A DNA stretch of 64,000 nucleotides, from positions 1 to 64,000 of the forward strand of contig CAVWCX010000002.1 of assembly GCA_963753595.1 (NCBI GenBank). Direction: 5' to 3'. Every line of letters starts with the position of its first letter. The stretch's first letter is position 1. This DNA is from Candidatus Methanoperedenaceae archaeon. Lineage in GTDB: Archaea > Halobacteriota > Methanosarcinia > Methanosarcinales > Methanoperedenaceae. A program made the position numbers and the translations under genes. Shown here one piece after another: positions 1 through 64,000 of this stretch. The notes below the pieces were generated by a model. It saw only the letters and a program-made list of their open reading frames with translations. It was not told the origin of the DNA and made no database searches.

Positions 1-71
1 AATCAGCCAGGCTGGGAGCATCATTTTAGTTTAATTTTTTTTAATTATTCCCTTCAACATTTTTTTTAAAA

Positions 72-128
72 TGGATAGGTGAGGAACCAATAAAAAATAG
101 TTTTTTGGATAGGATAGGAGTTCCTCAA
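72..128 (-). ncRNA. Candidate hairpin sRNA with CU-rich loop
   Basis: 8-bp stem TGAGGAAC (80-87)/GTTCCTCA (120-127); minus-strand loop CTCCTATCCTATCC; minus-strand TATA-like element at about 143-154. Confidence 0.35.
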
Positions 129-249
129 TACTAAATACATGTTATATATTTATATCCATTTTCCATGATTATACCCAAATATGTACCAATTTAGGGTATA
201 CAAAAAACAAAAATAGGAATAAACGAATATCACATCCGGAGTCGAACCA

Positions 250-2866
250 ATGGATAAGATGACACCTGCCATGAAGCAGTATTACGAGGCAAAGGAAAAG
301 CACAGTGATGCCCTGATCTTTTTCAGGATGGGCGACTTCTATGAGTCCTTCGGTGATGATGCAAAAATAATCGCAAAGGAACTTGAAATAACTCTCACCT
401 CAAGAGGCAGGGATAAAGAGGGCGAGGATATGCCGCTTGCAGGGATCCCCTATCATGCGGTTGATTCATATCTTCCAAAACTCATAAAGAAAGGCTACAA
501 GGTTGCGATATGTGAGCAGCTTGAAGACCCAAAGATGCAAAAGGCGTTGTAAAAAGGGGGGTTGTCAGGGTTATCACGCCCGGGACTGTCATCGATCCAT
601 CCCTTATTTCCGACCAATCCAATAATTATCTGATGTCGGTCTCAGGTGAAGGCACAGAATTCGGGATATCGTTTCTCGATGTGAGCACTGGCGAATTCCT
701 GGCCACCCAGTTTTCAGATAATAATTCATATGATAAAATAATAAGCGAGGCTGCCCGCATGCACCCTGCCGAATGCATACTTGCTCCTGCGCTTTTTGAA
801 AATAAGAAATTGACCGAGCGATTAAAGCAATCCGGCATCATCCTCAATAAATTCGATGCAGAAGCTTTTGACCTGAAAAGCGCACGGGAACGACTCCTTA
901 AACATTTCGGGGTAATGACTCTTGAAGGAATGGGATGCGATAAACTCAAACTTGCGATTGAGGCATCTGGCGCAGCTCTTCTCTATGCGAAAACAACACA
1001 GATGAGGGACCTGAATCACATCCAGTCAATGAGGACATATTCCGAAAATGAGTTTATGGTGCTTGATTCAATAACACTTAGGAATCTTGAGATCATCCAG
1101 GGTATTCGAGGCGAGACGGGTGGTTCACTATTATCAGTCATTGACCACACAAAAACATCAATGGGAGGCCGCATGTTAAGGAAATGGCTTCTTTTGCCAT
1201 TGATCTCTGTAGTCAAAATAAATGAAAGACTTGATGCTATTGAAGATATTGTCAAAAAAACACTTCTGCGCTATGACCTGCGCTCCCAGCTCTCGAATAT
1301 TCGCGACATAGAGCGCCTTATCGGGCGTATCGTCTATGGCAACTCAAATGCCCGGGATTTAATATCGCTAAAAGTCTCTCTTCTTACCATACCTGAAATC
1401 GAAAGATCACTTAAAGAAAGCGATGTAAGATCAGGGCTTTTATTGAATATATTGGAGGGACTGGGTGATCACCAGGATATTGTTGCACTGCTTGACAGGG
1501 CGCTTGTCGATGACCCGCCAGTTACAGTTCGTGAAGGCGGCATGATAAAAGAAGGGTATAATGAAAAGCTTGATGAACTCAAGAAAATGTCACTTCACGG
1601 AAAAGATTGGATCGCCCAGATGCAGCAAAAAGAGCGCGACAGGACAGGAATAAAATCCCTGAAGATCGGGTATAATTCGGTTTTCGGATATTATATCGAG
1701 GTCACAAAAACAAACCTCTGCACAGGTCCCTTCTAGATTATATCAGAAAACAAACAACAGCAAACGGTGAACGATTTTATACACCTGAACTGAAGGAAAA
1801 GGAAGTGATGATACTTTCTGCCGATGATAAAAGAACGGCGCTTGAATTTGAGCTTTTCACCGGGATCAACCAGTTTATTGCCGGAAAGTCCAAAGAATTG
1901 CAGATAACTGCGCAGGCACTCGGAGAACTCGATGTCATCGCAAACCTTGCAGAAATGGCTGTGAATAACAAATACATACGACCCGAAATAAATGACAGTT
2001 GCAATGTTTTGATAAGGGACGGAAGGCATCCTGTAATAGAATATGCTATTCCGGGTGGATTTGTCCCGAATGATACTCACATGGATTGCCAGGATAACCA
2101 GTTCCTGCTCCTGACCGGGCCAAACATGGCAGGAAAATCCACTTACATGAGACAGACAGCGATGATAGTCTTAATGGCACAGATTGGAAGTTTTGTTCCT
2201 GCAACTTTTGCTTCGATCGGTCTTGTTGACAGGATATTCACACGCGTAGGAGCATTTGATGACCTCGCGAGCGGCCAGAGCACTTTTATGATAGAGATGG
2301 TGGAACTTGCAAATATCCTAAATAATGCGACACCAAAAAGCCTGATACTCCTTGATGAGATCGGAAGGGGCACAAGCACTTACGATGGTTACAGCATAGC
2401 AAAAGCAGTGGTTGAATTCATTCATAATAAGGACCGTGTGGGCGTGAGGTCGCTTTTTGCCACGCATTACCACCAGCTGACTGTAATGAGCGGGGCCTTA
2501 AAGCGGGTGAAGAATTTCCATGTCGCAGTTAAAGAAGAAGGTAACGACCTTGTGTTCCTCCGTAAAATTATTCCCGGCGCAACTGATAAAAGTTATGGTA
2601 TCCATGTGGCAAGGCTTGCCGGAGTTCCGCTCAAAGTGACGCAGAGGGCCAAAGAGATTTTAAAAGAAGTGGAGAATGGGAGCAGCATCACAAGCAGGGG
2701 AAAGGACAGTGCAAAGTATACACAGCTCATGCTTTTTGATTCGGATAATACTGCAAAAGAATCACCGGTAGTTGAGGAACTTAAGAAACTCAATGTGGAT
2801 GAAATGACGCCCCTTGAGGCGCTAAATGCGCTTGCTGATTTAAAGAAGAAAGTGGGTGGGGGATGA
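250..2866 (+). CDS. mutS: DNA mismatch repair protein MutS, split into three ORFs by frameshifts near 538 and 1720-1740 (probably sequencing indels)
   Basis: N-terminal TPAMKQY...FFRMGDFYE mismatch-binding motif; C-terminal GPNMAGKST Walker A, STFM, DEIGRGT and ATHY motifs. Fragments 250-552, 633-1736 and 1805-2866 are collinear MutS parts. Confidence 0.93.
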
Positions 2867-2979
2867 TAAAACTGCGGACTTTGAAACTATATAGCATCCA
2901 TGCATTTTTAGATAATCAAAGTTTTTTTATAGGAAATTTGCCAGTATATACATATATCAATGTGCCAATTTAAACCACC

Positions 2980-3789
2980 ATGCGAATAGCCCTGAAAGTT
3001 GGATACATCGGCACAAATTATCATGGATTCCAGATACAGCCTGATGTATTGACTATTGAGGCTGGGCTTTTTGCATCACTTGTGAAATTAAACATCATCA
3101 AAAGCCCCCATGAGGCAAATTATATCGCATCGGGAAGGACCGATAAAGGAGTTCATGCAATTGGCCAGGTCATAGCATTTGATACAGAAAGACCCGAGTT
3201 AGCAATCCCCAGGGTTATCAACAGCAATCTTCCCGGGACAATATGGACATGGGCAAGAGCACAGGTGCCTCATGATTTTGATCCGCGCCGCAATGCAAAA
3301 CACAGGGAATACATGTATATCATGCCAGGAAAATTGGATATTTCTATTCTTAGAAGCGCATCAAGATTAATAGAAGGCGAGCACGATTTTTTAAATTTTA
3401 TCACGCCTGAGAAAGAACGAAACAGTTCAACTTTAGTATATAATTTAAATATACGCTCAATCGGTGAGTTCACGATCATGGATATCAGCGCAGACCATTT
3501 TTTATGGCACATGGTCCGAAAGATCGCTTCGGCATTGAAAATGATCGAAAGCGGTAAAAGGGATATTCTCTGGCTTGAAAAGATGCTTAAACCAATGCAA
3601 TTCCATGAAGCACTTGCGCCTGCGCCGGCTCATGGCCTGATCCTTAAGAACGTGGAATACAGGGATATTGACTGGAAAGAGGATGCATACGCAAAAAAAA
3701 ATACATCGGAAACTCTTGGAGAAGAATTCTTATGGCATAGCGTAATGGCGCAAACGCTAAATGAACTTGAAAAAGCCATGAAATTATAA
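2980..3789 (+). CDS. truA: tRNA pseudouridine(38-40) synthase TruA
   Basis: GYIGTNYHGFQIQP, SGRTDKGVHA catalytic motif, FLWHMVRKI. Confidence 0.95.
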   Translation: MRIALKVGYIGTNYHGFQIQPDVLTIEAGLFASLVKLNIIKSPHEANYIASGRTDKGVHAIGQVIAFDTERPELAIPRVINSNLPGTIWTWARAQVPHDFDPRRNAKHREYMYIMPGKLDISILRSASRLIEGEHDFLNFITPEKERNSSTLVYNLNIRSIGEFTIMDISADHFLWHMVRKIASALKMIESGKRDILWLEKMLKPMQFHEALAPAPAHGLILKNVEYRDIDWKEDAYAKKNTSETLGEEFLWHSVMAQTLNELEKAMKL

Positions 3790-3803
3790 AAGGAATAATT
3801 GAT

Positions 3804-4820
3804 ATGTTGATAGCATTTGAAATTTCAGGAGAACACAACACCATTCCCGGATCAGAAGTATTCTCATGCCTCAGGTCGCAAAATGCTGATTTCCAGGTTT
3901 GCCATTCGCTTGATGGATGCCTTGTTATCGATCTAAATACAAGGGCTGTGGAAATAGTTGAAAATATTTCAAAAAGGCTTGCAATGACCCATCACATCAC
4001 TAAAGTCCTGGGCATAGGCGGATCGAGTGAACAGGAAATACTGGATCTTGTTGAAAAAAATATGCCGGATTTTGAAGGGACATATAGCATCAGGGTCAAA
4101 CGCGTAAGAGAGTATTCTACAATTAATACTGTAACGATGGAACGGAAAATCGGGGGTATTTTGTATAAAAAAGGAAAACGCGCAAACCTGAAGGATCCGC
4201 AAATGCAGTTCAGGGTGCTGCTTACAGAAGATAAAAGCATTTTCTCCAGTCTGTTATGTTCAATTGACCGCAGTATTTTCGAAGCGCGAAAACCACATTT
4301 CAAGCCCTTCTTTTACCCTGGTGTCCTGATGCCAAGGGTAGCAAGGGCTCTTGTGAATATTTCAATGCCGCAGGAATCTCTCTTAGATCCATTTTGCGGA
4401 ACAGGAGGAATTCTTGTGGAAGCAGGATTTATTGGTATAAAAGTGATAGGCGGGGATATGCAAAGAAAAATCCTGCTTGGCGCAAAAATGAACCTTGACC
4501 ATTATAATGCAGACTATTCACTGATGTATGAAGATGCATGCCGCCTTGCGCTTCGGGATGAAAGCGTGGATGCTGTGGTCACAGACCCGCCATACGGAAG
4601 ATCTGCGGCAATTAAAGGAGAATCCCTTGAATATATGCTTGCCTTATCTATGAAAGAGATACATCGCGTGTTGAAAAATGGGAAACGTTTAGTCATTGTT
4701 TCCGAGCGCCCCATCGAAGCGCTCGCTAAGGATGCGGGTTTTGAGGTAATTGAGACGCATTTGCAAAGAGTACATAAGAGCCTGACCCGACGGATACTGG
4801 TACTTGAAAAATTTGTATAG
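3804..4820 (+). CDS. tRNA (guanine10-N2)-methyltransferase, THUMP + SAM MTase (Trm11/TIGR01177-like)
   Basis: N-terminal THUMP-like region, LLDPFCGTGG SAM motif, TDPPYG motif. Confidence 0.88.
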   Translation: MLIAFEISGEHNTIPGSEVFSCLRSQNADFQVCHSLDGCLVIDLNTRAVEIVENISKRLAMTHHITKVLGIGGSSEQEILDLVEKNMPDFEGTYSIRVKRVREYSTINTVTMERKIGGILYKKGKRANLKDPQMQFRVLLTEDKSIFSSLLCSIDRSIFEARKPHFKPFFYPGVLMPRVARALVNISMPQESLLDPFCGTGGILVEAGFIGIKVIGGDMQRKILLGAKMNLDHYNADYSLMYEDACRLALRDESVDAVVTDPPYGRSAAIKGESLEYMLALSMKEIHRVLKNGKRLVIVSERPIEALAKDAGFEVIETHLQRVHKSLTRRILVLEKFV

Positions 4821-4828
4821 GCAGAGAG

Positions 4829-4895
4829 ATAGGAGTGAGTGGGCAGGAAGGGGATATGGTGGTATGGAAAAAAATTATTTTTCTGCCCACTGCAC
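4829..4895 (-). ncRNA. Candidate sRNA, copy 1
   Basis: Stem AGTGGGCAG (4838-4846)/CTGCCCACT (4883-4891); minus-strand loop CCATACCACCATATCCCC; TATAAATA begins 30 nt upstream on the minus strand (4925). Confidence 0.55.
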
Positions 4896-4932
4896 TTCGT
4901 ACATATACGAACAATACTATTTATAGTTTACG
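4896..4932 (-). promoter_or_regulatory. BRE/TATA promoter plus TTCGTA-N4-TACGAA operator (copy 1)
   Basis: Minus strand CGTAAAC-TATAAATA, then palindrome TTCGTACATATACGAA at 4896-4911. Confidence 0.65.
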
Positions 4933-4982
4933 ATTGGTGTAAAACACCTTCAAATATTCTCGATTGTGTCATAACCATGAGA

Positions 4983-5045
4983 ATAGGAGTTAGTGAGCAG
5001 AAGGGGATTATGGTGGTAGGTTAAAAAAACTTCTGCTCACAACCC
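4983..5045 (-). ncRNA. Candidate sRNA, copy 2
   Basis: Perfect 11-bp stem GTGAGCAGAAG (4993-5003)/CTTCTGCTCAC (5030-5040) with a compensatory change relative to copy 1; own TATATATA box upstream on the minus strand. Confidence 0.55.
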
Positions 5046-5082
5046 TTCGTATATATACGAACATTGGTATATATAGTTTACG
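5046..5082 (-). promoter_or_regulatory. BRE/TATA promoter plus TTCGTA-N4-TACGAA operator (copy 2)
   Basis: Minus strand CGTAAAC-TATATATA; perfect palindrome TTCGTATATATACGAA at 5046-5061. Confidence 0.65.
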
Positions 5083-5216
5083 ATGGGTGTAATCATATTG
5101 AATTATTCTCGATTGTTTCATAAACCATGAGAATAAGAGTAGATTGCGCCATCACAAATTCTTTCAAGTTATTGTAGAAAATAACAATTTTACAAAACTA
5201 TCTCCCTTCCAGGAAC

Positions 5217-6497
5217 TTAAATTGATCTAAGCGCAGTCTCAAATATCTCAAGACCTTTATCAAGCTCACTTTTTTTAATTATCAGGGGAGGAACGAACCT
5301 TATGACGGAATCACCTGCTGGCAATAATATCAGCCCCCCATCAAGTGATATTTTAATGATAATATCTCTTTTTTCAATTGCAGGGGCGTTATTTTCTTCC
5401 ACAAGTTCTACACCTGTCATAAGCCCGATGCCCCGGACATCCCCGATTATCGGATATTTTTCTTTCAGTTCATTCAATCGTTTTATGAGATAATTCCCTT
5501 TTTCAATTGCCTTTTCACCAAGCTTTGCACTCTCCATGAAATCAAGTGTAGCAAGTCCTCCTGCGGCTGCAAGGAGATTCCCGCCAAATGTATTCGCATG
5601 GGTTCCAGGGGGCCAGCTCATTATCCTGCTGCTTGATAGTGTTGCTCCCAGCGGTATGCCGCCGCCGATCGATTTGGACATGCAGACGATATCTGCCCTC
5701 ACGTCGAAATTCTCAAGCGCCATGAATTTCCCGGTCCGGAATCCACCGCTCTGGATCTCGTCCGCTATCATCAATACATCGTTCTCGTCGCATATCCTCC
5801 TGATCTCTTTATGGAACTCAGGCGGCGGGACTATGAATCCTCCTTCTCCCTGTATGGGTTCAACAACGATGGCTGCTGTGTCCTTCGGGGATAGTTCCCG
5901 TTTAAAAATAGTCCGCTCGATCTCTTTTGCGCATGATATGCCGCATCCCGGATACTCAAGGTTAAGAGGGCAACGGTAACAGTAAGCATAATCAGAATGC
6001 AAAACCCTCAAAGATGGAAAATGCTCTTTGTGCTTGATCTTAGAACTGGAAAGAGAAAGTGCTCCAATAGTCCTGCCATGAAAAGCCCTGTAAAATGCGA
6101 TCATGCTTGTTTTTCCTGTGTACCAGAAAGCAAGTTTCATGGCAGCTTCAACAGCTTCTGTGCCTGAATTAGAGAGAAAAACCTTTTCGTAACCTGTCAT
6201 TTCACACAGTTTTTCAGACAGTTTTAACGGTGCTTCTGCATAAAAATCCGAGTATCCGCAATGAACCATTTTTCCCATCTGGGCACATACTGCCTCTTTT
6301 ACCTTCTTACAGTTATATCCGATATTCATTACAGCAACGCTTGACGCAAAATCGATATAACTATTTCCTTCGACATCGAATATCGTTGAACCCTGTGCAT
6401 GGTCAACCACCAGGTCAAAAGAGCGCGTAAGGGATGGCGATGCAACTTTATGGTCCCGGCTTATGATATCTCTTGATTTTTGGTTTTTCTTTTGCAT
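5217..6497 (-). CDS. Class III PLP aminotransferase (ornithine/4-aminobutyrate aminotransferase family)
   Basis: SNSGTEAVEAA, FHGRT, EPIQGEGG, DEIQSG, SKSIGGG (PLP lysine), NTFGGN. Confidence 0.88.
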   Translation of the reverse strand: MQKKNQKSRDIISRDHKVASPSLTRSFDLVVDHAQGSTIFDVEGNSYIDFASSVAVMNIGYNCKKVKEAVCAQMGKMVHCGYSDFYAEAPLKLSEKLCEMTGYEKVFLSNSGTEAVEAAMKLAFWYTGKTSMIAFYRAFHGRTIGALSLSSSKIKHKEHFPSLRVLHSDYAYCYRCPLNLEYPGCGISCAKEIERTIFKRELSPKDTAAIVVEPIQGEGGFIVPPPEFHKEIRRICDENDVLMIADEIQSGGFRTGKFMALENFDVRADIVCMSKSIGGGIPLGATLSSSRIMSWPPGTHANTFGGNLLAAAGGLATLDFMESAKLGEKAIEKGNYLIKRLNELKEKYPIIGDVRGIGLMTGVELVEENNAPAIEKRDIIIKISLDGGLILLPAGDSVIRFVPPLIIKKSELDKGLEIFETALRSI

Positions 6498-6505
6498 AGT
6501 TTCAC

Positions 6506-7978
6506 CTATTCAATATCAATTTGTGCTTTCTGTAGTTTTCCGCTGTAATCAAAATAAACAGTCTTTAACTCCGTAAATTCTTCTATTGCGGTCGTTCCTC
6601 CTTCGCGCGTTCCGTTCCCTGTGGATTTAATGCCCCCAAATGGCAGATGTATCTCTGCGCCAATGGTGGATGCGTTGATATATGTAATGCCTGCACCTAT
6701 TTTTTCAATAGCTTTAAATGCATTTTTTATATTTGCACTATAAATTGACGAGGAAAGGCCGTATTCTACAGAGTTGGCAATGTGAATTGCCTCATCAATA
6801 TCCCTGGCACTTATCAATGAAACAACCGGACCGAATATCTCTTCCTGCGCTATCCTCATATCAGGTGATACACCGGTGAATATTGTTGGTTCAAAAAAGT
6901 AGCCTGGCAGGGGTTTGACAATATTCCCGCCAAGAACAAGTTCTGCACCTTCTTTTTTTCCGATATCGACATATTTGGCGATCTTCTGGAGCTGTGAATT
7001 ATTAATGACCGGCCCCACATCGATATTTTCATAAAGACCATTCCCGATTTTTAGCTTTTTCGTTCTCTGGGTAAGTCTTTTTATAAGTTCAGGAAGGATC
7101 TTCTCATGCGCGATAACACGGCTTGCTGCAGTGCATCGCTGTCCTGTTGTTCCGAATGCACCCCATACAATTCCGTCAATCGCAAGGTCAAGATCTGCAT
7201 CATCCATGACAATTATAGGGTTTTTTCCTCCAAGTTCCAGCGACACTTTTTTCATATCCTTTGCGGCTTCGCCAAGTATCCATTTTCCTGTTTCAAGAGA
7301 ACCAGTGAATGAAACAGCCCTGATCTTCCTGTTATGAACTATCTCGCTTCCAACTGTTTTTCCCTCGCCTGTCACAAGATTTAAAACTCCTTCAGGGAGG
7401 CCTGCTTTATCGAGTATTTTTACAAGTTCGATAGAAAGGATGGGTGTATCGCTTGCCGGTTTTAATATAAGCGTGTTTCCCGCAACGAGTGCTGGCATTA
7501 TTTTCCAGGCAGGTATCGCTATCGGGAAATTCCAGGGTGTTATGAGTCCCACAACTCCTATGGGGCGGCGGACCGTCATGCAGAATTTATCCGGGAGTTC
7601 TGAGGGCGTGGTCTCACCAATTAGCCGCCGCCCTTCTCCGGCTGCATAATATGTCATATCGATCGCTTCCTGGACATCCCCGCGCGCTTCTTTCAGGACT
7701 TTTCCCATCTCCATTGTCATGAGACATGAAAGCTCTTCTTTCCTGTCTTCAAGCATCTGTGCCGCCCTGAATAATATCTTTGCACGCTGGGGGGCAGGTG
7801 TGCTGCTCCATTTATCAAATGCATCTTCTGCGGCATCAACTGCATTTTTCACATCATCTTTATTTGCCCTGTGGAGCTTCCCGATCAATTCAAGAGTTGC
7901 CGGGTTAATGTCATCAAACATCTCGCCACTGCCTGATGCTACCCATTCTCCGTTTATGAAAAGTTTATATTCTCGCAT
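6506..7978 (-). CDS. NAD(P)-dependent aldehyde dehydrogenase
   Basis: ITPWNFP, FTGS, LELGGKNP, GQRCTA catalytic Cys, EEIFGPV. Confidence 0.93.
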   Translation of the reverse strand: MREYKLFINGEWVASGSGEMFDDINPATLELIGKLHRANKDDVKNAVDAAEDAFDKWSSTPAPQRAKILFRAAQMLEDRKEELSCLMTMEMGKVLKEARGDVQEAIDMTYYAAGEGRRLIGETTPSELPDKFCMTVRRPIGVVGLITPWNFPIAIPAWKIMPALVAGNTLILKPASDTPILSIELVKILDKAGLPEGVLNLVTGEGKTVGSEIVHNRKIRAVSFTGSLETGKWILGEAAKDMKKVSLELGGKNPIIVMDDADLDLAIDGIVWGAFGTTGQRCTAASRVIAHEKILPELIKRLTQRTKKLKIGNGLYENIDVGPVINNSQLQKIAKYVDIGKKEGAELVLGGNIVKPLPGYFFEPTIFTGVSPDMRIAQEEIFGPVVSLISARDIDEAIHIANSVEYGLSSSIYSANIKNAFKAIEKIGAGITYINASTIGAEIHLPFGGIKSTGNGTREGGTTAIEEFTELKTVYFDYSGKLQKAQIDIE

Positions 7979-8136
7979 AACTCCTTAGAATAAAGTTGTA
8001 GGCTAACGTATTTTAAAGTTTTGCATCCTTTATCAAAATGAATTGGATAAACGTGGTATCAATACTGTCATGGAAAAGTTCATATGCTTACAATTATTAT
8101 AACCATAATATTGAGTGTAAGGAGGCGAACAAGCTA

Positions 8137-8232
8137 ATGCCCAATAAAAATGTAGAGGCTGAAAAAGAGGAAAAAAGAAGTTGCGGACGGTTATGTCCAG
8201 ACTGTCCAATGAAAAATGACGAAGATAAATGA
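8137..8232 (+). CDS. Small 31-aa Cys-motif protein (CxxxCxxC)
   Basis: AAGGAGG upstream of ATG 8137; sequence MPNKNVEAEKEEKRSCGRLCPDCPMKNDEDK. Confidence 0.5.
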   Translation: MPNKNVEAEKEEKRSCGRLCPDCPMKNDEDK

Positions 8233-8326
8233 GGTAATGACCTTTTAGAATATCACAATAATCGTCCAAAGATTTTGGGGTCAATAGACAGAACCTTTTT
8301 TAATCCCTTCAGTAAATGAAGTCATA

Positions 8327-9673
8327 ATGTGCGGAATAGCTGGCGCTGCGGGAAAAGATCCTGAAAAATCAGTCCGGAAAATGCTTGAAGTTATCAGACA
8401 CAGGGGACCTGATGGCAGTGGAATATTTTCGCAGGGTGATATCGCTATTGGTAATGTCCTGCTAAAAATAACAGGAGAAAAAAAACAACCGATCTCAAAC
8501 GGCGGCGCACTCACATACAATGGGGAGATATATAATTTCAGGGAAATTGCACAGGATCTTGATCTTAAAACCGATTCTGATAGTGAGACTCTTTTTAGCC
8601 TCATCAAATCCAGAGGTATAGAAGCCGCAGTTAGTGGATCAGATGGCGATTACGCATTTGCGTATGTCGAAAATGGAAAAATATCCCTTGTGCGAGATCC
8701 TGCTGGTGTAAAACCGCTTTATTATTCTTATGGCAATGGATTTTTTTTTGCATCTGAGAAAAAAGCATTATCTGCAATAGGTGAAACTGAAATTAACACT
8801 CTTAAACCGGGTCACATGATGACTTTTTGCGCCAGTAAAATAATTGAAAAAAAAGTTGCTGCTTTTTCTACAGGGGAAATATTGGCCGAAGAATTAGTCG
8901 CGAAAGATTTGCTTTTTGAGACATTGGAACAGTCTGTAAAGAAAAGGCAGTTTGTGCCATGTGCGATCGCATTTTCCGGCGGCCTTGACAGTTCATTCCT
9001 TGCCTCGCTATGCAGGGATGCAAAATTATATTCAGCGGGCATGGCTGGATCGCATGATATTGGACAGACAAAGAAAGCAGCCCAGCTTCTTGGACTTTCG
9101 GATAACCTGCATCTGCATACACTTACTATGGATGAACTGGAAACTGCGATTCCTGACGTGATACGAGCCATCGAATCGTGTGATCCAATGAAAGTAAGTA
9201 TCGCCTTGCCTTTATATTTTGCATCAAAAGATGCTCAGCTTGATGGAATTCGTGTCATTCTTTCAGGCCAGGGTGCGGATGAATTATTTGCCGGATATAA
9301 ACGGTATGAGTCCATGAATTCTCTTGAACTCGGGATCGCGCTAAAAAAAGACCTTGACAACATTGCAGAAAATAATCTTGAGCGTGATGATGCGGTGACT
9401 ATGGCAAATTCAGTTGAGCTAAGGGTTCCCTACCTTGACCGCAAAGTCATTGAACTTGCTTTGCGGATCGCTCCTGAACTCAAAATACATAACGGGATAC
9501 GCAAATATATTTTAAGGCTGGCGGCAGGAAAAATCCTTCATGATGAGCTTGTTTGGAAAGAGAAGAAGGCGGCGCAGTACAGCAGCGGGATTTATTCTGC
9601 GATGGAAAAAATTGCCAGGAAAAACGGGTACAGGGGAGAGAGGGCTTTAGGGAGATATCTGGGAGAATTATAA
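8327..9673 (+). CDS. asnB: Asparagine synthetase (glutamine-hydrolysing)
   Basis: N-terminal MCGIAG Ntn cysteine, HRGPD, YNGEIYN, FSGGLDSS, SGQGADELFAGY. Confidence 0.9.
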   Translation: MCGIAGAAGKDPEKSVRKMLEVIRHRGPDGSGIFSQGDIAIGNVLLKITGEKKQPISNGGALTYNGEIYNFREIAQDLDLKTDSDSETLFSLIKSRGIEAAVSGSDGDYAFAYVENGKISLVRDPAGVKPLYYSYGNGFFFASEKKALSAIGETEINTLKPGHMMTFCASKIIEKKVAAFSTGEILAEELVAKDLLFETLEQSVKKRQFVPCAIAFSGGLDSSFLASLCRDAKLYSAGMAGSHDIGQTKKAAQLLGLSDNLHLHTLTMDELETAIPDVIRAIESCDPMKVSIALPLYFASKDAQLDGIRVILSGQGADELFAGYKRYESMNSLELGIALKKDLDNIAENNLERDDAVTMANSVELRVPYLDRKVIELALRIAPELKIHNGIRKYILRLAAGKILHDELVWKEKKAAQYSSGIYSAMEKIARKNGYRGERALGRYLGEL

Positions 9674-9761
9674 ATCCCGAAAACTTCGCGATCATTGCGG
9701 AGTTTGTGATGACGCACAATAATCTTTTTATTGCTTCATCTCTTTAATGTGTTAGATTTCA

Positions 9762-10589
9762 ATGACAACAAAAGGCATGGAAAATAAAAAAATTGGATTT
9801 ATCGGGACAGGTAAAATGGGCGAAGCCCTGATCAAAGGCATACTTCATGCCAGGCTCGTTCCTTCCGTGAACATCTATGCCTCTGATATGGATTTAGTGA
9901 AATTAAAGACTCTTGAAACTGACCTTGCGATCAATACATGCAAAGAAAATTGCGATGCAGTGATCAATTCTGATATAATAATCATTGCGGTAAAACCGCA
10001 GATTGTTCCTGCGGTCTTAAATGAGATTAAAAGCTCAATAAAGAACCAGTTGATAATTTCAATAGCTGCAGGAGTAACTATAGATACTTATGAGAAAAAC
10101 CTGCCGCACGGGACAAAAGTTGTCAGGGTTATGCCCAATATTGCAGCAACAGTGAAAGAAGCGGCTTCAGCAATAAGTCCGGGAAGCTCAGTATCAAAGG
10201 AGGATATGGCAATTGCAGTAACTATATTTAGCGCGATCGGAAGAACAGTAACAGTACAGGAAAACCTTATGGACGCAGTCACGGGATTGTCGGGAAGCGG
10301 CCCTGCATATATTTTCATGATAATCGAAGCACTTGCCGATGGCGGTGTGCATGAAGGGCTTGACAGGAACACTGCAAAACTTCTTGCGGCACAGACCGTT
10401 CTGGGTTCTGCAAAAATGGTGCTTGAAGGAGGGAGTCACACCGGGGAATTAAAGGATATGGTGACATCCCCGGGGGGAACAACTATCAGGGGACTTCGGG
10501 TAATGGAAGAACAGGGTGTGCGCATTGCTATGATGAATGCCGTGATCTCGGCCTGCGAGCGTTCAAAAGAACTGGGCAAGAAATCATAA
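9762..10589 (+). CDS. proC: Pyrroline-5-carboxylate reductase
   Basis: GFIGTGKMG, AVKPQ, VRVMPN, SGSGPAY, VTSPGGTT. Confidence 0.96.
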   Translation: MTTKGMENKKIGFIGTGKMGEALIKGILHARLVPSVNIYASDMDLVKLKTLETDLAINTCKENCDAVINSDIIIIAVKPQIVPAVLNEIKSSIKNQLIISIAAGVTIDTYEKNLPHGTKVVRVMPNIAATVKEAASAISPGSSVSKEDMAIAVTIFSAIGRTVTVQENLMDAVTGLSGSGPAYIFMIIEALADGGVHEGLDRNTAKLLAAQTVLGSAKMVLEGGSHTGELKDMVTSPGGTTIRGLRVMEEQGVRIAMMNAVISACERSKELGKKS

Positions 10590-10595
10590 AGCAAT

Positions 10596-11396
10596 ATGTC
10601 ACTTCTTTTTGATATCGAAACAAAAGCAAGGAGGAATCATGCGCGTATTGGCCTTGGGATAGGCAAAGTCTCAGAAAAACTGATACAGAGCGCGCAAGGC
10701 GCATGTGAGTACGCTGATGTTGTGCTTGTTGGCGATGAAAAGGAGATAAAAGAGATAGGTACAGACCTTGAAATAATCCATTCAAATGAGCCTCATAAGA
10801 AATTGATCGAATTGCTGCTTTCCGGTAAAATAGATGGAGCAGTAAGGGGAACGCTCAGTGCGACAAAAACGCTTTCTGAGCTTAAAAGATCGCTGAATTT
10901 AAACAAGTTATACAGGGTGGCATTATTAGAAACAGAAGATGGACGGCCTTTTTTCCTTGCGCCGGTTGGGATTGATGAAGGAAATTCCGTTGATGACAAA
11001 GTTGAGTTGATAAAACGCGGCGCAGAGCATTTCAGGCGCCTCGGTGTGGTAATGAAAGTGGGGATACTCTCAGGCGGACGTTTTGAGGATATTGGGCGGG
11101 ATAAGACCGTTGACAGGACGCTTGAAGATGCCGAACTTGTGACAAAAAAAGTCCAGGCGCTGGGAATCGATGTAAAAAATTATTCAATACTGATAGAAGA
11201 TGCGATCGAGGAGGCTAATTTCATTATGGCGCCCGATGGGATATCAGGGAACCTTATTTTCAGGACTCTTGTGTTCCTGGGGGGCGGATACGGCCACGGT
11301 GCGCCTGTATTGATGGAGAAGGTGTTCGTTGATACTTCGCGTGTGGGAGGGCATTATACAAGGGCGATTATGCTTGCAAGCGCGCTCAAGCAATGA
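10596..11396 (+). CDS. mtxX: Methanogenesis marker protein 4 / MtxX (phosphotransacetylase-like)
   Basis: [40 protein letters not shown]. Confidence 0.85.
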
Positions 11397-11799
11397 GATT
11401 CCCAATAATTATAACAAACTCATAAAAGTCATCAATCTCTTCTTTGAGGTATTGATATGCTTTGGAATCATCCACTTTACCGTATTTATGGACAAGTAAA
11501 TTCCTGAATCCAACCATATCCTGAAGTCTGTCTGAGAGTTTCGCTGGAATTATTTTTTCTTCGGCAAGCTTTCGTATTGCGTCCCTGTTATCTTTTGGAA
11601 GTCCCAGTTTTTTCCCGGCAATTATCAGGTTGCAGATATCAAGAACATTTTCGCATCCAAGCTGGAAGGTTCTTTCGCATGCTCTCCTTGTCATGCGTTT
11701 TTCGAGATATTCATCTTCCTCAACAGGGATGTCTTCATTGAGTTCAACAAGATATACCTGAAGTTCGCTCAATTTGTCTCTAATTCTTTCAATGTCCAT
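11386..11799 (-). CDS. HepT-like (DUF86/HEPN) RNase toxin
   Basis: GFRNLLVHKY RX4H motif; downstream of an MNT gene. Confidence 0.88.
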   Translation of the reverse strand: MDIERIRDKLSELQVYLVELNEDIPVEEDEYLEKRMTRRACERTFQLGCENVLDICNLIIAGKKLGLPKDNRDAIRKLAEEKIIPAKLSDRLQDMVGFRNLLVHKYGKVDDSKAYQYLKEEIDDFYEFVIIIGNLIA

Positions 11800-11806
11800 G
11801 TCTCTC

Positions 11807-12211
11807 TCATATTATCCGAATTTTACTTCCTGTTCTCTCCATGACTGCCTTGTTGTAGTATTCCCTGTATTGTTTATAGCCTGCATATTCCAGGTCGTTC
11901 TCTTTAAGAAGCGTGAGCAGATAGTACATATCTTTTGTAAAAAGCACTTTTCCCTCTTGCGCTATCCTCTTCCTGATGTGGACTGGCAGGTCGAAATATA
12001 TTGAAATATCTACACCCGATGGCATGGCTGAATCTATCGATAATCTTTCTCTTAAACTGAGTTCTTTGATGGGAATTATGCAGATATCTATATCTCTCCC
12101 CGAACTTCCCCTTGCCCTTGAACCGAAAAGCAGAATACTCTGGATAAAGTCAAAGCTCTTTAAAGTCCTAAGAACTTCATCGATTTCGGTTTCTGCTTGT
12201 GTTGTTTTCAT
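11807..12211 (-). CDS. Minimal nucleotidyltransferase (MntA-type antitoxin)
   Basis: LFGSRARG...DIDI motif. Confidence 0.88.
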   Translation of the reverse strand: MKTTQAETEIDEVLRTLKSFDFIQSILLFGSRARGSSGRDIDICIIPIKELSLRERLSIDSAMPSGVDISIYFDLPVHIRKRIAQEGKVLFTKDMYYLLTLLKENDLEYAGYKQYREYYNKAVMERTGSKIRII

Positions 12212-12436
12212 TTTATTGTACTAATCTGGTCGATAAATCCATCAGAATTCTTTTGTTAGTATTATGACTGACTAACTATTTTATAATAACCTTTTCTTAT
12301 CAAGACTTCAGGTTATTTCCAAAACCTGATTCAGTTTCATTCACCTTTGTACAAGGCTTTCGATATATCTTTAAATGCGAAGGTGCATCGGAAAGATCGA
12401 TAGCGATTATAAAAACTTCTGATTATACTCTTGAAT

Positions 12437-13234
12437 ATGTCCCTCCATTCCCTCCTCCAGAATAAGCTCCCCCCCGAAAAACTCGCCCTCCTCCCTAAAG
12501 GCTTCGAAGTAATTGGTGATATCGCGATAATCAACATCCCGGATGCTCTTGATAATGAAAAATATCTTATCGCGGAGGCATTATCAATTCACAAGAAAGG
12601 CCTGAAAACCGTCCTTCGAAAGCTCAATAAGATCGAAGGCGCGGCAAGGATCGCGGATTTTGAACTGCTGCTCGGGAACAGGACAACCACGTTGCACAGG
12701 GAGAACGGCTGCGTCTTCTTCCTGGATGTAACAAAAACATTTTTTTCAGGAAAAATGTATTATGAGAGGAGCAGGATCGCGCAAAAAGTAAATGATGGCG
12801 AGGATGTCCTTGTTTTATTCGCCGGTGTCGGGCCGTTCCTTATCCCGATAAAGAAACAAAGGAATGTCAACATCATCGGACTTGATAACAATCGGGAAGC
12901 TTGCACTTTCCTGGGTAAAAATCTTGAACTGAATCACATCGAAGCAAATATTCTCCTTGGTGATGCGCGGCATATTAACAATCTTTTCAAAAAGAGCTTT
13001 GACCGAATCGTGATGCCAGCGCCTTATGGGCAGGACTTCTTCCTGGATTTTGCCCAATCAATTTTGAAACCAGAAGGGTATGTCCATTTCTATACTTTCA
13101 AGAAGGATTTTGAGATACCTCATTTCAGGAGGCTGCTTGAAGAAAAAGGGTGGCTTATTGATTTCTACAGGGATTGCGGGGACGTGGCGCCAAGGGTGAA
13201 AAGGTATGTTTTTGATTTGCGGTTGAGGGGATAG
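12437..13234 (+). CDS. Trm5/Tyw2 (Met-10+-like) tRNA SAM-dependent transferase
   Basis: FEVIGDIAII, HRENGC, LFAGVGPF, FDRIVMP. Confidence 0.82.
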   Translation: MSLHSLLQNKLPPEKLALLPKGFEVIGDIAIINIPDALDNEKYLIAEALSIHKKGLKTVLRKLNKIEGAARIADFELLLGNRTTTLHRENGCVFFLDVTKTFFSGKMYYERSRIAQKVNDGEDVLVLFAGVGPFLIPIKKQRNVNIIGLDNNREACTFLGKNLELNHIEANILLGDARHINNLFKKSFDRIVMPAPYGQDFFLDFAQSILKPEGYVHFYTFKKDFEIPHFRRLLEEKGWLIDFYRDCGDVAPRVKRYVFDLRLRG

Positions 13235-13257
13235 TAGTACATTAAGAGAAAAATTAA

Positions 13258-13352
13258 AAAATAGAACACGGATGACACTGATGACGTGGATACACACGGG
13301 ATCAGATCATCTGTGAAAATCCGTATGATCCGTGTCATCAGTGTTCTATTTT
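13258..13352. repeat. Palindromic element with 9-bp-periodic arms (ACACGGATG type)
   Basis: AAAATAGAACAC-GGATGACACTGATGACGTGGAT ... ATCCGTATGATCCGTGTCATCA-GTGTTCTATTTT. Confidence 0.85.
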
Positions 13353-13439
13353 CCTAAATTCCCGAAAATTAGGCACTATGTTCTGATTTTCGGGTAGTGT
13401 ACTAACTTTCGTGACCTGATGTCTTATGTGTCTTTTTCA

Positions 13440-13507
13440 GACAGGATCAACAGGATTTACAGGATTAACCATAAAAATCGTATCCTGTCGATCCTGTTAA
13501 TCCTGTC
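13440..13507. repeat. Palindromic element with 9-bp-periodic arms (ACAGGAT type)
   Basis: GACAGGATCAACAGGATTTACAGGAT ... ATCCTGTCGATCCTGTTAATCCTGTC. Confidence 0.85.
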
Positions 13508-13733
13508 AAATCGCACCAAGTTCAATTAATACAGACAAGTCATAATTTGTAGGCACTGCTGATTTTCGTAATACGCAGCCCACAAGGGAAAAATATAATA
13601 GTGCCTAATTAGGCGTTATAGTCAGATCTAATTTCGCTATGCTGCAATTAAGAAAATGATCTGATGCCCAAAAAATAGGGAATTTAGGATTTTAGTCTAA
13701 AGTCAGTTTCATCCCTGCAAAAATCACGATTAT

Positions 13734-14276
13734 TTATTCGATCAATACTGCAGCAGCAAACACTGTAGTCCATAATCCATCCTTATTACCTTCGGCCGAC
13801 TGGCAGGTATTTGAAGTCTTGAATATATGGCCGCTTGCCTTGTATATCTGCTTTCTTTCATCCCATGCTGTGTTTATGTCAAATTCGATGCCCAATGTTG
13901 TGGCAAGCATCGTGGCTGCAAGGTCTTCAGCATAATCCCCTGCCTTTTTCGCAACTTCTCCAAATGAATGATGCTCGGATAGATATCCATAAACACTGGT
14001 ATCTTTCGGAACTGCAACACCGATAGCCGCAGCCATTAATCGATTAGGCTCATTGGTTTCATTCCTGGCAATTACGCAGAAGGTTATCTGGCCCGGGTTT
14101 AGGTGTTTTAATCCCTCCTCTTTTGGAATGATCCTGCAATTTGGCGGCAGGATGCTTGATACTGAAACAAGGTTACATTTCTCAACACCTGCTTCCCTCA
14201 ATGCAAGCTCGAACGAAGTAAGCCTGTCTTTGTGTACTCCTACTCCTTTTGTGAAGAATATTTTTTCGGGGATCAT
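13734..14276 (-). CDS. pdaD: Pyruvoyl-dependent arginine decarboxylase
   Basis: [20 protein letters not shown] self-cleavage site, YGYLSEHH. Confidence 0.93.
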
Positions 14277-14470
14277 AGTGAATCTCCCATATTTATGTTA
14301 CAGCCCCACAATAGATATTAGTGCGTCGCGGATATTTATTTGTTATTGTGCTTCGGAGTCAAGAATACCTTGCTGAATATCAAGTGTCATGAAAAACCTA
14401 TATCATTCACCATACAGTAAACCAGAAAATAGAGATGATGCAGGGCGTTTTTAACATAAAATTGCAGTAG

Positions 14471-14701
14471 TTAAAGATAAGTTGAAAACTCTTCTTCATC
14501 CACTTTTGCCAGTTTTAGAATTCCCTTCAAGGTTCCTATCTTTATTTCGTCATGCATAGGGACCACAGTTCCAACTTTTCCGTCGGGAGTATCCTTTGAT
14601 AACCTCGCATGACTTCCAGTTCTCCCACTGATCTTAAAACCCATTTTATTACAGAGAATTTTGATGACTTTTTCTCCAGATATGTTTCTAAGCCTTGGCA
14701 C
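14471..14701 (-). CDS. hicA: HicA-family toxin
   Basis: GSHARL and VVPMHDEIKIGTLKGILK motifs; GTG start overlapping hicB. Confidence 0.88.
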   Translation of the reverse strand: MPRLRNISGEKVIKILCNKMGFKISGRTGSHARLSKDTPDGKVGTVVPMHDEIKIGTLKGILKLAKVDEEEFSTYL

Positions 14702-14909
14702 CAACAGCCACCTCAAAGGTTGTCATAAGAGTCTTGCTCAATTCTTTTAAAGGGAACTCTTCCAGATAAAGCTCTGTGGCCTCTTTGAGATTACTTAAAG
14801 CTTCTTCGATGGTTTTTCCCTGACTTACAGTTCCTACCTCAGGGCACTCTGCAACATACATATCTTCTTCTTTATGAAGAACAGCTGTTAAAGTACTCAT
14901 TTTCATCAT
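14688..14909 (-). CDS. hicB: HicB-family antitoxin
   Basis: YVAECPEVGTVSQGKTIEEALSNLKEA motif. Confidence 0.9.
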   Translation of the reverse strand: MMKMSTLTAVLHKEEDMYVAECPEVGTVSQGKTIEEALSNLKEATELYLEEFPLKELSKTLMTTFEVAVGAKA

Positions 14910-14938
14910 AAATATTAATGTTTTATCTTCTACTTAAC

Positions 14939-15193
14939 TTATACAGTATTCTTCAGTTCTCTCAGGGCTTCATAGTCTTCTTCAAGCTCCCTGACATCCT
15001 CAACTCCAATCCTGGGAATAATCCCTTTTTCCAGAAGGAACTCTTTCATTTCGGTCAAAGAAATCCCAGCCATGCTTGCAGCTTTGGCAAGGGATATCTT
15101 TCTTTCCATGTAATGCGCCACAGCTACCTCTTTTAATGTTGCAGTGATATCCAATCGAGCTCCATAGAACCTTGCATTAACCTTTGCGATCAT
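14939..15193 (-). CDS. UPF0175-family HTH protein (putative antitoxin)
   Basis: KISLAKAASMAGISLTEMKEFLLEKGI and ELEED motifs. Confidence 0.75.
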   Translation of the reverse strand: MIAKVNARFYGARLDITATLKEVAVAHYMERKISLAKAASMAGISLTEMKEFLLEKGIIPRIGVEDVRELEEDYEALRELKNTV

Positions 15194-15244
15194 ATAATTA
15201 TAATTTATCTGGTTTCATTAACTTTATATCTTCAATATGAACAT

Positions 15245-15754
15245 CTATCTTAATTCTCTTATAAATTTATGATAACTATTTACAAAGAATTGTTCTAATT
15301 CTTCTCTTTTTCGGGGTATCATCCTGCCGCTTTTATCTTCGACAAATTTAAAGCACAATTCTACAAAATCCATAGCTGACTTGCAAAGGTCTCTGACTTC
15401 TTTTTCATCATATTTCCTGTAATGTATCTTGCCGAACCTGTCAACGCCATACCTTGAAGGTATATAATAGGATTCAAGTTTGTTAACATCAGGCAGCAGC
15501 TTCATAAAGTCATTATTCCGATCTTTAGATTCCGGGATTACGGATTTGACGAGATAGTTTGTATAGATATGTTCATCTGTGATCAAAATATCAAGAAGTG
15601 AGAGACATGCTTTTGCTGATTTTTCGGAAGCCTGCTGGGAGTGGAATATCGCCATCGAGTAAAGCCCCTCTTCCAACGCTGGTCCGATAATTGAAGTATC
15701 GTTCACCGCATCAAGCAAATATCTGATAGCCCTTGCCTCTCTAATATCAGACAT
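15245..15754 (-). CDS. HEPN domain protein
   Basis: FHSQQASEKSAKA and YIPSRY motifs; follows an MNT gene. Confidence 0.82.
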   Translation of the reverse strand: MSDIREARAIRYLLDAVNDTSIIGPALEEGLYSMAIFHSQQASEKSAKACLSLLDILITDEHIYTNYLVKSVIPESKDRNNDFMKLLPDVNKLESYYIPSRYGVDRFGKIHYRKYDEKEVRDLCKSAMDFVELCFKFVEDKSGRMIPRKREELEQFFVNSYHKFIRELR

Positions 15755-16145
15755 GATAGCCTACTTTATTGCCTTCTGCAATGATGGGTTTTATGTTCTT
15801 TACAACATTTTCACACTTTAGCAGTATATCTGTCCCATAGAGAAGCCTGCTTGCATGGTATATTTCATAAAGGAAAGGAGAGGAATATTCCAGGTCATCC
15901 ATGCCAATGAGTAATATCTCAAGCGGCCGTTTTATTTTTCCAAGAAGGGAGTATCTTATTCGGGCTATTTTGTCTAAATCCTTTTCAGGATATTCCCTTA
16001 CAATTACAGCAATGTCGTAATCGCTTTTTTCGTTTTCTTCTCCTTTTGCGATGCTGCCAAATAGATATATAGCTTCGACGCTGCTGATTTCATTTAATGC
16101 TGCGTTGACTATTTGTTCAAGGTCTATTTTTTCATCAGTATTCAT
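15747..16145 (-). CDS. Minimal nucleotidyltransferase (MNT)
   Basis: IYLFGSIAKG...SDYDI motif; start moved to the RBS-preceded ATG at 16145. Confidence 0.86.
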   Translation of the reverse strand: MNTDEKIDLEQIVNAALNEISSVEAIYLFGSIAKGEENEKSDYDIAVIVREYPEKDLDKIARIRYSLLGKIKRPLEILLIGMDDLEYSSPFLYEIYHASRLLYGTDILLKCENVVKNIKPIIAEGNKVGYHV

Positions 16146-16343
16146 CACTCTGCCCCCTTCACAACAGTGGGAATATGCCATGATATCTTAGAATCTAAAA
16201 ATTCATTTTTCTCTCTTTTAGACATATTCAGTGCTCCTCTTAATACAATTCTTTTTACGCAAAAAATGGCTATTCGGTAGGGGAGTTTTCTTAAACATTT
16301 TTGTAACTTCTTCTTTTGTTAACATTATTCTAATTAGTATTTA

Positions 16344-16565
16344 TTACACAATACTTCCGATACCGATTAAGATTATACCTACTCTTGAAAATAAGTTATT
16401 AAATACTCCTTCAATGAGGAAAAATCTACTTAATCTATACACGTATTTATTTGATTCAAATCTTATCTTTCTAGCAAAGAAATTTATTAAATTAATTCGT
16501 CCAAATATAATTTCCAGAGAGGTTAGAAAAGTTCCTGTTAAAATTAATATTAAAGATAATTTCAT
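16344..16565 (-). CDS. Hypothetical small membrane protein
   Basis: AT-rich ORF directly after the 16573-17154 gene, hydrophobic termini; no recognisable family. Confidence 0.35.
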   Translation of the reverse strand: MKLSLILILTGTFLTSLEIIFGRINLINFFARKIRFESNKYVYRLSRFFLIEGVFNNLFSRVGIILIGIGSIV

Positions 16566-16572
16566 AATTAAA

Positions 16573-17154
16573 TCATCTCGATAATTCTACCTCTCCTTTG
16601 TTAGCTTTTATCGCCTTTTGTTGTCGTTCAAGAATTTTATCACAGACAAAATCTACAGCTTCCATTTCAGCTAGTAAAAACATCTTTCCTTTATTTTCGA
16701 CAGCATCGTGAAGAAAGGCTCTAGGATTTAGTTTCTGAGAAAGTGAACCTGAAATAAAATAGTTTACACCAATTATTGTCGCTGGAAGCCAAAGATTATT
16801 ATATAAAAGCCAGGGTACCCAAATAAACGTCGATATTGCAATTCCAGACAAATTTGAAGAGTCTGACTTTGATGAAAAAGGATAATAGAAGTAATAGGGG
16901 TATTTGCGAATTACTGCAATTTCATCCACAGAACATTTAGAGGCATCTGATGTTCGTTTTAATGAAAAACTTAGAAGCGATATGTAACCTTCAAATAAAA
17001 TAATAAGGACTAAAAACACTATAGATGCGTTAAATGGCATAAAGAAAGACCAGATAAGAATACCAATTACAAGCAAAGACAAATTTTGCTTTAACCAAAG
17101 CAAAAGAGCCGCTATGTACACGAAGGGCATCTCTAATGCATATCTCAATTTCAT
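16573..17154 (-). CDS. Hypothetical multi-pass membrane protein
   Basis: AAGGAGG upstream; several hydrophobic segments; AT-rich. Confidence 0.7.
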   Translation of the reverse strand: MKLRYALEMPFVYIAALLLWLKQNLSLLVIGILIWSFFMPFNASIVFLVLIILFEGYISLLSFSLKRTSDASKCSVDEIAVIRKYPYYFYYPFSSKSDSSNLSGIAISTFIWVPWLLYNNLWLPATIIGVNYFISGSLSQKLNPRAFLHDAVENKGKMFLLAEMEAVDFVCDKILERQQKAIKANKGEVELSR

Positions 17155-17271
17155 TCTTTAATTCCCTCCTTTTTGTTCAAAATCTTCTGTATAAGAAACG
17201 GGCTTTCCTACTATATCATAAAATATTAATCCCATATAACTACCTCTCTTTCTTATAAAAAATTGAAGGCA

Positions 17272-17847
17272 CTACCGTGCCCTCATCGACTCCAGCGCCA
17301 TTGCCACCATCGCCTTATACTGCTCCACATTCGTAGAATAATGCTCCCTTGCTTTCACTGCATCAGGCTCATTACCCTGCAATTTTGCAAGCCTCTTTGT
17401 GGTCAGGTCTGCTGTCTCAACAACCCACCTGTCGCGCGTTGCGGCATCAACGACATGCATGGACTCAGCCCTGATGGACACAAGGACATTCCCTTCTTTG
17501 GTCGTAAAGGTCGCGGGTTTCCCAATGACTGCGATAAACTCAGGAGGTGCGGACTTTGCAAGCACCTGCGCGGCTTCGGGCTGGTACTGCCCGGCTGATA
17601 CGAAGAATGCGCCAGTGGGGTCAACGATGCGCCCGCGCCAGAATTCGGAATCTGTTCCGATGTCTTCTTTTTCCGTGAGCGTGCCCACTATAAAGACGCG
17701 GTTTGCTTTTGCGCCGGTTGGTGTGATTAGATATTGCGGTGAATACTGGTCATGCCCTTCCTTTGCCTGCAGGTTTGATTCTTTTAGCTCTGCTGCGAAT
17801 ATGCGGTGCGCTATTTCACGTACGAATCCTGATCCATTTTCAGCCAT
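17272..17847 (-). CDS. RPA-associated OB-fold protein (RPA2-like)
   Basis: REIAHRIFAAE, TPTGAKANRVFIVGTLTE, DPTGAFFVSAGQYQPEA; cotranscribed with RPA. Confidence 0.85.
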   Translation of the reverse strand: MAENGSGFVREIAHRIFAAELKESNLQAKEGHDQYSPQYLITPTGAKANRVFIVGTLTEKEDIGTDSEFWRGRIVDPTGAFFVSAGQYQPEAAQVLAKSAPPEFIAVIGKPATFTTKEGNVLVSIRAESMHVVDAATRDRWVVETADLTTKRLAKLQGNEPDAVKAREHYSTNVEQYKAMVAMALESMRAR

Positions 17848-17848
17848 G

Positions 17849-18790
17849 TTACGCCTCCAGTGCTACAGGCGCCGCAGTTGCTGCAAGTACCCTTGCCAGG
17901 TCTTCTTCAATTGGTGATACATCCTGCTTGATCGTATCAACGAGTATGAACCGGTCAAGTCTTGCTCCGGTTACAACATAATAACGTCCCACGAGCTTGC
18001 TCTTGATAACATCAAGCACAACGGCCTGGTCAAGCGCTTCTGTTGCCATTTCCTTTGCCTTATCAAGGGTGATGCCGGTAAAAGCTTCTGTGACTTCCCT
18101 GTTCATCAGGATGTCCTGAACTTTTTCCCCATTATCAATGACAGCTTTGACTCTCAGGTCATAAATTCCATCGACCTTCCCGTGTTCTCCGCACGCGCCT
18201 TTTATTAGCGCCCTGTTGCATTCCGGGCACCGCTTTATCAGGCCTGAGCCGCTCTGGACATCCACGATCGCGCCATGGAATTCGACAAGAGTGTTTCCTA
18301 CCTTGATATCTTCAGGTAGCAGGATAATTTCACTGGTCTTGTTCAGGCTGACGCTAAAGCGCCCCTGCCATTCGGAAGTTGCCACATTCCTGAAAATATA
18401 GCTTTTTCCTTCCTCGACCTGGGGAAGGTTCGCCTTAGTCCATTTCTTGAATGCCACTGTCCCTGATTCATCCCCCAGCAATCCTGTCTGGGAAAGAGAT
18501 TCATGGTTTGTCTCCCATAACTGCACTACTTTGCAGCGAAGACTTACCCACTTTCCATCTTCTTTTATATCTGATGCTTTAACCTGCGGGGTTTCACGCG
18601 GCGTGAAAAATTCAGTTTTCGGGATATTATGTTTCTTTAAAAAGTGATTTGTTACGTTTCGACGAGCTTCTTCAGGCGGGACCTTGAACTTGTTGATCAA
18701 TTGATCCAGCATTGTATTGATTTCACTTGTCTCTACTTTAACGCCCAGTTCCAGGAATCGGGCTTCTATCTGTTTTGCTATTTCTATCAT
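17849..18790 (-). CDS. rpa: Replication protein A (OB folds + Zn finger)
   Basis: QTGLLGDESG, GSGLIKRCPECNR...CGEHG, YDLRVKAVIDNG. Confidence 0.9.
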   Translation of the reverse strand: MIEIAKQIEARFLELGVKVETSEINTMLDQLINKFKVPPEEARRNVTNHFLKKHNIPKTEFFTPRETPQVKASDIKEDGKWVSLRCKVVQLWETNHESLSQTGLLGDESGTVAFKKWTKANLPQVEEGKSYIFRNVATSEWQGRFSVSLNKTSEIILLPEDIKVGNTLVEFHGAIVDVQSGSGLIKRCPECNRALIKGACGEHGKVDGIYDLRVKAVIDNGEKVQDILMNREVTEAFTGITLDKAKEMATEALDQAVVLDVIKSKLVGRYYVVTGARLDRFILVDTIKQDVSPIEEDLARVLAATAAPVALEA

Positions 18791-18920
18791 ATCTTTCCTC
18801 AAGCCTCTTGTTTGATTTTTGTGTTTGAGAGGCAACTCTACCTTATCCTGTGAGGATATAAACCTTACCGGAGCGGGGTGAAAGTAATATTTTAATAAGT
18901 GAGAATTTCATTAAAAAGAG

Positions 18921-19697
18921 ATGAATAAGATTAGTTATCCTGAAATAAAAGATAAAATTGTTGCCTTCATAAGAAGAACTGTCTCCGGATCAGGAATGAA
19001 CGGGGCTGTCATCGGTTTAAGCGGGGGTATAGATTCCGCATTAACAGCATTTCTCACAGTTTCCGCCCTTGGCAAGGAAAACGTCCTTGGTTTGCTGCTT
19101 CCGGAAAAAGGCATCTCATCAAAGCAGGATATTGATGATGCCATTGAAGTCGCCAATATTCTTGGCATTGAATACAAAATAATAGAAATATCTCCTGTTC
19201 TGGCTTCGTTTTCATCTGCCATTCCCGTTTTTGACAACAGGGCAAAGACCGCTAACGGCAACCTGAAAGCGCGAACGCGTATGTGCATATTGTATTATCA
19301 TGCGAATCTCATGGGCCGCATGGTTGTCGGGACAGGGAATAAGACCGAATTGCTTCTCGGGTATTTTACAAAATACGGCGATGGCGGCGTTGATATTGAG
19401 CCAATCGGGGATCTTTATAAGACCCAGGTGCGCGGCCTGTCAAGATACATGGGTATTCCTGCCAGAATGATCGAAAAAACACCCACTGCAGGACTATGGC
19501 CGGGTCAAACCGATGAAAGTGAACTGGGTGTGTCCTATGATATGGCCGATCAGATACTCACGATGCTTGTTGATGAAAAAATGGATATTTCTGATATAAA
19601 ATCCCGATTCCCGCCTGAAATAGTTGATAAACTGGCAGCGCGCATTTCATCAAGCGGGCACAAGAGAATGCCTCCGCTGGCGATTGAATGCGGTTGA
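18921..19697 (+). CDS. nadE: NH3-dependent NAD+ synthetase
   Basis: GLSGGIDSA, GNLKARTRM, GYFTKYGDGG, PTAGLWPGQTDE. Confidence 0.96.
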   Translation: MNKISYPEIKDKIVAFIRRTVSGSGMNGAVIGLSGGIDSALTAFLTVSALGKENVLGLLLPEKGISSKQDIDDAIEVANILGIEYKIIEISPVLASFSSAIPVFDNRAKTANGNLKARTRMCILYYHANLMGRMVVGTGNKTELLLGYFTKYGDGGVDIEPIGDLYKTQVRGLSRYMGIPARMIEKTPTAGLWPGQTDESELGVSYDMADQILTMLVDEKMDISDIKSRFPPEIVDKLAARISSSGHKRMPPLAIECG

Positions 19698-19738
19698 ATA
19701 TAGTTAAGAACCTAATTTTCAATACTAATCTCGTGAAA

Positions 19739-19808
19739 ACTTTGCGTTCTTGGTGCACTTTGCGGTGTTTGATTTTATTCACCGCAGAGGACGCGAAGGG
19801 CGCAAAGT
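19739..19808. repeat. Palindromic element (CTTTGCG/CGCAAAG type) between convergent nadE and tiaS
   Basis: ACTTTGCGTTCTTGGTGCACTTTGCGGTG ... CACCGCAGAGGACGCGAAGGGCGCAAAGT. Confidence 0.8.
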
Positions 19809-19842
19809 GTCGTAAAATATGTCATATGTGTTCTTTTTCGAT

Positions 19843-21102
19843 CTAAACCAATTGAAATCTTACAAGCGGCTTTGACAGGTGCCGCCTTGCGCATGGCGGG
19901 ACTTCATAAAATCCTTCCGAAATATTTCTCTGTAATGTCTCTGTTACCTGTTCTTTTCTAATTGCGCCGCACTTCTCGCATCTATAACCCTGTTTTTTTC
20001 CCATTGATTTCATTCGTTTATCACAACACAGCGGATTTCGCAAATCCTGCATATTCAGTCGATCGATCTTGATCTTTTCAAGGTTCACAGTCTTATCTTT
20101 AACACTTCCGAAAACAGTAACTTCATCCCCTGCCCTTAGTTCCCTGATAATGCGCCTGAAACCTTTCGTCGGCTCAAAGGCTGCGCACTCAATGGATGTG
20201 CCGTTCTCTGAAATTTCAACGATGATGTGCCCTCCGGTTATCGTTTTAGGGGGTTTGCTGACAATGCCTTCAAGAATGTATGAACGATCCTCCTTAACAT
20301 CCTGTATTTTTGCCTTGATAAGATGCATATCAGTATTCTGGTTCGTTTTATAAACAACCTGCTGTTCCACAGGTTCGCTTTTGATCATAGAAAATGCACG
20401 TCTTACGGCTTCTTCGCTTTTTCCGCGAATCCCGAAAAGAATGGGGTCAGGAGAGTGCGGCGCAAACACTATCCGCTCATTCTCAATATCGACAGTATCC
20501 CATGTATCAGGATGTGTTGCAGCATCCGTTGCAAATACCGAACCGGAGTCAATTTCACGCAATGAGCCCCAGCTTTTTGGTTCCCGGTATGCAATAAGCT
20601 CATATGTATAGTCAGGAAGGCCGCACAATGCAAAACCTGCCGCTGCGAGTGCTCCTATTAACCCTCTTTCATTCTTAAACCCCCTGTGGGCAATATCATG
20701 GCGACTTAATATCTCCTTTGCTTCACGGATTTCCAATACATCCCGGACAGCCCGCATGGAAAATCCGGAAAGGTCATTTTTCATACCCTGTGTTGAATTC
20801 TCAATAAAAACGATTCCAGGATTAGTGTTCTCTTCGGAAAAAACCGCCATTCTTTCAACTGTATCGATGACCAGCTCCATGACTTTTTCTGCAACATTCC
20901 GGTCATTAAATTCAATATCTATGGCCAATGCTGCATTGCCCCGTGTTTTATATTTAATATTAGGATTAAGACGGATCAGGAGCGGGTAATCTTTCAGTCT
21001 GCCGTATGCGATTAGTTTCCCGATCAGCACTGCCATAAGATAGGTCGTGCACATGCCATCTCTTGAATCAGTGTCATCGAGTCCAATAATCATAAGCCTC
21101 AC
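19843..21102 (-). CDS. tiaS: tRNA(Ile2) agmatinylcytidine synthetase
   Basis: IGLDDTDS..GMCTTY, LIRLNPNIKYKTRGN, AAFEPTK, C-terminal Zn ribbon and RRHLSKP. Confidence 0.95.
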   Translation of the reverse strand: MRLMIIGLDDTDSRDGMCTTYLMAVLIGKLIAYGRLKDYPLLIRLNPNIKYKTRGNAALAIDIEFNDRNVAEKVMELVIDTVERMAVFSEENTNPGIVFIENSTQGMKNDLSGFSMRAVRDVLEIREAKEILSRHDIAHRGFKNERGLIGALAAAGFALCGLPDYTYELIAYREPKSWGSLREIDSGSVFATDAATHPDTWDTVDIENERIVFAPHSPDPILFGIRGKSEEAVRRAFSMIKSEPVEQQVVYKTNQNTDMHLIKAKIQDVKEDRSYILEGIVSKPPKTITGGHIIVEISENGTSIECAAFEPTKGFRRIIRELRAGDEVTVFGSVKDKTVNLEKIKIDRLNMQDLRNPLCCDKRMKSMGKKQGYRCEKCGAIRKEQVTETLQRNISEGFYEVPPCARRHLSKPLVRFQLV

Positions 21103-21167
21103 ACATACATACCTGTATAAAAATTATTGGCAACCTTTTATATAGACGAAGAAACAATCAAAAAATA

Positions 21168-22133
21168 ATGAATAAAGAGTCGCTCATAAATCGGGCATTC
21201 GTCATTTTGACACGTGCGGGTTTTATCATTTCAGAACGCTGTGACATTCGTCCCAGGAGTTTTGATATAGCAGTAAGGAGAGATAATTTACTGTTATTGA
21301 TAAAAGTAATTTCAAATATTGATGGCCTGAACGAAGAAACTACGAGGGAAATGCAGATACTTTCAAAACAACTGCATGGATACCCGATAGTAATTGGCGA
21401 AAAAACCCGTGACCATTCATTGGAAACAGGTGTAGTCTACTTCAGGTATGGTGTTCCCGCATTTGATATAAGGACAATGCAGGATTATTTTATAGACGAT
21501 CTGCCGCCTTTGATATATGCTGAACATGGCGGTCTGTATGTAAATATTGAGGGAAATATCCTTAAAGAGGAACGAATCAAGAAAAATATCTCCCTTGGCG
21601 CTCTTGCCTCCATGCTTGGCGTTTCGCGAAGAACCATAAGCAAGTATGAAGATGGGGAAATGGCAGCAAGTGTTGATGTTGCTGTCAAGCTTGAAGAAGT
21701 AATGGACCGGGGATTTACGGTTTCAGTCAATCTATTTGAAAAACTTCATCGTGAGGATACACAAAAACAGGAGAAGACACAGGAACATTCAAATGTATTC
21801 TCCATTCTGCAGGATATGGGTTTTAATGTCATGCCTATATCACAGGCGCCGTTTGATGCAGTATCACAGTCTTCAAACCGCAGGGATGAAGACGCGACGA
21901 TATTGACAGGTGTGGCGGAATATTCACGGACAATGGTGAAGAAAGCGCATCTGATGAGCAGTATCTCAGAAGTCGCAGGGACCCAGTCGCTATTGATTAT
22001 CCCTGGAGCAAGTAAAACAAAGAATATTGAAGGAACTGTTATTATTGATGATAAAGAGCTTGAAAAATTCAATGATAAAGACGATTTTATAGAGCTTTTG
22101 CAGGAAAGAAGACGAAAGATCAAGGTTTCCTGA
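21168..22133 (+). CDS. Conserved archaeal HTH transcriptional regulator (MJ1164-like)
   Basis: PRSFDIAVRR N-terminal domain; central XRE HTH SLGALASMLGVSRRTISKYE. Confidence 0.85.
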   Translation: MNKESLINRAFVILTRAGFIISERCDIRPRSFDIAVRRDNLLLLIKVISNIDGLNEETTREMQILSKQLHGYPIVIGEKTRDHSLETGVVYFRYGVPAFDIRTMQDYFIDDLPPLIYAEHGGLYVNIEGNILKEERIKKNISLGALASMLGVSRRTISKYEDGEMAASVDVAVKLEEVMDRGFTVSVNLFEKLHREDTQKQEKTQEHSNVFSILQDMGFNVMPISQAPFDAVSQSSNRRDEDATILTGVAEYSRTMVKKAHLMSSISEVAGTQSLLIIPGASKTKNIEGTVIIDDKELEKFNDKDDFIELLQERRRKIKVS

Positions 22134-22278
22134 ACATATTGTTGAAATCGGGTACTGTATTGATAATTTTTTCATCTGGTTTTCATAAAAAATAAAGAAA
22201 ATCGATGCTATCTTACACGCAAATTATTTATAGAACCACAAACACTTAGAAACATCTTCATGTTGGAGGTAATTCATT

Positions 22279-23922
22279 ATGGCAGGACAGTTAAACGGAC
22301 AGCCTATTATCATATTAGACAGAGACAGCACAAGAACACAGGGAAAAGATGCCCTGGGATTTAATATCTCAGCAGCAAAAGCGGTAGCAGATGCAGTAAG
22401 AACAACACTTGGCCCGAAAGGCATGGATAAAATGCTTGTTGATGCGGTAGGGGATATCGTCATCACCAATGACGGCGCCACAATATTGCGAAAAATGGAT
22501 ATCAAACATCCGGCAGCAAAAATGATGGTTGAAGTTGCCCGCACACAGGAGGATAAGGCAGGCGATGGAACAACAAGCGTAGTCGTTCTTGCTGGCGAGT
22601 TATTGAACAAAGCCCAAAAACTTGTTGAACAGGGTGTCCATCCCACAACGATCACAAGAGGTTACAGTCTTGCGTCAATAAAGGCTCTTGAGATCCTTGA
22701 TGAGATAGCTATTGATGCTTCTGATGATGTGCTTGAAAACATCGCAAAAACAGCTCTTACTGGAAAAAGCGCGGATCTTGCTCTTGATTCACTTGTCAGG
22801 TTGTGCGTTGAGACCGCCAAATCAATTAAAGAAGGCGGAAAAGTTAACATAAAGGAAAATATCAATATTATACACCAGCGCGGCGGCAGCATAAAAGATA
22901 CAAAATTCGTCCATGGGCTTGTTATTGACAAGGCAAGAGCCCATAAGAATATGCCAAGGCGTGTTGATAATGCAATGATAGCGGTACTTGACACTGGAAT
23001 AGAAGTAGAGAAGACACAGGTGAAATCAACGCTTAAGATCACTTCTCCTGAACTTATTTCCGAAGCAAGGCTTGAAGAGAGTAAGCTTATCGAGGAGAGA
23101 ATAGAAGCGCTTGCAAAAAGCGGTGCAAACGTCGTATTTACTGAAAAAGGCATAGATGATATCGGTATGCATTACCTTGCAAAGAAAGGTATTTTTGCAG
23201 TGAGAAGATGCAATACTGAAGAGCTCAAAAAAATCGTGAAAGCCACAGGAGCCCGAGTAGTCTCAAAAGTGGATGGCGTTGAAGCTTCTGACCTTGGGAA
23301 AGCAGCTATTGTAGAAGAGCGCGGCGTGGGTAATTATAAGATGGTCTATGTAGAGGGTTGCGATAATCCAAAAGCGGTATCTATTTTGATTTACAGCGGC
23401 GCAGAACATGTTGCTGATGAGATCGAGCGGGCCCTTGATGATGCCCTGCGCGTTGTAGGTGTTGTCATAGAAGACGGCAAGATTGTAGCAGGTGGCGGCT
23501 CACCGGAAATAGAGATCGCTACAAAACTTCGTAAATATGCAACAACTTTTGGGGGCAGGGAGCAATTAGCGATAATGTCATACGCGGATGCACTTGAGGA
23601 AATACCCAAGGCCATAGCAGAAAATGCAGGTCTTGATGCAATTGATATTATAGTTGAACTCAGGAATAAGCATGATAAAGGCGTAAACAACGTCGGATTG
23701 AATGTCTTTTCAGGAAAAGCAGAGGATATGCTTAAACTCGGTGTAATTGAGCCTCTTCGTGTTAAGACCCAGGAGATCAAATCGGCAACTGATGCGGCAG
23801 TGATGATATTGAGGATCAACGATGTCCTGATGGCAAAAGAAACCGGCATGATGGATGTCAACCCCGAACACACGGCAAATTATTACGATGGTATCCAGGC
23901 CCCTGATGTGGGAGAAGACTAA
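22279..23922 (+). CDS. ths: Thermosome (group II chaperonin) subunit
   Basis: [35 protein letters not shown]. Confidence 0.95.
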
Positions 23923-24033
23923 CATTAAATAGGATGAATTCCAAAATAATATAATACCATCAGGGAAAGTGGTGTTGTGTTGCATGAATTTAATATTTAA
24001 TTTTTTCGCAATTCTTAAGGGAGTCGTTTATAA

Positions 24034-24621
24034 TTGAAAACAAGTAAAAACAAAAATAAAGAGGATGCCGGGGAAACAGGAATAGAGCTCCCTGAAACTG
24101 AAGAGGAGATAACAGAAACAATAGAAGAAAAACTCCGGAAAGAATTAGATGTCGCAAAAAAACAAATAGAAGAAGAAAAAGACAGGTATCTTCGCCTGAA
24201 TGCGGAATTTGACAATCATTGCAAGAGAACCTTAAAAACGCACGAGGAATTCACAAAATATGCAAATGAAAAGCTCATACAGGAATTCATCGATGTATAT
24301 GAGAGTCTTGAGCGGGGAATTGAAAATGCTAAGAAGGCGGATAATAAGGATAAATTAATAGAGGGCATGGAACTCGTATATAAACAATTCAAATCCGTGC
24401 TTGATAAAAATGGCCTTATCCCTATTAAAGCGATGGGTGAGAAATTCGATCACTACAGGCATGAAGCAATGATGCAGACGCTTACAGATGATCAGGAAGA
24501 GGATACAATACTCGAAGAATTTGCAAAAGGTTATATGTTAAATGGTAAAGTCATTCGTTATTCTAAAGTAAGAGTGTCGAAAAAGAAGGGATCAGAAAAA
24601 GAATCTGATAATGAAACATAA
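24034..24621 (+). CDS. grpE: Nucleotide exchange factor GrpE
   Basis: YLRLNAEFDN, FDHYRHEAM, KGYMLNGKVIRYSKVRV. Confidence 0.93.
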   Translation: MKTSKNKNKEDAGETGIELPETEEEITETIEEKLRKELDVAKKQIEEEKDRYLRLNAEFDNHCKRTLKTHEEFTKYANEKLIQEFIDVYESLERGIENAKKADNKDKLIEGMELVYKQFKSVLDKNGLIPIKAMGEKFDHYRHEAMMQTLTDDQEEDTILEEFAKGYMLNGKVIRYSKVRVSKKKGSEKESDNET

Positions 24622-24635
24622 AATGAGGTGAAATA

Positions 24636-26495
24636 ATGGCAAAAATAATTGGAATCGATTTAGGTACAAGCAATTCAGCAGCTGCAGTCATGCAGGGGAA
24701 TAGACCGGTAATAATACCAAGCGCAGAGGGCGTATCCCTTGGAGGAAAAGCATTTCCATCATATGTGGCATTCACAAAAGATGGCCAGAGATTGACCGGG
24801 GAGGCGGCAAGAAGACAGTCAGTAACAAATACCGAGGGCACAGCTTACGCATTCAAGAGAAAAATGGGTAGTGATTATAAGTATAATCTTCGCGGCAAGG
24901 ATTACAGGCCGCAGGAGCTTTCAGCTTTCCTGCTCCAGAAAATCAAACAGGATGCAGAGGCATTTCTTGGCGATAAGGTAGATAAAGCTGTAATCACAGT
25001 TCCTGCTTATTTTAATGATAACCAGAGGCAGGCAACCAAGGATGCTGGAGAGATAGCAGGACTTGAGGTCGTAAGGATAATCAACGAACCCACAGCAGCT
25101 TCCCTTGCGTACGGTCTTGATAAAATAGGCGACCAGAAGATCATGGTGTTTGACCTTGGAGGAGGCACTCTCGATGTAACCATTATGGAACTGGGCGGCG
25201 GCGTATTTGAAGTTAAATCAACGGCGGGAGATACACAGCTTGGCGGAACAGATATGGATAACCTGCTTGTGGATTACATTGCCGAAGAATTCAAAAAAGA
25301 ACACGGCATTGACCTTCGAAAGGACAGGGTTGCCAACCAGAGGTTAAGGGATGCTGCCGAAAAGGCAAAGATCGAGCTTTCGACATCACTTACCACAGAA
25401 ATAAACCAGCCATTCATAACAGCAGATGCCAACGGCCCCAAGCATCTGACAATGACAATGACGCGGTCAAAACTTGAGGAAGTTATACGCCCTGTCATAG
25501 ACAGGTGCCGCAAGCCGATGGAGCAGGCATTATCAGATGCAAAACTTACAAAGGATGAAGTAAAGAGGGTCATACTTGTCGGGGGACCTACAAGGATGCC
25601 CATAATCCAGAAATTCGTAGAAGACTATGTTGGCAAGAAAGTGGAAGGGGGCGTTGACCCCATGGAATGCGTTGCAATGGGCGCAGCTATCCAGGCCGGT
25701 GTGCTTTCAGGCGAGGTAAAGGACATACTTCTTCTTGACGTTACACCGCTAACACTTGGTATTGAAACCCTGGGTCATGTTATGACAAAACTCATTGACA
25801 GGAACACCACGATCCCAACGCGAAAGAGCCAGGTATTTTCAACAGCGGCGGACAGCCAGACTACTGTTGAGATCCATGTACTGCAGGGTGAAAGGGCTAT
25901 GTCATACGATAACGTGACCCTTGGCAGGTTCAATCTCGTCGGCATTCCGGCAGCTCCGCGCGGCATTCCGCAGATAGAGGTTACTTTTGATATTGATGCC
26001 AACGGCATCCTTCATGTAACAGCCAAAGACCACGGAACAGGCAAAGAGCAGAAGATGACAATAACAGCGCCTCTTAAGATGTCTTCGGATGATATCGACC
26101 GCAAGATCAAAGACGCTGAGAAATATGCTGAGGAAGACAAACAGCGAAAAGAAAAGGTTGAGTTGCTTAACCAGGCTGATACGCTAGTTTACACTACCGA
26201 GAAGACCCTAAAGGAACTCGGGGATAAAGTCAGCGGCGACCAGAAACAGAAAGTCGATAAAGCTATTGAGAATACGAAGGAAGCGATCAAGAGCGATGAT
26301 GTGAACCGGATAAAATCAGCAGTCGAAGACCTTACAAAAGAGATGCATGCGATCAGTACTATATTGTACCAGCAGCAGGCAGAGAAGCAACAGGGGCAGC
26401 CGCAGGGTGAGCAGCAGGCAGGCCAGCAGGAAGAAAAGAAAGATGAGACCGTCACGGATGCTGAATATAAGGTAGTGGATGAGGATAAGAAGTAG
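24636..26495 (+). CDS. dnaK: Chaperone DnaK (Hsp70)
   Basis: [33 protein letters not shown]. Confidence 0.98.
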
Positions 26496-26832
26496 AAATA
26501 TTCTGTAGAACACGAGGAGTTAAATCCTCCTTTTGTTTCTTAGTATCCGGTCATGAAGTCGGTTATTTTGGAATATAAACTGGGAGTTAACATAATTTGC
26601 TGAAACGTCCTATAAACTTTCGAAATTCCGACTTATTTTTTTGGTTGTTGTAAAAAATTATACACTGTTTTTCAATATTTGAGATTGTAATTTTTGAGAT
26701 TATTTTTAACTAAAATTCGTCGTCATCGACACGGATTGAAATCCGACTGCCTTGACATGTTTGCTCGCTAATCTGGCATTTCGGTGGATTTACCTGCGCC
26801 TCTATTCAAACACAGATACTATTCCTCTGTGC

Positions 26833-27561
26833 TCAAGGTGCCGGAGGAGCCTCATTTCCAGAAATAAGCTCGATGCCCCGCGGGCCAATTTCATAGGTAA
26901 GAAGCTGTATTGGTGTCTTTGTATTCCTCATCTTTACGATATCCATGACCCTTTCCCTTCGATCTGTGTATGGGTTTTCCCTTTTCATAAGCTGTATCGC
27001 GCCGTATGCTGAGAAAAGAGCTATGTCATTGAATTCCTTTGATGTAACACTGTCAAGGATAATCAGTGCCGTAATTCCCTTAATGGCCAGTTTGTGGACC
27101 AGAAGATCGAACCTGTCCCTGAACTCATATGATTTGAGGTTGGACGTATGGTTCCCAAGACTATCTATGATAAGTACTTTTGTGCCTTCCGGCAAATTTT
27201 CAATCAATTCCCCAAAATTGCCCTTTCGTGCCTCCATGCTTATGCTTAATGCGGACTCTATCTCTGCTACCCTGTTTCCTGTTATATCTATAAATTTCAA
27301 TATGCTCTTCTCCTCAAAACTTTCAAGAGCCCATCCGAAGGATTCTCCCTGGAGACGAAGATCGGTGGCATTCTCCTCAGTTGATAAATAGGCGGTCTTT
27401 ATCCCCTGCTCACAGCATGATTTTGCAAACTCTATCCCGAATATGGTCTTGCCCGTTCCAGGATCCCCTGTGACAAGAATTGTTTTTCCGGCCGGGAAGC
27501 CGCCGAGGATATTATCAAGTCCTGATATTCCCGTCTTAATTCGTTCCATCGTTTTATTCAT
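26833..27561 (-). CDS. Single-domain KaiC/RAD55-family ATPase
   Basis: [16 protein letters not shown] Walker A, STEE, IIDS, IVKMRNT. Confidence 0.88.
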
Positions 27562-27590
27562 AATTATACCTCAATATTTTTATAATAATT

Positions 27591-28871
27591 TCAATCAGCT
27601 CCGGATTTTACATGAATTTCAAAAACACATATCTTTGAACCGCCTGCTATGCTGGAATTCTGGCTGGCGTTTCCTTTTAAGGATGTCCAAGTAAAGCTTC
27701 GGATCACGATTGTCCGGCAGATAAAGCAGAATATCGGATTACCTCTTGCCTCGCATCTCCAGGGGCAATTCAATAATTCAAGGGAACTATTGGCGTTATG
27801 GAATTTTTTTGTTACCTGTACACCAAAGCTGGAAAATAATCCTGCAAGCCATGACAGATAAATTTCAAGGATTTTATGAGTGTCCTCAATGCTGTTCCAC
27901 TCCACCTTTTGGTCATACCCCAGCCTTTTCATTTCCTCCTGAAACCTCGGTCTGATATTTGTCTCAAAACGCTCGGCAAAGTTTTTCACAAGATTATTCC
28001 TTACCTGGGAGGGAACACCCCTTGCAAAAACAGGCAGTGCACTTACAATAAACCCGTTCAGTTCAGCCCGGGCTTTTTCTTTTAATACATCCTCCGCCTT
28101 CTTGCGCTCGGTGATATCGCGCATGATCACACTATAAAATGTTTGATCCCCGGTATTCCATGTGGCAATTGAAATTTCCAGCGGAATGTTACTGTTATCT
28201 TTCCTTAACCCGTCTGTTTCAATCGTTTTTCCTATTATTCCGGACTTCTCTGAAAGAGCAGAATACACCATCTTTTTCTCATTATCATCCCGCCATGGTA
28301 TGATATGTTGCAGGGATTTGCCCAGGACTTCTTCTTCCAGATAGCCAAAAATTGTCGCAGCGCTTTTGTTCCAGGAGATAATGTCATTCCTGCCATCTGT
28401 CAAAATAATCGCATCATTGGCTGACTCTACAACGGAACGGAACCTCAGCTCGGATTCTTCAAGTGCTTTCCGGGCTTTTCTGTATTCGATCTTTTCTTTT
28501 GCTTCAGATAAAGCCCTATCCACTGCAGGAACAAGGCGGCACAGGCGATCCTTAAGGACATAATCTGTTGCACCGCTCTTTAGTGATTCGATCGCAAAAT
28601 CCTCGCCTATTGTCCCTGAAACAAAAATGAAGGGCACATCAGGATTTTTTTCTTTAACCATCCGCAATGCGGAAGAGCCATCGAATGCCGGAAGTGTATA
28701 ATCTGCCAGTATGAGGTCAGGCTCAAAATCGAAAAGCTTCTTCTGGAAATCGTCTCTTGTCTGTACACGTTGCGACTTAAAAACGATGTTTGCTTTTCTC
28801 AGTTCGTGTTTTATCAACTCGGCGTCTGCCTCATCATCTTCGAGTATCAGTATCCGAAGCTCATTTTTCAT
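27591..28871 (-). CDS. Response regulator: REC + PAS + methanogen output domain (MetOD1/V4R-like)
   Basis: ILEDD...LADY...SG...K receiver domain; PAS (FRSVVESANDAI, WNKSA); Cys-rich C-terminus NCPW...FCFIC...CVF. Confidence 0.8.
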   Translation of the reverse strand: MKNELRILILEDDEADAELIKHELRKANIVFKSQRVQTRDDFQKKLFDFEPDLILADYTLPAFDGSSALRMVKEKNPDVPFIFVSGTIGEDFAIESLKSGATDYVLKDRLCRLVPAVDRALSEAKEKIEYRKARKALEESELRFRSVVESANDAIILTDGRNDIISWNKSAATIFGYLEEEVLGKSLQHIIPWRDDNEKKMVYSALSEKSGIIGKTIETDGLRKDNSNIPLEISIATWNTGDQTFYSVIMRDITERKKAEDVLKEKARAELNGFIVSALPVFARGVPSQVRNNLVKNFAERFETNIRPRFQEEMKRLGYDQKVEWNSIEDTHKILEIYLSWLAGLFSSFGVQVTKKFHNANSSLELLNCPWRCEARGNPIFCFICRTIVIRSFTWTSLKGNASQNSSIAGGSKICVFEIHVKSGAD

Positions 28872-28892
28872 AGGTTATTTTCAATAGTATGA

Positions 28893-29333
28893 TTAAGGTT
28901 GTTTATTCAGTAACATCCAGTACATTCCCAGTTGTGCAACTGCCTGGACGAATTTATCAAATTCCACTGGCTTGACGATGTAGCTATTCACGCCAAATTG
29001 ATAACTCTCCACAAGATCCCGTTCCTCATGAGAAGATGTTAATACCACAATCGGTATTGTCCTTGTCTTCTCATCAGCCTTAACCTTACGCAGAATCTCA
29101 AGGCCATCCACTTTTGGAAGTTTCAGGTCGAGGAATATCACTTTTGGCTTTTTCATCATGTTGCGTCCTGCATAAGCCCCGGTGCAATAAATAAATTCAA
29201 GGGCTTCTGCTCCATCTTTCACATGATGTATCTTGTTTGCAAGATTATTTTTCTTAAGAGCTCTCAGTGCAAGCTCAGCATCATTCGGGTTATCCTCTAC
29301 TAAAAGGATTTCCACTTCATTTATATCTGTCAT
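28893..29333 (-). CDS. Single-domain response regulator (Rcp1-like)
   Basis: [32 protein letters not shown]. Confidence 0.92.
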
Positions 29334-30774
29334 TTTTTCATTCCTCCTTCTGAAATATTAAAATAGAATGTTGCGCCTTCGTTGACTTTTCCCTCGGCCC
29401 ATACCTTTCCGCCATGCCTGTGGATAATGCGCTGGACTATGGCAAGGCCAACTCCGGTTCCTTCGAAATCCTCGGCGCTGTGCAGTCTCTGGAAGACCCC
29501 GAACAACTTATTTAAATACTGCATATCAAACCCAACACCGTTGTCTTTGACATAGTAGACATTTTCATTATTTTGGGCAATGCTGCCGATCTCAATAACA
29601 GCATTTTCTTTAAATCGTGTGAATTTAATGGCGTTTGCGATAAGATTAACAAACACCTGGTGAATCATTGCCTGGTCTCCAATTGCAGGTGGAAGTGTTT
29701 TAATTTCAAGCTGGATATTTCGTCCGTTTCCTCTTTAAGTTCATCGAATACAGTTATTGCAAGTTTTGCCATATCTATACTGGATACCTGCATCTCTTTT
29801 CGCCCCAGACGGGACAGGGCGAGAAGATCCTCGATAAGTTGTCCCATTTTCTGCGTGTTGTCCCTGACAATATTCAAATATCGTTTACCTTCATCATCGA
29901 GTTTATCTGCATATTCCTCTAACATAACACGTGAAAAACCGTCGATTGCACGCAGCGGCGCTCTCAGATCATGGGAAACTGAATAGCTGAACGCTTCAAG
30001 CTCTTTGTTGGCTGTTTCGAGTTGTGTTGTGCGCTTGATGAGTTCTTTTTCAGCACGCTTGCGTTCTGCCAGTTGTATCTTTGTTTCTTCATAGAGTCTC
30101 TCATTTTCCTTGCTGCGGTGGATAAGTTCCCCTGAAGCGTTGCGTACAAAGGCATATAAAGAACAGTAAAGGATAACAAATCCAATACCGATGCTGACCC
30201 ATACAAAGGTACGCATTTTGGCAATGCCTGGCTCAAGTACGTCCATATCCTGATATATTTCGTAAACTCCAGCCACCTGATTTGAATCCACAGGCAACAG
30301 GGGGACATACACTTCGAAAAGCCTTCCATACTCTTCTCTTTCACCTTTATTTTCTTCTTTCTCCGGAGAAACAGCACTTACGATTTTGCCGTCAAGAGCC
30401 TCCTCGAGTTCATCATTATCAGTGAAACGCCGCCCTATTTGTTCTTTCTCATCCGAGTAGAGAAGCAGACCGTCCCGGCTCCATATTTTTACCCGGACAA
30501 CATTTCTATTGAGTACATTCTCCCGAATAAGTGAATCAATCTGTTCATATCTGGCAGGGTCAAGAGTCCCATTTAAATCCGCCTGGTGAAGCTTCTGGTT
30601 AAGAATAGTTGAAACCTGGTCAGCAGTGTTCTCGGTGGCTTGCGAAAGAGCATTTTGTTCCATTTGCTGCTGGATGCCCCAACCAAGGGCAATGGCAATG
30701 GCAGCAGTGATGAGAAAGCTGATTATGGTAAATTTGGCCAAAAGACTAAGTTTCGGCAGGCTTATGGGTTTCAT
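29330..30774 (-). CDS. Membrane sensor histidine kinase, frameshifted near 29725
   Basis: Two TM segments and H-box [13 protein letters not shown] in 29665-30774; NAIKF, DNGVGF and GTGVGL boxes in 29330-29668; restoring one base gives a continuous [24 protein letters not shown]. Confidence 0.88.
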
Positions 30775-31019
30775 TTGCTTACCTCGCTGTCCGGGAAATC
30801 CTAATAGGCCCGGAAAAAATCGTCAAAAATATATTTATTCTTATGGCCATAACAATCTTTAGTCTAAGTGTCACTTGAATATAAATTAGAGTGTGAGAAG
30901 TGTGTGATGATTGACATCATTATCATAGTTTTAGCCTGCCAGTCATCCATGAATCGATATCTATTGGCCTGGGGAGCAAGTGCTTGAGTTGGATAGATAT
31001 TCATAACAGTCATAATAGT

Positions 31020-31226
31020 TCATCGTATGAGATTGAAAGACAGGATTCTGAGGAAATACGGAAAAAGATCCTTAATATTTCATATTCTGATTGGAAAAAA
31101 CTAGGTTTTTCGAAAGGTAGATTGCATTATATGAAGCAGAATGCTATGGATGATAAGCCGTTTACCCTGAATAAGCATGTGAGAGATCGTCTTGATGAAT
31201 GGGATAAATTGATTGCAGGAATATAG
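31020..31226 (+). pseudogene. C-terminal HTH remnant of a casposase-type solo Cas1
   Basis: YEIERQDSEEIRKKILNISYSDWKKLGFSKGRLHYMKQNA..DKPFTLNKHV resembles, from recall, the C-terminal domain of Methanosarcinales solo Cas1/casposases; the catalytic domain is absent. Confidence 0.7.
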
Positions 31227-31265
31227 GTTTAACCCAAGGATATCTGTCAAGACTCACACAAGAAC

Positions 31266-31329
31266 ACCAAATAAAACCGAAGGATTACAGAATAAAGCTG
31301 AAGGAATACCGAAGGAACATCGAATAAAT
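31266..31329 (+). repeat. Six degenerate 10-11-bp tandem units (ACCGAAGGAAT / ACCGAATAAA)
   Basis: ACCAAATAAA ACCGAAGGATT ACAGAATAAA GCTGAAGGAAT ACCGAAGGAAC ATCGAATAAAT. Confidence 0.65.
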
Positions 31330-31511
31330 ACACAATTCATGTTGGTAATTGGCCTAATGTGCAATATATTACCTTAAATGTGATTATAGATTGTTATGTT
31401 TACATTCAAACTTTATCCAGTTCTTTTATTTCGATGCTCATCATATAGAACCGTTCACTTCAAATAGTATGCAGTTGAAAATTAATAAATAATTGGCTAA
31501 TACATCTTATA

Positions 31512-31544
31512 TAGCCCTCGTACTTAAGGCAGGGGGTATGTGAC
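31512..31544 (+). mobile_element. Isolated IS200/IS605-like end hairpin
   Basis: AGCCCTCGTACTTAAGGCAGGGGGTATGTGAC resembles the subterminal hairpin plus GTAGTTGAC-type tail of IS605-family ends; no tnpA/tnpB nearby. Confidence 0.4.
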
Positions 31545-31601
31545 TACTCTCATGAACTCTTAATCAATTGACCATATCTGCAAGCGCAAGAACATAAAAA
31601 T

Positions 31602-32894
31602 ATGAAAATAAACTCAATACAAATTGACAAGCTTTTTGAACTATTTGATTACAATATATCATTTAGCAATAATGAAAACTTGTTAATCGTAACAGGTCCA
31701 AATGGATTTGGAAAAACAACGATATTGAATATAATATTTAATTTATTTAATAGAAAATTTCTTTATTTCCAAAAACTCGAATTTGAAAAAATAACTATTT
31801 ATTTAGATAACGATATTTCCATTGTTATTTCCAAAAAGTCAGAAATGGTTAAACCGAATCTCAAATTTGCCTTTATTCAAAACAATAAAATGATTGGAAA
31901 ATTTGATTATTCTAACAAGCTAGAAAATGAAATTGCAAGAAACCTTCAAATGTATTTGCCACTTGCTAGATTAGATGACTCAAGATGGATAGATCATCGC
32001 ACAGATAGAGTTTTGACGATAGAGGATATCATCAACGAATATGCAGATCAATTACCTGAGAGAATAAGTAAAAATCTATTGAAGATTAAATCCAAACAAA
32101 TAAATGAAATTCTTGACTCAATAAAAGTTCATTTAATAAGAGAGCAAAGACTGTTTAAACAAGTTAAAAGTGTTGACAGAAATTATCGTGAGGAGAGAGA
32201 GCAAACCATAATGATTGAAACCATCGAGACTTACGCTAATGAACTGAAAGAATTGATTTTATATTACTCACAACAATCTGTTAAGATATCACAAGAACTT
32301 GATAGCAGTTATCCAAATCGTTTAATAAGACAAAAAGGAAAAGTTTCAAGGGACGAATATAATGATCGTTTCAATGAACTTAAAGAAAAACAGAAAAAAT
32401 TGAAAAATTTCGGTTTGTATGAAAGTAAACAAGAAGTTCTAGGATATAGTAAAGCTGATTCAAAAGCTCTTTTAGTATATTTAAATGATTTAGAAAATAA
32501 GTTAGGTGTGTTCGATGATCTTCTTGAAAAACTTGAATTATTTACAAATATTTTAAACGAAAGAAGATTTACATACAAGACTATTGAAGTGGACAGAGAG
32601 AAGGGATTTTATTTTAGGACTATTAACGGAAAGGAATTAGGATTAACGCAACTCTCGTCAGGAGAGCAACATGAAGTCGTTTTGCTTTATGAATTAATAT
32701 TTAAAGCAAGACAAAATACTCTCGTTTTAATTGACGAGCCTGAAATATCACTTCATATTACTTGGCAAAAAGAATTCCTCAATGATTTGTTGAAAATAAT
32801 TAAGATACAAAATATTCAAGTTTTGATTGCAACCCACTCGTCGCCAATTATAAATGGAATGTGGGACTTAGTTTATACTCTTCAAAAAAGTTGA
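31602..32894 (+). CDS. ABC/AAA_21-type ATPase, AriA-like (PARIS-like system)
   Basis: GPNGFGKT Walker A, coiled-coil insert, LSSGEQ signature, LIDEPE Walker B, ATHS; low GC. Confidence 0.82.
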   Translation: MKINSIQIDKLFELFDYNISFSNNENLLIVTGPNGFGKTTILNIIFNLFNRKFLYFQKLEFEKITIYLDNDISIVISKKSEMVKPNLKFAFIQNNKMIGKFDYSNKLENEIARNLQMYLPLARLDDSRWIDHRTDRVLTIEDIINEYADQLPERISKNLLKIKSKQINEILDSIKVHLIREQRLFKQVKSVDRNYREEREQTIMIETIETYANELKELILYYSQQSVKISQELDSSYPNRLIRQKGKVSRDEYNDRFNELKEKQKKLKNFGLYESKQEVLGYSKADSKALLVYLNDLENKLGVFDDLLEKLELFTNILNERRFTYKTIEVDREKGFYFRTINGKELGLTQLSSGEQHEVVLLYELIFKARQNTLVLIDEPEISLHITWQKEFLNDLLKIIKIQNIQVLIATHSSPIINGMWDLVYTLQKS

Positions 32895-32900
32895 TATTAA

Positions 32901-33740
32901 ATGAAAAAACAGGATATTACTTTTCAAGATAAACTAATTGAACTAAGACTTGATATTTCACATCCTAAGAGTATAGGGAAAGTTTTTATTCTCTTAGAAG
33001 GCGAAAGCGATATTAGACTTTTTAAAAAATTATTCAATTTAAGTAATTGCAAAGTTGAAAATATTCCTGGAGGTAAGGAAAAACTTGAAGAATGTGTTGG
33101 AATATTGGTCAATATTTACCCACTTATTATCGGAATTAGAGATGCTGATTTTATTCACTTGGAAGCAAAACCATATGAAAAAGCAAATGTTTTTTTAACA
33201 GATTTCCATGACATAGAAATGATACTTATTTCAGAGGGCGATGTATTCAGTTCATTAGTATTTGAATATACCAATTTGCCAAAAGATAAACATGATGAAA
33301 TAAGAAATAATATTATGCGCTCAATTGAACAAATAGGCTATTTAAAGTGGCTTAATGATAAAGAAAGTTTAGAATATAAATTTGAAGCAGGATTTCAAGA
33401 CTTAATATCATTCGCAAATCTTGAAATAGATTTCAATCAATATTTTGGCAGAGTTCTGTCTAAATCGCCAAATGCTAAAATTACCGATAAAAAAATTATT
33501 CTAGATAAAATGAGGGCTTTGAAAGCCACGAATCCTAACCCATTACAATTATGCAATGGACATGATTTCATGAAAGCATTTTCAGAATATATAAAACAAA
33601 ATTATACTGTGAAAAATGTCACTTGCGAACATGTTGTAAGTTGCTCTAGAATGACTTTTACATTTAATCATTACAGTCGGACAAGGTTGCACCTTAATAC
33701 TAAAAGGTGGGCAGACAATATCAAATGTGTCCTATATTAA
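32901..33740 (+). CDS. DUF4435/TOPRIM-like nuclease, AriB-like (PARIS-like system)
   Basis: LLEGESD, GGKEK, IGIRDADF (DxD), TDFHDIE and NGHD motifs; starts 6 bp after the ATPase. Confidence 0.78.
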   Translation: MKKQDITFQDKLIELRLDISHPKSIGKVFILLEGESDIRLFKKLFNLSNCKVENIPGGKEKLEECVGILVNIYPLIIGIRDADFIHLEAKPYEKANVFLTDFHDIEMILISEGDVFSSLVFEYTNLPKDKHDEIRNNIMRSIEQIGYLKWLNDKESLEYKFEAGFQDLISFANLEIDFNQYFGRVLSKSPNAKITDKKIILDKMRALKATNPNPLQLCNGHDFMKAFSEYIKQNYTVKNVTCEHVVSCSRMTFTFNHYSRTRLHLNTKRWADNIKCVLY

Positions 33741-33898
33741 GTGTTGAATTTTTTAAGTTTGAATCTAAGCAAGCTTACCGTTTCACTTTTGGTTTTATTC
33801 TATATTAGCCAAGACGTGCTCCCGAGCCAGATTGCTCACACCCGTATAATTTATCAAGAGTGATGTTTTTCCGAGATACCTATTACCCTAGAAATTGA

Positions 33899-33983
33899 TG
33901 CGGAGGATGGGATTCGAACCCATGAACTCCTGCGAGACAGGACCCTAAATCCTGCGCCTTTGACCTGGCTGGGCGACCTCCGC
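33899..33983 (-). tRNA. tRNA-Leu (anticodon TAG)
   Basis: Minus strand GCGGAGG...CCTCCGC-A acceptor stem, anticodon arm CAGGA-TTTAGGG-TCCTG, long variable arm, GGTTCGAATCC T-loop. Confidence 0.96.
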
Positions 33984-34163
33984 ACGAGCCTTCAGATGAT
34001 TCTTATTAGATAAAGCTTTGATGTCTGGAATAATCAGGGAAAAATAATCCTTAACTTAGCCCAATTTAGGGAATATATAATATACATTGTGCCGTTGCAA
34101 GTCGAAATCATGGATTTTTAATATTACGTAAATATGTATTAGTAGGTTTTTTTTTCAAGAACT

Positions 34164-34361
34164 CACCGCAAAGTACGCAAAGAGCGCAAAGATTAGAATA
34201 ATCGTTCTTTGCGTACTTTGCGCCCTGGTATGAAAAAACAACGAACTAATACGAACTGAAACGAACTCAAGCTACCAGAGTTCGTTCGTGTTCGTTTATG
34301 TTCGTTGTTTTTTTTCATTTTTATTTATGAATCGGGAGGATTCATGGCCGACTTTGCGGTG
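34164..34361. repeat. Nested palindromic elements: ACGAAC-type element (34230-34318) inside a CGCAAAG-type element
   Basis: CACCGCAAAG TACGCAAAG AGCGCAAAG ... CTTTGCGTA CTTTGCGCC [ACGAAC x3 ... GTTCGT x3] CTTTGCGGTG. Confidence 0.85.
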
Positions 34362-34485
34362 TTTAAATGTCGATAAAATGTCACAAGAAACTATAATATA
34401 GTTATTAGTTTTTATAATGCATTATTTTATTTTGATATTAGGTAAAACATGCAAAGTTACGGATAATCTAAAATTGAAAGGATCG

Positions 34486-34544
34486 GTGCGTTGGCAGGTA
34501 ACCAACCCTGAATGTAATCCCCACTCCCCAACCTGCCGAAGCAC
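34486..34544 (+). ncRNA. Candidate hairpin sRNA with C-rich loop (same architecture as the 4.8-5.0 kb pair)
   Basis: Stem GTGC-G-TTGGCAGGT/ACCTGCCGA-A-GCAC; loop contains TAATCCCCACTCCCC. Confidence 0.45.
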
Positions 34545-34688
34545 AACAGGTAAAGTATATAGTAGCACCAAGAAATAGTCTATTATCATTGGAGTACTAC
34601 CCCAACACTAACACTTTTTTTGATACCTGAAAACTGAAACAAGGAAGTAATTATGATTAAATAAGGATCGTAACTATAAAGTTCAAAA

Positions 34689-35126
34689 ATGAAAGGAATA
34701 TACGCTCTTATTCTCAGGTTGAATAACGACATCGACCTTACCATAGGAAGACTCGGGAAGTTCCATTTTAAGACCGGTTATTACTATTACATAGGTTCAG
34801 CGCTTGGTATGGGCGGATTCAAGCGCGTAACAAGGCATTTCAATGTGGCTTTGGGAAAAAACAAAACGAGGAAATGGCATATAGATCATCTTCTTCCCCA
34901 TTCAGAGGTTATATGCGCCGTACTGTTGCCGACATGTGAAGCTCTTGAATGCAAAGCGGCAAAAACCCTTATGGAATTTTCACAATTCATCCCGGGATTC
35001 GGGTGCAGTGATTGTACGTGCAGATCACATCTTTTTTTCCATGAACTGGATATCAAGAACGATATAATAAGTATCGCCAATAAGCTGACAGGAAACGAAA
35101 GTATCATTATTTATCCCGGCATGTAG
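34689..35126 (+). CDS. GIY-YIG nuclease family protein (DUF123)
   Basis: KGIYAL, YYYIGSA, WHIDHL, GFGCSDCTCRSHL. Confidence 0.88.
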   Translation: MKGIYALILRLNNDIDLTIGRLGKFHFKTGYYYYIGSALGMGGFKRVTRHFNVALGKNKTRKWHIDHLLPHSEVICAVLLPTCEALECKAAKTLMEFSQFIPGFGCSDCTCRSHLFFHELDIKNDIISIANKLTGNESIIIYPGM

Positions 35127-35132
35127 GATTAC

Positions 35133-36143
35133 ATGGACATCGGAATAATCGGAGGCTCCGGATATACAGGCGGGGAATTGATGCGTTTACTTTCCCATCA
35201 CCCTGAAGCAAGGATCAAAGCAGTTACTTCACGCAATAAAAAAGGACAAAATATCAGCGATACTCATGCCCATCTTCGAAAAATTATTGACCTTGAATTT
35301 GAAGACCTGACTCCCCGGGAAGTTGCTTCACGCTGTGACATTGTGTTCACAGCCGTACCACATGGCACCGCTATGCAGGTAGTGCCTGCACTTATTGAGG
35401 CAGGTACCAGAATAGTAGACTTGAGTGCGGATTATCGTCTCAAAACAGATGTTTTTGAAAAAACCTATAAAATGAAACATACAGACCCGCGCGAAGCGGT
35501 ATATGGCATTCCTGAACTTCATCATGAGATCCCAACACAGCAATTTATTGCAAACCCTGGCTGCTACCCAACAGGCGCTTCGCTTGCGGCCGCACCTCTT
35601 GCCAGTGCAGGATTGATCGAGCGCGTAGTGTTTGATTCAAAAAGCGGGATATCAGGCGCCGGAGTTGAACCAAGTGCAGTTTCCCATTATCCCAACATGG
35701 CCGAGAATATCCAGGCATATAAGCTCACAACACACCGCCACCGCGCTGAAATAGTGCAGGAACTCACACGGCTTGATGGCAGCCTGAAAAGCATCAGCTT
35801 TACGCCGCATGTTATTCCTTCGGTGCGGGGGATTCTCACAACTGCGCATATATTCGTGAAGAAACAATTAAGCGAAGAAGATGTCAGCGCGATATACAGT
35901 GATTTTTACAAGGATAAACCATTCATAAGGCTGATAAAAGGCATACCCATGCTGGGAAATGTACGCGGTTCCAATTTCTGCGACATAGGTTTTGAAGTAG
36001 ATAAGGGAAGCGACAGGATAGTTGTGATATCGGCAATTGACAACCTGGTAAAAGGAGCATCAGGCCAGGCAATCCAGAACATGAACCTGATGTTTGGCCT
36101 TCCTGAGACAACAGGTCTCTGGTCGCCAGGTTTTGCTCCGTGA
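35133..36143 (+). CDS. argC: N-acetyl-gamma-glutamyl-phosphate reductase
   Basis: GGSGYTGGEL, DLSADYR, ANPGCYPT, IDNLVKGASGQA. Confidence 0.97.
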   Translation: MDIGIIGGSGYTGGELMRLLSHHPEARIKAVTSRNKKGQNISDTHAHLRKIIDLEFEDLTPREVASRCDIVFTAVPHGTAMQVVPALIEAGTRIVDLSADYRLKTDVFEKTYKMKHTDPREAVYGIPELHHEIPTQQFIANPGCYPTGASLAAAPLASAGLIERVVFDSKSGISGAGVEPSAVSHYPNMAENIQAYKLTTHRHRAEIVQELTRLDGSLKSISFTPHVIPSVRGILTTAHIFVKKQLSEEDVSAIYSDFYKDKPFIRLIKGIPMLGNVRGSNFCDIGFEVDKGSDRIVVISAIDNLVKGASGQAIQNMNLMFGLPETTGLWSPGFAP

Positions 36144-36152
36144 GGTATTATT

Positions 36153-36626
36153 ATGAAAATAAAAGATGTTATGAATAAAGACGTTATTACCTGTTCGCCC
36201 GGTGACTCATTAGGCCATCTGGCAAACCTGTTCAAAGAGAAACATATCAGCGGGTTGCCCGTGGTCGATAACGGAAAAGTTGTAGGACTTGTTTCCGAAA
36301 CCGACCTTTTAAAGTTATTCAGGATGCCGGAATTTTCAAATGAATTGTGGCTTCCAAGCCCGTTTGAAATAATTGAGATACCCATAAGGAATCTTGTCAG
36401 GATCGAAGAGACAAAGTATGCCCTTGAAAACCTTAAACTTCGACCTGTTGGGGATATTATGACAAAGGACATTCATGTAATTTCCCCGGAGGACGACCTG
36501 GAAGATGCGTCAGGCATTATGGTAAAATATAAGGTTAACCGGCTGCCGGTCATCGACAATGGTAAGCTTGTCGGAATAGTTGCCCGAAGTGACATATTGA
36601 GGGGCCTGTCAGGATCGGGGCAATGA
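36153..36626 (+). CDS. CBS domain pair protein
   Basis: Two CBS repeats (ISGLPVVD, VNRLPVID). Confidence 0.9.
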   Translation: MKIKDVMNKDVITCSPGDSLGHLANLFKEKHISGLPVVDNGKVVGLVSETDLLKLFRMPEFSNELWLPSPFEIIEIPIRNLVRIEETKYALENLKLRPVGDIMTKDIHVISPEDDLEDASGIMVKYKVNRLPVIDNGKLVGIVARSDILRGLSGSGQ

Positions 36627-37804
36627 CAATGAAAACCATCAATGGCGGCATTTGTGCCGTAAAAGGCATTAGAGCTAATGGGATCAAGCAGGGAAAGAAC
36701 GGGCTTGCGATCATGGTTGCAGATGCCCGGGAACTTGAGACTGCCGGCGTTTTTACGAGAAATAAAGTGATAGCGGCACCGCTTATTGTTACAAAAGCCT
36801 ATCTTGAAAAGGGGAATTTAAAAGCTATAATTGCCAATAGCGGATGTGCAAACGCATTTACGGGTGAAAAAGGCCTGGACGATGCGAAATGGATGGCCGA
36901 GATACTTGCAAAAAGAATGAATTGCTTTCCTTATGATATAGGAGTAGCCTCAACCGGGGTGATCGGGCGAAATCTTGACAGGACATGGATCGGAGGGCAT
37001 CTTGATGAGGTTTTTGACCAGCTTTCCGATTCGGAAGGATCAGCCAGAGCTGCCGCAAGAGCCATCATGACAACTGATCTTTCTATGAAAGAGATAGCCA
37101 TAGAGCTTGATAATGGTGTTCACATCGCAGGTATCGCGAAAGGTTCAGGGATGATCGAGCCGAATATGGGTACTATGCTTGCTTTTATTTTTACGGATGC
37201 CGCTTTTTCAAAAGTTACTCTTGATGCCTGCCTGAGAAAGGCAGTTGATAAGAGTTTTAACATGCTGGTTGTTGATGGTGATACAAGCACAAATGACATG
37301 GCGTTGTTGACCGCAACAGGATATCATGAATGCGAAGAAGCTGTTTTCCAGGAAGGGCTTGACCATGTATGCATAAGTCTTGCAAAAATGATAGCAAAAG
37401 ATGGCGAGGGAGCAAGCAGGCTGATCGAGGTAAGAGTTACAGGAGCAAAGAGCGCGAAAGATGCAAGAAAAGCCGCAAAGGCAATAGTGCGCTCACCGCT
37501 TGTAAAAACCGCGATATTCGGTAAAGACCCGAACTGGGGAAGGGTAGTCGCAGCCGCCGGCTATTCAGGCGCTGATATTGAACAGGATAAGATATCGCTT
37601 AAGTTCTCTGATACTAAAAATGAGGTTTTGCTTGTTGATTCAGGAAAGATCGTAGAAGGTAAGCTCGATGAGCTAAAGGCAATTATGGAAAGCAAAGAGA
37701 TAATAATCGAAGTGGATATTGGTATTGGAAATTTCGGGGCGATCGCCTGGGGCTGCGACCTGACGTATGATTATGTAAAGATCAATGCGATGTATACAAC
37801 GTGA
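36623..37804 (+). CDS. argJ: Ornithine acetyltransferase / N-acetylglutamate synthase
   Basis: NSGCANA, AIMTTD, KGSGMIEPNMGTML, DGDTSTND, DPNWGR. Confidence 0.97.
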   Translation: MTMKTINGGICAVKGIRANGIKQGKNGLAIMVADARELETAGVFTRNKVIAAPLIVTKAYLEKGNLKAIIANSGCANAFTGEKGLDDAKWMAEILAKRMNCFPYDIGVASTGVIGRNLDRTWIGGHLDEVFDQLSDSEGSARAAARAIMTTDLSMKEIAIELDNGVHIAGIAKGSGMIEPNMGTMLAFIFTDAAFSKVTLDACLRKAVDKSFNMLVVDGDTSTNDMALLTATGYHECEEAVFQEGLDHVCISLAKMIAKDGEGASRLIEVRVTGAKSAKDARKAAKAIVRSPLVKTAIFGKDPNWGRVVAAAGYSGADIEQDKISLKFSDTKNEVLLVDSGKIVEGKLDELKAIMESKEIIIEVDIGIGNFGAIAWGCDLTYDYVKINAMYTT

Positions 37805-37872
37805 TGAAATCTGAAATCCCGATGTTAAAAATCGTGAAGCTCATAGAGAAATTTATTGTAACTATAATTATC

Positions 37873-38289
37873 TTAAGAATTCAACAAGAAGTAAAGATTG
37901 TTAAAATTAATAAACAAATACATATATATCATTCCTAACATTGCGCCTTTTGCGATCCTTCGGTTGGAGGCAGGAATCCGGTGCATTACTGACATTATGA
38001 GAAAGACCATTGTTAATTTGAACGGGACGAACCATTCTTTGTTATACAGGGGATTCAGTTCTTTGTTTTGCGGATTTTGAAGCGCGAAATATGTGATCGT
38101 CAGGTCAGATATTTGCAGTATTGTGAATAATATTCCAAATAATATTATAAAACGTATATATCCGGAATTACCACTGATCAAAGATTTAAATCTATAAAGA
38201 AAATTATACTTTATCTTTTTATCTTGAATTTCACGATTTCCCAGGTAATCTTTTGAGTCGGTCATCTCATACACACCAATTTCAAACAA
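37873..38289 (-). CDS. Membrane protein, DUF5658-like
   Basis: LQISDLTITYFAL...ELNPL motif with three TM segments. Confidence 0.6.
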   Translation of the reverse strand: MFEIGVYEMTDSKDYLGNREIQDKKIKYNFLYRFKSLISGNSGYIRFIILFGILFTILQISDLTITYFALQNPQNKELNPLYNKEWFVPFKLTMVFLIMSVMHRIPASNRRIAKGAMLGMIYMYLFINFNNLYFLLNS

Positions 38290-38622
38290 GACCTTTATCT
38301 ATTTAAATATATCTAATTCATAATATAGTTATAATTGTTATTATCATGAAATGCTTTTTTTTTACAATGATATTCAAGTTATTTTTTCATTTGAAGTTAA
38401 TATCTTTATAAATCAACGCTATCGGAGGTCATTGAAGTGTCCGTCAACGGCACTGGCGATCTCGTCAGGCGCCATATACTTTGCGCGAAGTTTTGCCGGT
38501 GATGTCAGGAAGCAGGCGATTGAAAAGATCGATATTAGCCGGCGGATGGATGATTTTGTTTGAAAGTTTTAGGGTTAAGAGGAGGGAGTTTAATGTGAAG
38601 GATACCAACATTTCAAATAAAA

Positions 38623-39045
38623 TTATATTAAATCTTTACATATATTATATATTCTTCTTGCTGAGTTACTCAATTCCAGTGCAGAATCTTCACTATACAC
38701 ACTTCCATAGTCCGCCCCTTCCCGGATTTTCATCGCATAGCTAAAATCCTGCAAAAGCCGGTTATCTAGAGCGCCGGCATCAACAAAGAGAGATTCAATT
38801 GCGTATTTTATGCAGGTATGGCTTTTTTCTCTAAATCCTTTGCTGAAAATAAGAGCTCTAAATGAATGGAACATAGAATAATATGCCTGGATTATCGCCC
38901 ATTTGAAATTCCTCTCCTGTATGGACATTTCACATGAATCAAGATCATTTTTTGCTTCATTGATCTCTTTTGATATAATGTCAGGTGCAATTTCTATCTT
39001 TACTATTTTCCCTTTTTCGAGACACTGTTCAAATTGATATCTCAT
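38623..39045 (-). CDS. HEPN domain protein
   Basis: AYYSMFH, KSH and REGADY motifs. Confidence 0.85.
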   Translation of the reverse strand: MRYQFEQCLEKGKIVKIEIAPDIISKEINEAKNDLDSCEMSIQERNFKWAIIQAYYSMFHSFRALIFSKGFREKSHTCIKYAIESLFVDAGALDNRLLQDFSYAMKIREGADYGSVYSEDSALELSNSARRIYNICKDLI

Positions 39046-39584
39046 TATGCTTCATGGATTACTTTTCCCATGTTAATTCTTTCGTAAAGTGGTCTATCCT
39101 TTGCCTCAAGGTTCCTGAATTCAGAGGAGTCAAGAATGATGGGAGATATCTTGCGGGGGATCTTCTCCTGATAACTATCATGAAGCTCTGCAACAATTCT
39201 TTTATTATCGGATTCAATGAAAATATCGATATCGCTATCTATTGTATCCTCTCCTGCAGCACAACTTCCAAACATGATGACCCTGGAAGAGACTTCCTTT
39301 AAGTGCAGGATGAACGGATCTATTTCCAGAAGGGTGAGAAGTATCTTGAACTCCCTGAGCAGGAAATTTTGCATGTTCGCCCTGTATATTACCAGCCTGC
39401 CCCGTTGCTCTTTTGAAACGAGTCCAGCTTCTTCGAGTGTTCTCAGGCTCTGGCTCGCTGACCCCAGACTGATACTGAGATTCCTTGAAATTTCACGGAC
39501 ATAGTAACCATCCCGATATCTTCTGCCGAGGTAGCGAATAATCTGAATTGAGGGCATTGAAAATACGTTCATTATTTTGAACAT
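39045..39584 (-). CDS. wHTH-MNT fusion antitoxin
   Basis: N-terminal HTH YVREISRNLSISLGSASQSL; MFGSCAAG..SDIDI; start moved to ATG 39584. Confidence 0.85.
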   Translation of the reverse strand: MFKIMNVFSMPSIQIIRYLGRRYRDGYYVREISRNLSISLGSASQSLRTLEEAGLVSKEQRGRLVIYRANMQNFLLREFKILLTLLEIDPFILHLKEVSSRVIMFGSCAAGEDTIDSDIDIFIESDNKRIVAELHDSYQEKIPRKISPIILDSSEFRNLEAKDRPLYERINMGKVIHEA

Positions 39585-39602
39585 ATGTTCATTTATATGA
39601 AC
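39567..39602. promoter_or_regulatory. Two GTTCA-N6-TGAAC palindromes at the wHTH-MNT start (putative autoregulatory operator)
   Basis: GTTCATTATTTTGAAC at 39567-39582 and GTTCATTTATATGAAC at 39587-39602, just downstream of minus-strand TTAAATA. Confidence 0.55.
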
Positions 39603-39720
39603 GATTGTATTTAAGATTTGCGGGTGTTTCTGAGGTTTTGGTGGATTTTTTCCTGCACTTCTTACAGTGCCTAGATACTTGAAAAACCCTTTCGACCCGT
39701 AAACCTTAAATATTCCAAAA

Positions 39721-39747
39721 AACAATGTTCACTAAATGAACAGTGTT
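39721..39747. promoter_or_regulatory. Putative TetR operator
   Basis: AACAATGTTCA-CTAAA-TGAACAGTGTT (one mismatch) between the TATA box and the tetR start. Confidence 0.65.
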
Positions 39748-39752
39748 TAGTT

Positions 39753-40412
39753 ATGGGCATACAAGAAAGAAAAGAACAAGAGAAATCAGAAATGAGAGGG
39801 CTGATCCTAAAAACAGCCATGAATTTATTCCTCGATAAAGGGTTCGAGAACATTACGATACGCCATATCGCAGAAAAGATCGAATACAGTCCTGCGACTA
39901 TTTATTTATACTTCAAGAATAAAGATGAAATTCTCTATACCCTGCGAAAAGTTGGATTTGAAAAGTTATATGAACATCAGAAAACTTCACTCAAACTCAA
40001 TGATCCTGTTAAGCGCCTGGTCAGGCATGGAGAGGCATATATTCAATTTGCGCTTGAGAATCCCGAATATTATGATTTGATGTTCATGATGAGAGGGCCT
40101 GTAGAGATACAGGATATAAATGATTGTGATATCGGCCTTAAGTCTTATGAATTGCTTAAGAAAAATGTGAAAGAATGTCAGGAAACGGGACTATTTCCCG
40201 GGAAAAACATTGATATAGCAGCATTCTCATTGTGGTCTTATGTGCATGGTATCGCATCATTAATAATCCGGGGCAGGGGCATTATGTTCCCTGAAGAACA
40301 AATAAATCATATGATTGAGGGGGCTCTTAATTTTTTGCTCGAAGGTATTCAAAATAAAAAGCGGGATCCAGATCATAGATCAATGAAATTAAAAAAGGAG
40401 TTGGATGTATGA
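39753..40412 (+). CDS. TetR/AcrR-family regulator (WHG-type C-terminus)
   Basis: TIRHIAEKIEYSPATIYLYFKNKDEI; WSYVHG. Confidence 0.92.
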   Translation: MGIQERKEQEKSEMRGLILKTAMNLFLDKGFENITIRHIAEKIEYSPATIYLYFKNKDEILYTLRKVGFEKLYEHQKTSLKLNDPVKRLVRHGEAYIQFALENPEYYDLMFMMRGPVEIQDINDCDIGLKSYELLKKNVKECQETGLFPGKNIDIAAFSLWSYVHGIASLIIRGRGIMFPEEQINHMIEGALNFLLEGIQNKKRDPDHRSMKLKKELDV

Positions 40413-41608
40413 ATATTTATATAGTAGCAATATTTTTAATAATGGCATCGACAATAAACGCACAGGCTGATCCTTTCAATGTAACAACTGTCCTGTCAGT
40501 TCCTCACCTGACACCAGGGGACAGGAACATCGGGCTTGAATTCACGATACAAAATAACGGGGATACTTACCTTAGTAATGTTAAAGCGTATCTTTTCATA
40601 AGATACCCATTTTCTGCATCCTATCTTCCAAATAATAAGCTCGGTGAAATAAGTAATCCCGGATATCTTATCGGCGCAGGAGGATCAGGAGATGAATACA
40701 CGCCTTATTTTGATCTGTCGCCGCAAATGTCGCGAAAAACATTTTTTAAAGTAGATATTGACCGGGGCGCAAAATATGGAGAGTATGATCTACCTTATAC
40801 GATTTTTTACGATAATAAGGAATATAATGGAAAAATAACACTAACGATCAAAGGGGAGACCCTGATAGAGATAAAAAATATATCCGTGGTATCAAATAAC
40901 AACCAGGTCGAACCAGGGGAAGTTTTTAAAATACAGATCTCTTTTGAAAATGTGGGTGACAACGAAATTAAATGGTTAAAAGTCAGCCTGAATCCGAAAG
41001 ACAAAGCCCTTATCCCCCTCTCTTCGGATTCGGAAATGATCTTTAAAGATATTCCCCAGGGTTCACAGAAAAATTCGGAAATATGGTTTTCCCTGGAAAA
41101 GGATGCATCTGTTAAAAATTATCCGATAGATCTTGAACTTAATTATCTTGACGAAAGGGGTGTAGAGTATAATGAGACCAAACTTGTGGGCATAGTCGCT
41201 TCAGGAAGGGCGAATATGGACATCGCCAAAAAGATCACAGAACCTGCAAGATTAATCGCGGATCAGCCTTTTACGCTAACGATCAAGATCGAAAATACCG
41301 GCACAGGAGATGCAAAAGGAGTGACAGCACGTCTTGAATCTACACTTTCCGGGGATAATCTTGCTTATCTTGGTGAGATAAAAAAAGATGATTATTCAAA
41401 TGCGCTCTTTACACTGGATGCTGATGGCAGCGGGAAAAAAACCGGCGTTTTAAATATAACTTATGAAGATGATTTTGGAAAACATGAGATACAAAAAGAT
41501 GTGATCATTGTTGTGAATCCGGCAGAAAGCCAGAACCTCCTGCCGTTTTTAATTGGAATAATAGCAATAGCTGCCATAATACTTTACATTAATAGAAGGA
41601 AACACTGA
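40409..41608 (+). CDS. COG1361 S-layer-like Ig-repeat membrane-anchored protein
   Basis: Signal peptide, repeated I.N.G.G.A Ig-like units, C-terminal TM plus basic tail. Confidence 0.8.
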   Translation: MNIYIVAIFLIMASTINAQADPFNVTTVLSVPHLTPGDRNIGLEFTIQNNGDTYLSNVKAYLFIRYPFSASYLPNNKLGEISNPGYLIGAGGSGDEYTPYFDLSPQMSRKTFFKVDIDRGAKYGEYDLPYTIFYDNKEYNGKITLTIKGETLIEIKNISVVSNNNQVEPGEVFKIQISFENVGDNEIKWLKVSLNPKDKALIPLSSDSEMIFKDIPQGSQKNSEIWFSLEKDASVKNYPIDLELNYLDERGVEYNETKLVGIVASGRANMDIAKKITEPARLIADQPFTLTIKIENTGTGDAKGVTARLESTLSGDNLAYLGEIKKDDYSNALFTLDADGSGKKTGVLNITYEDDFGKHEIQKDVIIVVNPAESQNLLPFLIGIIAIAAIILYINRRKH

Positions 41609-41610
41609 TC

Positions 41611-42780
41611 ATGAAAGCCTGGCTGTTCCTTGCCATAAAGGATATGTCAAAAAGAAGGCGTGAAACACTGATGGTCATCCTGGCCATAACGATAGGCGTC
41701 GTTGGTCCGCTCTTTACTACTGCATTGAATAACGGGATGCAGGATGCGTTCGTTGGAAATACCGTTAATGTCTATACAGGTCATTTGCAGATCCAGCCCA
41801 ATACAGGCGATAGCTTTATTGCAAAATCAGAAAGCGTGCTTTCAAAAGTCACAGGGATAAATGGCATTGTAGGGGCCGCTCCCCGAATAACAGGTGGAGT
41901 AGATATCGAATCAAGAACCGAAAAAATGGGTATAGCGATATTCGGTGTAAAGCCATCACTTGAAGAAAAGGCCTCCACACTGTCAAAAACATTGGAAAGG
42001 GGAGACTTCCTTGATGACAAGGATAAATATGAATTGCTGGTTGGCACTTCACTTTCAGAAGTAATGAAAATCGATGTCGGGGATACTGTCCTTCTCACAT
42101 ATCAGGATAGGAAAACCGTAGAGTTCAGGGTTAAGGGTATCATCAGTACAGGTACATTTGAACTTGACAGGTATGCAATTATAGCGAATTACAATACCGT
42201 TAAGGAACTAATCGAAAAAGATGAAGCCAGCAATATCGTTATACGACTTGAGAACCCTGAAGAATCTGCGAAGTATAAATTAATTCTCCAGAAAGAGACC
42301 GCACTTCCCAATGTAAAAACCTGGCAGGAACTTTCAGCAGGGATGGCGGGAATGATAGAGACCTTCGGGGTAATATCCATGATGACATCAGGGGTTTCCG
42401 TGTTTGTTGCAGCGATCGCTATCAGTTTGATCATTTATACAACCGTCCGAAATAAGATTCGTGAGATCGGCGTCATGAAAGCAATAGGCGCAAGAGGTGA
42501 AATGATCCTTAAGATATATCTTGCTGAAGCTTTGTTCATTGGTATTATCGGGACTTCACTGGGTACTATGATCGGTTTATTTCTTGTACATGGAATGCAG
42601 CAGAATCCACTTATCATGACGCCGGAATACGGTATGAAACTTATAATCATGCCCAGGATATCATTTAATTCTATAATGGCTGCAGATCTATCGATACTTC
42701 TCACATGCATCATTGGCGGGATATATCCTGCAATGATAGCAGCAAGGACAAATATCATTAAAGCAATATGGAGCGGATAA
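41611..42780 (+). CDS. MacB/FtsX-family ABC permease
   Basis: N-terminal TM, large extracellular domain, REIGVMKAIGA, three C-terminal TM segments. Confidence 0.9.
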   Translation: MKAWLFLAIKDMSKRRRETLMVILAITIGVVGPLFTTALNNGMQDAFVGNTVNVYTGHLQIQPNTGDSFIAKSESVLSKVTGINGIVGAAPRITGGVDIESRTEKMGIAIFGVKPSLEEKASTLSKTLERGDFLDDKDKYELLVGTSLSEVMKIDVGDTVLLTYQDRKTVEFRVKGIISTGTFELDRYAIIANYNTVKELIEKDEASNIVIRLENPEESAKYKLILQKETALPNVKTWQELSAGMAGMIETFGVISMMTSGVSVFVAAIAISLIIYTTVRNKIREIGVMKAIGARGEMILKIYLAEALFIGIIGTSLGTMIGLFLVHGMQQNPLIMTPEYGMKLIIMPRISFNSIMAADLSILLTCIIGGIYPAMIAARTNIIKAIWSG

Positions 42781-43433
42781 TTTTGATAGAAATCAATAAC
42801 CTTAAGAAAACATATTATATGGGTAAAATTGAGGTGCCGGCTCTTCGGGGAATTGATATTAATATCGAAAGGGGTGAATTTGTGGCGCTTATGGGTCCAT
42901 CGGGAAGCGGAAAATCAACACTTTTGAATATGATCGGCCTGCTGGATACCCCAACATCAGGGGAAATAGTTATAGATGGGATCGAAGTATCAACCCTGGA
43001 TGAAAATGAGATGGCTGATTTTCGGCTCAGGAAAATGGGGTTCGTTTTCCAGTTCTTCAGCCTGCTCAAGGAACTTAATTCGCTTGAAAATGTTGCACTG
43101 CCGATGATAATGGATGACCGGAAATATGACCATGCAGCTTCACTTCTGGAACTTGTGGGAATTGGTGACAGGGCGGATCATTCCCCAAGTGAGCTTTCAG
43201 GAGGACAGCAGCAGCGCGTAGCGATTGCCCGGGCACTTGCGAATGAGCCGGCTATTCTGCTGGCTGATGAGCCCACAGCAAATCTTGATACGGAGTCATC
43301 AAACCAGATCGTTGACATATTTCGTGAATTGAACGAAAAAGGACAAACTATTGTCATGGTGACGCATGAACCTGAACTTGGTGAGAAAGCTGACAGGATA
43401 ATAAGGATAAAGGATGGGAAAGTGGTTGCTTGA
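42768..43433 (+). CDS. ABC transporter ATP-binding protein (LolD/MacB type)
   Basis: GPSGSGKST, LSGGQQQRVAIARAL, LADEPT, VTHE. Confidence 0.95.
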   Translation: MERIILIEINNLKKTYYMGKIEVPALRGIDINIERGEFVALMGPSGSGKSTLLNMIGLLDTPTSGEIVIDGIEVSTLDENEMADFRLRKMGFVFQFFSLLKELNSLENVALPMIMDDRKYDHAASLLELVGIGDRADHSPSELSGGQQQRVAIARALANEPAILLADEPTANLDTESSNQIVDIFRELNEKGQTIVMVTHEPELGEKADRIIRIKDGKVVA

Positions 43434-43581
43434 AAAGTAGGATTTAAGAATCAAAAGCAAGAGAAAGATTTGGAGTATAAGGATAAAGAAACTTTTGGGT
43501 GAAGTTCGGGTAAAAGATTATAACAAATTAAATTTTATAATGGTCATTAATAGGTAAAAACGGGAAAGTGTGAGTGGGAAT

Positions 43582-43710
43582 ATGTTTGAAACCCGTGAAG
43601 AAAGAGTGAAATTATTAAAATCAGGTATCGATGGCAGAACGATAGAAAAGCTTTATATTAGGCATAATAATTTTAAAATTATTAATCGACCTTTACTTTT
43701 TGAAAAATAA
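43582..43710 (+). CDS. Small 42-aa hypothetical protein
   Basis: MFETREERVKLLKSGIDGRTIEKLYIRHNNFKIINRPLLFEK; purine-rich upstream region; below the ORF-track cutoff. Confidence 0.5.
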   Translation: MFETREERVKLLKSGIDGRTIEKLYIRHNNFKIINRPLLFEK

Positions 43711-43828
43711 TCCGCCCGTTTGGCATATTAAAATTTACATGAGCATGTAAACCGCTTATACAAAAAAGTAAAAAGATGAGTGAACTATAAGTATATTAGT
43801 TTATATTGAATCAAACGGGACTTTATAT

Positions 43829-45361
43829 ATGCTCGGAAAGAAAAACATAAAAATTACCCGGGATATTTCTGAAAATAAGAAAGAGGAAATGGATCTAAAA
43901 GAATCCTATGCACAATACAGGGAACTCTTTGACAATGCCAGTGATTGTATTTATACTATCGATCTTAATGGCAATTTTCTCACTGTTAATAATTCAGTAG
44001 TCAAAGCCATGATGTGTGACTCAACGCAAGAAGTTCTTGAATCTAATATTTATAAATGGATGACCCCTGAGAGCCAGGAAAAAGCATTAAAGTTCATGCA
44101 GGAAGTCATCAATGAAGATGACTACTATAAAAAATCAGTTGTAATAGAGATTATACGAAAAGATGGGGAGCATGATTGGTTAGAACATAAACTAAGACCG
44201 ATCAAAGGTAAAAATAACAATATTATCGGACTACATGGTATAGGCCGTAATATAACTGAAAAGATCAGATCGGAAGAGAAGATAAAAGCATCTGAGGCTC
44301 TTTATAAAGACCTCTTTGAAAATGCTAATGATTTTATCTATACACATGATTTGAAGGGAAATATCCAGAGTATTAATAAAATTGGATTGGAATTACTCGA
44401 TGTGACTGAAGAAGAAATACTCGGAACAAACGTATTAACGTGGGTGACGCCTGAAAGTGCTAAAAAAATTGAAGACCGTTTCAGGAAGATTTACTTAAAC
44501 CAGCCTTTAGAGCCCAGTATCATTATAGAAGCGATAAACAAGAAAGGGGAACATCAATGGGCCGAAGCAAGAACAAGGCTCCTTAAAGATGGAAATAAAA
44601 TAATCGGTATACATGGTATAATGAGAGATATAACCGAGAAAATGAAGCTGGAGAAGGAGCTCAAGGAAAATAATGAAAAACTGGAACGATCATATTATGA
44701 ACTCAAAGTTTCCGAAGCAAAATACCGTGACCTCTTTGAAAACGCCCAGGATGCCATGTATGTGCTTGATACTAAATCCAATATTTTGAAAATGAATCGG
44801 ATCGGGCTTGAAATACTCGGCGGTTCACCGGAGGAAGTTATTGGATCGAACATTTTTAAATGGATCACTCCAGACAGCCAGAAGATCATTAATGAACGCC
44901 AAAAAAAACGTCTTTCCGGGGATAACGTGAGCAATACTGATCTACTTGAGGTCGTTTGCAAGAATGGGGAGCACCGCTGGGCTGAGATAAGGACCCGAGA
45001 AATAAAAAACGGAGACAGGACAATAGAAATTCATGGGATAGCCAGGGATGTTACTGAAAATAGATTATTGAAACAGGAACTCAGGAAATCCAATAAGCAA
45101 CAAAAGCTTCTATGTTATCTGATCCAGGGTACTCGCGGAGGAAAGACCCGGGCATTGATCCTGAAACATCTTTCGGATAAATCATATAATGCAAATCAAT
45201 TATCAACAGCTTTGAATATGGATTATAAGACTATCAGGCATCATCTTAATGTTCTAATTAAGAATGGAATAATCGCAAAAGGTAACGATGGATACTCAGA
45301 TTTATATTACCTTTCAAATAATATAAACCTGAATTTAAATGAAATTGAGAGTAAAATATAA
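43829..45361 (+). CDS. One-component regulator: three PAS domains + C-terminal ArsR-type wHTH
   Basis: Three YR/KDLFENA.D.IY...HGI.RD repeats; GTRGGKTRALIL...NANQLS...DYKTIRHHL. Confidence 0.88.
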   Translation: MLGKKNIKITRDISENKKEEMDLKESYAQYRELFDNASDCIYTIDLNGNFLTVNNSVVKAMMCDSTQEVLESNIYKWMTPESQEKALKFMQEVINEDDYYKKSVVIEIIRKDGEHDWLEHKLRPIKGKNNNIIGLHGIGRNITEKIRSEEKIKASEALYKDLFENANDFIYTHDLKGNIQSINKIGLELLDVTEEEILGTNVLTWVTPESAKKIEDRFRKIYLNQPLEPSIIIEAINKKGEHQWAEARTRLLKDGNKIIGIHGIMRDITEKMKLEKELKENNEKLERSYYELKVSEAKYRDLFENAQDAMYVLDTKSNILKMNRIGLEILGGSPEEVIGSNIFKWITPDSQKIINERQKKRLSGDNVSNTDLLEVVCKNGEHRWAEIRTREIKNGDRTIEIHGIARDVTENRLLKQELRKSNKQQKLLCYLIQGTRGGKTRALILKHLSDKSYNANQLSTALNMDYKTIRHHLNVLIKNGIIAKGNDGYSDLYYLSNNINLNLNEIESKI

Positions 45362-45369
45362 AGAAGATT

Positions 45370-45759
45370 TTATGACAGCTTCTTTCCCGTCTTTTCAAGA
45401 TAATCCTTGATCGCTGCGTGTAATCCATCTGCCGCAAGATTGGAGCAATGCAATTTAACCTGTGGAAGCCCGTCAAGCGCTTCTGCCACATTCCCGCGGG
45501 AAATTTTAAGCCCTTCTTCAAGCGTCTTTCCTTTTGCAAGTTCAGTGATCATGCTGCTTGTTGCGATCGCAGCCCCGCAGCCAAAGGTCTTGAACTTGAC
45601 ATCTACAAGTATGTTATCTTTAACCTTGATGTAAATCCACATCACGTCGCCGCATGTTGGATTTCCAACCTTTCCTATCCCGTCAGCATCAGGTATCTCG
45701 CCAACATTTCGCGGGTTGGCGAAATGATCCATTACTTTTTCACTGTATCCTTCACTCAT
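45370..45759 (-). CDS. iscU: Fe-S cluster scaffold IscU/NifU
   Basis: YSEKVMDHF, GNPTCGD, FGCGAAIA, KLHCS. Confidence 0.95.
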   Translation of the reverse strand: MSEGYSEKVMDHFANPRNVGEIPDADGIGKVGNPTCGDVMWIYIKVKDNILVDVKFKTFGCGAAIATSSMITELAKGKTLEEGLKISRGNVAEALDGLPQVKLHCSNLAADGLHAAIKDYLEKTGKKLS

Positions 45760-45761
45760 TT

Positions 45762-46913
45762 TTACCTCGAAAGCGGAGATATCATCCGCAATTTATTAAC
45801 AATATCAGGCAGCACCGAGATGACATAGTCAACATCCTCCTGTGTATTTTCCCGCCCAAGTGTTAATCTCAGTGACCCGTGAGCTTCCTCAGGCACTAGA
45901 CCAATAGCCATTAACACATGTGAAGGTTCAAGGGAGGTGGATGAACACGCAGAACCGGTTGACGCCGCCACTCCTTTCATATCAAGATTCAATATCATGG
46001 ATTCGCCTTCAATAAAGCTGAACCTGAAATTTGCATTATTGGGAAGGCGTTTTGCTGGATGGCCATTAAGGTATGAATCCTTGATATCAAGAACGCCTTT
46101 AATTAGTGAATCCCTCAAAGCTGCTAAATCTGACTCATGGGGGAGTCGCTCCTTTGCAAGTTCGCATGCTTTACCAAAACCAACGATCCCCGGAACGTTT
46201 TCTGTGCTTGAGCGGATATTTCTTTCATGTCCGCCACCATGCAATAATGGTTCGATGGATGTGCCTTTCCTGATGTACAGGGCGCCAACGCCTTTTGGCC
46301 CGTATATTTTATGGGCGCTTATCGATAACATAGAAACACCTAGAGCGTCAACATTTACAGGGATTTTTCCTATTGTTTGTACGGCATCGGTATGGAACGT
46401 GATTTGTTTTTCTTTTGCTAACTTTCCTATTTCCTCAATTGGCTGGATCGTTCCAATTTCATTATTTGCGTGCATTATAGTTATCAAAATTGTTTGCGGA
46501 GTGATCGCTTTTTCAACATCAGCAGGGTTCACTATTCCCTCTTTGCTCACAGGAAGGTATGTAACTTTGAAACCATTTTTTTCCAGGTATTTACAGGTAT
46601 GAAGAACTGCATGATGTTCGATCGAGCTTGTTATGATATGGTCGCCTTTTCCACGGTTCTTGAAAGCGCATCCTTTTATCGCAAGGTTGTCGGATTCTGT
46701 CCCGCTGCCTGTGAATATGATCTCCTCTTTTTTAGCGCCTATGAGGTCGGCGACAAGCTGTCTTGCTTCCTCGACAGCTCTTCTTGCCTGCCTGCCTATC
46801 GTGTAGAGACTTGAGGGATTCCCGTATTTTTCAGAAAAATAAGGAAGCATAGCTTGCGTGACCGCAGGGTCAGTCGCGGTCGTAGCGCTGTGATCCATAT
46901 AAACTTGTTTCAT
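45762..46913 (-). CDS. iscS: Cysteine desulfurase IscS/NifS
   Basis: YGNPSS, SAHKIYGPKG, STGSACSS. Confidence 0.95.
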   Translation of the reverse strand: MKQVYMDHSATTATDPAVTQAMLPYFSEKYGNPSSLYTIGRQARRAVEEARQLVADLIGAKKEEIIFTGSGTESDNLAIKGCAFKNRGKGDHIITSSIEHHAVLHTCKYLEKNGFKVTYLPVSKEGIVNPADVEKAITPQTILITIMHANNEIGTIQPIEEIGKLAKEKQITFHTDAVQTIGKIPVNVDALGVSMLSISAHKIYGPKGVGALYIRKGTSIEPLLHGGGHERNIRSSTENVPGIVGFGKACELAKERLPHESDLAALRDSLIKGVLDIKDSYLNGHPAKRLPNNANFRFSFIEGESMILNLDMKGVAASTGSACSSTSLEPSHVLMAIGLVPEEAHGSLRLTLGRENTQEDVDYVISVLPDIVNKLRMISPLSR

Positions 46914-46973
46914 AATGTTTTATCGTATGACTTAAATTGGAATATACTTAACGATGCAGACTCAAAAAGGCTC

Positions 46974-47111
46974 TTAGCCTTTTTGATGTTTGAAAAACTC
47001 TACCTGGCGTAGTCTTTTCCTGGCTTCCTCCTCAGTTTTGTAAGGTCCTCCTAAGTTACGGCTGGTTTTTTCGGAAAGGACGTAATAGCCGTCTTCTTTC
47101 TTGACAATCAC
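46974..47111 (-). CDS. Small 45-aa basic protein
   Basis: AAGGAGGT RBS, GTG start; MIVKKEDGYYVLSEKTSRNLGGPYKTEEEARKRLRQVEFFKHQKG; inverted repeat CAAAAAGGC/GCCTTTTTG over the stop. Confidence 0.7.
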   Translation of the reverse strand: MIVKKEDGYYVLSEKTSRNLGGPYKTEEEARKRLRQVEFFKHQKG

Positions 47112-47189
47112 ATTTCCAACCTCCTTTCATTCTATTTTCTAATTGCTTAAACTGATTAAAACGAATTAAAATACGCAGTCAGCCAGTTC

Positions 47190-48422
47190 CTACGGACTGA
47201 ACAACCCGATGGTCTTTCCCAGCGTATCCACAAATTTCTTCGCTTCATCCTCAGTATTATACAAATATAATGAAGCCCGCACAGCAGCCTCGCATTTCCT
47301 GTAGTTGAACCATGAATGCACGCAGAATGCTCCCGAGCGCACTTCTATGTTCCCGGTCTCATCAAGAATAAGTGCGATATCATGGGCATCACCACCTTTT
47401 GGAAGCTCGACCGTAAATGAAATAATGCCTCCCCTGAGATTCGGATCCTCAGGGCCTATGATCTTTAATCCGGGCATGTCCTTAATTCCTTTAGTAATAA
47501 TGGTATTGAGCCGCCTTTCATGCTCCTCGATATTCGACAGCCCAACGTCGCTGATATAATCTACTGCTGCCCCGGAACCTATGATGCCGGCATAATTCTG
47601 GAGGCCTGCCTCGAATTTCTCCGGCGGAGGAAGGAATTTTGCTCCTTCATACGTTGTGTCGCTAACCGTATCCCCGCCAACGATAAAGGGTGCTATCTCT
47701 TCAAGCAGGTTATGTTTGCCATAGAGCACCCCCATGCCTGTAGGGCCTGCCATCTTATGCATGGAAAAAGCAAAGAAATCCACATCAAGCGCCTTTACAT
47801 CTACAGCTTTGTGAGGTGCGCTCTGGGCTCCGTCAAGCATTACTAGCGAGCCGTGGTCGTGGGCGATCTTTATTATTTCTTTTACAGGGATAGTATAGCC
47901 GTCAAGGTTTGCGGTTTGTACCATGCTTACAAGCCGCACGTTCTTGTTTGTATCAAATAGTCCGGAAAATGCATCAAGATCGAAGGTGTTGTCGGGATTT
48001 GAATGAACAACAATATGCTTTATCCCTCTTTTATATGCCTGCACCTGCCAGGGGACGAGATTTGAATTATGTTCCCTGTCAGTTGTAAGGACAATGTCGC
48101 CATTTTTGAAATCGATCGAATTGGCAACCAGATTCAATCCTTCGGTAGTGTTTCGCACGAAGATTATCTCTTCAGGGCAGGACGCCCCCAGGAACTTCTG
48201 GATTTTCTCCCTGGCTTGTGTGACTTTCTCATCAACTTTTTTTGCCATCTTGTGAATGGAACGCCCGCCACATACCGGATATTCATTATAATATTCATCC
48301 ATTGCATCTATTACAAGCTTTGGCTTAAGGGTCATGCATGCATTATCAAAATAAATGGGGTATTTACCATTCCATTTCTTCCCCAGTGCCGGAAAGTCAC
48401 GGCGGATTTTCTGGATGTCCAT
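47190..48422 (-). CDS. SufS-like cysteine desulfurase (class V aminotransferase)
   Basis: YFDNA, EHNSNLVPW, DGAQS, SMHKMAGPTG, RSGAFC. Confidence 0.88.
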   Translation of the reverse strand: MDIQKIRRDFPALGKKWNGKYPIYFDNACMTLKPKLVIDAMDEYYNEYPVCGGRSIHKMAKKVDEKVTQAREKIQKFLGASCPEEIIFVRNTTEGLNLVANSIDFKNGDIVLTTDREHNSNLVPWQVQAYKRGIKHIVVHSNPDNTFDLDAFSGLFDTNKNVRLVSMVQTANLDGYTIPVKEIIKIAHDHGSLVMLDGAQSAPHKAVDVKALDVDFFAFSMHKMAGPTGMGVLYGKHNLLEEIAPFIVGGDTVSDTTYEGAKFLPPPEKFEAGLQNYAGIIGSGAAVDYISDVGLSNIEEHERRLNTIITKGIKDMPGLKIIGPEDPNLRGGIISFTVELPKGGDAHDIALILDETGNIEVRSGAFCVHSWFNYRKCEAAVRASLYLYNTEDEAKKFVDTLGKTIGLFSP

Positions 48423-48474
48423 TGTAGATACTCCAATGCTAAAATCCAATATATAGTTTAATGTTTATCAGCGC

Positions 48475-49059
48475 TTACCAGTTTTCTGCCAGTACCTCAA
48501 AATACGATCGCGCATGATTGCATGCAGGACAGTCCTTCGGAGCTTCCGTGCCTTCATGGATATAACCACAATTCCTGCAGTGCCATTTTACAGTTTTATT
48601 TTTCTTAAAGACAGAACCCTCTTTTATGTTACTTATGAGCCTCCTGTATCGCAATTCATGGAACTGTTCCACCTCGGAAACTTCAGTAAAAGATACGGCG
48701 ACTTTCGGGAATCCTTCTTTTTCTGCAATCTTTGCAAATCCCGGATAAAGAGTTCCCCATTCAAGTTTTTCCCCTTCTGCTGCTGCAAACAGGTTATCTG
48801 GTGTTTTCCCGATGACTCCTGCCGGGTACATTGCTGTTATTTCCACATTTCCACCCTGGAGGTGCTTGAAAAAGATCTTTGCATGTTCTTTTTCGTTATC
48901 CGCGGTCTCAAGAAAAATCGCAGATATTTGTTCATATCCTTCATTTTTTGCGGCGCTGGCAAAGTAAGTATATCGGTTCCTTGCCTGGGATTCCCCGGCA
49001 AAAGCTGCAAGAAGGTTTTTTTCAGTCTGGCTTCCTTTAAGATTTTTTTCTGATGTCAT
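48475..49059 (-). CDS. rbr: Rubrerythrin
   Basis: AFAGESQARNRY, EKEH, EQFH, C-terminal CRNCG...CPAC. Confidence 0.95.
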   Translation of the reverse strand: MTSEKNLKGSQTEKNLLAAFAGESQARNRYTYFASAAKNEGYEQISAIFLETADNEKEHAKIFFKHLQGGNVEITAMYPAGVIGKTPDNLFAAAEGEKLEWGTLYPGFAKIAEKEGFPKVAVSFTEVSEVEQFHELRYRRLISNIKEGSVFKKNKTVKWHCRNCGYIHEGTEAPKDCPACNHARSYFEVLAENW

Positions 49060-49114
49060 GATTTTAACTTCCCGTCTTTAATATGCATTTTGAACTTATA
49101 AAGCTTGTAAATCT

Positions 49115-49501
49115 TCAATATACTTCAATTTCAATTGCTGTTACCTTTGCGATTTCCAGGAAATCCCTATCCCTGGAGACTATCTTATCTGCCCCATTCC
49201 TTATAGCAATACCTGCTATAAGAACATCAAGAGTATTCACTATTTTTCCAATACTTAGCAGTCTTGCCATAACTTCACTTGATTCTTCCGATGCCCTGAT
49301 ATCAAAGTCAAGTATCTTTATATCAGAAAAGAATCTTCGCATCAGGGTCTCTTCTTTTCGGGCTTTTTTATGCTTGATTCCGGAGAGAATTTCATGATGT
49401 GTTATTACAGTGGTCACAGCATCAGAAGTTCCTACAATATCAAAGGATTTATTTTTGCCTTTGAAATAATCGATAATAACGCTGGTGTCAAGGACAATCA
49501 T
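49115..49501 (-). CDS. vapC: VapC PIN-domain toxin
   Basis: IVLDTSVIID, DVLIAGIA, SRDRDF. Confidence 0.9.
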   Translation of the reverse strand: MIVLDTSVIIDYFKGKNKSFDIVGTSDAVTTVITHHEILSGIKHKKARKEETLMRRFFSDIKILDFDIRASEESSEVMARLLSIGKIVNTLDVLIAGIAIRNGADKIVSRDRDFLEIAKVTAIEIEVY

Positions 49502-49716
49502 ATCCTGTGCCTCGCAGCAGCTCTTATTTTCTTGCAATCATCTTCTATTTCATCAAGTGTTTTGCTATCTTTCAGGGCTCCAAAATACTCACCAATCTGG
49601 GATCTCTTCATTTTCGTAAGCTTACCTATCACATCACTGAAACTCTCATTCTCTCTTTTCAGACTCTTGAGCATCTCGTAAACATCTTCGCGTATTGATA
49701 TTGTCTTAGTTGCCAT
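49498..49716 (-). CDS. vapB: VapB-family antitoxin
   Basis: KTISIREDVYEMLKSLKRENESFSDVI. Confidence 0.9.
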   Translation of the reverse strand: MATKTISIREDVYEMLKSLKRENESFSDVIGKLTKMKRSQIGEYFGALKDSKTLDEIEDDCKKIRAAARHRI

Positions 49717-49744
49717 ATATCTGTGTATGCATACACAGATATAT
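49715..49744. promoter_or_regulatory. Perfect 30-bp palindrome at the vapB start (operator)
   Basis: ATATATCTGTGTATG|CATACACAGATATAT. Confidence 0.75.
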
Positions 49745-49748
49745 ATTA

Positions 49749-50321
49749 TTATTCTTTACTTTGTGACAGAAAATTCTCCACTATCTTTAAACCATGCGGC
49801 GTAAGCACTGATTCAGGATGGAACTGCAATCCGTATATCGGTCTTTCCTTATGCTTAATTCCCATGATGATGCCATCTTCCGTATGTGCTGTAACCTCAA
49901 GCGCCTCTGGCAATCTTTGAATTGCAAGTGAATGATATCTTCCACCCACAAGCGGATCGGGCAATCCCTGGAATATTCCTTTTCCATTATGATTTATGGG
50001 ACTTGTTTTCCCGTGCTGCGGCCCCGAAGGAGAATGAGCCACCTCGCCGCCGAAAGCCACTGCTATCGCCTGGTGGCCAAGACATACACCAAGGAGAGGT
50101 ACGGTTGATTCCCTGATAATATCAAGGCAATTCCCGATATCCCTTGGGATAGAAGGATGACCGGGGCCAGGGGATATCACTATCGCATCCGGGTTTATAT
50201 CCCTGACTTCTTTTAGTGAAATTGTGTTGGGAACGACAACGGTATCAGGCTCAAATATGGACACATAATCAACAAGATTCCAGACAAAGGAATCCTTATT
50301 GTTTACAAATAATACTTTCAT
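49749..50321 (-). CDS. trpG: Anthranilate synthase component II
   Basis: DSFVWNL, SPGPG, GVCLGHQ, QFHPES. Confidence 0.94.
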   Translation of the reverse strand: MKVLFVNNKDSFVWNLVDYVSIFEPDTVVVPNTISLKEVRDINPDAIVISPGPGHPSIPRDIGNCLDIIRESTVPLLGVCLGHQAIAVAFGGEVAHSPSGPQHGKTSPINHNGKGIFQGLPDPLVGGRYHSLAIQRLPEALEVTAHTEDGIIMGIKHKERPIYGLQFHPESVLTPHGLKIVENFLSQSKE

Positions 50322-51868
50322 GTTCCTCCAATCGCCTTTATCATGGCGGCCATCTTTCGTTCTGTCTCGTTATACTCGTATTCGGGGTCGGAATCTGCGA
50401 CTATGCCGGCGCCTGCCTGTACTATTGCCTTATTCCCATTCTTTATTATCGTCCTTATTACGATAGCAAAATCAGCATCCCCGTTCCAGGAATAATAGCC
50501 CACGCCTCCGCCGTATATACCGCGGGCATCCTTCTCAAGTTCATCAATTATTTCCATCGCGCGGATCTTTGGCGCGCCTGATAGCGTCCCTGCCGGGAAT
50601 ATGGCGCGTGTTGCATCAAACTGGTCACATTCATCACGAAGTTCCCCTGACACCGTGCTTTCGATATGCTGGACATGGGAATATTTGATCACGGACATGA
50701 AATCATCAACTTTTACAGTGCCGCCTTTTGAGACCATCCGCACATCGTTTCGCCCCAGGTCAACGAGCATCACATGCTCAGCTTTTTCTTTCTCGCTGCC
50801 AAGCATTTCTTTTGCAAATTCTTCATCTTCTGCCGGGTTTTTGCCGCGCGGGCAGGTGCCTGCGATAGGGTTGATAATAACTTTCCTGTCATGGACCGAC
50901 ATCAAAGTCTCAGGACTTGCTCCGATAATGGCTGTCCCATTAAACTCAAACAGGTACATGTAAGGGCTTGGGTTAACGCTTCGAAGGGCCGAATATAGTT
51001 CAAGCGGTGTTTGCTCTGTTGTAACTTCATATCGCCGCGAAAGTACCACCTGGAATATGTCGCCGTCAATTATGTGTTGTTTTGCTTTCCTGACAATTTC
51101 TTCATATTCGCTTTTTTGCATATTGCAGCTGATCTTTAAAGGTTTGTTTTTTTCCAGGGTAAAACGCCTTGCAGACCCAATTGTAAAAGCAAGTTTATAT
51201 GCATCTTTCAGCGCTTCATTGTATATTTCTTCTGCGTTATCCCCGCCAAGGACAAATGGAGTAATAACAATAAATGTCTCGTTCGTAAGATGGTCAAAAA
51301 CCACTGTTTTAGTAGTTAGAGCGAATTGCGCATCAGGTGTCTGGCTTTTTTTTTGAGGAATATCCAGCCAGCAAGTATATACCATATCATAAGAACAATA
51401 TCCGATAGCCCCTCCGAGAAATGTCTGCCTGTCAAAACCCAGGCCTTTGAATTTTAATCCGGATGCACAAAAAGCAGACCGGATCGCATCCATTGTATCA
51501 AAACCGGATCTTAATGTATATGTTTTTCCATTAATATCACTTTTAATATCATTATTCTTTTTATTTTCACATATTTTCGAAAGCGACTCTCCTATCAGTC
51601 CTGTCAGGCTCGTCATGTGCGGATAGTCAAGCGATACCATGCGGTTCTTGATCGTAACAATAGCATCCGGCTCTGATCCTACGAATGAAAACCTGGCATG
51701 TTTTTTCTCTTTCTCAACTGATTCAAGCAGATATGCGCATTTTTTATCAAGAGATGCATAAAGTTCCAGCGGAGAACAATCAGCTTTAACACTTGCTTTA
51801 AGTTGTATTATTGCCGGCCTGTCTTTTGCGAGACGTATGAATTCCGCTTTACCAATATCAAATTTCAT
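50318..51868 (-). CDS. trpE: Anthranilate synthase component I
   Basis: LLES, NPSPYM, PIAGT, EHVMLVDLGRND, GTLSGAPK. Confidence 0.96.
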   Translation of the reverse strand: MKFDIGKAEFIRLAKDRPAIIQLKASVKADCSPLELYASLDKKCAYLLESVEKEKKHARFSFVGSEPDAIVTIKNRMVSLDYPHMTSLTGLIGESLSKICENKKNNDIKSDINGKTYTLRSGFDTMDAIRSAFCASGLKFKGLGFDRQTFLGGAIGYCSYDMVYTCWLDIPQKKSQTPDAQFALTTKTVVFDHLTNETFIVITPFVLGGDNAEEIYNEALKDAYKLAFTIGSARRFTLEKNKPLKISCNMQKSEYEEIVRKAKQHIIDGDIFQVVLSRRYEVTTEQTPLELYSALRSVNPSPYMYLFEFNGTAIIGASPETLMSVHDRKVIINPIAGTCPRGKNPAEDEEFAKEMLGSEKEKAEHVMLVDLGRNDVRMVSKGGTVKVDDFMSVIKYSHVQHIESTVSGELRDECDQFDATRAIFPAGTLSGAPKIRAMEIIDELEKDARGIYGGGVGYYSWNGDADFAIVIRTIIKNGNKAIVQAGAGIVADSDPEYEYNETERKMAAMIKAIGGT

Positions 51869-52509
51869 GTCATTCTCGCGTTATTAATAAAATCTATTAC
51901 TTTCTGTTCATCTTTTCGTCCATCGGTCTCAACGCCGGAAGCCGTGTCTACAGCGTATGGCCGGACGCATTGAATCGCATTTTTTATGTTCGCGGGATTT
52001 AATCCGCCGGCTAATATCACGGGAAGGCCGGCGTTAAGAACAATATTCGAACTTAATTCCCAGTTGTGAATAACTCCAGTCCCGCCTGCCTTTCCAGAAA
52101 GTGCAGTATCAAGCAGGACTGCATCAGCTATTCCTGAAAGGTCTTTTACAAGATCCAGGAGCATCTGCGCATCAGCATTCATTGATACTGGAATTGTTTT
52201 TATGAGTTTCACTCCTGTTCGCTTTATCTTTTTAAGTTCATCAAGGGTCAGTGAATTATGGATCTGTACCGCGGTGGGCTTTGCCGCATGTATCATTTCA
52301 ATGGCTTGTTCGGCATTTTCCGGCATGATGACAAGCACAGAGGTCACAAAAACCGGGACTTGCGCTATTAACCGCGATGCCTCAGCACGAGTGATCTTAC
52401 GTGGAGAATCAACAGGCACTTCAGTAATAAATCCTACCGCATCCGCACCTGCATTAATTGCCATGAAAAGGTCGCGTTCACTCTTTATCCCGCAAATCTT
52501 TACTTTCAT
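51865..52509 (-). CDS. trpF: Phosphoribosylanthranilate isomerase
   Basis: KICGI, GGTG, LAGGL, VDTASGVE. Confidence 0.95.
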   Translation of the reverse strand: MKVKICGIKSERDLFMAINAGADAVGFITEVPVDSPRKITRAEASRLIAQVPVFVTSVLVIMPENAEQAIEMIHAAKPTAVQIHNSLTLDELKKIKRTGVKLIKTIPVSMNADAQMLLDLVKDLSGIADAVLLDTALSGKAGGTGVIHNWELSSNIVLNAGLPVILAGGLNPANIKNAIQCVRPYAVDTASGVETDGRKDEQKVIDFINNARMT

Positions 52510-52521
52510 CGTTTAACCTAT

Positions 52522-53559
52522 TTATAAGAACCGTGCGAGTTTTCCAGGTTCGCCTGATGCGTTCACGAGTTCTTTCAGCTTGCTTAGCGCTGCGCCAGAG
52601 TCTATTGCCTGGTTTGCCAGATTTATTCCGGCGGCAAGATTTTCCGCTTTTCCACTTACAAAAAGTGCTGCGCCTGCATTTACAGCAATAATATCCCTTT
52701 TTGCTCCTTTCTTACCTTTTAGAACTTCTACAATATCCTTTGCATTATCCTGCGGTGTTCCTCCGGCGATATCGCCGATCAAAGCGCGATTTACACTAAG
52801 TTTTTCTGGTGTTGTAGAGTATTTTGTAATCTTTCCTTCATTTAATTCCACAATTTGTGTTTCACCTGTTGTTGTGATCTCATCCATTCCGCTGCCGTGG
52901 ACCACCAGCGCTCTTTTTGTACCCAGAATATTGAGTACGTTTGCAATTGGCTCGCATAAGGAACTGTCAAAGACGCCTAAAACCTGCGCTTTTGCATTCG
53001 CGGGATTTGTCAGCGGCCCGAGGATATTGAAAACAGTCCTGAACCCAAGGTCGCGCCTTATCTGCGCCACACGTTTCATAGAAGGATGAAACACCGGGGC
53101 AAGCATGAATCCTATCCCAACGGACTCAATTGTCTTTTCCACCTGTGCGGGAGGCGCATCTATCTTTACACCGAGTTCTTTTAACACATCAGCGCTTCCC
53201 GATCTTGAAGTGATCGAGTAATTCCCATGCTTTGCGACATATACGCCTGCTCCTGCTGCCACAAGCGCTGCGCCGGTACTCACATTAATAGTTCCTGTTG
53301 AGTCGCCGCCTGTCCCGCATGTATCGATAAGTATCCCGTTTACTTTAGGGTTAATGATATTTGCAGCTTTCTTCATACCCATGGCAAGCCCTGCGATCTC
53401 GGCAGGTGTTTCGCTTTTCATTTTCATGGCAGTTAAAAATGCAGCTATCTGGGCGTCAGTGGCATCGGTAAATATTTTAGATATCGCAAGCTGTGCCTCT
53501 TCCGTTGTGAGGTGCTGTTTCTGGATGAGTTTCTGTATATAGTCTTTCATAAAGATCAT
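52522..53559 (-). CDS. trpD: Anthranilate phosphoribosyltransferase
   Basis: DTCGTGGD, KHGN, GSADVL, FNILGPLTNP. Confidence 0.96.
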   Translation of the reverse strand: MIFMKDYIQKLIQKQHLTTEEAQLAISKIFTDATDAQIAAFLTAMKMKSETPAEIAGLAMGMKKAANIINPKVNGILIDTCGTGGDSTGTINVSTGAALVAAGAGVYVAKHGNYSITSRSGSADVLKELGVKIDAPPAQVEKTIESVGIGFMLAPVFHPSMKRVAQIRRDLGFRTVFNILGPLTNPANAKAQVLGVFDSSLCEPIANVLNILGTKRALVVHGSGMDEITTTGETQIVELNEGKITKYSTTPEKLSVNRALIGDIAGGTPQDNAKDIVEVLKGKKGAKRDIIAVNAGAALFVSGKAENLAAGINLANQAIDSGAALSKLKELVNASGEPGKLARFL

Positions 53560-53608
53560 TGTACATTCATGTACATCAATGTATAATTACGTACATCGTA
53601 TATAAAAG
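53560..53608 (-). promoter_or_regulatory. trp promoter with four phased TRP boxes (TrpY-type operator)
   Basis: TGTACA (53560), TGTACA (53570), TGTATA (53580), CGTACA (53590) at exact 10-bp spacing; minus-strand TTTATATA at about 53599-53606. Confidence 0.8.
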
Positions 53609-53644
53609 TTATCCTTTAATATAAGAAAAGTAATAAGGGGGAGC

Positions 53645-54514
53645 ATGAATCAGCAGTTGGCATATAAATTACTCGCAGCCTTTCTTGTATTTACCATGTT
53701 AGGCTCAGTATTCGCCTATTTCTTCATAGGGGCAAGAGACGACACCACGCAGCAAACCAATACTCCGGATACAAATACGGATAAATACAACGAAGAATTC
53801 TGGACGGTCAACCAGCCGTTCTATTCAATTTCAGATGGTCTCATAATGACGCCCCCTGGAGTGGTAACAGCACAATTTGTGGACCTTGAAAGCATGACCC
53901 CGCAAATGATCCAATGGGTGAGGCAGGATTTACAGGTCATCCAGGAAGTGGATTCCCTGTATAAATCAGATACCGTAAAAATGTATTATGCCAGGATACA
54001 GGAAGGAGATAATGATTCATTCCTGTTACTTAGCACCATGTACCCCCCTAAGAATGATTTTGAATATATCGTGCTGCCGAATACGAATAATATCCTGCAA
54101 AGGCAGGATACGGGCGCTATAAATATAATGGGAACCCCGGTAATTTATGCTTCGGATAAAACTGCAGGTGAAGTTCTTGAGATCATTTATGGATTAAATA
54201 AATCGGTCACAGCGTATGACCAATATGAAAATTTGCTGAAAAACGTGGACCCTGCGCCTTACCAGATGTTAACTTCAAATGTGAGTTTCTCCAAACAATT
54301 TTATATTGGAGTCGGGTTAATAAATGGAAGTTATGAAAGGACCACAGCTTACATTGATGCAAACTCAACTGTCCTGAAAAAACTTAACCAGTTAAAAGCC
54401 AATAGCACACAAAAAGGTTTCGTACAATATCAGGTCGATCAGAGTGGAAATTATACCGTTGTTAAAATAGTATCACCAGAACTGTTCACAGTTTTGACTG
54501 AGGAGACATCCTAG
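53645..54514 (+). CDS. Hypothetical N-terminally anchored extracellular protein
   Basis: GGGGAG RBS, N-terminal TM, Thr/Asn-rich linker, several N-x-S/T sequons. Confidence 0.75.
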   Translation: MNQQLAYKLLAAFLVFTMLGSVFAYFFIGARDDTTQQTNTPDTNTDKYNEEFWTVNQPFYSISDGLIMTPPGVVTAQFVDLESMTPQMIQWVRQDLQVIQEVDSLYKSDTVKMYYARIQEGDNDSFLLLSTMYPPKNDFEYIVLPNTNNILQRQDTGAINIMGTPVIYASDKTAGEVLEIIYGLNKSVTAYDQYENLLKNVDPAPYQMLTSNVSFSKQFYIGVGLINGSYERTTAYIDANSTVLKKLNQLKANSTQKGFVQYQVDQSGNYTVVKIVSPELFTVLTEETS

Positions 54515-54571
54515 GCGCAAAATATATAGCATATCATGCTGTAGAAAGGGCCGATACTTTTATTCAAATGA

Positions 54572-54595
54572 ATGATGAAGGATAAAAAATCCTGA
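54572..54595 (+). promoter_or_regulatory. Box C/D kink-turn in the rpl7ae 5' UTR (L7Ae autoregulation)
   Basis: ATGATGA (box C), GGAT-AAAAA-ATCC hairpin, CTGA (box D), about 15 nt before the start codon. Confidence 0.7.
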
Positions 54596-54609
54596 AGGAA
54601 GTAATTAAA

Positions 54610-54981
54610 ATGGCACAACAAACCTATATAAAATTTGAAGTTCCCGCTGAACTGTCCAATAAAGCATTAGAAGCTCTTGAGATGGCACGGGATACTGGAA
54701 AGATCAAGAAGGGAACAAACGAAGCCACAAAAGCGATCGAACGCGGGATCGCAAAACTTGTAATAATAGGCGAAGACGTAAATCCGCCTGAAATTGTCAT
54801 GCATCTTCCCGCCCTTTGCGAGGAAAAGAATACACCTTACATATATGTGAAAAAACAGGTGGAACTTGGTGCAGCAAGCGGATTAAGTGTGGGCAGCGGC
54901 GCAGCGGCAATTATTGAACCTGGAAAAGGTAAAGAACTTGTAGAAGAAGTGGCGCAGAAAGTCCAGGCATTAAAGAAGTGA
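54610..54981 (+). CDS. rpl7ae: 50S ribosomal protein L7Ae
   Basis: [23 protein letters not shown]. Confidence 0.97.
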
Positions 54982-54985
54982 AATC

Positions 54986-55201
54986 ATGGCTGATGAAGAT
55001 GCAGGATATCCTGCCGAAATAGTTGAAATCGTTGGCAAGACCGGCATGCATGGCGAAGCCATGCAGATTCAGTGCCGGGTACTTGATGGCAGGGATAAAG
55101 GCAGGATCATTACCCGAAATGTCGTGGGACCGGTAAAACTTGGTGATATCCTGATTCTGCTTGAGACCTCACGAGAAGCAAAGAAATTAATGTCAAGGTG
55201 A
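54986..55201 (+). CDS. rps28e: 30S ribosomal protein S28e
   Basis: [27 protein letters not shown]. Confidence 0.96.
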
Positions 55202-55205
55202 GATC

Positions 55206-55400
55206 ATGGAAAAAAGAAAATGCTCATTCTGCGGAGGAGCAATAGAACCCGGTACAGGCAAGCTTTATGCCAGGAAAGATGGAACTGTGTTCTATTTTTG
55301 TTCCTCGAAATGCCAGGGTAATTTAAACCTCGGCAGGATCCCAAGAAAGGTCGCATGGACCGAAGCTGGAAGGAAAGCCAGGGGAAAAACAACAACGTAA
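55206..55400 (+). CDS. rpl24e: 50S ribosomal protein L24e
   Basis: CSFCG..IEPGTG, FCSSKC, PRKVAWT. Confidence 0.96.
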
Positions 55401-55401
55401 G

Positions 55402-55863
55402 GTGAGAATATTGGAGCGCACTTACGTGATGGTTAAACCCGATGGAGTGCAGCGTGGACTTATCGGTGAAGTTGTAAGCAGGATCGAGCGGCGCGGACTC
55501 AAAATAGCGGCTATGCGTATGAACACGATGTCGCTTGATTCTGCAAAGAAACACTATGCTGAGCATGCGCAAAAACCATTTTTCAATTCCCTGATAAGTT
55601 TCATTACATCAGGGCCATCGGTTTCGATGGTAGTTGAAGGAAAAAATGCAATATCTGTGATGCGCGCAGTTAACGGCGCAACCAATCCCGTGAATGCTGC
55701 TACAGGGAGCATACGCGGAGATCTGGCGCTGGATACAGGACGCAATATCGTCCATGCAAGCGATTCACCAGAATCTGCCATCAGGGAAATAACCATACAT
55801 TTTAAGGAATCCGAAATAGCAGGATATACCAGGGCCGACGAAGCCTGTATATACGAAAATTAA
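55402..55863 (+). CDS. ndk: Nucleoside diphosphate kinase
   Basis: [30 protein letters not shown]. Confidence 0.97.
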
Positions 55864-55918
55864 GTTTTTCTTATCAAAAACGCTCCTTATTATATACTTT
55901 TAATATAATCTATAAGAT

Positions 55919-57682
55919 ATGGGCGAAAATCTGCGCACCCCCATCGTATGCGTGATGGGGCATGTGGACCACGGTAAGACGTCACTTCTTGATAAGATAA
56001 GAGGAACCACAATAGCAGAGCGTGAGGCGGGTCTTATCACCCAGCATATCGGAGCGACAGAAGTACCGCTCGATATTATAAAACGTGTATGCGGCCCGAT
56101 ATTCAAGGGAGATACAAAAGTTCCCGGTCTTCTTTTTATCGACACTCCCGGCCACAGGGCATTTACTACCCTGAGGGCACGCGGCGGGGCGCTTGCTGAT
56201 CTTGCAGTTCTTGTTGTGGATGTAAATGAAGGATTCCAGCCCCAGACGCTCGAAGCTGTAGAAATCCTGAAGAGATTCAAAACCCCGTTTATTGTGGCAG
56301 GAAATAAGATCGATAAAGTGCCAGGATGGAATCCGCAACCAGGGAAGCCGTTCATATTATCGTTTCCTGAGCAGACCGAGTTTGCACAAGTAGGGCTTGA
56401 TGAAAAAATATACGTGATCATAGGCAAACTCTATGAAATGGGCTTAAGCTCTGACAGGTATGACAGGGTACGGGATTTCCAGCGAAACATCGGTATCATG
56501 CCCGTAAGTGCGAAAACAGGAGAGGGCATACCCGATCTTCTTATGATATTGATGGGACTTGCCCAGAAGTTCCTTGAAAAAGATCTTGAGTACAGGGCTG
56601 TTGGACCAGGTATCGGGACAGTTCTTGAAGTTAAAGAAGAGACCGGTCTTGGAACAACGCTTGACGTGATATTATATGATGGGGAATTTAACGTAGGCGA
56701 CACGATCGTTGTGGGAAGCAGGGATGCACCCATTTCAACAAAAATACGCGCCCTGTTAAAGCCAAGGCCGCTTTCCGAGATACGCTCAGAAGAGAAATTC
56801 AAACAGGTAAAGAAAGTCGTTGCAGCTTCAGGTATTAAGATCGCAGCTCCAGGTCTTGAAGGGGCGCTTGCAGGATCCCAGATCCGTGTAGCTGTAGGCA
56901 ATATCGATGAAGTGGGAGCCGCCATCAGATCCGAAATAGACTCGGTAAGGATCGAAACCGAATCAAATGGGGTATTGATCAAATCAGATACGATCGGTTC
57001 ACTTGAAGCCCTTGTAAATGAGTTGAAAAAGGAAAATATCCCTATCAGGAAGGCGGATATCGGAGATATTTCAAAACGTGATGTGGCTGAAGTAAAAACA
57101 ATCAAAGACCCGCTTTTTGCAGTAATCCTGGGATTTGAAGTAGATGTTTTGCCGGACGCAAAGGAAGAACTGGCAGACTCAGATATTAAATTATTTACAA
57201 ATAATGTTATCTATCGCATAATCGAAGATTATAAGAAATGGGTAGCAGAACAAAAGCAACTACTTGAGAAAAAACGTTACGAGACAATTATCAAACCAGG
57301 AAGATTCATTATAATGCCAGACTGTACATTCAGGCAAAGCAAGCCTGCAGTTGTTGGTGTGCGTGTCAGGGGCGGCATCATTAAAACAAATCTTGAAGTA
57401 ATGAAAGAAGACGGCACGATTGTTGGAATAATAAAAGGAATACAAGAGAACAATGAGAATATAAGCGAGGCTAAGACTGGAAAAGAAGTGGCTATGGCTA
57501 TTGACGGGCCTGTTGTTGGGCGCCAGATAAAAGAAGGGGATACGCTTTATATTGATATTCCCGAAAAGCATGCAAAGATCGCAGAACAGGAATTATTCGA
57601 AGCTATGAAAATAGAAGACAAAGAAACTCTCATGGCATTCATGGAGATCAAACGCAGAGATAATCCTTTCTGGGGAAAATAG
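55919..57682 (+). CDS. infB: Translation initiation factor IF-2 (aIF5B)
   Basis: GHVDHGKT, ITQHIGA, DTPGH, NKID, C-terminal NPFWGK. Confidence 0.97.
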   Translation: MGENLRTPIVCVMGHVDHGKTSLLDKIRGTTIAEREAGLITQHIGATEVPLDIIKRVCGPIFKGDTKVPGLLFIDTPGHRAFTTLRARGGALADLAVLVVDVNEGFQPQTLEAVEILKRFKTPFIVAGNKIDKVPGWNPQPGKPFILSFPEQTEFAQVGLDEKIYVIIGKLYEMGLSSDRYDRVRDFQRNIGIMPVSAKTGEGIPDLLMILMGLAQKFLEKDLEYRAVGPGIGTVLEVKEETGLGTTLDVILYDGEFNVGDTIVVGSRDAPISTKIRALLKPRPLSEIRSEEKFKQVKKVVAASGIKIAAPGLEGALAGSQIRVAVGNIDEVGAAIRSEIDSVRIETESNGVLIKSDTIGSLEALVNELKKENIPIRKADIGDISKRDVAEVKTIKDPLFAVILGFEVDVLPDAKEELADSDIKLFTNNVIYRIIEDYKKWVAEQKQLLEKKRYETIIKPGRFIIMPDCTFRQSKPAVVGVRVRGGIIKTNLEVMKEDGTIVGIIKGIQENNENISEAKTGKEVAMAIDGPVVGRQIKEGDTLYIDIPEKHAKIAEQELFEAMKIEDKETLMAFMEIKRRDNPFWGK

Positions 57683-57794
57683 AATAACTTATTTGTGTTA
57701 ATAAAACGCACGGCAATGAGATTTTACACACACTTCACACAATAACAATTATATAATTGTAGGACGTAATAATCTCGTAAGAGGGTACAACAAA

Positions 57795-58163
57795 ATGTCG
57801 ATACTAGATGTAACGGAAGACCAGATCTTCCAGACTTTAGGCAAAGGGAGAGATCCCAATTTCAAGCCTATAGAAAAGGACAGGCCAGTAATTGTAAAAC
57901 CTAAAAAAACATATTCTATTAATCAGAATGGAAAAGGAACTCCCCTGGTAAAAGCCACAAAACCTGTGGAACAGATTGTTAAAACCGAGATAACAGTTCC
58001 TTTACCGCAAAACGATGATTCGGTCAAGAAGCTTACAGAGGATTTGAATGAACTGAACAACCGTGTTACAGGGATACAGAAAATGGTAAAATGGTATATA
58101 GTACCCCAATTTGTAGTTGTTGTGGTTCTTGTCGTTGCTATTGTGGTAAAAGCTAATTCTTAG
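57795..58163 (+). CDS. Hypothetical tail-anchored protein
   Basis: Short coiled coil followed by a C-terminal Val-rich TM segment. Confidence 0.7.
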   Translation: MSILDVTEDQIFQTLGKGRDPNFKPIEKDRPVIVKPKKTYSINQNGKGTPLVKATKPVEQIVKTEITVPLPQNDDSVKKLTEDLNELNNRVTGIQKMVKWYIVPQFVVVVVLVVAIVVKANS

Positions 58164-58206
58164 ATCAACCGATATTTTATTGTATTAGCAATTCGTTTTG
58201 GAGGAC

Positions 58207-59391
58207 ATGAAATATATTGTCCTCGTCGGCGATGGGATGGCCGATTATCCAGTTCCTGAACTTGGTGGTTTGACCCCACTACAGGCAGCAGATACCCCTA
58301 ATATGGATTTTATTGCAAAGCATGGAAAATGCGGTGTTGCAAAAACCGTACCCGATGATAAGCAGCCAGGCAGCGATGTTGCAAATCTTTCAATAATGGG
58401 GTATGACCCTGATAAATATTATTCCGGCCGCGGTCCGCTTGAAGCCGCAAGTATAGGAATAGATCTTGAAAAGGATGATATCGCTTTCCGGTGCAATCTT
58501 ATCACTGAAAAAAACGGGTTGCTCGCGGATTACAGTTCAGGTCATATTTCAACTGAGGAAGCCGGTATCCTGATAAAAGCTGTTGATAAGGAACTTGGCA
58601 GATCATGCCGATTCCATGCGGGAGTAAGTTACAGGCATCTGCTTGTAATGAAACGCGCAGAGTTTGCACAATGTACTGCGCCTCATGATGTAGTAGGCCA
58701 ATCGATTGAAGATGTATTGCCACAAGGTGATGATTCGCAATATCTGATCTCACTCATAAAAGCATCACAACCTGTTCTTGAAAAACACGAAGTCAATAAT
58801 AAGAGAAAAAAAGCAGGAAAGAACACAGCAAACCTTATCTGGCCATGGGGGCAGGGAAAGGCGCCTGAAATGCCTCTTTTTAAGGACATGTTCGGGGTAT
58901 CGGGTTCTATCATCTCGGCGGTAGACCTGTTAAAAGGGATCGGGAAGTATGCAGGTCTAAATATCATCGATGTTCCCGGAGCTACAGGATATCTTGATAC
59001 TAATTTCTCAGGAAAAGCACAACATGCACTTGATTCACTAAAAGAACGGGATTTTGTCCTTGTGCATGTCGAAGCGCCTGATGAGGCAGGGCATATGGGA
59101 AATATAGAAGCGAAAATCAAAGCGATCTCTGATTTCGATGAGAAAGTAGTAGGGGGTATGCTTAATGAACTTGGAGGATTCGGGGATTATAAGATACTTA
59201 TTTTACCTGACCATCCAACCCCAGTTTCCATAAAAACACATACAAGAGAGCCAGTTCCTTTTGCAATTTATTCTTCTTCAGAAAGTGCTGATTATGTGGA
59301 CAGGTATGATGAATTCGCGGCAAAAGAAGGGATTTTCGGACTTGTGGAGGGACACAGGCTGATGAATTTACTGATCAGGGAAAGAAAATGA
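58207..59391 (+). CDS. apgM: Cofactor-independent phosphoglycerate mutase (archaeal type)
   Basis: GDGMAD, PGSDVAN, GRGPLEA, HVEAPDEAGH, PDHPTP. Confidence 0.92.
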   Translation: MKYIVLVGDGMADYPVPELGGLTPLQAADTPNMDFIAKHGKCGVAKTVPDDKQPGSDVANLSIMGYDPDKYYSGRGPLEAASIGIDLEKDDIAFRCNLITEKNGLLADYSSGHISTEEAGILIKAVDKELGRSCRFHAGVSYRHLLVMKRAEFAQCTAPHDVVGQSIEDVLPQGDDSQYLISLIKASQPVLEKHEVNNKRKKAGKNTANLIWPWGQGKAPEMPLFKDMFGVSGSIISAVDLLKGIGKYAGLNIIDVPGATGYLDTNFSGKAQHALDSLKERDFVLVHVEAPDEAGHMGNIEAKIKAISDFDEKVVGGMLNELGGFGDYKILILPDHPTPVSIKTHTREPVPFAIYSSSESADYVDRYDEFAAKEGIFGLVEGHRLMNLLIRERK

Positions 59392-59398
59392 GGCGGTT

Positions 59399-59668
59399 TT
59401 GGATCCGGAAATAATCTGGTATTTAATAGGAATTTTTGCCGCATTGCTGACTACGTTTGGTTTTGTGCCCCAGATAATCAAAATGCATAGAACCAGATCT
59501 TCAAAGGATGTGAGCCTGGCCACTTTATGCCAGTTCAGCGCAGGGGTTTTTTTGTGGTCGTTGTACGGGATACATCTTGGGGATGCTATTATTATTATGG
59601 CGAATGTTATCAGTTTTTTAACTCTTATGGTAGCGATTAGCCTGTATTATCATTATTCAAAAAAATAG
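59399..59668 (+). CDS. SemiSWEET / PQ-loop transporter
   Basis: TTFGFVPQIIK...SKDVS, three TM segments. Confidence 0.88.
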   Translation: MDPEIIWYLIGIFAALLTTFGFVPQIIKMHRTRSSKDVSLATLCQFSAGVFLWSLYGIHLGDAIIIMANVISFLTLMVAISLYYHYSKK

Positions 59669-60180
59669 TTACTTTTCCCCGATAGTAACTTTTAGCATTT
59701 TATCGCCTTTTGTGATTTTATCTACGACATCCTGTCCTTCTGTGACCTGTCCGAATATAGCATAGTTACCATCAAGGAACTTTGCATCTTCCAGGGTAAT
59801 ATAGAATTGTGAGGATGCGCTGTTTGGATCATTTGATCGGGCCATAGCCACTGCGCCCTTCTTATGGGTCAATGATGCATTTATTTCCAGGGGAATGGTT
59901 TTTCCGGAACCTCCTGTTCCATCTCCTTTAGGATCTCCGCCCTGGATGACGAATCCCTGTCAACCCTGTGGAATATTAAACCATCATAGAATCCTTTCTG
60001 CGCCAGCTCGATAAAATTTTTTGTAGTTATCGGCGCTTCTTTTTCATATAGCTCGAACTTGATCGTACCTTTCTCTGTAACGATAGTGGCAAACCTGTTT
60101 TTTTCACTTACACATCCGAATGTCAGTGAGATCAAAACAATGATAGAAAATGCAATTATACGTTTCATGATCAGACTCAT
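59669..60180 (-). CDS. Cyclophilin-type peptidyl-prolyl isomerase (lipoprotein-like), frameshifted near 59960
   Basis: [18 protein letters not shown], then in another frame [31 protein letters not shown]. Confidence 0.88.
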
Positions 60181-60242
60181 TTAATTAGTAAAAAATTGAA
60201 TAATCTCCAAAAATGATACTTCCGGCAATGCCGGGGAAAATC

Positions 60243-60485
60243 TTACTTAATCTCTTCTTTCTTTTCTTCCTTTTCCATTTCTTTATCCATCTTGTAATCG
60301 TCAAACCCCATCCATGCGACGATCAAACCCACAAAGAGAAGGAAAAGACCGATGGTGGCTTTTAACAGGTCAAGAAGGTTCTGCCAATATCCGAGATATC
60401 CTTCGAATCCTGTATACCAGACAAGACCCACAATTAAAATAACTAAACCTATGAACATTTTAATTATATTATTTATCAGAGACAT
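60243..60485 (-). CDS. Small two-TM membrane protein
   Basis: Two hydrophobic helices and a charged tail; GGTG RBS. Confidence 0.7.
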   Translation of the reverse strand: MSLINNIIKMFIGLVILIVGLVWYTGFEGYLGYWQNLLDLLKATIGLFLLFVGLIVAWMGFDDYKMDKEMEKEEKKEEIK

Positions 60486-60613
60486 ATATTCACCCAGTTT
60501 ATATTGTTTTATCCCATATTAAAGTTTTTTTATGAACTGTCATGGAATATGAAAACAAACCAAGTCTATAACTAAAAAACTATATACCCCAACCAACATC
60601 TTAGCATCCCGCA

Positions 60614-60687
60614 GGGCTCGTGGTCTAGTCGGCTATGATATCGCCTTTACATGGCGGGGATCCGGAGTTCGAATCTCCGCGGGCCCA
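60614..60687 (+). tRNA. tRNA-Val (anticodon TAC)
   Basis: GGGCTCG/CGGGCCC-A acceptor stem, anticodon loop TTTACAT, GTTCGAATC T-loop; upstream TATA. Confidence 0.95.
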
Positions 60688-60747
60688 TATTATTTTTATA
60701 AGCAGCTAATGGAATAATTATATTTTCTTCACAAACGGTAATCACTT

Positions 60748-61407
60748 ATGGCCCCAATGAAAAATTGTATTCTCTGTAATAATTCCGCAGTTCATCCTCT
60801 TATATTTACAAAAACGTACCAAAAAATGGGAAAACGAAGTTATTTTCGCTGCCATGAATGTGACCTGATCTTTGTGCCTGAAGAGTTCCATCTTTTGCCC
60901 AAAGATGAAGAAGCCCGGTATTTACTTCATAATAATACGCTTTCAAACGAAGGGTATGTGAACATGTTCATGGAAAAAATAAAACTTATACATCAATATT
61001 GTCCCGGCATCAGTTCGATACTTGATTACGGGTGCGGGAATGAACATATCCTGATTGACTTACTGCAACGAGAGGCATATGATTGTGATTGCTATGACCT
61101 TTATTTCCATCCCTGGTTTCCTGTACGTTCATATGACCTCGTGATCTCTACAGAAGTTTTCGAGCATTTCAGGAATGCCAGGAATGAATTGATAAAAATA
61201 CTTCCCCTTCTAAGGCCGGGAGGATTTCTTGCAATTATGACATCATTTCATGATACTGTAGAGGATTTTGAAAATTGGTGGTACCACAGCGATCCAACAC
61301 ACATTTGTTTTTTCAGCACGAAAACGTTTGATTGGATTTCAAAGCAATTTGGATTTAAGAAAATTTATTCTAACCAAAAAAACTTTATAATATTACAGTT
61401 AAAATAA
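60748..61407 (+). CDS. Class I SAM-dependent methyltransferase with N-terminal Zn ribbon
   Basis: CILC...CHEC, LDYGCG, TEVFEHF, WWYHSDPTHICFF. Confidence 0.85.
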   Translation: MAPMKNCILCNNSAVHPLIFTKTYQKMGKRSYFRCHECDLIFVPEEFHLLPKDEEARYLLHNNTLSNEGYVNMFMEKIKLIHQYCPGISSILDYGCGNEHILIDLLQREAYDCDCYDLYFHPWFPVRSYDLVISTEVFEHFRNARNELIKILPLLRPGGFLAIMTSFHDTVEDFENWWYHSDPTHICFFSTKTFDWISKQFGFKKIYSNQKNFIILQLK

Positions 61408-61468
61408 ATTCACTTAGACTATCTCTATATACTATAAAATGATTATAATTACTTATAGGAGTGATTCT

Positions 61469-61777
61469 ATGGCAGAACCAAAGAAATCTTTCATGCAAGA
61501 GTTTAATGACTTTTTGACCAAATATGGAGTTATCGGATTGGCAGTTGCATTCGTAATGGGCGCAGCGGTCACAAAGCTTGTTTCGGCGCTTGTTGCCGAT
61601 CTTATAATGCCTATTATTGGCGCCGTGATACCTGGCGGTGACTGGAGGGCTGCAACCCTATCCGTTGGAAGTATTAAGTTCATGATCGGGGATTTTGCTG
61701 GTGCGTTAATAGATTTCATTATAATTGCAATTGTAATTTTCATGATCGTAAAGTCCCTAATCAAAGAAAAAAAGTGA
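61469..61777 (+). CDS. mscL: MscL-family mechanosensitive channel
   Basis: EFNDFL, VIGLAVAFVMG, LVADLIMPII, GDFAGALIDFIIIA. Confidence 0.88.
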   Translation: MAEPKKSFMQEFNDFLTKYGVIGLAVAFVMGAAVTKLVSALVADLIMPIIGAVIPGGDWRAATLSVGSIKFMIGDFAGALIDFIIIAIVIFMIVKSLIKEKK

Positions 61778-61787
61778 ACGAAAATAA

Positions 61788-63086
61788 TTAATTTTTTATT
61801 TTTCTCATAACGATCCCTTCCGCCACTTTGGGAAGGAAAAGCGTTGACTTCTGGGGAAAATTCTTCCCTTCAATAAATGCTTTTCTTTCAACGTCTTTTA
61901 TTGAGAACGGATTTAAAAGAAACGCAACTTTATATTCCTTTGAATCCACTCTTGTTATTGCTTCTTCAGGACTTGCATTAAAAGACACATCCTCTACAGG
62001 CTTTCCCTGGATGACAGGATTGATCAGCCATTCATGAAGAACAATAAGGTCAAGCCCTACAATTTCTTTTTTCTCTCTTGAAAGATCATGCACAGCTTTC
62101 TCATCTGCCCTGAGGATGCTGAATTTTTTGCCGTCGTACATGCCAAGTTTAATATCAAATTCACTTCTGCGTTTCCTGAGCCGTGAATAGAATTCCTCAT
62201 CGTTCGTATTGCTTTCCCAGTCGATTGAAAAATTCTCCCGTATTTTTTGTGTAAGTTCCTGTTCAATGAAATTGCGGACTGCCCTGTGCCAGGGTAAAAG
62301 TAAAAGAGCCCTGTCCCCTCCTTCCATCAGCATCATCATTGTATATTCAATGCCATCCTTTTCCCTCAGTAGATTTGAAGCTGTGTACCTGTGGTGCCCG
62401 TCAAGTATGAGAAGCTTAAGTCCTTTTGTCAACTTCTTGATCTTGCGGATCAATATTTCGTCAGTTATCTCCCACAAAAAATGACGGCTGCCATTCAGGA
62501 TGACATCAACAACAGGAGGCTTATTTGGATCAGGTACGAAATCCGGGCGCTTAAAACCCAGGTATTCCTCGAAAAGGTTGTTCAAATCATGGTCTGGCAT
62601 GCTGTATTCAGCTGCGATCGGTGAAAAATTCATCATACTTGCTTTCATCAACCTGTAGCGTTCATTTGAATTTATCTCAAAAATATTCTCATGCCCCACG
62701 ATATTTCCTTTACCGAGTTCTTCAACTTTGACCAGTGTTACAAGACCGAATACAAAATACAGGCTTTTCCTGTCCTTTTCAGGAAGAAGGGCAAGTATTT
62801 CAGGAGAAAGGGAATACATGATCCCGTAAATATAAAATGCAGGTTTTTCTTGTTGAATGAGTACCTTTGTGCTGATGAAACGATCGAGTTCTTTTTTTGC
62901 AGATTCAATGAATTCATCCCGGTCCATGTCCTTCCTTCGGGTCGTAACATGGATTATGTTGTTTTTCTCATGGGCGAATTTCTGGTAATTTGCAGCATCT
63001 ATGGTATCATAAACAGGACAAATGAGTTGATCTACCTGCATTTGCGGATTAATTACCGTGGCTTTAAAAGGTCGAATTTCTACCAT
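61788..63086 (-). CDS. DUF1015-family protein (ParB/Srx-like fold)
   Basis: EIRPFKA, PVYD, HENI, ILDGHHRY, PQKSTLFLPK. Confidence 0.82.
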   Translation of the reverse strand: MVEIRPFKATVINPQMQVDQLICPVYDTIDAANYQKFAHEKNNIIHVTTRRKDMDRDEFIESAKKELDRFISTKVLIQQEKPAFYIYGIMYSLSPEILALLPEKDRKSLYFVFGLVTLVKVEELGKGNIVGHENIFEINSNERYRLMKASMMNFSPIAAEYSMPDHDLNNLFEEYLGFKRPDFVPDPNKPPVVDVILNGSRHFLWEITDEILIRKIKKLTKGLKLLILDGHHRYTASNLLREKDGIEYTMMMLMEGGDRALLLLPWHRAVRNFIEQELTQKIRENFSIDWESNTNDEEFYSRLRKRRSEFDIKLGMYDGKKFSILRADEKAVHDLSREKKEIVGLDLIVLHEWLINPVIQGKPVEDVSFNASPEEAITRVDSKEYKVAFLLNPFSIKDVERKAFIEGKNFPQKSTLFLPKVAEGIVMRKIKN

Positions 63087-63172
63087 TGGTGAGCATCCTT
63101 TCAACATTTATTTTTTTGGCTCTCAAAGGTCAATATAGAACTTGAATGTTTCGAGACAATAATATCCGAATT

Positions 63173-63922
63173 TTAAGGCTTTACAGTTGCAGCGATCTTA
63201 CCCTGCCTGAATACCCGTATTACCCCGCCGCTTTGTGAAATTACCACTCCTATTGAATCTGTCCTCTGGGTAATGGCCGCTACTGAAGAGTGGCGCGTGC
63301 CAAGACCTTTTTGCAGTTTTACCATTCCTGTATCTAAGGTAATGTATCGCCCTGCAGCTTCAACAACCCCATCTCCTGTTATCACGAAGGCCCCATCCAA
63401 TTGTGCAAATTCTTTGATATTATCGCTTATATCCGGGTCTGTTATCAATCTTTCTTCTTTTTTATATCCCTGGAAGGGATTCATTATTAGCTGCCTGGAT
63501 TTAGCCATTACGTTTTCAGAATCCCCCAACAGGAAAGCTGTGCCAATAGAACGGCCCTCTCTTCCTTCTGTACTTATTTCAAGTGCGATTTTTATTACAG
63601 CCTCAAAGACCGTCTCCTTTACCCCTGTTCCTTTTAGCAGTTCTGTTATATCATTTTGCGGGCTTTCTTGTACCTGGGGTTTTTTGACTTGGATGAGCCC
63701 GAGCTTACTTTGAAGCAGGGCTAAGCGGTTCTGGTAATAACTTATAAGGCTCCTGATAACATTTATTTCACTAAAGTCATCGGTAATTTCAGCCGCATTC
63801 TTAAATCTTGCAATTGCCCTTATATATAATTCCCTGGCAAGCTCAAGATCTCCTCTATCCTGTGCGCTTTCAGCCCTTTTTACAATATTTCGTCCATCAT
63901 CCAAAAGAACGTTTTTGCTCAA
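63173..63922 (-). CDS. Diadenylate cyclase (DisA_N, DacZ-like) with N-terminal MIT-like helical domain
   Basis: EGREGRSIGT, KEFAQLDGAFV, GLGTRH, VISQSGG; N-terminal three-helix pattern A..AQDRGDLELARELY..A. Confidence 0.82.
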   Translation of the reverse strand: MSKNVLLDDGRNIVKRAESAQDRGDLELARELYIRAIARFKNAAEITDDFSEINVIRSLISYYQNRLALLQSKLGLIQVKKPQVQESPQNDITELLKGTGVKETVFEAVIKIALEISTEGREGRSIGTAFLLGDSENVMAKSRQLIMNPFQGYKKEERLITDPDISDNIKEFAQLDGAFVITGDGVVEAAGRYITLDTGMVKLQKGLGTRHSSVAAITQRTDSIGVVISQSGGVIRVFRQGKIAATVKP

Positions 63923-64000
63923 TTCAAATCACTTCAATATCCATTCGATAATTTCGAGATGATAAGCGTTCTAATAATATAAGGCTAAAGGTCAAATAAA

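Follow-up and report, generated by a model that had tools for sequence, protein, structure and literature searches.

Probable stub of a family-2 casposon at a tRNA-Leu gene of a Methanoperedenaceae archaeon, with a PARIS gene pair in its cargo interval

Introduction

Discussion of casposons has mostly centred on their place as ancestors of CRISPR adaptation. A 64,000-nt stretch of DNA from a Candidatus Methanoperedenaceae archaeon (contig CAVWCX010000002.1 of assembly GCA_963753595.1; hereafter the window) raises the question of what lies between positions 31,020 and 33,983, where a GGG-initiated segment adjoins the 3' end of a tRNA-Leu gene and is followed inward by defence genes and by a fragment resembling the tail of a casposase. 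A preliminary description read this as one end of a casposon that had lost its polB, its catalytic casposase domain and its other TIR, and took it to extend tRNA-Leu casposons to this lineage and to show them delivering defence genes. For Methanosarcina mazei, family-2 casposons at tRNA-Leu, such as MetMaz1FA1A3-C2, are described with solo ends, tandem copies, both orientations and a 14-bp duplication with CGCA (PMC4779613). We consider it quite probable that the present locus is an immobile stub of a family-2 casposon of this M. mazei type, at the 3' end of tRNA-Leu(TAG), and we weigh below how the defence genes came to lie in it.

Results

The junction at the tRNA-Leu gene

The features of the locus are collected in Table 1. 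Read on the minus strand, the junction gives ...CCTCCGCA TCAATTTCTA GGGTAATAGGTATCTCGGAAAAAC, that is, an intact tRNA-Leu, CGCA plus 10 nt, and directly GGGTAATAGGTATC. The 4 nt CGCA at 33902-33899 both end the tRNA-Leu and open the target-site sequence, so that integration lies at the tRNA-Leu 3' end and overlaps its last 4 bp, as is characteristic of a family-2 casposon. The GGG-initiated segment starts at 33888, exactly 14 nt from the C of this CGCA, just as the preliminary description had it. The 14-nt target-site sequence also agrees with what is published for the TSD, namely 14 bp with an invariant CGCA and an AT-rich 3' part (PMC4779613, PMC6977970). Rfam RF00005 places the tRNA-Leu at 33899-33983 (49.6 bits, model positions 1-71 of 71), and nothing else exceeded the cutoff in the Rfam scan of 30700-34700.

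Table 1. Features of the tRNA-Leu locus, in window coordinates
Feature	Position	Strand	Basis
Degenerate candidate for a distal TIR, weak and uncertain (TAATAGG..CGGAAAAA.ATC)	30799..30825	+	local alignment
5'-truncated casposase (Cas1-solo) gene, C-terminal HTH alone, 69 codons + stop	31017..31226	+	tblastn, 6OPM
Non-coding repeat dispersed through the genus, directly 5' of AriA	31375..31560	+	similarity search, genus genomes
AriA-like ABC ATPase of PARIS, 430 aa, uninterrupted	31602..32894	+	Pfam, PADLOC, PDB
AriB-like TOPRIM/DUF4435 effector of PARIS, 279 aa, uninterrupted	32901..33740	+	Pfam, PADLOC
tRNA-proximal TIR, from tip at 33888: GGGTAATAGGTATCTCGGAAAAACATCACT	33859..33888	-	family core match, uniqueness
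14-nt target-site sequence CGCATCAATTTCTA, CGCA + AT-rich tail	33889..33902	-	single copy
tRNA-Leu(TAG), integration target	33897..33984	-	ARAGORN

The sequence GGGTAATAGGTATCTC..., which begins 14 bases from the C of CGCA, matches the TIR core of family-2 casposons, agreeing at 12 of 12 positions with the family core GGGWWATAGGTA, a 12-nt string that forms the TIR tip in 40 of 75 related casposon loci. Compared with 24 tabulated occupied tRNA-like sites, the TIR shows 19-26 identities out of 34 at 22 of them and 14-15 out of 34 at the other 2, and most of these sites share the integration geometry found here. Its 24-mer occurs once in the 2.89-Mb assembly (up to 3 mismatches), as does the 14-mer target sequence (up to 1 mismatch). 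Since both strings are unique in the assembly and the core recurs at 40/75 casposon loci, we regard the junction as beyond chance. The 20-nt TIR tip, used as a metagenome query, had a sole match (L160), which has no tRNA, neither CGCA nor TGCG in place and no similarity to the window; we attribute it to chance. A pattern match on another contig of the same assembly (C6; CACATC.ATAAA.CGGGTTATAGGTA) has no nearby tRNA and is common to five genomes of the genus, and we take it for conserved host sequence.

The spacing found here is widespread among the related loci. Of 73 exact cores in the 75 loci, 40 have CGCA at -14, 19 have TGCG at -4 and 14 have neither, so that 59/73 share the 14-nt CGCA/TGCG duplication signature. 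At nine tRNA-Leu genes of other genera, a GGGWWATAG-type core stands 14 nt after CGCA or CGTA in seven, stands at 17 nt in one and is absent from one; one of those seven cores terminates a complete casposon of about 10 kb that encodes casposase and PolB.

Distribution within the genus

Same-genus genomes share an orthologous tRNA-DUF123-argC arrangement, in which the tRNA-Leu(TAG) site could be recovered five times, and the motif GGGTAATAGG is missing from all five; the outcome that the preliminary description had named as fatal to its reading, the same motif in relatives without the island, was thus not encountered. Of the 49 genus genomes, only the present one has the exact TSD-plus-TIR pattern, and none of 12 one-mismatch pattern loci that were fetched adjoins a tRNA. 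The HTH fragment described below is likewise absent from the 48 other genomes. The host genus falls in a different family of the order, its DnaK DNA being only 66-71% identical to that of five casposon-bearing genera; the proposed extension of tRNA-Leu casposons to a new lineage is supported, with this locus as the sole such trace found among the 49 genomes.

A casposase tail and what is missing

The product of 31020-31226 had been described as resembling the C-terminal HTH of a casposase, and homology searches confirm this identity. The remnant lies within an 80-aa ORF (30984-31226) oriented towards the tRNA. By tblastn it aligns at 67% identity with residues 336-404 of the casposase of a related genome (G026), a 405-aa Cas1-solo protein encoded next to a PolB gene (E 8.7e-26; the only match in the assembly), and it matches residues 354-419 of 6OPM_A, the structure of the M. 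mazei casposase, at E 2e-26. A phmmer search gave 255 matches, the full-length ones being Cas1 proteins of 387-404 aa, while the fragment alone had no significant match in Pfam, PADLOC or NCBIfam. CRISPR adaptation Cas1 was rejected as its identity, as the fragment matches the HTH extension only, which CRISPR Cas1 lacks according to the eLife paper (PMC6977970), and as casposase matches elsewhere in the genus never reach the HTH: they start in the N-terminal half, end by residue 342, are 23-44% identical, and in no case cover it.

Upstream of the remnant there is no homology in any frame. The catalytic part of the casposase is found neither at the locus nor, with the casposase query, in the assembly; no PolB ORF occurs in 30775-33888, and the casposon PolB query from G026 has no match in the assembly, which is 92% complete. 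No convincing second copy of the TIR or TSD was detected in the window or in the assembly. The string at 30802-30822, within the distal candidate 30799-30825, was retained as weak; the candidate aligns to the proximal TIR with a score of 21, a value reached by 4 of 1000 shuffles of 30775-31020 and equalled at no fewer than four further sites of the window, and it has no terminal GGG and no TSD copy beside it. A TIR/TSD-like string at 31205-31228, which abuts the stop codon of the HTH remnant, was discarded, its score being reached by 28% of 300 shuffles. Another weak TIR candidate was seen at 31218-31230. The assembly searches thus agree with the preliminary description that only the HTH tail, one TIR and one 14-nt target copy are left. 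With a single TIR and a single TSD copy, the inverted pair that defines a casposon is missing. A tyrosine-integrase island was also considered and set aside, as the locus has no ORF for an integrase and repeats no more of the tRNA 3' part in direct orientation than the 14-mer.

The left flank is not syntenic in relatives. In one of them (G014) separate contigs carry the kinase flank and the tRNA flank, and the other neighbours of these flanks map to other contigs of the present assembly. Near 30.8-31.0 kb the sequence may have been rearranged, or joined by the assembler. A place on contig C18 that is syntenic with the tRNA flank of G014 was rejected as a casposon site: it has neither tRNA nor TIR.

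The PARIS pair

HTH remnant and TIR enclose an AT-rich slot of 2.66 kb, which holds a repeat and an intact AriA/AriB (PARIS) pair. The AT-richness noted earlier is real, with a GC content of 0.286 over 31602-33740 compared with 0.412 in the whole window and 0.443 and 0.454 in flanking host genes. The predicted AriA has the motifs Walker A GPNGFGKT (from 32), signature LSSGEQ (351), Walker B LIDEPE (376) and ATHS (410), and matches Pfam AAA_15 (1.1e-19) and AAA_21 (1.7e-16), PADLOC AriA (8.6e-25) and the AriA structure 8UX9_B in the PDB (3.4e-19). The predicted AriB carries LLEGESD (from residue 31) and RDADF (from residue 80) and matches Pfam DUF4435 (7.2e-10, 39.5 bits, cutoff 27) and PADLOC AriB (1.2e-13), with no PDB sequence match at E up to 0.1. 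For both proteins the Pfam scores exceed the curated cutoffs. The two genes are on the same strand and 6 nt apart, and thus adjacent, as PARIS genes are expected to be.

A PARIS module of 2.15 kb, about 79-84% identical in nucleotide sequence, is present in four other genomes, two of the same genus (G013, G042) and two of family f2 (G086, G081). Its boundaries are tight around both genes, and no TIR, tRNA or HTH fragment lies nearby. Close AriB orthologues (66-81% amino acid identity) were found only in these four genomes and, as a fragment, in one of family f1 (G112).

The repeat at 31375-31560 has copies of 73-87% identity in 19 of the 49 genus genomes, the present one included, where a second copy lies on contig C34; it has no recognisable casposon origin. 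It was tried as a marker of defence genes and rejected, as PADLOC recognised none of ten ORFs next to its copies in other genomes. One copy precedes a Shedu SduA gene in another genome (G009).

Related casposons and their cargo

The casposase 3' end-to-TIR interval, 2662 bp here, ranges from 567 to 14513 bp in 45 related cases, the two longest of which (8634 and 14513 bp) span other elements. The closest intact counterpart in layout is in Methanolobus sp. WCC5 (L036, NZ_CP146981.1), a 15.9-kb element with a perfect 14-bp TSD AAAACCTAGGTGCG and a full-length casposase, whose slot holds HsdM/S/R and a HEPN protein and whose target is tRNA-Leu(TAA). Type I R-M also occupies the slot in two further loci (L064, L070). 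One-ended or truncated relatives of like layout are L084, L086, L091 and L093; the slot of L086 holds an MTase, PbeA (9e-193) and PbeC (1.6e-59), and that of L091 a Lamassu-like LmuB gene (5e-28). No AriA or AriB homologue occurs in any of the 75 casposon loci.

Discussion

How the locus arose

That the locus has no casposon in it at all, with the GGG motif being a host feature or chance and the ORF a CRISPR Cas1 fragment or an unrelated HTH, seems to us highly implausible. Pfam, PADLOC and NCBIfam do leave the 80-aa ORF unnamed, and one-mismatch matches to the pattern occur elsewhere, such as the tRNA-less string common to five genus genomes; against this, the motif is missing at every recovered orthologous site, its spacing follows the rule seen at 59/73 bona fide ends, and the ORF matches the HTH extension only, with an E value of 2e-26 to 6OPM. 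A further question is whether one element supplied both the HTH fragment and the TIR. Apart from 31023-31222 and the TIR, 30775-33888 has no likeness to any of 77 casposon-bearing loci, so that it is the layout that ties the HTH fragment to the TIR 2.66 kb away. The two could instead derive from different copies, a solo TIR/TSD of one casposon and the HTH of a tandem or inverted neighbour, or have been brought together by rearrangement, in which case the intervening DNA would never have belonged to one element. The family often shows solo TIRs and tandem arrays (PMC4779613), which are represented among our loci too (L032, L020 and others), left-flank synteny is broken, and weak TIR/TSD-like strings abut the HTH stop codon. 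We nevertheless judge such a composite improbable: a single element would explain the orientation and spacing, which agree with those of L036, L084, L091 and L093, the abutting string is not significant in shuffles, and the assembly has no other casposon trace.

Under the favoured reading of a family-2 stub, a casposase, homologous to Cas1 and ending in an HTH, would have attached the two ends of the element at positions staggered by 14 bp at the tRNA-Leu(TAG) 3' end, and gap repair would have duplicated CGCA plus 10 nt, a duplication that leaves the tRNA gene whole. The integration step is taken from the published mechanism; its product, the junction, is seen in the sequence itself. The ancestral layout would have been that of intact relatives, with the casposase directed towards the tRNA and the cargo slot running from its stop codon to the TIR. 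As neither a catalytic part, PolB nor a convincing second end was found, nor a casposase elsewhere in the assembly, the stub is presumably unable to move.

Did the casposon deliver the defence genes?

The preliminary description was right to place a defence cargo in a tRNA-Leu casposon in so far as the PARIS pair occupies the usual slot of a family-2 stub; its stronger statement, that the locus shows casposons delivering defence genes, goes beyond the evidence. PARIS may already have been the cargo of a mobile casposon, brought here by casposition with decay following later, a history that we regard as possible yet rather unlikely. It would account for PARIS sitting exactly in the canonical cargo slot, which is of typical length, and other elements hold defence modules there (R-M in L036, L064 and L070, Pbe in L086 and a Lamassu-like gene in L091). 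The casposon trace, found in 1/49 genomes, is foreign to the genus, and PARIS has a foreign base composition (GC 0.286). On the other side, PARIS is absent from all 75 casposon loci and resides in non-casposon contexts in four genomes, and a genus-native repeat separates it from the casposase remnant. The 26 matches listed for the 177 sampled Methanosarcinaceae (family f4) genomes are all of 24-30% identity, and none is a close relative. We therefore lean towards local uptake of PARIS, which would have come from the gene pool of the genus and its sister family, either into the active element or into the stub; import with the casposon from Methanosarcinaceae appears less likely.

Comparison with known systems and significance

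The stub is a decayed copy of a known type of element and not a new kind. It shares with M. mazei family-2 casposons the target (the CGCA of the last 4 bp of tRNA-Leu plus 10 bp), the 14-bp length of the target sequence, a TIR that starts with G and spans about 30 nt, and the C-terminal HTH of the casposase, and remnants and both orientations of that type are in print (PMC4779613, PMC6977970); it differs in lacking PolB, the catalytic domain and the second TIR/TSD, in a host genus of another family, and in having PARIS in the slot. With L036, L064 and L070 it shares the TIR subtype (GGGTAATAGGTATC...), the order casposase, cargo, TIR, TSD and tRNA-Leu, and defence genes in the slot, whereas L036 is complete, carries type I R-M with HEPN and is inserted at tRNA-Leu(TAA) instead of tRNA-Leu(TAG). 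Compared with PARIS of E. coli B185 and of P4-like satellites, the pair is the same two-gene operon of ABC ATPase and DUF4435/TOPRIM protein, with all nucleotide-binding and TOPRIM motifs present and a mobile-element context, but in an archaeal host and with a casposon stub as its vehicle rather than a phage satellite. In E. coli, trigger-dependent release of AriB and tRNA cleavage lead to antiviral protection (PMC11464382). By analogy, AriB would be kept silent by AriA until a trigger protein of a virus is detected and, once freed, would cut a host tRNA and stop translation, as homology suggests.

A family-2 footprint in a genus and family with no other trace of it (1/49) points to a horizontal reach past the genera of the 75 related loci, and PARIS joins the defence modules known from the casposase-to-TIR slot. 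If this slot regularly holds innate defence systems, casposons would be present-day carriers of immunity genes too. A bolder proposal, which we put forward as speculation and think more probably wrong than right, is that the interval from casposase stop codon to TIR in Methanosarcinales casposons is a dedicated, exchangeable defence slot for type I R-M, Pbe, Lamassu-like genes and, here, PARIS, that casposons are site-specific vehicles planting defence islands at tRNA-Leu, and that the stub marks the first case of PARIS in a casposon and the family's first footprint in the genus; as a further extension, the HTH tail might have been kept as a small regulator of the cargo. A limited literature search returned no printed report of PARIS in a casposon, and the supplements of PMC4779613 and PMC11551731, the latter a PADLOC annotation of 48 casposons, may list defence cargo or related TIRs. 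A defence-related casposon gene is in print for NitEve-C1, which carries a HEPN nuclease (PMC6563490).

The casposase tail

The small ORF to the left of AriA was unnamed by Pfam, PADLOC and NCBIfam, and against 1.8 billion representative proteins it yielded 255 matches at E values up to 0.001. The 150 matches listed are mostly short; the longer entries, of 387-404 aa, belong to Cas1 (Pfam Cas_Cas1, 1e-53 to 1e-65) and align to the ORF by their C-terminal 60-70 residues. At the DNA level, a complete genome from this order (G026) has its match at the 3' end of the gene for a 405-aa Cas1 (Cas_Cas1, 7e-68), located 2.3 kb from a 792-aa PolB (DNA_pol_B_2, 1.7e-12). The window ORF corresponds to residues 336-404 of this Cas1 with 67% identity; homology sets in abruptly at 31017, and no casposase resemblance was detected upstream of the fragment in any frame. 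A search of solved structures aligned the ORF to 6OPM chain A, residues 354-419 (E = 2e-26); this PDB code is named in a paper on the Methanosarcina mazei casposase (PMC6977970). That paper describes family-2 casposases as extending past CRISPR Cas1 at the C-terminus by 60-70 residues, for which a helix-turn-helix (HTH) is predicted. A CRISPR Cas1 origin is therefore excluded, since the ORF matches precisely the extension that CRISPR Cas1 lacks. The preliminary description had likened the fragment to a casposase C-terminal HTH, and both the G026 protein and the 6OPM match bear this out. Full-length casposase matches elsewhere in the genus have 23-44% identity, start in the N-terminal half and end by residue 342, with none reaching the HTH.

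Two minor features were noted here. Three imperfect direct repeats with a CCGAAGGAAyA-type unit (31273-31328) lie just 3' of the remnant's stop codon, and a predicted 2937-aa protein (P0004) contains 16 separate casposase-HTH matches, possibly through read-through of a tandem array of casposon stubs.

Features of the casposon remnant and its target
Feature	Coordinates	Strand	Product	Database matches
Small ORF, left of AriA	30984-31226		80 aa	
AriA	31602-32894	plus	430 aa, uninterrupted	Pfam AAA_15 1.1e-19; PADLOC AriA 8.6e-25; PDB 8UX9_B AriA 3.4e-19
AriB	32901-33740	plus	279 aa, uninterrupted	Pfam DUF4435 7.2e-10 (above cutoff); PADLOC AriB 1.2e-13
tRNA-Leu(TAG)	33897-33984 (ARAGORN); 33899-33983 (Rfam)	minus		Rfam, 49.6 bits, full model

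The casposon end at tRNA-Leu

Reading the minus strand out of the tRNA 3' end gives CGCA (33902-33899) and then 10 nt, TCAATTTCTA, to 33889; directly past this 14-nt stretch, GGGTAATAGGTATCTCGGAAAAACATCACT begins at 33888 and runs inwards, in agreement with the junction coordinates and 14-nt spacing reported earlier. The G026 element extends to a tRNA-Leu(CAA), where the minus strand likewise reads CGCA plus 10 nt, followed by GGGTTATAGGTA. Among nine tRNA-Leu genes from three other genera, a GGGWWATAG-type core lies exactly 14 nt past CGCA or CGTA in seven, at 17 nt in one, and is absent from one.

A casposase-alignment scan of GTDB species genomes gave 248 relatives, from which 75 loci were kept for comparison (Methanolobus, Methanococcoides, Methanosarcina, Methanohalophilus, Methanosalsum, Methanomethylovorans, some Methanomicrobiales and a few DPANN). 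Forty of these loci hold 73 exact GGGWWATAGGTA cores, with CGCA at -14 in 40 cores, TGCG at -4, marking the element's other end, in 19, and neither in 14. Set against the 24 occupied tRNA-like sites tabulated, the 34-nt end in the window is identical at 19-26 positions to 22 and at 14-15 to the other two. [quoted passage not shown] The GGG segment at 33888 matches this rule and is a casposon end, as first proposed and as the 73 cores and 24 tabulated sites confirm. Solo terminal inverted repeats (TIRs), tandem copies and both orientations have been published for M. mazei casposons (PMC4779613; PMC6977970). At five loci (L040, L043, L044, L047 and L080), casposon ends adjoin a partial tRNA-like 3' piece (GGTTCGAATC...CCCT CGCA) without a full tRNA, forming pseudo-target sites.

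A foreign element in the genus

Eleven same-genus loci around argC were compared, of which five have the orthologous tRNA-Leu(TAG). The preliminary description had held that relatives without the island but with the same sequence after tRNA-Leu would speak against its reading; the motif is present downstream of none of these five genes (0/5). Among 49 genomes of the genus, both the HTH fragment and the exact spacing-plus-core pattern occur only in the window's own assembly. We therefore conclude that the motif does not belong to the host and that the element is foreign to the genus. With up to one mismatch the pattern occurs in 17 of the 49 genomes, the window's own included; no tRNA adjoins it at the 12 such loci examined, and one recurrent one-mismatch string, found in five genomes, looks like conserved host sequence. 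The DnaK DNA of the window's genus has only 66-71% identity to that of five casposon-bearing genera, and the genus and G026 belong to different families.

Missing parts and the distal boundary

No second casposase match and no casposon PolB match was found in the window's assembly (92% complete, 37 contigs), nor did it contain a second copy of the 24-nt TIR at up to three mismatches or of the 14-nt target at up to one. These results agree with the earlier proposal that polB, the catalytic part of the casposase and the other TIR are gone. The element fits the family-2 (M. mazei type) casposons by target, by its one TIR, by the sequence and spacing of the single target-site copy and by the HTH tail left of the casposase; PolB and paired ends are missing, and it is therefore a remnant rather than a mobile member.

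Two candidates for the distal end were considered. One, at 31205-31228, is a TSD-like plus TIR-like sequence adjoining the fragment's stop codon; its score is not significant, being reached by 28% of 300 shuffles. The other, at 30802-30822 (TAATAGG..CGGAAAAA.ATC), lies just past the end of host homology. When the 246-nt interval was shuffled 1000 times, its score was equalled only 4 times, but that score recurs in the window at no fewer than four other positions, and the sequence has no terminal GGG. The distal boundary is accordingly regarded as lost or degenerate. Three relatives (L084, L091 and L093) are similarly one-ended and 5'-truncated, with the same order of fragment, some kb, TIR and tRNA-Leu, while another truncated relative (L086) retains a recognisable second TIR. 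Outside 31023-31222 and the TIR, the rest of the island showed no resemblance to other casposon loci.

The left flank is a kinase/receiver/KaiC cassette, and the left junction could also be a rearrangement or an assembly mis-join. In the comparison genome G014, the kinase and tRNA flanks are on separate contigs, whose other neighbours map to other contigs of the window's assembly. Within the flank, a minus-strand histidine kinase (29330-30774) is seemingly split into two overlapping ORFs, one with HisKA and the membrane part (369 aa, 29665-30774) and one with HATPase_c (112 aa, 29330-29668), which may be due to a frameshift or an error in sequencing, or may be genuine. In G026 (C1:1317000-1318400, L013), two ORFs (310 and 137 aa) are located a few kilobases past the presumed casposase-side end of its casposon. 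On the other flank, a palindromic, MITE-like repeat (34160-34370) between tRNA-Leu and a DUF123 gene has many copies in the window's assembly (contigs C4, C5, C10, C24, C27, C30, C33 and C36; 73-99% identity) and also occurs in genus relatives.

PARIS in the cargo slot

The slot between the casposase 3' end and the TIR holds AriA, with Walker A, signature, Walker B and H-loop-like motifs all present, and AriB, with EGESD and DAD motifs; AriB had no match among PDB sequences at E up to 0.1. Composition separates the two genes from their surroundings, with a GC of 0.286 versus 0.44-0.45 in flanking host genes, and the AT-rich DNA noted earlier is thereby substantiated. In E. coli PARIS, the AriA hexamer holds AriB, and binding of a trigger leads to AriB release and cleavage of tRNA-Lys (PMC11464382); by analogy, the window proteins may act likewise. 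In the comparison genome G013, AriA seems to shift frame about 8 codons past an ATG aligned with the window start (L014, contig C85, 9570-9650). The listed ORF begins later at TTG and the tblastn match starts from residue 9, so that either a frameshift or an alternative start may be involved.

The distance between a casposase 3' end and the first outward-facing TIR after it was measured for 45 intervals in related loci and spans 567 to 14513 bp, the two longest (8634 and 14513 bp) crossing other elements; in the window it is 2662 bp. An intact casposon of Methanolobus sp. WCC5 (L036, 2890-18811, perfect TSD AAAACCTAGGTGCG), alike in TIR subtype and orientation, has a 7.6 kb slot with HsdM, HsdS, HsdR and a HEPN protein. 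Two loci (L064 and L070) carry the same Hsd trio, the L086 slot encodes a methyltransferase, PbeA (9e-193) and PbeC (1.6e-59), and that of L091 an LmuB-like ATPase (5e-28) with an ABC-3C middle-component domain. In many other slots the ORFs match none of the top PADLOC families, in a tally for 72 ORFs that covers the 25 commonest. In L032 (JAIPUR010000043.1, 2761-6932), tandem miniature casposon-like units (1275 and 1608 bp) are enclosed by facing TIRs with 14-nt spacers in common. In at least two units a casposase HTH fragment is the sole content, and the units look like non-autonomous deletion derivatives.

Remnants and tRNA-Leu targeting of casposons are already in print (PMC4779613), as is a HEPN nuclease in a thaumarchaeal casposon (PMC6563490), and 48 casposons annotated by PADLOC had fewer defence genes than pipolins (PMC11551731). 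No paper connecting PARIS to casposons came up in our literature search. What seems to be new is the host lineage, the presence of PARIS in the slot, and the combination of foreign casposon marks with locally related cargo.

Origin of the PARIS genes

The position of PARIS inside the casposase-to-TIR slot is the one observation in favour of its arrival at the tRNA-Leu site by casposition, as the preliminary description proposed. We consider this doubtful. Tblastn with the window AriA and AriB found homologues in none of the 75 casposon loci, and the module recurs at ~79-84% nucleotide identity in four genomes (G013, G042, G086 and G081) at sites with no TIR, tRNA or HTH fragment, a distribution that does not bear out delivery of the defence genes by the casposon. 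There, homology ends within a few tens of bases of both genes, and in G013 the module is flanked by an M42 peptidase gene and DHH/ribosomal S15 genes. AriB matches occur in 39 of 284 genomes of the order. Only the window's family (f1) and one other (f2) have close ones (66-81% aa); in f4, where the casposon family is common, the 26 matches listed for 177 genomes all have 24-30% identity.

Also against casposition, the 186 nt that immediately precede AriA (31375-31560) form a repeat dispersed in the genus, found in 19 of 49 genomes including the window's own, where a second copy lies at C34:9477-9572. The content of the slot is therefore a mosaic whose relatives are local, whereas the casposon marks are foreign. 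It is more probable that PARIS was taken up into a resident element or into the stub.

The dispersed repeat is a non-coding element of ~150 nt (31375-31560; also L115, L116 and L147-L159) with 73-87% identity and one to three copies per genome, for which an sRNA, a promoter module or a MITE are candidates. Ten other ORFs neighbouring its copies had no PADLOC match. A plus-strand ORF often begins 50-350 nt downstream, belonging to PARIS in the window and to a Shedu SduA gene in another genome (G009).
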